Shown here: piece after piece, positions 1 through 30,414 of the stretch
Position numbering within the stretch: position 1 is the stretch's first letter
How the letters are laid out: each line of letters opens with the position of its first letter
Program-made: the position numbers and the translations under genes
Assembly: GCA_037445415.1 (NCBI GenBank)
Contig: JBBIKO010000001.1
Coordinates: 1-30,414 of the forward strand
DNA length: 30,414 nt
DNA from: Bacteroidota bacterium
Lineage (GTDB): Bacteria > Bacteroidota > Bacteroidia > Bacteroidales > GWA2-32-17
Reading direction: 5' to 3'
Notes under the pieces: model-generated
The model's database searches: none
What the model saw: only the letters and a program-made list of their open reading frames with translations
Told to the model about the DNA's origin: nothing

Positions 1-1600
1 CTTTATCGTTTAAAAGTCCAACATAATACTTATTATTTGAAAATGTAAAATTTAGCCATTCGGTAAGCAATGTTTTTCCTTTGCTACCTGTAATAGAAAT
101 TAGTGGGATACGATACTTTTTATCTTCGGGGAATAACATAGCAACAAAATTTTTTTCAACGTGTCGTGGAGTTCCTACAGTAGGGTTTATGTGCATTCTA
201 AAATCAGGTGCTGCATTTATTTCAATTACTTTTCCCCCATTTTCGTGCAATGGTACTGAAATATCTTCTGAAATAAAATCAACTCCTGTAACATCGAGTG
301 TTAAAATTTTTGATATACGTTCGCAAATAAAGCAAGTATGTTGATGAACTTTTTCGGTAACATCTACAGACGATGCTCCTAATCGCATGTTGCCACTATT
401 TTTTAAATAAAGTTTTTTATCTTTTTCTAAAACAGATGTCAATTGGTATCCTTTGATATCAAGAATTTTGAGTGTATCATCATCAATTTCTACTTTCGAT
501 AGTTTACCTTTATCGCCCCATTCTCGTTCGGGTTGTGTATTAAGTTCGTCAATTAACTCTTTTATGGTTTTTACATCATCACCTACAATAAAAGGAGCAA
601 TTAACTGAACAGCTGCAACAAATTTCCCATCAATAACCAAAATTCTATATGTGTTACCTTTAATAAATTCTTGAACAATAACTTCTTCGTCGTAAGTTTT
701 TGCCCAAAAAAAGGCTTTTATAATTTTTTCTTCAGTATCTAAATGAACATTTACACGCTTGCCGCGATATCCACTAGAAGGTTTAATTACCAATGGTTTT
801 TGTAATTGATGAAAAAATTTTAATGCATCGTCAACTTTTTTTGTTGTTATACGCTTAGGTACAGGGACACCCATTTCTTCTATCATTTTATAGGTCATGT
901 ATTTATTATCGGTATTTTCTACGGCAAGATAACTTGTATTTTGAGTTATAGTTGCACGTATAACCTTTCGATAGCAACCTGTTCCAAGCTGTACTAAATT
1001 AAACTTATCGAGTCTAAGAGTTGGTATTCGTCGTTTTTGCGCTTCGTTAACAATTTGTTGAGTCGAAAAACCAAGCATACGTTTCTCGCGTATTGTTATT
1101 AAGTTTTCTATAATAGGCTTTATATCAATAATTTGTTTGGTAAGAATATGGTTTAAAATATTTATAGCCATTTTCCCGGCATAAATACCAGCATACTCGT
1201 CAAAAAAGCGAATAACTACATTGTAAACTCCTTTTACTTTTGTTTCGCGAGTTTTACCAAAACCTACATTCATTCCTGCTAAATTCTGTAATTCAATAGC
1301 AACGTGTTCCATTACATGCCCAAGCATTGTTCCTTCTTCCATACGCATGAACAACCCACCACGTTGCTTCATCGAGCAATGATGTTCTATAAGGCTTGGG
1401 ATATGCTCTTTTAATGTTTCGTTGAACCCTTGTATTTGATTGGTTGGCACATCATCATACTCGTTGAGTCGTAAACGAAACCTAATAACCTGTGCACCAC
1501 TAAAATAGTTTGCCCCTAAAAGTGTAGAATGCGATTCGAGTTGTATTGGATAATTTAATATAAATTCGGACAAAAATTTTTGAATTATAGCATCATTCAT
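1..1600 (-). CDS. cphA: Cyanophycin synthetase family protein (CphA-like, divergent); partial, 533 codons, runs off the window's left edge
   Basis: Translated by hand from ATG 1600, open to position 2. N-domain EHHCSMKQRGGLFMRMEEGTMLGHVMEHVAIELQNLAGMNVGFGKTRET; ATP-grasp motifs VIKPSSGYRG and IEINAAPDFRMH; start of Mur-ligase domain RIPLISITGSKGKT. Confidence 0.88.
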   Translation of the reverse strand, partial: MNDAIIQKFLSEFILNYPIQLESHSTLLGANYFSGAQVIRFRLRLNEYDDVPTNQIQGFNETLKEHIPSLIEHHCSMKQRGGLFMRMEEGTMLGHVMEHVAIELQNLAGMNVGFGKTRETKVKGVYNVVIRFFDEYAGIYAGKMAINILNHILTKQIIDIKPIIENLITIREKRMLGFSTQQIVNEAQKRRIPTLRLDKFNLVQLGTGCYRKVIRATITQNTSYLAVENTDNKYMTYKMIEEMGVPVPKRITTKKVDDALKFFHQLQKPLVIKPSSGYRGKRVNVHLDTEEKIIKAFFWAKTYDEEVIVQEFIKGNTYRILVIDGKFVAAVQLIAPFIVGDDVKTIKELIDELNTQPEREWGDKGKLSKVEIDDDTLKILDIKGYQLTSVLEKDKKLYLKNSGNMRLGASSVDVTEKVHQHTCFICERISKILTLDVTGVDFISEDISVPLHENGGKVIEINAAPDFRMHINPTVGTPRHVEKNFVAMLFPEDKKYRIPLISITGSKGKTLLTEWLNFTFSNNKYYVGLLNDK

Positions 1601-1662
1601 AATTAAATTTATTTTTGTAAAATTATAGATAAAAGCTTTTACTGCAAAAAGAAATTTAGAAA

Positions 1663-3174
1663 TTAATATCTATCGAAAGAAAAACCACGGGTACAGATGC
1701 CTAAATGAATAAAATACTCATTTTTTTGCTTATGTTGTTGCTTATTTAATATTACTGTTTCGCCTTTTGTAAACAAACTTATCTCCCACGAAGGTTTTAT
1801 TGTGTAGTTTATAGAAAGGCTTAGATATTTTACGTTTGTATTAGAACCAATTAGCAAATAGTTGCCATATTCTTGCCGTTTATCTTGATACGAACGATGT
1901 ATATTGTTCCCTGCATTAAATTGACTTGTTCCTTCACCTTGTCTGAAATAAACTCCAAATAATTCGAACAACCATTTTTTATATTTGACCGAAAACTGGC
2001 TTAGCCATTCAATAAAATTTGCTCCTAACGGATGTGCAATTGGTTGATGCATGTGCCCCCAAGTACGCAAATAGTCGCTATGTGCATAAGTAAAGGGTCT
2101 TGCGGTATTTAATTCTAATCTGTAAAATAAAGTAGAATTATTTACTTTTAAAAAAGTTTTTGCTCCTAATTGAATACCGTATTTATTCCCCCACCAGTAT
2201 TTATTATTTCGCAATTCGTCAATTTTAAATTCATCGAGAATAAATTGATGGTAGAGATGCAGTATTTTTTTTATACTTAAATTAAAACCTGCCCCCATAA
2301 TTACATTATCTGGCGAACCAAGCGAGAATTCGATTGGGCGAAAAAAAATTATTGGATTAAGGTAATTTATATCGAAATAACGATTACCAATGCTGTCTTT
2401 TGTTTGCCATATAACCGTTTCAAAAGCATGAATACTAAAGTGTTTGTTTATGTTCCAGCTTAAATAATGAAGTGTACTATTTTTACGTGTGTATTTCATA
2501 TTAAAATTTTTCCATCGAGGTTCTTCTAAAAAGCTATATAGCACAAAATATTGAACTTTCCATTTTTTTGCAGTTCCTTTAATGTAATGAAATGGTGAAG
2601 CATTATCGGACAAAAACAAAGACCTGTGTCCTTCGCCTAAAAAATGTTTGCCAAAACCAATATCAAACCATAAAAAAGGAAATGTTTGCCAGTGTAAGTT
2701 ATAATTTAGCGATGTTTTAGCCCAAATATTATTACTTAAAATAGAATATTTGCCTATGCTGGGAATTATTCCTATAGAATCACTTTTAAAAATTAGCCAT
2801 TCATAGGGTGATATAAAATATTGATTAAATATTGTTTGAAACGATAATTTCTTTTTGTAGTAAACATTTGCAAAAAAACCGTAAGATTGATACCAATTAG
2901 AATTTTGATTTATAGAATTGTTAATAAGTGGTAATATTGTAAATCCAATTGAAGTATCTTTTTTTAAAGGCAAAATAGTAAAGTTTAAGTTTTCAATAAG
3001 TTTTTTAGAATTCAAAACAAAGGGTTTAATAGACGTATGAACAGAACTATCAGAATAAAGCATTTCTTCTATTTTAATTTGCTGTTTATTTATAAAAGGA
3101 TACGAAAGCCATTGTGCCTGTATATAGTTCTGAATAAGGAAAAATAATATTAAGCAAAGTTTAATTTTTACCAA
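1663..3174 (-). CDS. Outer-membrane beta-barrel protein, Wzi-like / 'gliding motility protein RemB'-annotated Bacteroidota family
   Basis: Long ORF with motifs FILDEFK, WGNKYGIQLG, RLELNTARPFTYAH, HQPIAHPLGANF. The track's TTG at 3204 lies inside a -7 promoter box; in-frame TTG 3174 gives a signal peptide (MVKIKLCLILFFLIQNYIQA). Start is uncertain. Confidence 0.6.
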   Translation of the reverse strand: MVKIKLCLILFFLIQNYIQAQWLSYPFINKQQIKIEEMLYSDSSVHTSIKPFVLNSKKLIENLNFTILPLKKDTSIGFTILPLINNSINQNSNWYQSYGFFANVYYKKKLSFQTIFNQYFISPYEWLIFKSDSIGIIPSIGKYSILSNNIWAKTSLNYNLHWQTFPFLWFDIGFGKHFLGEGHRSLFLSDNASPFHYIKGTAKKWKVQYFVLYSFLEEPRWKNFNMKYTRKNSTLHYLSWNINKHFSIHAFETVIWQTKDSIGNRYFDINYLNPIIFFRPIEFSLGSPDNVIMGAGFNLSIKKILHLYHQFILDEFKIDELRNNKYWWGNKYGIQLGAKTFLKVNNSTLFYRLELNTARPFTYAHSDYLRTWGHMHQPIAHPLGANFIEWLSQFSVKYKKWLFELFGVYFRQGEGTSQFNAGNNIHRSYQDKRQEYGNYLLIGSNTNVKYLSLSINYTIKPSWEISLFTKGETVILNKQQHKQKNEYFIHLGICTRGFSFDRY

Positions 3175-3201
3175 AATCTTTATTTTTATGTTAACAAATT
3201 T

Positions 3202-3209
3202 CAAAGGTA
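3202..3209 (-). promoter_or_regulatory. Bacteroidota sigma-A -7 box TACCTTTG
   Basis: Matches TAnnTTTG, upstream of the Wzi/RemB-like gene. Confidence 0.55.
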
Positions 3210-3222
3210 AGAAAAAAGCTAT

Positions 3223-3230
3223 TATTTTTG
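3223..3230 (+). promoter_or_regulatory. Bacteroidota -7 box TATTTTTG
   Basis: Matches TAnnTTTG, 4 nt before ATG 3235. Confidence 0.5.
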
Positions 3231-3234
3231 AAAC

Positions 3235-4257
3235 ATGATAGCTATAACAGGTTCAACTGGCTTTGTTGGTTCTCACCTTTTATTAGAGTTATTAAAAAAT
3301 GGTAAAACTGTTCTTGCATTAAAACGCCCACAGTCTGATATATCATTTACAAAAAGAGTATTTGATTTACATGATTGTTCGCATTTGTTCAACAAAATTC
3401 AGTGGGTTGACTGCCATTTGTCAAAATACAGCGAAGTTGTTGAAGTTTTTAATGAAGTTGACTTTGTAATTCACGGTGCAGCGCAAGTAAACATAAACGA
3501 AACAGGAAATAAAGGAATGATTGAAAAAAACATTAAAATAACTGAAAATGTTGTAAATGCGGCTATTTTACAAAATGTAAAACGATTTTGCTATATAAGT
3601 TCAATTGCAACCATTACGCAAACAATAGATGGAATTGGCAAAGAAAACTCCACTTTTGAGATACTTACAACTGAACACCCATATACAGTTTCGAAATGTT
3701 TTGCTGAGTTGGAAGTTTGGCGTGGAATACAAGAAGGACTGCCTGCATTTATAGTAAATCCATCAATAATTTTAGGTTATAGTCGTCAGTGGAACATTTT
3801 CGAATCAATAATTCATCAACTAAAAAAAGGTTTTATGTATTACCCATCGGGGAAAGGGAGCTTTGTTGATATTAGAGATGTTGTACGAATAATTTTACAT
3901 CTTACTTTCAACACATCTATAACAAATCAGCGGTTTATTTTAACATCTGAAAATATTTATTACAAAGAGTTTTATACCTACTTGTTAGAATTGCTAAACA
4001 TTAAAAAAAAGCTAAAACTTATTAGTAAAGAAAAACTAATTATGATAGGATATTTTGGAGAAATAATGTCTGTAATATCAAAGAAAAAATTTATTAATAC
4101 TTATACCGCTAAGCTATTGAACAAAGAACTATGTTATACTAACGAAAAGATAACAGATGTTTTGCAATATAAATTTATACCTGTAAAAGAAAGTATAAAA
4201 CACATGTTCGAAGTTTATAATAAAATAAACGCAAGTGTAGATCTTTATACCAAATAA
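3235..4257 (+). CDS. NAD-dependent epimerase/dehydratase (extended SDR)
   Basis: GSTGFVG Rossmann motif; YTVSK (YxxxK); IVNPSIILG; FVDIRDV. Confidence 0.9.
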   Translation: MIAITGSTGFVGSHLLLELLKNGKTVLALKRPQSDISFTKRVFDLHDCSHLFNKIQWVDCHLSKYSEVVEVFNEVDFVIHGAAQVNINETGNKGMIEKNIKITENVVNAAILQNVKRFCYISSIATITQTIDGIGKENSTFEILTTEHPYTVSKCFAELEVWRGIQEGLPAFIVNPSIILGYSRQWNIFESIIHQLKKGFMYYPSGKGSFVDIRDVVRIILHLTFNTSITNQRFILTSENIYYKEFYTYLLELLNIKKKLKLISKEKLIMIGYFGEIMSVISKKKFINTYTAKLLNKELCYTNEKITDVLQYKFIPVKESIKHMFEVYNKINASVDLYTK

Positions 4258-4271
4258 CCACTTATTTTTCT

Positions 4272-4973
4272 TTATCCTATAAACTTATAACCAACACCTT
4301 TAATAGTTTCGATAAATTCTCCTCCAATTTTTTCACGTATTTTTCTTATGTGAACATCAATGGTTCTATCGCTTACAAATACATCGTTTCCCCAAACTTT
4401 TGTATAAATCATATCGCGAGTAATAACTTGTTCGGGTTTTGATGCCAATAAAACCAACAATTCAAACTCTTTTCGTGGCAATTTGATAACTCCTTCGCCT
4501 TTAATAACAAGTCGCTTATCTATATCAATAATAATTTTATCGAAGACAATTTTATTTGTTTTATCAGTAGTTGTTTCTACCACAAAACGTCTTAATAGAG
4601 TTTGTATTTTTTTCATTAAAACTTTTGGTTTGATTGGTTTTGTTATATAGTCGTCGGCCCCAGCCTCTAAACCTAAAATTTGAAAAAAGTCTTCGCTACG
4701 AGCGGTTAAAAATACAATGATGCATTTATTTACAGCAAAATCTTCGATAGAACGTAACTCTTTACATACTTGCATTCCATCCATTTTAGGCATCATTATA
4801 TCGAGCAAAATAAGATTTGGTTTAAACTTTTTAGATTTTACTATTGCTTCTTCCCCATCGTAAGCAGTTTGAACTTCGTAACCTTCCTGAATTAAGTTGT
4901 AAGTCAGCATTTCTACAATATCGGGTTCGTCATCAACAACTAATACCCTATTTTTTTTTTCGTTTGAACTCAT
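4272..4973 (-). CDS. phoP: OmpR/PhoB-family response regulator (PhoP-like)
   Basis: Receiver domain VLVVDDE, LLDIMMPKMDG, GADDYITKP; winged-helix domain RTIDVHIRKIREK, TIKGVGYKF; directly downstream of a PhoR-like kinase. Confidence 0.85.
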   Translation of the reverse strand: MSSNEKKNRVLVVDDEPDIVEMLTYNLIQEGYEVQTAYDGEEAIVKSKKFKPNLILLDIMMPKMDGMQVCKELRSIEDFAVNKCIIVFLTARSEDFFQILGLEAGADDYITKPIKPKVLMKKIQTLLRRFVVETTTDKTNKIVFDKIIIDIDKRLVIKGEGVIKLPRKEFELLVLLASKPEQVITRDMIYTKVWGNDVFVSDRTIDVHIRKIREKIGGEFIETIKGVGYKFIG

Positions 4974-4984
4974 AATTTATATTT

Positions 4985-6019
4985 TTATGCTTTATCTAAA
5001 GTAAAACTAAACGAAGAACCAACACCGTAAGTGCTCTTTACATAAATAGATTGATTATGTGCTTCTAAAATATGCTTAACTATAGCTAAACCGAGCCCTG
5101 TTCCTCCATAAGAGCGACTTCGGCTTTTATCTACTCTATAAAATCTTTCAAAAATTCTATCTAAATACTTTTCTTCAATTCCTATTCCGTTATCCGAAAC
5201 TTCAACTAAAACTCTTTCGTGCATATCGTGTATGTAAATAGTTGTTTTGCCTCCTTCTTTTCCATAGTTTATGGAATTCAAAACTAAATTATACAGAACG
5301 TCGGCTATTCGTTGTCTGTCGGCACGTACCAAATACGGTTTATTGGGGTTGATAATAAAAAACTTTATGTTTCGCTCGTTTGCTTTATTATCAAGCATTT
5401 CGAATATTTCTTTAATCAATTTCATAATATCAAAATCTTCTATGTATAAAGTCAAACTTTCATTTTCCAATTTCGAAATACTTTCTAAATCTTGAATAAT
5501 GGAAATCATTCTGTTAATATTTTTCTCTGCTTTTTCTAAAAACTTGCGATTTATATCAAAATCTTCCAAAGCACCATCAAGCAAAGTCGTTATATATCCT
5601 TGTATTGAAAACAATGGTGTTTTTAATTCGTGCGAAACGTTTGCTAAAAACTCACGTCTGAATTTTTCATTCTTTTTTAATCTATCTATCTCATTATTTT
5701 TTTGAATAACCCAATTGGCTACATCTATGTTTGCTTTTTTTAAGATGTTTAACGACTTTTTAAAACTTTCTTCATCTTTTGGTTGAGAAATAATTTTATA
5801 CAAAGGAAAAACTTTATTGTTAATAATTTTACTTATGAATACATAAGAGAGCCAATAAACAATTGCAAATTGAAAAATTATAATTGCCGAAAGCAATAAA
5901 ATTGATGAAATCTGATTTTCAAATAAATTAAATAAAGATAAGATGGTTATTAAAAGAATTGTACAGACTAAAGCTAATATTAAAGAAACTTTACGTGGTG
6001 TGTATATTTCAAAATTCAT
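4985..6019 (-). CDS. phoR: Sensor histidine kinase (PhoR-like)
   Basis: Two N-terminal TM segments; H-box EFLANVSHELKTPL; HATPase motifs NSINYG, DNGIGI, FERFYRVDKSRSR, GTGLGLAIVKH. Confidence 0.8.
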   Translation of the reverse strand: MNFEIYTPRKVSLILALVCTILLITILSLFNLFENQISSILLLSAIIIFQFAIVYWLSYVFISKIINNKVFPLYKIISQPKDEESFKKSLNILKKANIDVANWVIQKNNEIDRLKKNEKFRREFLANVSHELKTPLFSIQGYITTLLDGALEDFDINRKFLEKAEKNINRMISIIQDLESISKLENESLTLYIEDFDIMKLIKEIFEMLDNKANERNIKFFIINPNKPYLVRADRQRIADVLYNLVLNSINYGKEGGKTTIYIHDMHERVLVEVSDNGIGIEEKYLDRIFERFYRVDKSRSRSYGGTGLGLAIVKHILEAHNQSIYVKSTYGVGSSFSFTLDKA

Positions 6020-6029
6020 TAAAAAAATC

Positions 6030-6037
6030 TAACTTTG
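6030..6037 (+). promoter_or_regulatory. Bacteroidota -7 box TAACTTTG for the pepP operon
   Basis: Matches TAnnTTTG, 54 nt upstream of ATG 6092. Confidence 0.55.
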
Positions 6038-6091
6038 TGTTTGTGTAAAATTATAAAGTTAATATTAATTAAACGTTAAATTTTTTGTTTT

Positions 6092-7491
6092 ATGTTTCAA
6101 AAAAATACATATTTAGAAAGAAGAAAAAAATTAACCTCACTTGTTAAAGACGGGATTATTTTACTATTAGGCAATAAAGAATCGTCGCTAAATTATCCTG
6201 CTAATTGTTATCCTTTTCGTCAGGATAGCTCTTTTATGTATTTTGTTTGTATAAATTTACCAAATTTGGCAGTAATTATAAATGTTAATAATAATAAAAC
6301 CACATTATATGGCGATGATGTAGACATTAACAGCATTATCTGGATGGGTAATAAACCTTCAATGAAAGAACTAGGAGAATTGTCTGGTATTGAAACAGTT
6401 AAACCTTACAACGATTTATTCAATGACGTCGAAGATTTTGTAAAGAAAAATACAACTATTCATTTCCTTCCACCATACAGAGATGCAAATAAAATTTTAC
6501 TTAATCAATTGTTAAATATTCCTTTTGCAGAACTTAAACAAAAAGCATCAGCCGAATTGTGCAAGGCCGTTTCTTTGCTTCGTTCTGTTAAAGAACAACA
6601 AGAAATTGATCACATAGAACAAATAATGAATGTTGCTTACAAAATGCACACAACCGCAATGCAAATGGCTCAAGATGGAATTTGGGAACAATCAATTGCT
6701 GGAACTATTGAAGGAATAGCACTACAACACGGAGCAAGAGTATCTTTCCCAGTTATATTATCGAAACATGGCGAAATTTTACATAATCATCATCACGATA
6801 ATATTTTAAAAAATGGCGATTTGCTATTATGCGATGCCGGATTTGAATCGTTCGAAGGATATGCAACAGACCATACACGAACTATTCCTGTTGGCGGAAC
6901 ATTTACAAATCAGCAAAAAGAAATTTATCAAATAGTTTTAAATGCCCAAAAACGTGCTATTGAAATTTTAAAACCCGGCGTATATTTTCGTGATGTACAT
7001 ATTGCAGCTTGCACAGAAATTGCCAAAGGATTAACAGAGTTGGGTTTAATGAAAGGCGATTATAATGAAGCTGTAAAACAAGGAGCTCATGCATTATTTT
7101 TTCCACACGGCTTGGGACACATGATGGGGTTAGACGTTCACGATATGGAAGACATTGGAGAACAATTTGTAGGATACGATGATACTATTGAACGAAGCAA
7201 AGAATTTGGACTAGCTTATTTGCGTTTTGCTAAAAAAGTACAGCCAGGCTTCGTATTAACAGTAGAACCCGGAATATATTTTATCCCTGCACTTATTGAT
7301 GGGGCACCGAACAAAAGCATAAAGATTTTATAAATTACGAAAAAGTTAAAATTTATAAAACATTTGGTGGAGTACGATTAGAAGACGATGTACTAATTAC
7401 AGAAACCGGTTGTAGAATTTTAGGCGAGAAAAGAATCCCTATTGAACCTATTGATGTTGAAAAGGAAGTTAAAAAAGGAACAGTAAAATGA
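6092..7491 (+). pseudogene. pepP: Xaa-Pro aminopeptidase (M24B), frameshifted at about 7300 as assembled
   Basis: AMP_N domain FRQDSSFMYF; metal ligands DAG, TDHTRT, HGLGHMMGLDVHD, TVEPG. The track ORF stops at 7333, but the -1 frame from 7300 reads WGTEQKHKDFINYEKVKIYKTFGGVRLEDDVLITETG and ends at TGA 7489-7491, overlapping the next ATG (ATGA). Confidence 0.9.
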
Positions 7492-8252
7492 AAAATTTAC
7501 TATCGCATATTAGCTATGGTAAAGGTAAGCCAATAGTTTTTCTTCATGGCTATTTAGAAAACAAATATTTATGGCAATCTATCTTCAATCATTTTAAAGA
7601 ATATCATTGCATAGCATTCGACTTGCCCGGTTGTGGCGAATCAGAAGTACAACCTGAGCAAACAATTAACAGCATGGCTACTGCTGTAAAAAATACACTC
7701 GAGCAATTTAATATTAACAACGCAATAATTATTGGGCATTCGATGGGAGGCTATGTAGCATTAAGTTACGCAGAAATGTTTCCTTCTAATGTTAATGGTT
7801 TGGTGTTACTAAACTCACATCCATTTGCCGATTCAGACGAAAAAAGAAAAAACAGAGAACAAGAAATTAAACTTATCGAACAAGGAAAAAAATCGTTGCT
7901 TGTAAACAATTTTATACTAAAACTTTATGCTCCATCTTTTCAGTACCAAGAAAAATTGGAACACAGCCGTAAAATGGCAGAATTAACTTGCCCAAAAGGG
8001 ATGATATCATGTTTAAAAGCAATGGCTAATCGTAGCGATAAAACACATAATATACATAATGCAACCTTTCCAATATTATGGATATACGGAGAGTTTGACC
8101 AGCTTTTTTCTGCTGAATTAGCAGATAAATTTCATACAGAAAATAATCGTTTAACAAAAATAAAAATTAAAAATACAGGGCACATGGGAATGTACGAAGC
8201 AGAAGAACAGGTAGTAAAATCTATAAAACAATTTTTGCTTTTATGTACATAA
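7488..8252 (+). CDS. Alpha/beta fold hydrolase
   Basis: FLHGYLE oxyanion motif; GHSMGG nucleophile elbow; GEFDQL (Asp); GHMGMYE (His). Confidence 0.9.
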   Translation: MKNLLSHISYGKGKPIVFLHGYLENKYLWQSIFNHFKEYHCIAFDLPGCGESEVQPEQTINSMATAVKNTLEQFNINNAIIIGHSMGGYVALSYAEMFPSNVNGLVLLNSHPFADSDEKRKNREQEIKLIEQGKKSLLVNNFILKLYAPSFQYQEKLEHSRKMAELTCPKGMISCLKAMANRSDKTHNIHNATFPILWIYGEFDQLFSAELADKFHTENNRLTKIKIKNTGHMGMYEAEEQVVKSIKQFLLLCT

Positions 8253-9872
8253 ATACATATCCTGGTTTAAACCTATCATACAATCGCATTAAAACTAAAG
8301 AATATTACAATAGGAGGTACTGCACCAATACGAATTCAAACAATGACAAACACTAGTACTGGCGATGTAAAACTAACAATAAATCAAATATTACGTTTGT
8401 ACAATTTGGGAGCCGAAATAATAAGAATAGCAGTACCTACGCTTAAAGATGTTGAAGCTGTTAAAGAAATATCAAAATATCTACAAATCAATAAACTAAA
8501 TATCCCTATTATTGCTGATGTTCATTATATTCCATCTATAGCAGAGAAAGTTGCCCCATTCGTTCAAAAAGTACGCATTAATCCAGGCAATTATGTCAAT
8601 CTTACTAAATCATCCAAAAAAAAAGAATATTCATTAAGTGAAATAGAGCAAGAAAAAGAAAAAATATATAAAAATATACTTCCGTTACTTAAAATTTGCA
8701 AAGAACATCAAACAGCTATTAGAATAGGTATAAATTTTGCTTCGTTGTCGTGGCGAATGATTCACATTTATGGTAACACACCACAAGCAATGGTTGCTTC
8801 TGCTTTGGAGTTTTACGAAATATGCAAAGCCGAAGACTTCGAAAACTTAATATTCTCGTTTAAAGCCAGCGATGTTAAACAGACTATTTATGCAAATAGG
8901 CTATACGTTAAGGAAATGCAGGAAAAATACGAAATTGTATATCCGTTGCATGTTGGAATTACCGAAGCAGGAATAGACATCGAGGGCAGAATAAAGTCTA
9001 TTGCAGGAATAGGAACATTATTATTCAACGGAATTGGCGATACTATTAGAGTTTCTTTAACAGAAACTCCAGAAAATGAAATACCTGTTGCAAAAAAAAT
9101 AATAGAGTTATTACATCAAAATAAGAAAGAAAAAGGAGAAACAAAAGTCAGCTTTACTATAAACATTGAAGCACCGAAAAGAAGAACAAAGCCATTTAAC
9201 TTCATTGGAGGGGAGAATTCTTTTTTTTATAAAGTATATACTAATTCGACAACAGAAAATCAAGAATTAATTCAAATCAATTCAAATAAAAACAACATAG
9301 AATTTATAAATTTGAACCTAAAAGATTCTATTTTCGAAATTCGAAAAAGAATTTTACCTGCAATTGAAAGCAATAAGCCTATTGTTGTTAAAATTGTTTT
9401 AGGTAATGCTTTAAACTACGAACTTTTTAGCTTGTATGTAGCCAACTTATTACTTGAAAAGCTTATTGATGCAATAATTGTTGAAACAACAGAAGAGTAT
9501 AAAGATTATTGGGAAAACATTTTAAAAATATTATTGCAAACAACAGGAGTGGTTAGAACTGGTAACGAATACATTTCTTGTCCTTCTTGTAGCAGAACAA
9601 CTTTCGATATTGAAAATATTACACGACAGGTAAAAGAAGCAACAAAAGATTTAAAAGGTTATAAAATTGCTGTGATGGGGTGTATAGTCAACGGACCTGG
9701 CGAAATGCAGGATGCAGACTACGGAATGGTAGGAGCGGGAAAAGATAAAGTAAATTTATTCAGAAAAGGGGAATTAGTTTTAAAATGTATCCAAATAAAC
9801 GAAGCTATACAGTCTTTACTTAAACTTATTCGAGACGATGAAAATAACAATATTAGCCATAGGCAAAACTGA
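8243..9872 (+). CDS. ispG: 4-hydroxy-3-methylbut-2-en-1-yl diphosphate synthase (long Bacteroidota type); apparent frameshift at about 8295-8305, main ORF 8343-9872
   Basis: Motifs IIADVHY, KVRINPGN, AIRIGINFASLS, YPLHVGITEAG, GIGDTIRVSLT, and Fe-S ligands CPSCSRT and MGCIVNGPGE. The conserved N-terminus is split over two frames: ATG 8243 MYINTYPGLNLSYNRIKTKE, then KNITIGGTAPIRIQTMTNT in the main frame. Confidence 0.9.
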
Positions 9873-10305
9873 CGAACAATATATAAGCTATGGTATAAAA
9901 GAATTTATCAAAAAAATTATTCCATTTTGTAGTATAAATATTGAAATTATAAATGAACCTAAAAATCACTCGAAAATACCAGTAGCAGAGCAAATTCAAA
10001 CGGAAGCCAAATTTATTGAACAACATTTACAACAAGCCGATTTAACCATATTATTAGACGAAAAAGGCAAAAACTATAATTCAGTAGAATTTTCTAAACA
10101 GTTGGAAAATTGGCTAAATACCAATAAAAAAAGATTAGTTTTTGTAATTGGTGGTCCTTATGGTATAGCAGAATCATTAAAAAATAAATATAACACATTT
10201 TCTTTATCGAGTATGACTTTCAATCACCAGTTAGTTCGTTTATTACTACTTGAGCAAATTTATCGAGCTTTTACTATTATTAAAGGTTTCCCATATCATA
10301 AATAA
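9838..10305 (+). CDS. rlmH: 23S rRNA (pseudouridine1915-N3)-methyltransferase
   Basis: MKITILAIGKT; ILLDEKGK; LVFVIGGPYG; SLSSMTFNHQLVRLLLLEQIYRAFTI; GFPYHK. Confidence 0.96.
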   Translation: MKITILAIGKTDEQYISYGIKEFIKKIIPFCSINIEIINEPKNHSKIPVAEQIQTEAKFIEQHLQQADLTILLDEKGKNYNSVEFSKQLENWLNTNKKRLVFVIGGPYGIAESLKNKYNTFSLSSMTFNHQLVRLLLLEQIYRAFTIIKGFPYHK

Positions 10306-10344
10306 TTCGAAAAAAGAAAAAGAATTAGTAACAAAACTTTACAT

Positions 10345-10352
10345 TAACTTTG
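10345..10352 (+). promoter_or_regulatory. Bacteroidota -7 box TAACTTTG
   Basis: Matches TAnnTTTG, 10 nt before ATG 10363. Confidence 0.55.
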
Positions 10353-10362
10353 CTTTTAAAAA

Positions 10363-12411
10363 ATGATGCAATTTTTATATCCCTTGGTATTGTGGTTCAG
10401 TTTTTTTGCATTAATCCCAATTATAATACATTTGTTTTATTTCAGACGTTATAAAATAGAATATTTTAGCCAAACAGAACTACTCGAAAATATTGTAAAA
10501 CAATCACGTTCTCAACAAAGATTAAGAAATTTGCTAATATTATTACTGCGAGTATTATTCATTATATTGTTAGTATTAGCATTTTCGCAACCGTATATAA
10601 AACAAGAACAAAATTCAAGTAAAACAGGCGAAAAAATTTATGCAATGTACATCGACAACACTTTCAGTATGAACGATGAAGGAACAAATGGTATATCGCT
10701 TTTAGAAGAAGCAAAAAGCAAAGCTATAACTTTTGTTCAGTCGCTTCCAAAAAACACAAAATATTTGTTATATTATCACGGTACAAGCCATAGTGTTGAT
10801 AAATTACTATCATCGGAAGAAATACAGAAAAAAATAAGTGAAATACATTTATCGTCTGCAACATCGCTTTGGAGCGACGTTTTTTCAGTTTTTAAAAGAA
10901 TAATAAATCAATCTATTACATCAGGTAATGTTTCATTGGTTTGGTTCACCGACGGGCAGCGTTATGCTGTTGATTATCCTTTGTGGGAGAAAGATTCATT
11001 AGAATTTTTCTTATTCCATCAGTTACCTGCCAAATTCAATAATATTTCTGTGGATAGTATCTGGTTCGAAACGCCACAACATTTTATTAGACAAAAAGAA
11101 AAATTATGCGTAAAAATAACTAATTATGGAGAAAACGATATTAATGCTATCCCCATTAAGTTATATTTAAACGATACTTTAAAATCGGTACTTACAATGA
11201 ACTTGCCAGCAAAAAGTTTTCAAAAAGTTGTATTCGATTACATTAACACAAAAAAAGGAACACAAAACGGCAGAATTGAAGTATCCGACTTTCCTATAAC
11301 TTTCGATAATGTTCTATATTTTAGTTATCAAGTTTACGAATCAATTAAAGTTGCTATAATTACCAACAATATACCACATTATTATGTATCATTTTTCAAA
11401 TCGGATAGCACTTTTTCTCCAACATATTATAAATGGGACAATATTACTATTTCGTCACTAAACGATAAACAGGCGGTTGTTTTAAATGAAACAGAAAATA
11501 TCTCATCTGGTATATGGAAAGATTTATCTGAATCTGTAAATAAAGGATTAACATTAGTTTTTTTACCTTCTACTAAGTTACAAACAGAAAATATTAATAA
11601 ACTTTTTAACGATATTGGTGTATCATTTTCAAAAAGCGATACTGCAAAATGGAATCTTTCAATAGCTTCTTACGAACAAGATTTCTTTAAAGGAATGTTT
11701 ACCAAAAAAGAAGAAAGAGTTAAAATGCCATGGGTAAAACTTAAATATCCTATAAATATTTTTACAAATTATCCTTATGATGTTATTTTAAATTACGAAA
11801 ACGGACAAGCCGCTTTTGTCAGAAAAAATTACGAAAAAGGTAAATTTTACTTTTTTACTTTTCCAGTGCACAACGAAAATACAAACTTTTATACTCATCC
11901 ATTGTTTGTTTCGGTTTTGTATCGTATTTTTCAACAAAGTATTTGGATGCCCGATTTGTATTACGTTTTAAGTTCTAATTTATCGTTTGCCGTAAGGCTC
12001 GATACTATTAAAAGCGAAAAACCTCACGAATTAGTCAATATTAAAACACAAAAATCGTACATCCCTTTACAACAACTACGTTTGGGCGAACTAATTGTTA
12101 ATCCTATAATTAGTGAAATGGAAGACGGATTTTATAAGCTACAACAAGAAAACAATATTGTTGCATCAATAGCATTTAATTATTCGAGAAAAGAATCGGA
12201 AATGAATTTTATGAATACCGACGAAATATCTAAAATTCTAAAAAACACCGGATACGATGTAAAAAGCTTCGTTGCACAAGATATAAATTTGTTAAAACAA
12301 GAAATTGAACAGAAATCGAAAGGGATACAATTGTGGAAATGGTTTGTTTTGCTTGCTATTCTGATGCTTTTAGCCGAGATGGCTGTAATTCGCTTTTGGA
12401 AACTTACATAA
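10363..12411 (+). CDS. BatA N-terminal double-TM domain / vWA-domain membrane protein
   Basis: MQFLYP...IPIIIHLFYFRRYK...FS and LLLRVLFIILLVLAFSQP (BatA signature); MIDAS-like IDNTFSM and FTDGQ; C-terminal TM LWKWFVLLAILMLLAEM. Confidence 0.85.
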   Translation: MMQFLYPLVLWFSFFALIPIIIHLFYFRRYKIEYFSQTELLENIVKQSRSQQRLRNLLILLLRVLFIILLVLAFSQPYIKQEQNSSKTGEKIYAMYIDNTFSMNDEGTNGISLLEEAKSKAITFVQSLPKNTKYLLYYHGTSHSVDKLLSSEEIQKKISEIHLSSATSLWSDVFSVFKRIINQSITSGNVSLVWFTDGQRYAVDYPLWEKDSLEFFLFHQLPAKFNNISVDSIWFETPQHFIRQKEKLCVKITNYGENDINAIPIKLYLNDTLKSVLTMNLPAKSFQKVVFDYINTKKGTQNGRIEVSDFPITFDNVLYFSYQVYESIKVAIITNNIPHYYVSFFKSDSTFSPTYYKWDNITISSLNDKQAVVLNETENISSGIWKDLSESVNKGLTLVFLPSTKLQTENINKLFNDIGVSFSKSDTAKWNLSIASYEQDFFKGMFTKKEERVKMPWVKLKYPINIFTNYPYDVILNYENGQAAFVRKNYEKGKFYFFTFPVHNENTNFYTHPLFVSVLYRIFQQSIWMPDLYYVLSSNLSFAVRLDTIKSEKPHELVNIKTQKSYIPLQQLRLGELIVNPIISEMEDGFYKLQQENNIVASIAFNYSRKESEMNFMNTDEISKILKNTGYDVKSFVAQDINLLKQEIEQKSKGIQLWKWFVLLAILMLLAEMAVIRFWKLT

Positions 12412-12437
12412 TTAAACATATTTTTGTTAAACAATAA

Positions 12438-13928
12438 ATGAAAAAATTTAAAAAAATAGCACTTGTTTTTTCAATAACTTTATCTGTAATTGCTTTTTGT
12501 CTTTTCTACTTACAAAATAAATCTAATTACACAAAGAATTTTTCTTTTAACACTGTCGATAGTTTAAATGCTTTGATAAGAATAACAAATAATGGAAACA
12601 AATGGGTCAAATTCAACTTTTCTTTAAATAAAAGATTTTACTCATCGTTAAATAACTTCATTCGTGAAAATAGTAATTCTTCCGATAGCGAGCAAATTGT
12701 TTTAAATTTATTTAATTCTTTTATAAATTCTGTTGTCCATGAAAATTTATTTAATAATTGGGGACCCATTCATATAACAACAATAAATTCCAAAGGTTTT
12801 GCTATTTGTGGGTGGCAAGCAGAAATTTTTAGTCAAATTTTATACAATGCAGGATTTTGTTCGCGTGTAATTTGTTTGAATGGACATGTTGTTAGCGAAG
12901 TATTTTATAATGGCAATTGGCATTTATTTGATGTAGATGGAAAAATATTTTTTAAATCCGAAAAAATTTTAGGTTACGAAGAACTTATAAAAAATCCAAA
13001 TTATACAACAAAACTAAACCCTAAAAAATACATATCCAACCTCACAGCTCTGTCAGAAAAATACAGAAATTTTTTCGTTACAACAGATGATAATAATTTT
13101 ATTTACATAACAAATAAAAATAAGGATACTTTCTTGATAAACTTGCCGCCAAATTCGAGTTTTGTCTTTCCATATTATCCAGATATTAAAAAAGACTTTC
13201 TTTTATACAATACAAAAGCCAAGCTAATTTTACCAAAAGGGTTTAGAGGATATGTAAAAAATCCCTTAGTCCTTATAAATATAGAAGGTAAAGGAAAAGT
13301 AAAATACAATAAAAGAGAATTTACTGTTCCCGAAAGTATTGAATTATTAAAAGCAAATATTTTTCTTTCAGAACAATTTGAAGATAAAATATATGTTGAA
13401 GTGTTGTCCGATAGTTTATCTCTCATTTATATGCTAAACCCGATTTTTACGGTTTTAAACAAAGAAAATACTTTCTCTATTAACGCCTCAGATAGTTTAA
13501 TTGTGAGCTTAATAAGAAATAACGAAACATCAAATAAAATAATAAACAAACCAGTCCACATTGATTTGTTGAATAAATATACTTTGTTTGCATTCGATTT
13601 AGCCAATAAAAATATTTTAAATAATGCAAAAAACTTAAATGAACTATATAATCAGCAAATTAAATCGTACTGTATTATAAATAATATTGATACACAAATT
13701 GTAAGGCTACGTTTTTCTCTGTTGGAAAAGATACAAAATGAAGCCAATTTAAGTTTATTGAACGACCCAAATTTTTATAGTGTTTTAGCTATTCTTTTGC
13801 ATAGCAATAATGAAGAATTTAAAAACCTATACATGCTTTATTACAAAAAATTTACATATAATAGTTTTTTAAAAAACTACGAAAACATAATAAAGGATAA
13901 TAATAAAAAGTTAAGAAATAATAAGTAG
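12438..13928 (+). CDS. Membrane-anchored hypothetical protein with a transglutaminase-like Cys-His-Asp core
   Basis: N-terminal hydrophobic anchor; FAICGWQA (Cys124), NGHVVSEV (His150), WHLFDVD (Asp165). Confidence 0.65.
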   Translation: MKKFKKIALVFSITLSVIAFCLFYLQNKSNYTKNFSFNTVDSLNALIRITNNGNKWVKFNFSLNKRFYSSLNNFIRENSNSSDSEQIVLNLFNSFINSVVHENLFNNWGPIHITTINSKGFAICGWQAEIFSQILYNAGFCSRVICLNGHVVSEVFYNGNWHLFDVDGKIFFKSEKILGYEELIKNPNYTTKLNPKKYISNLTALSEKYRNFFVTTDDNNFIYITNKNKDTFLINLPPNSSFVFPYYPDIKKDFLLYNTKAKLILPKGFRGYVKNPLVLINIEGKGKVKYNKREFTVPESIELLKANIFLSEQFEDKIYVEVLSDSLSLIYMLNPIFTVLNKENTFSINASDSLIVSLIRNNETSNKIINKPVHIDLLNKYTLFAFDLANKNILNNAKNLNELYNQQIKSYCIINNIDTQIVRLRFSLLEKIQNEANLSLLNDPNFYSVLAILLHSNNEEFKNLYMLYYKKFTYNSFLKNYENIIKDNNKKLRNNK

Positions 13929-13931
13929 ATA

Positions 13932-14690
13932 TTATTGTGCGATAAAAGTGTAATAAATAAATCCTTTTTGGATATTGGGTGCTTGTTCTGATGGTTGAAA
14001 ACGACTTCGCAATGTTGCTTCTAAAGCCGATTGTGGCAAACAATTTTCGTTTAATGAAGCAGATTGTTCAATAATTTTTGCAGAAAGTACCTGTCCTTTC
14101 TGATTAACTTGTACTTCAATTGTTACTTTACCAAATCCGTAACATTTATAAGCAGGAATGGGAAGTCGAATAGCCTTTCTGCCGCCCAGGTCATAACTTA
14201 TTACAGTATTGCCTGAATAAGTTGCTTGTTTTTGCTGTTGATTGTTGTTTTGTTCATTTTCTGGTTTATCCCAATTATCAATGTCTGGCAATTCGCTACT
14301 ATAGTCTTTCACAAGCCAACGCAAATCTTTATAATCGTTAGCTTTAAAAAACTCTTTACTTTGTGCCGATTTTAGTATTTCTTTGGCATCACGATAATAA
14401 TCATTCTGACTAACATTTTTATCGGCTAAGTTCTTTTCAACATTTTTGATATCAGCTTCAAAATCTTGTCCCTCTAAATGTTTATTTTCATTCAAATTAG
14501 TTAATTTTTCAGGAACATATTCTGAGCTAAAATCTATTATTATTTCGCTTTCAACTTTCTTTTCTGGATTCGACATTTCTAATATTATTAAAATACCCAC
14601 GAAAATAAGATGTATGAGTAACGTAAGACTAAAAGGAACAAAATAACGATTAATAATTTTGTCTGTTATATGTTGTAATTTCAATATCAT
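13932..14690 (-). CDS. TonB-like energy transducer family protein
   Basis: Single N-terminal TM (TLLIHLIFVGILIIL), polar linker, C-terminal TonB-C-like domain SYDLGGRKAIRLPIPAYKC...GKVTIEVQVNQKGQV...QKGFIYYTF; ATGA overlap with engB. Confidence 0.7.
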   Translation of the reverse strand: MILKLQHITDKIINRYFVPFSLTLLIHLIFVGILIILEMSNPEKKVESEIIIDFSSEYVPEKLTNLNENKHLEGQDFEADIKNVEKNLADKNVSQNDYYRDAKEILKSAQSKEFFKANDYKDLRWLVKDYSSELPDIDNWDKPENEQNNNQQQKQATYSGNTVISYDLGGRKAIRLPIPAYKCYGFGKVTIEVQVNQKGQVLSAKIIEQSASLNENCLPQSALEATLRSRFQPSEQAPNIQKGFIYYTFIAQ

Positions 14691-15298
14691 TCAGAATAAA
14701 AAACTTTATTTGAGTCTTCAATTAGGGTTAAAATTTCTTCTCTTCCCCTTTTTTCTATTGTACTTGTAAGAATATGTTGTGGTCTCGATTCCCAATAAAA
14801 GTCTAAAAATTTGTATAAATCATTTTTATGGTTGTCTAAAAGCCTTAAATTTGTTTTGTCGGTTTTTGTTGATACAATTACAAAAGGAATAAAATTTTTC
14901 CCTAGAAAAAGCATAAAGTTTTTGTCTTTATCTTGTAATGGTACTCGCGAATCTATTAACATAAAAACACAAGCTAAACTTTTTCTATTCAAAATATATT
15001 CCACAATCATATTATCCCATTTTTGGCGAGTCTCTTTAGAAACTTTGGCAAACCCAAAACCAGGTAAATCAACTAAATACCACGAATTATTAATTAAAAA
15101 ATAATTTATAGTTTTTGTTTTACCTGGTTTAGATGAAGTTTTCGATAAATCCTTTCTGTTTAAAATCATATTTATTAGAGACGATTTTCCTACATTTGAC
15201 CGTCCTATGAACGCATATTCGGGTAAATTTTGTTTAGGACAGTCCTTAAAGCCTACGCAACTTTTAACATAATTAGCTGAACGAATAATCATCGTCAT
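14687..15298 (-). CDS. engB: Ribosome biogenesis GTP-binding protein YihA/YsxC
   Basis: G1 GRSNVGKSSLIN; G2 TSSKPGKTK; G3 DLPGFG; G4 TKTDK. Confidence 0.95.
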   Translation of the reverse strand: MTMIIRSANYVKSCVGFKDCPKQNLPEYAFIGRSNVGKSSLINMILNRKDLSKTSSKPGKTKTINYFLINNSWYLVDLPGFGFAKVSKETRQKWDNMIVEYILNRKSLACVFMLIDSRVPLQDKDKNFMLFLGKNFIPFVIVSTKTDKTNLRLLDNHKNDLYKFLDFYWESRPQHILTSTIEKRGREEILTLIEDSNKVFYSE

Positions 15299-16270
15299 TT
15301 ATTTTACAAAAACTTCTAAATAGTTTGTTGTGCATAAAGGATTAACGTCTATATAACTTAAATCTGCTGGTATTAAATAAACATCGCCTTTAGTATATTG
15401 TTCTGAGCCATCTTTGTATATAATTTCCCCATTTCCATCAATAAAAATTAATATTTTAAAACTATCAATAAATTCATATTCTCTTGTTATTTGTTTATCA
15501 ATAACAAAAAGATTTGTAGAAAAATATGAACACGATACAAGCTCTACGGGTTTGTTTGTTATAGTTTGATAAACAATTTTTGGATTTTCAAGTTTAGTGT
15601 AATCTAAAATGTCTAATGCTTCTTCTATATGTAATTCTCTGTAATTCCCGTCTTTATCTTTACGATTCCAATCGAAAACCCTGTAAGTAATATCGGATGT
15701 TTGTTGTATTTCGGCTAATAATATTCCTTTGCCAATAGCATGTATTCTGCCTGGTGGAATAAAAAAAACATCTCCTTTTTTTGCTGTAACTTTATTTAAT
15801 AGACTTTCTACTGTTCCATGTTCAAGATGATGTATAAATTCTTCTTTATTCAAATTTTTGTTAAAACCAACATATATATACGAATCTGCATCGGCATCAA
15901 CTATATACCACATTTCTGTTTTTCCGTAGGCATGATGACGTTCTTTTGCAATCTCATCGTTTGGATGTACCTGAACAGACAAAATATCGGAAGCATTTAT
16001 AAATTTAATAAGTAAAGGGAATTCGTTGCCGTATTTTTCATATACTTTTTCGCCTAATAAATCGGTCATATAAACTTCAACAAGCTCGTTTAGCGAATTC
16101 CCTTTAAGGAATCTATTGGCAACTAACGACACATGATTTTCAACAGAGCTTATTTCCCACGACTCACCTATGTTATCGTTTAAAATAGGTTTATTTAATA
16201 AAATTTTTAATTTATTTCCTCCCCATATTTTTTCAAAAAAAAGAGGGAAAAATTTTATAGGATACAACAT
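15299..16270 (-). CDS. manA: Mannose-6-phosphate isomerase, class I
   Basis: EKIWGG, IGESWEIS, FPLLIKFI, LSVQVHP, GKTEMWY, EIQQTSDITYRVFDW. ATG 16270 is preferred over the track's TTG 16282, which lies in a -7 box. Confidence 0.93.
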   Translation of the reverse strand: MLYPIKFFPLFFEKIWGGNKLKILLNKPILNDNIGESWEISSVENHVSLVANRFLKGNSLNELVEVYMTDLLGEKVYEKYGNEFPLLIKFINASDILSVQVHPNDEIAKERHHAYGKTEMWYIVDADADSYIYVGFNKNLNKEEFIHHLEHGTVESLLNKVTAKKGDVFFIPPGRIHAIGKGILLAEIQQTSDITYRVFDWNRKDKDGNYRELHIEEALDILDYTKLENPKIVYQTITNKPVELVSCSYFSTNLFVIDKQITREYEFIDSFKILIFIDGNGEIIYKDGSEQYTKGDVYLIPADLSYIDVNPLCTTNYLEVFVK

Positions 16271-16279
16271 AATTTTTTG

Positions 16280-16287
16280 CAAAAGTA
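16280..16287 (-). promoter_or_regulatory. Bacteroidota -7 box TACTTTTG for manA-engB-tonB
   Basis: Matches TAnnTTTG, 9 nt upstream of ATG 16270. Confidence 0.6.
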
Positions 16288-16445
16288 AACTAAATTTCCC
16301 AATAATAACATGAGTATAAACTCAGAAATAGTAAATCAATTAATGTATTAAGACCTTTGCATGGTAATTTGTTAATAAAACGAAAACATTTGTGTATTAA
16401 AACATAAACCAATACTTTGATATACAGCCATTTATTGATAGCCCG

Positions 16446-16495
16446 ATGTATATTGGGAGAAGCTATTTAGAGAATCCCTTTATCCCAATATATAT
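16446..16495. repeat. Intergenic inverted repeat: 13-bp stem, 24-nt loop
   Basis: ATGTATATTGGGA (16446-16458) pairs with TCCCAATATATAT (16483-16495), with one G-T pair. Confidence 0.6.
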
Positions 16496-16703
16496 GCTAA
16501 CTGTAATTAGTCATCCCTTAAAATTCAATTTTTGGATTAAAAATTTTTCAAGCGTAAAACAATATTTCGTTATTACTCCGTGCCTAAATCATAAAAATTT
16601 GCAAGGTTTTTCACATAAAACTACTAAAACTTGTAGTTATTTACGAATAAAATTCTATACAATCTTTTGTTAATAAATAAGTTATACGATTTTTAAGGAA
16701 TAT

Positions 16704-16729
16704 CTATTTATTTTTCTTAATGCGTAATT
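16704..16729 (-). repeat. Left copy of a long inverted repeat pair (partner at 20496-20520)
   Basis: Minus strand reads AATTACGCATTAAGAAAAATAAATAG; differs from the right copy by one A. Confidence 0.85.
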
Positions 16730-16739
16730 TGGGTTAAAT

Positions 16740-16771
16740 AAAAAAAAGGGCTGGATAAGTACCAGCCTCTT
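16740..16771 (-). terminator. Intrinsic terminator of the T9SS hydrolase gene
   Basis: Minus strand AAGAGGCTGG-TACTTAT-CCAGCCC followed by T8, about 25 nt after the TGA at 16795. Confidence 0.8.
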
Positions 16772-16794
16772 CTAACTGACAACCCATTAAATCA

Positions 16795-19700
16795 TCACTC
16801 TTTAATGAACGTATATGTCTTTATTTGTTCATTCATAATGGTTATGATATAGAGCCCTGTTGCCCAGTTTGTTAAATTAAGATTCAATGTTGATGAAGTT
16901 ACGTTATGACGCATGTATATTTGTTTGCCAAGCTCATTAGTAATAATGAGTGTTGAGTTAACAGGGATATTTTCAATGTATAGTTTTTCTTGTGCAGGAT
17001 TTGGGAATAATTTCACAGGCTCTATTTCTGAATTGCTAATATTATTACATATAATGACAGTAACGGTTATTTCGTCGGTAGCTGTACAGCCATTATTATC
17101 GGTAACAGTTACGGCATAAGAATATGTGCCAGTGCCTATTGATGAGCCATCGATGGTTATATTTGGAGTTGTTTGCCCATTGGACCATGCATAATGTGAA
17201 AAGTTACCGGCATTTATTGTCAAATAATCGGTTTGGCAGATGGTTGTATCTAATCCTAAGTTAATGACAGGCAAACTATTAACAACCACATTTACTTGAT
17301 TTATAGCAATACAACCTTTTGCATCAGTAGCAGTAACTGTATAAGTAGTATTTTGTGCAGGTGTAACAGTGATATCAGGTGTTGTTTGACCGGTATTCCA
17401 TGAATAGCTGACAATAGAATTATTAATTTCGAGAACCAACGTCCACTTGTGTAATTTACCTATATCGCTCGAAAGCAAATCGCTAACTTTAAGTTTCCAT
17501 GTACCGACAGCAGGACCGGTTAATGTGTTGAAATTTCCTTCTGGGATATAACTACCGGTAAACGGTGCATTCGTATTTGTAACCGATGAAATAGCCACAG
17601 ATGCCGTCGGGTCGAGTATTGTTCCAATAAAATTATCGCCACTACCACCACGACGATTGATTAAATTTATAGAACTATTATCCGGAGCAATTAAATCTAT
17701 CTTTAAATCACTTACAAAGGGATGAATTAACGAATCAATAATAACTCGTTTTATGGCATTCGATGCTAAAATATTTGAATTTATATTTGAAACAGTAATG
17801 TTCGATGTTACTCCGGTTGAATTATTGTCGGGAATATTTACCTGAGTTGAATTGGATTGAGATAATAACACATTTCCATAAACATTAGTAGCAGTTGTCA
17901 ATGTGGTTGATTGTCCATTGCATATTTGTGTATTACCTTGAATTGTTACCTCTGGATTTTCAACCGTTATTGTTTTTGATAATATATTGTTGGTAGTATC
18001 ATTATCGTTAGTAAATATTATTTTTTGAGTAATAGTATATGTTCCATTTAGCGATAAATCAATATTCCCAACCAATTGATTTAACAAAGCCTGACTTGCA
18101 AGTGTACCTGTGTTGAAATTATATATTAACGATTGGTTAATGGGACCACTCACTTGAATTTTGATAGTTACAGGCGTTACACTAAAATCGACGGTATTAA
18201 TTCCATTATTTTTTATCGTTACTTCAATCGGTTCGTTAGCATAACAAGCTTGTTGTATTGGACTAACAAAGTTTTCGGCAACCAAATCGTAAGGATTATA
18301 GTTTTTTATCAGGATATTATCTAAGTGAAGGTCATAATCATTAGCAGACGAAGTTTCACGGAATACCTGAAATGCAATTGTTACCCCTTGTCCGTTAAAT
18401 CCAGATAAATCGATTTCTATATTTTGTAGTGTATTCGTAAAATTAGTATTTTTTCCAAAAGCAGTTAAACGATTCCATGTAGTACCACAATCGGTAGAAT
18501 AAAAAATTCTCAAACTATCCTTAGTTCCCATTCCGTTTGCATAAGCATTAGTACTATTGTATGCCGTTAATGCCACATCGAAAGAGAGTTTTGTATATGG
18601 ACCACACAAGAATCCCGGACCTAATATCCATTCGCGTATAGGTGATCCATAGAAATTAACTTTAGCAGTAGTGTTGGATGTTCCACCAACTCCAGTCCTG
18701 TTTATCCACAGGGATGTATTACCAGATGGTACAACCCCCTGTGCTTCTTTCCAGCCTGGAAATACTGTTGAAAGATTTGAACCATTAAAACCAGTAAAAT
18801 TAACTTGTAAAGGAAAAGCAACGGTTGTATTGGTATATGTAACACTAATAGTGTCGTTATATATATACTCATCGTTTGGGTAGGAACAATAAGCTACAAA
18901 ACTATATGTAGCACCGGGTTGACCAGCATTAACTGTTTGAGATAATGTATAAATAACCGAATCGTTTGGATTGATGGTGCCTGTATAAACTTCTTGAATG
19001 GGAGGTTGATTATTAAACACTAAACTAACAGGTATGTTGCTAACCGGATTGATACCGTTATTATTAATTACTACACTAACTATTTGATTGGAATTGAGTC
19101 CACAACCATTGTTAGGTGTAACAAATCGGGTTATAGCAACATCGTAGTTCATTAAACAACTACGTTGGAAGGTAATAGTATTCATGCTGTTTAGTCGTTG
19201 ATAGAATATATGTTCGGCAGCAGCATTGCCTTTAAGTATAAATTCTAAATAAGGGATTAACAATTGGGCAACGATTTCGTGTTGTTGTTCACGTGATATA
19301 GTAGGTTGAGGGTTGGTTGTCCCTTCGCCAAAGCTACAATTAAAATTATAATCAGCGAAGTAGCAATGCCCACCACCAATAATGCCTATAAGAGTTTTAC
19401 ACGATGATGCTAATGCCTGATACATTGGTATTTGATGGTTTACCGGAGGAGTAACACCATCGTTTACACCATAAAATAAAACTGACGGAACGGTAACATT
19501 CGCAGCAGCCGCTATGGCACTGGGATTGGTTTCTGCAGCAGCAAAATTAACAAGTGTAGTTAAGTTTGTATTGTTGGCAGCAGCTAAAAATGAGCTTCCA
19601 CCACCCATTGAGTGCCCCATGATAGCACTTGTACCAAGAATGTGCTGATAAAAGTCAGATGAAGGGTTTGAACCTTCGCTCAATAAGAAGTTGTTCAAAA

Positions 19701-20040
19701 ATTTTAGGTCTTCGCCAAATGCACTGTGATTTGGCGAAATGCTTCCTTCGGTACGAGGGAAAGCCATAATATAGCCTTTTGGAACCAAGCTATCCCATAG
19801 CCATTCGTAAGAATTCCAAGCCATTACAAATCCATGACCAAAAACCAACACCGGAAATTGTCCGGCAGCAAAAGGAACATTGTTGCCTGCTGTAGTAGCC
19901 GGATAATACACCTCGGTTTGAATTGTCCTGTTGCGAGCAGGATCTACAAAATTATACTGTTTATGACCTACCTGGTAGTTTTGAGACATTACAGCCCACG
20001 TCAATAAACAAAAAACGAAAAATAATAATGTTTTTCTCAT
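16795..20040 (-). CDS. T9SS-secreted multidomain alpha/beta hydrolase (cutinase/chlorophyllase-like esterase + Ig/CARDB-like + beta-sandwich + proprotein convertase P-domain + T9SS CTD)
   Basis: Signal peptide; FGHGF; GHSMGGG (Ser144); NDGVTPP (Asp194); GGGHCYF (His225); P-domain IPDNNSTG...HPFVSDLKIDLIAPD...GTWKLKVSD; CTD KLFPNPAQEKLYI...GLYIITI...TFIKE. Confidence 0.85.
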   Translation of the reverse strand: MRKTLLFFVFCLLTWAVMSQNYQVGHKQYNFVDPARNRTIQTEVYYPATTAGNNVPFAAGQFPVLVFGHGFVMAWNSYEWLWDSLVPKGYIMAFPRTEGSISPNHSAFGEDLKFLNNFLLSEGSNPSSDFYQHILGTSAIMGHSMGGGSSFLAAANNTNLTTLVNFAAAETNPSAIAAAANVTVPSVLFYGVNDGVTPPVNHQIPMYQALASSCKTLIGIIGGGHCYFADYNFNCSFGEGTTNPQPTISREQQHEIVAQLLIPYLEFILKGNAAAEHIFYQRLNSMNTITFQRSCLMNYDVAITRFVTPNNGCGLNSNQIVSVVINNNGINPVSNIPVSLVFNNQPPIQEVYTGTINPNDSVIYTLSQTVNAGQPGATYSFVAYCSYPNDEYIYNDTISVTYTNTTVAFPLQVNFTGFNGSNLSTVFPGWKEAQGVVPSGNTSLWINRTGVGGTSNTTAKVNFYGSPIREWILGPGFLCGPYTKLSFDVALTAYNSTNAYANGMGTKDSLRIFYSTDCGTTWNRLTAFGKNTNFTNTLQNIEIDLSGFNGQGVTIAFQVFRETSSANDYDLHLDNILIKNYNPYDLVAENFVSPIQQACYANEPIEVTIKNNGINTVDFSVTPVTIKIQVSGPINQSLIYNFNTGTLASQALLNQLVGNIDLSLNGTYTITQKIIFTNDNDTTNNILSKTITVENPEVTIQGNTQICNGQSTTLTTATNVYGNVLLSQSNSTQVNIPDNNSTGVTSNITVSNINSNILASNAIKRVIIDSLIHPFVSDLKIDLIAPDNSSINLINRRGGSGDNFIGTILDPTASVAISSVTNTNAPFTGSYIPEGNFNTLTGPAVGTWKLKVSDLLSSDIGKLHKWTLVLEINNSIVSYSWNTGQTTPDITVTPAQNTTYTVTATDAKGCIAINQVNVVVNSLPVINLGLDTTICQTDYLTINAGNFSHYAWSNGQTTPNITIDGSSIGTGTYSYAVTVTDNNGCTATDEITVTVIICNNISNSEIEPVKLFPNPAQEKLYIENIPVNSTLIITNELGKQIYMRHNVTSSTLNLNLTNWATGLYIITIMNEQIKTYTFIKE

Positions 20041-20065
20041 ACTTATATAAGATTTGAAATTTATA

Positions 20066-20073
20066 CAAAAATA
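20066..20073 (-). promoter_or_regulatory. Bacteroidota -7 box TATTTTTG for the T9SS hydrolase gene
   Basis: Matches TAnnTTTG, 25 nt upstream of ATG 20040. Confidence 0.55.
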
Positions 20074-20181
20074 GTATAAAGTTTTGAATATTTCAAAAAA
20101 ATATTCATATTTTTAAATAATTTTTTCATAAAATTTTACTTTAAAAAAATATTCTTATTTTGCATACACTTTTTGACATTT

Positions 20182-20255
20182 AGGAGCATAGCTCAGCAGG
20201 TTCATAGCACCTGACTTACAAGCAGTGGGGTATGGGTTTGAATCCTATTGCTCCA
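20182..20255 (+). tRNA. Degenerate tRNA-Val(TAC), probable pseudogene
   Basis: GGAGCA/TGCTCC acceptor pairing, TAGCTCAG, anticodon loop CTTACAA (TAC at 20217-20219), T-stem ATGGG/CCTAT. There are mismatches in the D-stem, anticodon stem and 1:72 pair, and the T-loop is TTTGAAT. Confidence 0.8.
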
Positions 20256-20263
20256 CAAAATAT

Positions 20264-20298
20264 AAGGACTTCAGATGATTTTATTTGAAGGCTTTTTT
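20264..20298 (+). terminator. Imperfect intrinsic terminator after the tRNA relic
   Basis: AAGGACTTCAGAT-GATTTT-ATTTGAAGGCTT followed by a T run. Confidence 0.6.
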
Positions 20299-20495
20299 GT
20301 TTCCAGACACAATTTTGAAATGGGTATCCATTTTTTTTCATTAACACCTTAAATAATAAGAGCAAGAAAAACTTGCTTCAAAGAAATTTGTCTTTTAAAC
20401 CTTTTTCATATTGTCAATTATTAAATCTCAATAAGCCTAATTAAGCTATTTGAAGCGTTAATACATTTGAACAAAAAAATTTTTATTTGTCTTCC

Positions 20496-20520
20496 AATTA
20501 CGCATTAGAAAAATAAATAG
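20496..20520 (+). repeat. Right copy of a long inverted repeat pair (partner at 16704-16729)
   Basis: AATTACGCATTAGAAAAATAAATAG. Confidence 0.85.
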
Positions 20521-20730
20521 GTAGTGAAAATTCCTTTGATGTGTTACATAGACTTACCCGACTTCGTCTCTTAGTTGTAATAATTTCATTTTCTATTTTT
20601 TTGTAAATTAAAAATTAATAAGATATTAACATTTTTTATATATAATTTTTAGAAAGTTTTATGAATGAAAAAAATAAACGCCTACGAAAATAAATTTAGT
20701 ATTATTTTTAAAATAAAGTAAATTTTTCAT

Positions 20731-20738
20731 TATTTTTG
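20731..20738 (+). promoter_or_regulatory. Bacteroidota -7 box TATTTTTG
   Basis: Matches TAnnTTTG, 5 nt before ATG 20744. Confidence 0.5.
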
Positions 20739-20743
20739 ACTTC

Positions 20744-21709
20744 ATGAAATGGTTGTTATTATTTTTACTTTTAAATTGTAATTTGAGTGTAATTTTTGCT
20801 CAACCTATACCTACAAATGAGGAGAATATACCTTTTCTTGTAACATTTGGCGGCAATAGCGACATAAAGTGGGGTGATGACGATTTTTGTCAAATATTTT
20901 TCATATTAATACCAACTAATTATATTCAACCGTTTTATATTAGAATTTTTGATCCAGACTGTTGTGGTACGCACGATGAACCTAAAGGACCTTTTAATAC
21001 TAAAACATCCTTTTCGGTATATGGAGGTAAGTCTTGTTATACAGATCCCGCTTCAAAAAATACCGATCCTAAAGGGAATTATAAAGCAGGTAATCTATTA
21101 ACTTCCAAAAATTTTGGCGATGATTGTAAATACGATAACGAATGGTATTCAATTGGACCATTTAACCCCACTGAAGGCGAGATGGTTCCTGAATTTGGTG
21201 GTCGAATTTTTAAAATAATTATTCAGGGATTAAGTGGAGATGATGGCAATTTATATAAAATCTTTGTTAGTACTGATGCAAAAGAAAATAAAGCAATAGA
21301 AGGAGGAAATGCTTTTACTTACGAATATACTTTTAGATTGTGGGACAATCCGCAAAATATTTCTCACATTTATCCTTATGTTGACGACAAGGTAATTTCA
21401 ATAAAAATAACTAATTTCGATTGGGATAATGATGGATTGATAAGAGTAATTTCTGTAGCTAAAAATGGCTTAAAAGTTGAAGTATCTAGTGAAGGCGAAT
21501 GGAAAAGCACGGTATTACCTGTTGTAACAGAGGAGAAAAATACATCATTCGATATACAATTTGTAAAAGATAAATTTATAAAAAACAATAATGTTGTTGT
21601 TTTTGTAACAAACCAATATGGCGAATTACTCCCTTTTTATGTAAGTCCAATTGGTGGTATCCCAAAATATAAAGGAAAAATTAAGACAACACCTATAAAG
21701 AAAAAATAA
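20744..21709 (+). CDS. Secreted hypothetical protein
   Basis: 321-aa ORF with signal peptide (MKWLLLFLLLNCNLSVIFA-Q), beta-rich, acidic motifs WGDDDF, GDDGN, DWDNDG; family not recognised. Confidence 0.8.
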   Translation: MKWLLLFLLLNCNLSVIFAQPIPTNEENIPFLVTFGGNSDIKWGDDDFCQIFFILIPTNYIQPFYIRIFDPDCCGTHDEPKGPFNTKTSFSVYGGKSCYTDPASKNTDPKGNYKAGNLLTSKNFGDDCKYDNEWYSIGPFNPTEGEMVPEFGGRIFKIIIQGLSGDDGNLYKIFVSTDAKENKAIEGGNAFTYEYTFRLWDNPQNISHIYPYVDDKVISIKITNFDWDNDGLIRVISVAKNGLKVEVSSEGEWKSTVLPVVTEEKNTSFDIQFVKDKFIKNNNVVVFVTNQYGELLPFYVSPIGGIPKYKGKIKTTPIKKK

Positions 21710-21714
21710 AAGCG

Positions 21715-24700
21715 ATGAAAATATTTGCTGTGGCAGTACTGTTTGTTTTTTTTAATTTTACAACATTATCTCAAACATACCAATTCAAAGTACTATCTAC
21801 CGAAAACACTAATATTTATCCCTATATTTATTCAATCAATCAAGATTCTATTGGTTATTTGTGGTTAGGAACAGGAGATGGATTGTATTTATACGATGGA
21901 AATGTTCTAAACTCTTTCCCCTTGACTTTTATTGGTGGAGACAACTTTATAACTTCTATTGCTATAGATAAAAAAGGGATGCCATATATAGGATTAAACA
22001 ATGGAACAGTAGTGTCGAGGCAAGGAAACGAGTTTATTCTTTTAAAAGAAACAATTAGGTTTAAATCAACCATTAGTCAGATAAGTTATTCCGACAACGA
22101 CTTGTTTGTTGCAGTACAAAACAAAGGAATATACCGCATAAATCATCAATATCAAGTTTACGACTCCATCATCATTCCAAACGTACAAACATATTGCTTT
22201 ATTAAATTTAAATCTCACATTATTATAGGAACTTCAGAAGGAATATATATATATCAAAATAATCAGCTAAACTTTTTAGATCATATATCAAAATCAAAAG
22301 TAGAATGTTTTCTTTATAATCAGCATTCAAAAACTTTATTTGTAGGGACCGAAGAAGAAGGAATGTTGGAATTAACTTTAAAAAATAATCAATTACAAAT
22401 TTTTAAATCTTATTCTTTCATAGACAATATTAAAGATATTGTTGCAGACAGCGATGGAAATATTTATGTAGCTACAATGGGCAGTGGTGTTTTTTTTTAT
22501 AGAAGAAATCCTTTAAATAATACTTTTTCGTTAGAATTTCAATTTAATAATCAAAATGGTTTACCAAATTTACAAATAAAAGATTTATTTATAGATAAAG
22601 AAAATAATTTATGGATAGGTAGCTATGGAGGCGGATTATTTCAATATTACGAAAGTGCTTTCAACATTCTTTTTACAAAAATTGACGGAAAAGATGTTTC
22701 TCATACAGCCGTTTATGCTTTAAACGAATTTATATTTTCAGGAACAGCCGATGGTAAGATACTTAAAATTAATGTTAAAAATCCTCAGGTTTATAGTTCA
22801 ATTATTATTCCAGAAATAAAAAACCATAAGATAACAGCTTTATATCTTGATAATTATTTTATTTTATGGATTGGAACCGAAACTAAAGGTGTTTTTCTTT
22901 ACGATGTAATAAAAAATAAACTTATTAAACATATAAATTTCCGTGATAACTTACAAAATAATATTAGTGCTATTGATGGATACGGAAATTATCGTTGTAT
23001 AGGCACAAAAAATGGTCTTATTGTTCTAAATACAGAAAAGCAACCGTATGAATACGAAACATATACTACTGTTCAAGGACTTTCGCATAATTATATAAAT
23101 CATTTATTATGCGATTTAAAAGGTGAATTATGGATTGCTACACCTACTAACTTTATTTCCAAATATAACTTTAATACCAAAAAAATTACTCTTGAAAAAA
23201 TAAATTCAGGCGATATATTAAAAGTAACATCTCTTTGTTTAGATGTTAATAATCAATTGTGGTTAGCTACCTATGGCAACGGTATTTTTAAGTACGATAC
23301 AATTTTGACTAATTATACTTCTTCAAACGGTTTATTTTCCGATTATTCATATTCAATAATTTTTGACGAAACAGGAACTATTTGGCTAGGTCATAGGCAA
23401 GGTATTACTTCAATAAAAGGAAATACAATAAGAACTTTCTCTAAAAATATACGGCTTTATTCCGATTGCAATCCTAATGCTGTTAATATAGATAAGTATG
23501 GATCTATATGGTTTGGAACAACAAAAGGTTTAGTGCGTTATAATTATAAAAAAAGTGTAATTAACAAAGTTCCGCCAACAGTTCTTGTAACAAGTATAAA
23601 AATTAATGATGTAGAGCAATTGGTTGAACCATACATAGAACTTGAAGCTGGACGATACAAATTACAAATATCTTTTACAGGAATATCACTTCGCGAATCC
23701 GAAGGTGTTACTTTTCAATACATTCTTGAAGGGTATGATGTAAGCTGGTCAGAAATAACTAACAACAGAACAGTATTATACCCACGATTAGAAGAAGGAA
23801 CATATACGTTTAAGGTTATAGCTTATAACTACGACAAAGTAGCATCTTTAAAGCCTTATACTGTAAAAATTAAAATTCTACCACCTTTTTACAAACGTTG
23901 GTGGTTTATACTTGTTTCAGCTTTATTTGTGATTTACATGTTTTATATTATATTAAAAATTAGAGAACGTAACCATAAACGAATGGAGAAAATATTAAAA
24001 GAAAAACTTGATCAAAGAACAAAAGAAGTTGTTAAACAAAAAGAACTTATTGAACGAAAAAATAAAGATATTACAGATAGTATTCAATATGCTAAAAGGA
24101 TACAAGAAGCTATATTCCCTTCGCTAAAAACCTTACAGGAATACTATCCACAATCATTTGTCTTTTATTTACCACGCGATATTGTAAGTGGCGATTTTTA
24201 TATGTTTAGTCCGATAGAAAAATCGTTTATTATTATTTGTGCCGATGCAACAGGACATGGTGTTCCCGGTGCTTTTATGTCTTTAATTTCGAGTACTATA
24301 TTAAAAGATATATTACATAAATACAAATCAATAAAACCAAGCCAATTATTATACCAGCTCGATGCTGAAATTAGTCAAATTTTTAATCAAGAAAATTCAG
24401 AAACACAAGATGGACTTGATCTGTCTGTTTGTTTGTTCGACCAAACTACAAATATTCTTACGTTTAGTGCCGCTATGCGACCTTTGCTTATCTTTAAAAA
24501 CAATAAATGGACATATTATAAAGGAAGCAGATATTCTATAGGTTTCTCTAAATACAATATACAAAAAGAATTCACCGATAACTACATAAAATTAGATAAA
24601 GGCGATAGGTTTTATCTCTTTACCGATGGATTGCCTGATCAATTTAGTAACGATAACAAAAAACTTAAAATCAGTGGCTTAATTCACTGGTTAGAAGAAA

Positions 24701-24813
24701 TACAAAATCTTAGTTTAATTGAACAACAAAAAGAATTGCATAAAAAACTAATACTATGGAAAGGCGAACAACATCAAATTGATGATATTTTACTTATAGG
24801 AGTTGAAGTTTAA
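21715..24813 (+). CDS. Two-component regulator propeller / Y_Y_Y / TM / SpoIIE (PP2C) sensor phosphatase
   Basis: Repeated propeller blades (LWLGTGDGL, LWIGSYGGGL, IWFGTTKGL); Y_Y_Y domain FQYILEGYD...YPRLEEGTYTFKV; TM PPFYKRWWF; PP2C motifs IVSGDFY, ADATGHGVPGAFMS, FTDGLPDQF, QIDDILLIG. Confidence 0.9.
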   Translation: MKIFAVAVLFVFFNFTTLSQTYQFKVLSTENTNIYPYIYSINQDSIGYLWLGTGDGLYLYDGNVLNSFPLTFIGGDNFITSIAIDKKGMPYIGLNNGTVVSRQGNEFILLKETIRFKSTISQISYSDNDLFVAVQNKGIYRINHQYQVYDSIIIPNVQTYCFIKFKSHIIIGTSEGIYIYQNNQLNFLDHISKSKVECFLYNQHSKTLFVGTEEEGMLELTLKNNQLQIFKSYSFIDNIKDIVADSDGNIYVATMGSGVFFYRRNPLNNTFSLEFQFNNQNGLPNLQIKDLFIDKENNLWIGSYGGGLFQYYESAFNILFTKIDGKDVSHTAVYALNEFIFSGTADGKILKINVKNPQVYSSIIIPEIKNHKITALYLDNYFILWIGTETKGVFLYDVIKNKLIKHINFRDNLQNNISAIDGYGNYRCIGTKNGLIVLNTEKQPYEYETYTTVQGLSHNYINHLLCDLKGELWIATPTNFISKYNFNTKKITLEKINSGDILKVTSLCLDVNNQLWLATYGNGIFKYDTILTNYTSSNGLFSDYSYSIIFDETGTIWLGHRQGITSIKGNTIRTFSKNIRLYSDCNPNAVNIDKYGSIWFGTTKGLVRYNYKKSVINKVPPTVLVTSIKINDVEQLVEPYIELEAGRYKLQISFTGISLRESEGVTFQYILEGYDVSWSEITNNRTVLYPRLEEGTYTFKVIAYNYDKVASLKPYTVKIKILPPFYKRWWFILVSALFVIYMFYIILKIRERNHKRMEKILKEKLDQRTKEVVKQKELIERKNKDITDSIQYAKRIQEAIFPSLKTLQEYYPQSFVFYLPRDIVSGDFYMFSPIEKSFIIICADATGHGVPGAFMSLISSTILKDILHKYKSIKPSQLLYQLDAEISQIFNQENSETQDGLDLSVCLFDQTTNILTFSAAMRPLLIFKNNKWTYYKGSRYSIGFSKYNIQKEFTDNYIKLDKGDRFYLFTDGLPDQFSNDNKKLKISGLIHWLEEIQNLSLIEQQKELHKKLILWKGEQHQIDDILLIGVEV

Positions 24814-24873
24814 AAAGACAGTTTAAATTTTGTTAAAATCAAAAAAAATATTGCTTTTATTAAATACGTATAT

Positions 24874-24881
24874 TACTTTTG
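24874..24881 (+). promoter_or_regulatory. Bacteroidota -7 box TACTTTTG
   Basis: Matches TAnnTTTG, upstream of ATG 24923, with a TTG about 20 nt further upstream. Confidence 0.55.
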
Positions 24882-24922
24882 GTAGGTTTTTTGAGATATA
24901 AAGTTTAAAAAATATCATCATT

Positions 24923-26023
24923 ATGAAAGCAAAAATTATAATTATTTTAATGCTTATAAGTGTATCGACTTATGTTATGTCGCAAACTCAATCAGCAAAA
25001 ATTACTTTTGCCCAAGAATCTAACGATTTTGGCAAAATTGCTGAAGAAAAAGGTCCTGTAACTACCGAATTTACATTTACTAACACAGGAGCTCAACCTC
25101 TAATAATTCAAAATGTTAGGGCTTCGTGTGGATGCACTGCACCAGACTGGACAAAAGATCCTGTTCTCCCTGGGAAAAAGGGTATTGTAAAAGCAACTTT
25201 CGATCCCAAAGGTCGTCCAGGTCCATTCAACAAATCTATTACCGTTACAAGCAACGCCGAAAATTCAACAGTTATACTTACAATTAAAGGCGAAGTGTTG
25301 CCAAAACCTAAAACTATAGAAGATGATTATCCTATGCAAGTAGGCAACATACGTTTAAAAACCAATCATTTAGCATTTATTAAGGTATTCAATACCCAGA
25401 TTAAAACAGATAGTATTCCCATTATAAATACTTCTCAAGAAAATGTTAAACTTACTTTTACAAATGTTCCTTCACATTTATCTGTAAAATCTATTCCTAC
25501 CGAGTTAAAGCCAAGTCAAAAAGGACGTATTGAAATTACTTATGATGGAAACAAGCAAAAAGATTGGGGTTTTATAATGGATAGAATTGATATGTTAATA
25601 AATGGAAAATCCGATCCTAATAATAGAATTTCTGTTAGCGCTACAATTGAAGAAGATTTTACTAAACTTACAACAGAACAACGTGCTAATGCTCCTAAAG
25701 CAATTTTTAATACTAATGAATTTAATTTCGGAACTATTAACGAAGGTGAAAAAAAAGAATACGATTTTATATTAAAAAATGAAGGTAAAAGTGATTTAAT
25801 TATTAGAAAAGTTAAAGCATCTTGTGGTTGTACAGCTGTAACACCAACAGAAACAGTTATTAAGTCAGGAAAGTCTACAAATATTAAAACAATTTTTGAT
25901 TCAACAGGCAAACCAGGTAAACAAAATAGAACAATCACCATTATTACGAATGATCCTAACAATTCAAATATTGTATTACGAGTTGTTGGAGACGTTATAA
26001 AAAAAGAATCTACAAACCAATAA
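24923..26023 (+). CDS. DUF1573 domain-containing protein (three Ig-like modules)
   Basis: Signal peptide; two canonical modules (FTNTGAQPLIIQNVRASCGCT; LKNEGKSDLIIRKVKASCGCT) flanking a Cys-less middle module. Confidence 0.9.
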   Translation: MKAKIIIILMLISVSTYVMSQTQSAKITFAQESNDFGKIAEEKGPVTTEFTFTNTGAQPLIIQNVRASCGCTAPDWTKDPVLPGKKGIVKATFDPKGRPGPFNKSITVTSNAENSTVILTIKGEVLPKPKTIEDDYPMQVGNIRLKTNHLAFIKVFNTQIKTDSIPIINTSQENVKLTFTNVPSHLSVKSIPTELKPSQKGRIEITYDGNKQKDWGFIMDRIDMLINGKSDPNNRISVSATIEEDFTKLTTEQRANAPKAIFNTNEFNFGTINEGEKKEYDFILKNEGKSDLIIRKVKASCGCTAVTPTETVIKSGKSTNIKTIFDSTGKPGKQNRTITIITNDPNNSNIVLRVVGDVIKKESTNQ

Positions 26024-26052
26024 AATATTTTAATCAATATTTTTATTGCAAT

Positions 26053-26090
26053 GTTTTGTTTGAGTATAAAACTCAAGCAAAACTTTATTT
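26053..26090 (+). terminator. Intrinsic terminator after the DUF1573 gene
   Basis: 13-bp stem GTTTTGTTTGAGT-ATAAA-ACTCAAGCAAAAC followed by TTTATTT. Confidence 0.65.
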
Positions 26091-26200
26091 ATAACTCAAT
26101 TGTGTTATTTAATTAAAATTATAAAACAAACATTTTTACAATAAAATATCAAAATTATTTTTATGGCATAATTTGTGTTAATTTGCAAAAAAAATTAACT

Positions 26201-29200
26201 ATGAAAACGTTACTTTTTATTTGTAGCATTATGCTAATAAATTATTATGCAATGAATCAAACAAAACCTTTTCCTTATAAAAAAATTTGGCAGAAAGTTG
26301 ATAGTTTAGAAAATAAAGGGATGGTTAAATCGGCATTAGAAATTGTATTAAATATAAACGATGTTGCAAAAAAAGAAAATAATGTTATACAAGTTATTAA
26401 ATCATATATTTATCAAGTAAAATATAAAAATATTATAGAAGAAAATGCTTACGAAAAATTGCTTCAAGAAATAAGCAAAGAAGCAGAACATTCTACTTTT
26501 CCTTATTCATCGTTTTATCATACTTTATGCGCAGAGCTATTTTGGCAATATTATCAGGCAAATCGCATCCGCTTTTTAAATAGAACATATTCTACAGACG
26601 AAAGTGAAGATATAAGTACGTGGAGTCTTCATCATTTAGCCAACGTTATAATTAAACATCATCTTAAAGCTCTTGAACAAAAAGAATTGCTCCAAAAAAT
26701 TTCTATAAAAGAATTTAAAGAATTATTGACAGAAGGCGAAAATACAGAAAATTTAAGACCAACTTTGTACGATTTTATTGCCTTTCGTGCTGTTGACTTT
26801 TTCTCAAACAAAGAAATTACTTTAAGTAAACCTGCAGATACTTTTAGTTTAAACGATAGCATTTTTTTCTGCGATGCAAAAGATTTTGTAAATCTTAGAG
26901 TAAGTTCAAACGATAGCATGTCGTTACAATTTTATGGAATTTTAATTTTACAAGATATACTTAAATTTCGGTTGAACGATAAAAATACTGAAGCATATAT
27001 AGATGCTGATTTAAAGAGACTTGTATTTGTTTACAAAAATTCGTTGTTAGAAAATAAAAGTAATTTTTATTTGAGTGCATTGGAAAAATTATATCAAAAT
27101 GTACAGTCTAATTCATATAGTAATGCTGTAGTATATAATATTGTTTTAACAATGAAAGGATTATCTGGAAGATATAATTTAAAAGATTCTACAACTTATA
27201 GGTATAAAAATTTTCTGATTAAAGCTTGTCAAATGGCAGAAGAGGCTATAAAAAAACATCCGCAATCAACATATAATCCCAATCTAGAAAATATTTTATT
27301 TTACATAAAACAACCTTCATTATCTTTTAATTTAGAAGAAGCAAATATACCAAACGAACCAATCGTAATAAATTATAATTTTAAAAATGTTGAAAAAATT
27401 TATACATTTATTCGTTCTATTGATCGAAATACTTTCGAAGATTTAATATATGAATATTTCGACAATACACTAATTCAAAATCTTTTAAGTAAATCAAAAC
27501 CTGTTCTTGAAAAAAGAACTACTATTATAGCCGAAAAAGACTATCTCTTTCATTCAACAGAAGAAATAATTAAAGGATTACCATCAGGATTTTACATTGT
27601 TTTCGCATCAAACAAACCAGATATAACTAATAATCAAGCGATTCGCTGTTTACAAAAACTCGTTATAACCAATATTTCGGTAATTAGTTCGCAAAATATC
27701 GATGGTTCGTATAATATTATTGTTACCGACAGAAAATATGGCAAATTTATTCAAAATGCAACTATTACTGAGTACTGGACAGAATACGGACAAATAAAAA
27801 ATCAGAACGTTAGAGGACAAACATATTTTACAGATAATAAAGGTATGGCAACAATCTTAACCCCAGATAATCCTTATAGGAAAAAAAAATATGGAAATGT
27901 TCTTATTGAAGTTAAAGCGAATAATGAAACATATTTGACATTTAAATATTTTTATTTTTCGGGTTTGTATAATCAGAATAAGGAAAATAAAATTAATTCT
28001 GTTACATTGTTTACCGATAGAGCAATTTATCGTCCAGGACAAACTGTTTATTATAAAGGTTTATTGTTACAACGCAAAGATAAAAATATTTCAATTGTAC
28101 CAAATTTTAATGTAAATGTAGCTTTGCGTGATGTAAATTATCAAATAGTTGAAGAGCAATTAAAAACAACTAACGATTTCGGGACATTTAGTGGTTCTTT
28201 CGTTATACCAGAAGGATTATTAAATGGAACATTTACACTAAAGACACCTTATGGAAGCTGTAATATAAAAGTAGAAGAATATAAGCGACCACGATTTTTT
28301 GTTGAAACAGAAGCTATTGATAAAGAATATTATTTGAATGATACAGTAATTATTAAAGCACTAGTAAAAAGCTATGCAGGCGTATCGTTACAAAATATTC
28401 CTGTAAAATACAGAGTAATACGCATACCAAAATATAGATATTATTGGGAATATTACAGAAAACTAACAGAAGTAGAAATTACAAATGGACTTATTTCAAC
28501 CGATGAAAATGGAATAGCATATATTAAGTTTAAAGCTATTGCCGATAAAAACGAATTGCTAACCGAAAATTTGTTTTACAGCTTCAAAGTGCAAATTGAT
28601 GCTACCGATATAAATCAAGAGACACAATCTGCCGAATGTATTGTTTCTGCTGGTACTATTGGAATATATTTCGATGTTTCATTAAAAGAAATAGTTAATA
28701 GCAAAGAATTATCTAATGTTGCTTATACTGTTAAAAACTTCAATGGCAAAAAGTTAAATTTGAAAGGAACATATTACTTATACAAATTAGAAGATATTAA
28801 AACACCACTTAGAGATAGATTATGGTCAGCGCCAGATATCTTCATATATAACAAATCAGAATGGGAAAAATTATATTCTGGTAATGTTTACGATAAAAGC
28901 ATAAACATATACGATTTAAAACCAATTCAGAAAGTTTTTACTGGTTTTTTTGATTCACGAACAGATAGTGTTTTAAATTTTTCTGGTTATACCTTATGGC
29001 AACCCGGAGCGTATTTATTAGAACTTGTTTCAACAGATAGTCGAGGCAAGGAAGTCAAACATAAACAATATTTTACTGTTTATTCAGAAAATTTTTCAAC
29101 TATTCCAAACAACGATCCTTTGTTTGTTGTATGCGAAAAAGAACAAGCTAAAGTAGGTAATAGTGTCAAATTTATTATTGGAAGTGCCTATCCCACTGCT

Positions 29201-30414
29201 AATGTTTTTATGATAACTTCTTCGCTTAATAATAAAGAAGAATATAATATAATAGAGTTAAAAAATCAGGAACAATCAATTATAGAAATACCTATACAAG
29301 AAAAGCATAGGGGAAATGTTATTGTTCAGTTCATAACAATAATTCAAAATAGAGAATACCAGAAAGACTATAAAATATATGTTCCTTACGACAATAAAGA
29401 ATTATTAATTAAAACTGAAACATTTCGTTCAAAAATATATCCTGGCTCAAAAGAAACTTGGAAGTTTAAAATTTTAGGTAAAAATAGTGAACAAATATCT
29501 GCCGAGCTACTTGCGTCTATGTACGATAAATCACTTGATGCATTTGTAAAACATAGCTGGTATTTTTCACCATATTTATATCATAATTATTTTAAAACAT
29601 ATTCTGCCGAAATGTTTTCTTTTAATTTTAGCAATTGCTATTTTCTAAATAATAAAGTTCCTAGCTATACTAATTTTGTTTATCCCAAGCTTAACCTTTT
29701 TGGTTTATATTATTACTATGGAGTTTACAGACCAGGTGCTATTAAATATAGGAAAAATGGCAATAATAAACTAGCTACTGTTATGACAAAAGCACCGGTA
29801 GAAGAAAGTAGTTCTACGGTTATTATGGATCAAGAAAGTAATAGGCAAGAATATCAGAAAAAAATAGAGAGTTCAGAAAATAAATCTGAAGCCTCTCAAC
29901 CAATTGTTAGAACTAATTTAAACGAAACAGCTTTTTTCCTTCCAGAACTAAGAACTAATGAAAAAGGAGAAATAGAGTTTACTTTTAATAGTCCCGAAGC
30001 ATTAACTACCTGGAAATTTATGGCTTTTGCACATAGCAAAGATTTAAGATACGGTTTTTACGAGAACGAGTGTATTACTCAAAAAGAAATAATGATAACA
30101 CCACAATTACCACGTTTTTTCAGAGAAGGCGATAGTTTAAATATTTTTATAAAAATAGACAATTTATCTAAAACTGAACAAAAATTAAGTATATCTATTA
30201 AGATAGAAGATGCTATTGCGAATCAGAAAAACTTCTTTTTTAAATCAGAAAAAAACATAACCCTAAAGCCTAATTCTAGTGAAGCTGTTTCGTTTGCTTA
30301 TATTGTTCCTTATGGCATTAGTTTGGTAAAAGTTACTGCTATTGCTCAAAATAAAAGTTTTAGCGATGGCGAAGAAACAATATTGCCTGTATTACCCAAT
30401 AGGATGCTTGTTAG
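26201..30414 (+). CDS. Alpha-2-macroglobulin family (MG2 domain) protein; partial, runs off the window's right edge
   Basis: ATG 26201 with signal peptide; YKKIWQKVDSLE...SAL; LRPTLYDFIAFRA; LFTDRAIYRPGQTVYYKG; TNDFGTFSGSF; VEEYKRPRF; RTNLNETAFFLPEL...PEALTTWKF; DGEETILPVLPNRMLV. Start and end segments share a frame, and the track lists no stop-terminated ORF in it. Confidence 0.92.
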   Translation, partial: MKTLLFICSIMLINYYAMNQTKPFPYKKIWQKVDSLENKGMVKSALEIVLNINDVAKKENNVIQVIKSYIYQVKYKNIIEENAYEKLLQEISKEAEHSTFPYSSFYHTLCAELFWQYYQANRIRFLNRTYSTDESEDISTWSLHHLANVIIKHHLKALEQKELLQKISIKEFKELLTEGENTENLRPTLYDFIAFRAVDFFSNKEITLSKPADTFSLNDSIFFCDAKDFVNLRVSSNDSMSLQFYGILILQDILKFRLNDKNTEAYIDADLKRLVFVYKNSLLENKSNFYLSALEKLYQNVQSNSYSNAVVYNIVLTMKGLSGRYNLKDSTTYRYKNFLIKACQMAEEAIKKHPQSTYNPNLENILFYIKQPSLSFNLEEANIPNEPIVINYNFKNVEKIYTFIRSIDRNTFEDLIYEYFDNTLIQNLLSKSKPVLEKRTTIIAEKDYLFHSTEEIIKGLPSGFYIVFASNKPDITNNQAIRCLQKLVITNISVISSQNIDGSYNIIVTDRKYGKFIQNATITEYWTEYGQIKNQNVRGQTYFTDNKGMATILTPDNPYRKKKYGNVLIEVKANNETYLTFKYFYFSGLYNQNKENKINSVTLFTDRAIYRPGQTVYYKGLLLQRKDKNISIVPNFNVNVALRDVNYQIVEEQLKTTNDFGTFSGSFVIPEGLLNGTFTLKTPYGSCNIKVEEYKRPRFFVETEAIDKEYYLNDTVIIKALVKSYAGVSLQNIPVKYRVIRIPKYRYYWEYYRKLTEVEITNGLISTDENGIAYIKFKAIADKNELLTENLFYSFKVQIDATDINQETQSAECIVSAGTIGIYFDVSLKEIVNSKELSNVAYTVKNFNGKKLNLKGTYYLYKLEDIKTPLRDRLWSAPDIFIYNKSEWEKLYSGNVYDKSINIYDLKPIQKVFTGFFDSRTDSVLNFSGYTLWQPGAYLLELVSTDSRGKEVKHKQYFTVYSENFSTIPNNDPLFVVCEKEQAKVGNSVKFIIGSAYPTANVFMITSSLNNKEEYNIIELKNQEQSIIEIPIQEKHRGNVIVQFITIIQNREYQKDYKIYVPYDNKELLIKTETFRSKIYPGSKETWKFKILGKNSEQISAELLASMYDKSLDAFVKHSWYFSPYLYHNYFKTYSAEMFSFNFSNCYFLNNKVPSYTNFVYPKLNLFGLYYYYGVYRPGAIKYRKNGNNKLATVMTKAPVEESSSTVIMDQESNRQEYQKKIESSENKSEASQPIVRTNLNETAFFLPELRTNEKGEIEFTFNSPEALTTWKFMAFAHSKDLRYGFYENECITQKEIMITPQLPRFFREGDSLNIFIKIDNLSKTEQKLSISIKIEDAIANQKNFFFKSEKNITLKPNSSEAVSFAYIVPYGISLVKVTAIAQNKSFSDGEETILPVLPNRMLV

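Follow-up and report, generated by a model that had tools for sequence, protein, structure and literature searches.

The 30,414-nucleotide stretch of DNA analysed here, referred to as the window, carries two almost identical short repeats in inverted orientation on either side of a secreted-hydrolase gene, which raises the question of whether the enclosed segment is a genetic cassette. An earlier note on this DNA had listed three readings, namely an invertible segment, the ends of a non-autonomous element that delivered the hydrolase, and a dispersed motif with the same orientation relative to the flanking downstream genes (the manA and 20744 operons). The arrangement is closest to the last of these, an ordinary dispersed IS/MITE relic. 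With a probability of roughly 0.88, each arm is an independent relic of a non-autonomous element that stems from an insertion sequence (IS) of the IS1380 family, and not the border of a flippable or mobile cassette.

The 26-mer at 16704–16729 (minus strand) matches the 25-mer at 20496–20520 (plus strand) but for an additional A in the left arm, with 3766 bp in between, exactly as the earlier note had described. Both arms were recovered at this distance, split at the indel, in an inverted-repeat search of the window (pairs I21 and I25). When the window was dinucleotide-shuffled 100 times, the 25-mer never matched, even with up to three mismatches allowed, so the repeat cannot be put down to composition. 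Profile alignment widened the common part to 16701–16733 and 20492–20555, and the CCC/TCC directly outside the 26/25-nt arms also belongs to it; the weaker similarity claimed previously beyond the arms holds as far as these limits and is only partly right. The segment contains the hydrolase gene, its promoter region and terminator, and the decayed tRNA, in line with the first description (Table 1). ARAGORN does not call the tRNA-Val-like sequence. In an Rfam search of 15000–22000 at E ≤ 1, it was the sole match, and no known RNA family was found at the arms.

Table 1. Features at the two arms and in the segment between them (window coordinates).
Feature	Position	Strand	Basis
Second MITE-like repeat family "Z", ~205–215 nt, with its own terminal inverted repeat TAGTYGTCCCTTAAAAAT	16503..16706	-	blastn and alignment
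Arm A: solo IS1380-family terminal inverted repeat ("head")	16701..16733	-	nhmmer profile match 16733–16701, profile positions 1–32; alignment with other copies and full-IS ends
Intrinsic-terminator-like hairpin and T-run of the hydrolase gene	16740..16769	-	Read from the sequence; sits between the gene and the arm A head
T9SS-sorted PETase-like alpha/beta hydrolase, 1081 aa	16795..20040	-	Pfam PETase 1.5e-16, P_proprotein, PKD, Por_Secre_tail
tRNA-Val(UAC)-like sequence with several mismatched stem pairs	20182..20256	+	Rfam RF00005, 43.4 bits, 5 non-standard pairs
Arm B: truncated left end of a "P1"-type MITE	20492..20555	+	nhmmer match 20494–20555; 58 nt at 96.6% identity with the C172 MITE

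Judged by its sequence, the common motif CCCAAATTACGCATTAG is the terminal inverted repeat (TIR) of an IS1380-family IS and its MITE derivatives. In other Bacteroidota, 17–24 nt of the motif form the TIRs of 1.4-kb ISs, the ends of which begin with CC. Specifically, a 1405-bp unit, L027 (G111:C527), is bounded by the head on either side, and its 448-aa ORF matches the IS1380 transposase model NCBIfam NF033539 with 256.7 bits, the equivalog cut-off being 180 bits, and Pfam DDE_Tnp_1_4 (PF13701) with 1.7e-50. Further complete 1.4-kb ISs are L046, L064, L051, and L035, the last with its transposase in two ORFs. The same ends delimit short non-coding MITEs of 62–258 bp (L042, L056, L066, L067, and L068). 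An exact 21-mer of the motif occurs at 28 GTDB loci, 16 of which have an IS1380-like transposase match alongside. Target duplications at intact elements are TTAAG (L064), TTTAA (L068), and TTAA (L056), in agreement with the 5-bp duplication given for the family member IS1247 (PMC3281130, Table 2). The exact motif is found in many Bacteroidota and is distributed patchily, with 13 of the 301 genomes of the order containing it. No IS1380 transposase was found in the MAG (G000; 1.83 Mb, 80% complete) or in 16 of 17 family relatives, so that past mobility in this lineage is only inferred.

Within the MAG, the motif is not locus-specific and occurs at about 18 loci. A nhmmer profile yielded 17 matches, to which a list of the exact 9-mer core adds paired partners and the copy on C13. 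Many scattered copies had been named beforehand as the finding that would speak against a cassette, and this is what the genome-wide search returned. At six loci, a pair of mutually facing heads with a spacing of about 210 nt forms a MITE of roughly 218 bp, with paired inverted heads on contigs C84, C19, C6, and C112 and degenerate partners on C172 and C25. These MITEs align with each other at about 75–91% identity (75% for C25) and adjoin aspS, glyA, dps, and acyl-CoA dehydrogenase-like genes, which were named from N-terminal sequences only, without a family search. The MITE downstream of glyA is missing from five congeners and is thus a lineage-specific insertion. A TTAA target duplication is present at C19 only, most of the other MITEs having no recognisable duplication. 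Solo or truncated ends make up about a dozen further loci. In the spacers, often beside terminators, the short repeat modules head/P1, Z, X, and Y are joined in varying orders and orientations. The direction of the 18 copies relative to downstream genes is mixed, with 12 co-directional and 6 convergent (manual count on ORF maps). The proposal of a dispersed motif therefore stands as regards dispersal, whereas the uniform orientation does not, and the motif is a TIR rather than a regulatory box. When 18 loci were placed at random, a pair fell within 3.8 kb in 39% of the trials, and the exact geometry of the window arose in 11.5%.

The terminus of arm A (CCC on the minus strand) is 16733, where a TTAAAT flank and the hydrolase terminator adjoin, and its body runs leftwards, away from the hydrolase. 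The flank of this single end is consistent with a TTAA-like target preference. In arm A and most heads of the MAG, the first 22–24 nt equal the left end of the L027/L051 and L046 ISs. The junction at which arm A is joined to the Z repeat is identical to that on contigs C2 and C133; the Z repeat itself is 85–86% identical across ~215 nt to copies on C55 and C2, with weaker copies on C19, C133, and C187 (blastn). Arm B comprises the TIR and ~35 nt of subterminal sequence. Its similarity to the C172 MITE stops after 58 nt, and the truncated end is 58–64 nt long. The terminus of arm B, a degenerate TCC, lies at ~20492–20494, and the body runs rightwards, again away from the hydrolase. The outermost 2–3 nt deviate (TTC/TCC versus CCC), and the match to the IS ends begins with the CAATTACGC core. 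As arm B and the C172 copy agree at every position of the 25-mer and arm A is no closer to arm B than it is to other copies, there is no special pairing of the two arms. A complete MITE is a short non-coding unit with two outward-terminus ends, whereas each of the window copies has one end and is a relic. Since the termini abut the hydrolase segment and the bodies run outward, the hydrolase/tRNA block is outside both elements and hence is not cargo.

The common 25–33 nt would thus represent the TIR at which an IS1380-family DDE transposase binds and cuts. Each arm probably goes back to an old insertion into an AT-rich intergenic spacer at a site resembling TTAA, the left one just beyond the hydrolase terminator and the right one downstream of a tRNA-Val gene. 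Decay, nesting, and truncation of the insertions probably came later. The inverted arrangement around the hydrolase appears to be coincidental. As single ends for which the MAG has no cognate transposase, the arms are presumably immobile now, and they would at most be short homologies where rearrangements between species happened.

Bacteroidota flip surface-structure promoters and shufflons by site-specific recombinases, and a trans-acting enzyme of this kind might invert the 3.8-kb hydrolase/tRNA segment between the arms. The arms are inverted, 25/26 nt long, and almost identical, the product of the enclosed gene is a T9SS protein that is secreted or located at the surface, and a recombinase could be missed in a MAG of 80% completeness. 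Such a phase-variable cassette is nevertheless very improbable, as the motif forms the end of an IS with a DDE transposase instead of a recombinase core site and recurs at about 16 other loci beside unrelated housekeeping genes. Moreover, the promoter region and terminator both lie inside the segment, so a flip would not switch the hydrolase. Genome-wide searches with PF00589, PF00239, PF13701, and PF01609 gave no match on the contig of the window, in keeping with the earlier observation that the window is devoid of recombinases and transposases. In the MAG, PF00589 detected a single tyrosine recombinase, which is Xer-like, and PF00239 detected no serine recombinase. With no invertase in this survey and with repeats that are transposase ends common to unrelated loci, the dedicated invertible segment among the earlier proposals has no support. 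The only run with the sequence, probably from the source subsurface metagenome, provided Logan contigs of ~4x over 15300–21800 that contain no strand-change joint, but this depth is uninformative on inversion. The import of the hydrolase by a composite or one-ended unit, similar to the "transposable modules" of ISEcp1 and ISPme1 and with the arms as its ends, is scarcely credible either. IS1380-family elements can mobilise neighbouring DNA via surrogate ends (PMC9330008, section 7.3; PMC3281130, introduction), the hydrolase gene has a GC content of 36%, somewhat above the 25–33% of its neighbours, and in each of the seven congeners the blocks of the hydrolase, manA, and the 20744 gene are not linked to one another. 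However, such a module requires termini that point outward from the cargo and an intact IS at one side; here, both termini face the cargo with the bodies outside, and neither the contig nor the MAG contains an IS or transposase. Profile and 9-mer core searches revealed no second outer end on the contig. An exact scan of metagenome contigs with the hydrolase terminator, aimed at close strains and empty sites, returned no match. In the congener G005, the tRNA-Val gene, the hydrolase orthologue (74% aa identity), the terminator, and a head-bearing MITE follow in the same order as in the window, and the hydrolase–tRNA pair is also found in G007, the tRNA-Val(TAC) being intact at the orthologous place in both genomes. 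The proposed delivery of the hydrolase between element ends conflicts with this inherited unit as well as with termini that face the gene.

A protein-binding box upstream of the manA and 20744 operons, in the same orientation at each, would account for the two window copies pointing to the start of the next operon and for the conservation of the head across genera. This cis-regulatory role is most unlikely, given that 6 of the 18 copies are directed into the ends of convergent genes, the outer boundary is sharp, and the motif forms TIRs of ISs and MITEs with the patchy distribution across the order that is expected of mobile DNA. A point against the relic interpretation is that the head at the 3' end of the hydrolase gene is more conserved between G000 and G005 than the adjacent spacer, which could reflect constraint or gene conversion instead of neutral decay. 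A further scenario is compatible with the interpretation as independent IS1380-derived relics, and remains tentative: ectopic recombination among MITE/TIR copies may have set the tRNA-Val/hydrolase block beside manA and the 20744 operon, which would make the two arms synteny breakpoints. In G005, the hydrolase–terminator–MITE and MITE–manA junctions are located on separate contigs with near-identical MITEs, the homology between the window and G005 ends inside the head, and the G000 orthologues of the G005 genes neighbouring manA and the 20744 homologue adjoin heads or MITEs on C136 and C172. On the other hand, the congeners are only ~70–75% identical, so synteny may have broken otherwise, and MITEs are frequent in spacers, so some coincidence with breakpoints is expected. 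In addition, no reciprocal junction was found among the G000 orthologues of the genes downstream of the hydrolase and upstream of manA in G005. It is also conceivable, yet quite improbable, that a cognate transposase supplied by an unassembled resident IS or an incoming element could act "inside-out" on the inward ends and invert or delete the tRNA-Val/hydrolase block, or, more modestly, that the MITE family is a substrate for reshuffling this block between congeners. Through inside-out action, members of the population would vary in whether the T9SS hydrolase is expressed or present at all.

Among known systems, the IS1380 family (ISEcp1, ISPme1, IS1247) and MITEs built from IS ends share with the motif the TIR of 1.4-kb elements, a transposase above the NCBIfam cut-off, CC ends, and, around intact copies, TTAA-like duplications of 4–5 bp. 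They differ in that IS1247 measures 1672 bp (PMC3281130) versus ~1.4 kb for the motif-bearing ISs, that the window has single truncated ends, and that the MAG is without a cognate transposase. Transposable modules of ISEcp1 and ISPme1 belong to the same IS family and capture flanking genes by surrogate ends (PMC9330008, PMC3281130), but need an intact IS and outward ends, in contrast to the inward ends of the window. In pdif modules, which are flanked by Xer sites and known from Acinetobacter plasmids, inversely oriented sites of ~28 bp bracket genes, and the only recombinase of the MAG is Xer-like; however, the head has by inspection no arm–spacer–arm palindrome with a 6–8-nt spacer and is explained as a transposase end. 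REP/RAYT-like and dif/pdif-like readings, suggested by short hairpins that the G005 and G193 heads form, were dropped because of the neighbouring genes and the IS1380 end match. The E. coli BIMEs, pneumococcal BOX, and Neisseria Correia elements are similar mosaics of short repeat modules in spacers, often beside terminators, although there is no sequence relationship, and at least one of the modules described here can be traced to an IS family that is defined.

Bacteroides invertible promoters and shufflons, which are served by Mpi or a tyrosine recombinase, likewise have short inverted repeats that bracket a segment beside a surface- or secreted-protein gene. The 218-bp elements of the MAG are presumably close in size to invertible promoter regions, and a TAnnTTTG-like box lies inside them. 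This size, the inverted ends, and, on C84, an internal TAACTTTG box that precedes polysaccharide-type genes had suggested that they are invertible promoters themselves. This idea was dropped in view of the copies beside aspS, glyA/dps, and acyl-CoA dehydrogenase genes, two of them between convergent genes, and of ends that match IS1380 ISs; unlike in the Bacteroides systems, no invertase was found, and the repeats are those of a DDE transposon.

These results remove a false lead: inverted repeats around a secreted PETase-like hydrolase resemble a phase-variable or mobile cassette and are best explained as two unrelated transposon scars. Short inverted repeats in this genus should be compared with the genome-wide repeat set before a switch is called. 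Differences in gene order among related species fall at these repeats, which may aid scaffolding and the interpretation of synteny. Furthermore, CCCAAATTACGCATTAG is of use for recognising an IS1380-type element and its MITEs, which occur widely in Bacteroidota and interrupt MAG assemblies. Copies in G111 lie ~100–160 nt from contig ends, as is typical of assembly-breaking repeats, and the ~4x Logan contigs break at the repeat edges 16590/16718 and 20496/20553, with loose ends that lead into other copies.

The inverted repeats reported in the earlier note are present at their claimed sites. The plus strand carries the reverse complement of the 26-mer in the left arm and the 25-mer itself in the right arm. 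The mismatch between them is a single additional A in the left arm, and a repeat search recovered the arms as two gapless pieces, 3766 nt apart. No match to the 25-mer within three mismatches occurred in 100 dinucleotide-preserving shuffles of the window; the pair is genuine and non-random. The enclosed content is also as described, namely the hydrolase gene, its own terminator and a tRNA-like sequence. The hydrolase gene has a GC content of 36%, versus 25-33% in neighbouring genes.

Features around the two arms and MAG copies of the second MITE-like family
Feature	Location	Description
Left arm	window 16704-16729, minus	26-mer
Right arm	window 20496-20520, plus	25-mer
Hydrolase gene	window 16795-20040	1081 aa; PETase-like, P_proprotein, PKD and Por_Secre_tail domains (Pfam)
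Hydrolase terminator hairpin	window ~16740-16769	inside the segment bounded by the arms
tRNA-like sequence	window 20182-20256	inside the segment bounded by the arms; Rfam tRNA match
Second MITE-like repeat	window 16503-16706	~205-215 nt; own inverted ends TAGTYGTCCCTTAAAAAT
Second family, further MAG copies	C55 6460-6673	
	C2 3937-4153 and 1-113	
	C19 665-838	
	C133 865-998	
	C187	

Both arms are copies of one motif, here called the head. An exact 16-mer was found in 13 of 301 genomes of the same order, spread over several families (pattern search). One of these genomes, G111, contains 12 copies. Most of them lie 90-160 nt from a contig end, the signature of a multi-copy, assembly-breaking element. 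In loci from the order-wide search, an ORF starting MEFDISFTNKEITPWGG lies ~50-80 nt past the head. At L027 (G111:C527), inverted heads bound a 1405-bp unit with a single 448-aa ORF. This ORF reaches 256.7 bits, against a cut-off of 180, with the NCBIfam IS1380-transposase equivalog and matches the Pfam families DDE_Tnp_1_4 (1.7e-50) and DDE_Tnp_1 (3.9e-24). A scan of GTDB representative genomes located a 21-mer at 28 loci in Flavobacterium, Sphingobacterium, Bacteroidales, Cytophagales, Prolixibacteraceae and a few non-Bacteroidota MAGs, with an IS1380-like transposase match adjoining the head at 16 of them. Complete 1.4-kb elements (L046, L064, L051 and L035, the last with its transposase in two ORFs) and MITEs of 62-258 bp (L042, L056, L066, L067 and L068) have the same ends.

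With element bounds set at CCC...GGG, direct duplications are found in the flanks: TTAAG (L064), TTTAA (L068) and TTAA (L056). The left flanks of most MAG copies finish in TTAA-like sequence. IS1247, an IS1380-family element, is listed with inverted repeats of 16/13 nt and a duplication of 5 bp (PMC3281130, Table 2). A subterminal CTAATGCGTAGCGTTAG-like box is common to the MAG MITEs and the left ends of the insertion sequences. From the transposase matches, shared ends and flank duplications it follows that the head is the terminal inverted repeat (TIR) of an IS1380-family insertion sequence, and that the 218-bp units of the MAG are its MITE derivatives. The CCC-initial ends and TTAA-like duplications of L046, L056, L064 and L068 resemble those of eukaryotic piggyBac, which has a TTAA target and CCC-initial ends; IS1380 transposases are reportedly related to it. 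A literature search on IS1380 plus MITE returned nothing on Bacteroidota. The element kind is well known, and this TIR family with its MITEs in uncultured Bacteroidota is, as far as checked, a further member.

The MAG, of which the window forms the complete contig C1, comprises 1.83 Mb in 230 contigs (29.8% GC, 79.7% complete). The earlier note had proposed a genome-wide BLAST search, and the motif indeed proved dispersed: BLAST and an nhmmer profile, seeded with 20470-20570 and iterated, gave 17 matches. Every copy opens sharply with CCCAAATTACGCATTAG and continues in an A-rich stretch; the flanks before this start are unrelated among copies. A facing second head lies ~210 nt off on C84, C19, C6 and C112, with degenerate partners on C172 and C25. 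These six paired elements of ~218 bp align end to end at ~75-91% identity (C25 at 75%) and have no coding capacity; the remaining copies are solo or truncated. The elements adjoin housekeeping genes unrelated to one another, named by N-terminal sequence alone, without a family search: an aspartyl-tRNA synthetase-like gene with its stop codon 2 nt from the element, convergent glyA and dps, and an acyl-CoA dehydrogenase-like gene. The right arm corresponds to 58 nt of a left end, with 96.6% identity to the C172 element, beyond which similarity breaks off. Homology in the left arm is limited to ~32 nt and is directly followed by the second MITE-like repeat.

On C84, the 218-bp MITE (4783-4999, L071) lies ~300 nt upstream of polysaccharide-type genes, namely hexapeptide acetyltransferase-like, Gfo/Idh/MocA-like and NDP-sugar dehydrogenase-like ORFs (N-terminal sequences only). 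It holds a Bacteroidota -7-box-like TAACTTTG directed at these genes. Since outward promoters are a known trait of IS1380-family elements, this MITE might drive the operon.

Each arm is a decayed end from a population of IS1380-family MITEs, independent of the other, and the hydrolase cassette is simply the DNA between two old insertions. The option of a dispersed motif, raised in the earlier note, holds in kind. Delivery of the hydrolase by the repeats, its second option, is contradicted by end geometry and vertical inheritance. In complete insertion sequences, CCC is outermost and the transposase gene interior. The left copy reads ...GCGTAATTTGGG on the plus strand, with GGG at 16731-16733; its terminus is flush with a TTAAAT flank and then the hydrolase terminator, so its interior lies leftwards. 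The right copy runs rightwards from its start at ~20492, so that its interior is on that side. Each element therefore borders the hydrolase/tRNA block with its terminus, and the block is external to both. The opposite arrangement is needed by a MITE, by a composite transposon mobilised through its outer ends and by an ISEcp1/ISPme1-type transposable module (PMC9330008, section 7.3; PMC3281130). Profile and core-motif searches of the window contig found no additional head able to act as an outer end.

The closest congener with data, G005, has a hydrolase orthologue (74% identity over 997 aa) with an intact tRNA-Val(TAC) on one side and, on the other, a terminator followed by a ~150-nt head-bearing MITE (CCCAGATTACGCATTAG...); on a separate contig, manA is preceded upstream by a near-identical MITE. 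G007, another congener, keeps an intact tRNA-Val next to the hydrolase but not the head. The blocks of manA (15299-16282), the hydrolase and 20744-21709 lie on three separate contigs in all seven congeners, and the window gene order is unique among the sampled genomes. Judged from these gene contexts, the hydrolase is inherited within the genus and was not brought by the repeat pair. Both window junctions are synteny breakpoints coinciding with repeats, as they would be if they had arisen by recombination between dispersed copies, but a reciprocal junction was not recovered, and this origin is considered less likely than not. Downstream of glyA, five congeners lack the MITE that the MAG has there, as would be expected if it had inserted in this lineage only.

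An invertible segment, also suggested in the earlier note, finds no support. The right arm is identical to the C172 copy over the 25-mer, and the left arm is at least as near to other copies as to the right arm; the arms have no special relationship. Random placement of 18 loci on the MAG contigs brought at least one pair to within 3.8 kb of each other in 39% of trials, and the exact geometry of the window arose in 11.5%. The stretch is present in one public run only, probably the source subsurface metagenome. Its ~4x Logan contigs stop at the repeat edges, their loose ends run into other family copies, and no strand-change joints were reported, an outcome that counts neither for nor against inversion. 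No enzyme able to act on the repeats was found in the MAG: neither an IS1380-like transposase (protein query, PF13701 and PF01609) nor a serine recombinase was detected, and the sole tyrosine recombinase, on C89, best matches XerC/XerD. As the MAG is incomplete and insertion sequences are often lost from MAGs, absence is not proven. In 17 other family genomes, the only IS1380-like transposase sequence was a short piece in G001, interrupted by a stop.

The tRNA-like sequence of the window has the anticodon UAC (Val), 43.4 bits against Rfam tRNA and five non-standard stem pairs; ARAGORN called no tRNA at 20182-20256. An intact tRNA-Val(tac) at C25 7560-7635 shares 79% identity with it and has a same-family 218-bp MITE 119 nt downstream in the same orientation as in the window. 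Either the window copy is in decay or it bears errors from 4x coverage. Between it and the right arm, a 105-nt stretch (20331-20435) shows 85% identity to C72 2249-2353 in inverted orientation; C72 has no tRNA. The G005 orthologue of the hydrolase (L012 627-4367) is longer by 165 aa and has one more copy of the repeated domain region at the C terminus.

The head and the second MITE-like repeat are fused at an identical junction, after ...AAATAAATA, in three loci (C1, C2 and C133), which suggests either nesting at a specific site or descent from a composite element. The genus is rich in mosaic intergenic repeats. Two short spacer repeats, one a terminator-like hairpin of ~40 nt and the other of ~50 nt, flank the MITE on C25 and on C6 (4310-4360 and 4651-4706, corresponding to L069 ~1410-1460 and 1752-1806). 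They abound in congeners: in G005, G007 and G001 they jointly give at least 20 repeat matches per genome, at 80-97% identity.
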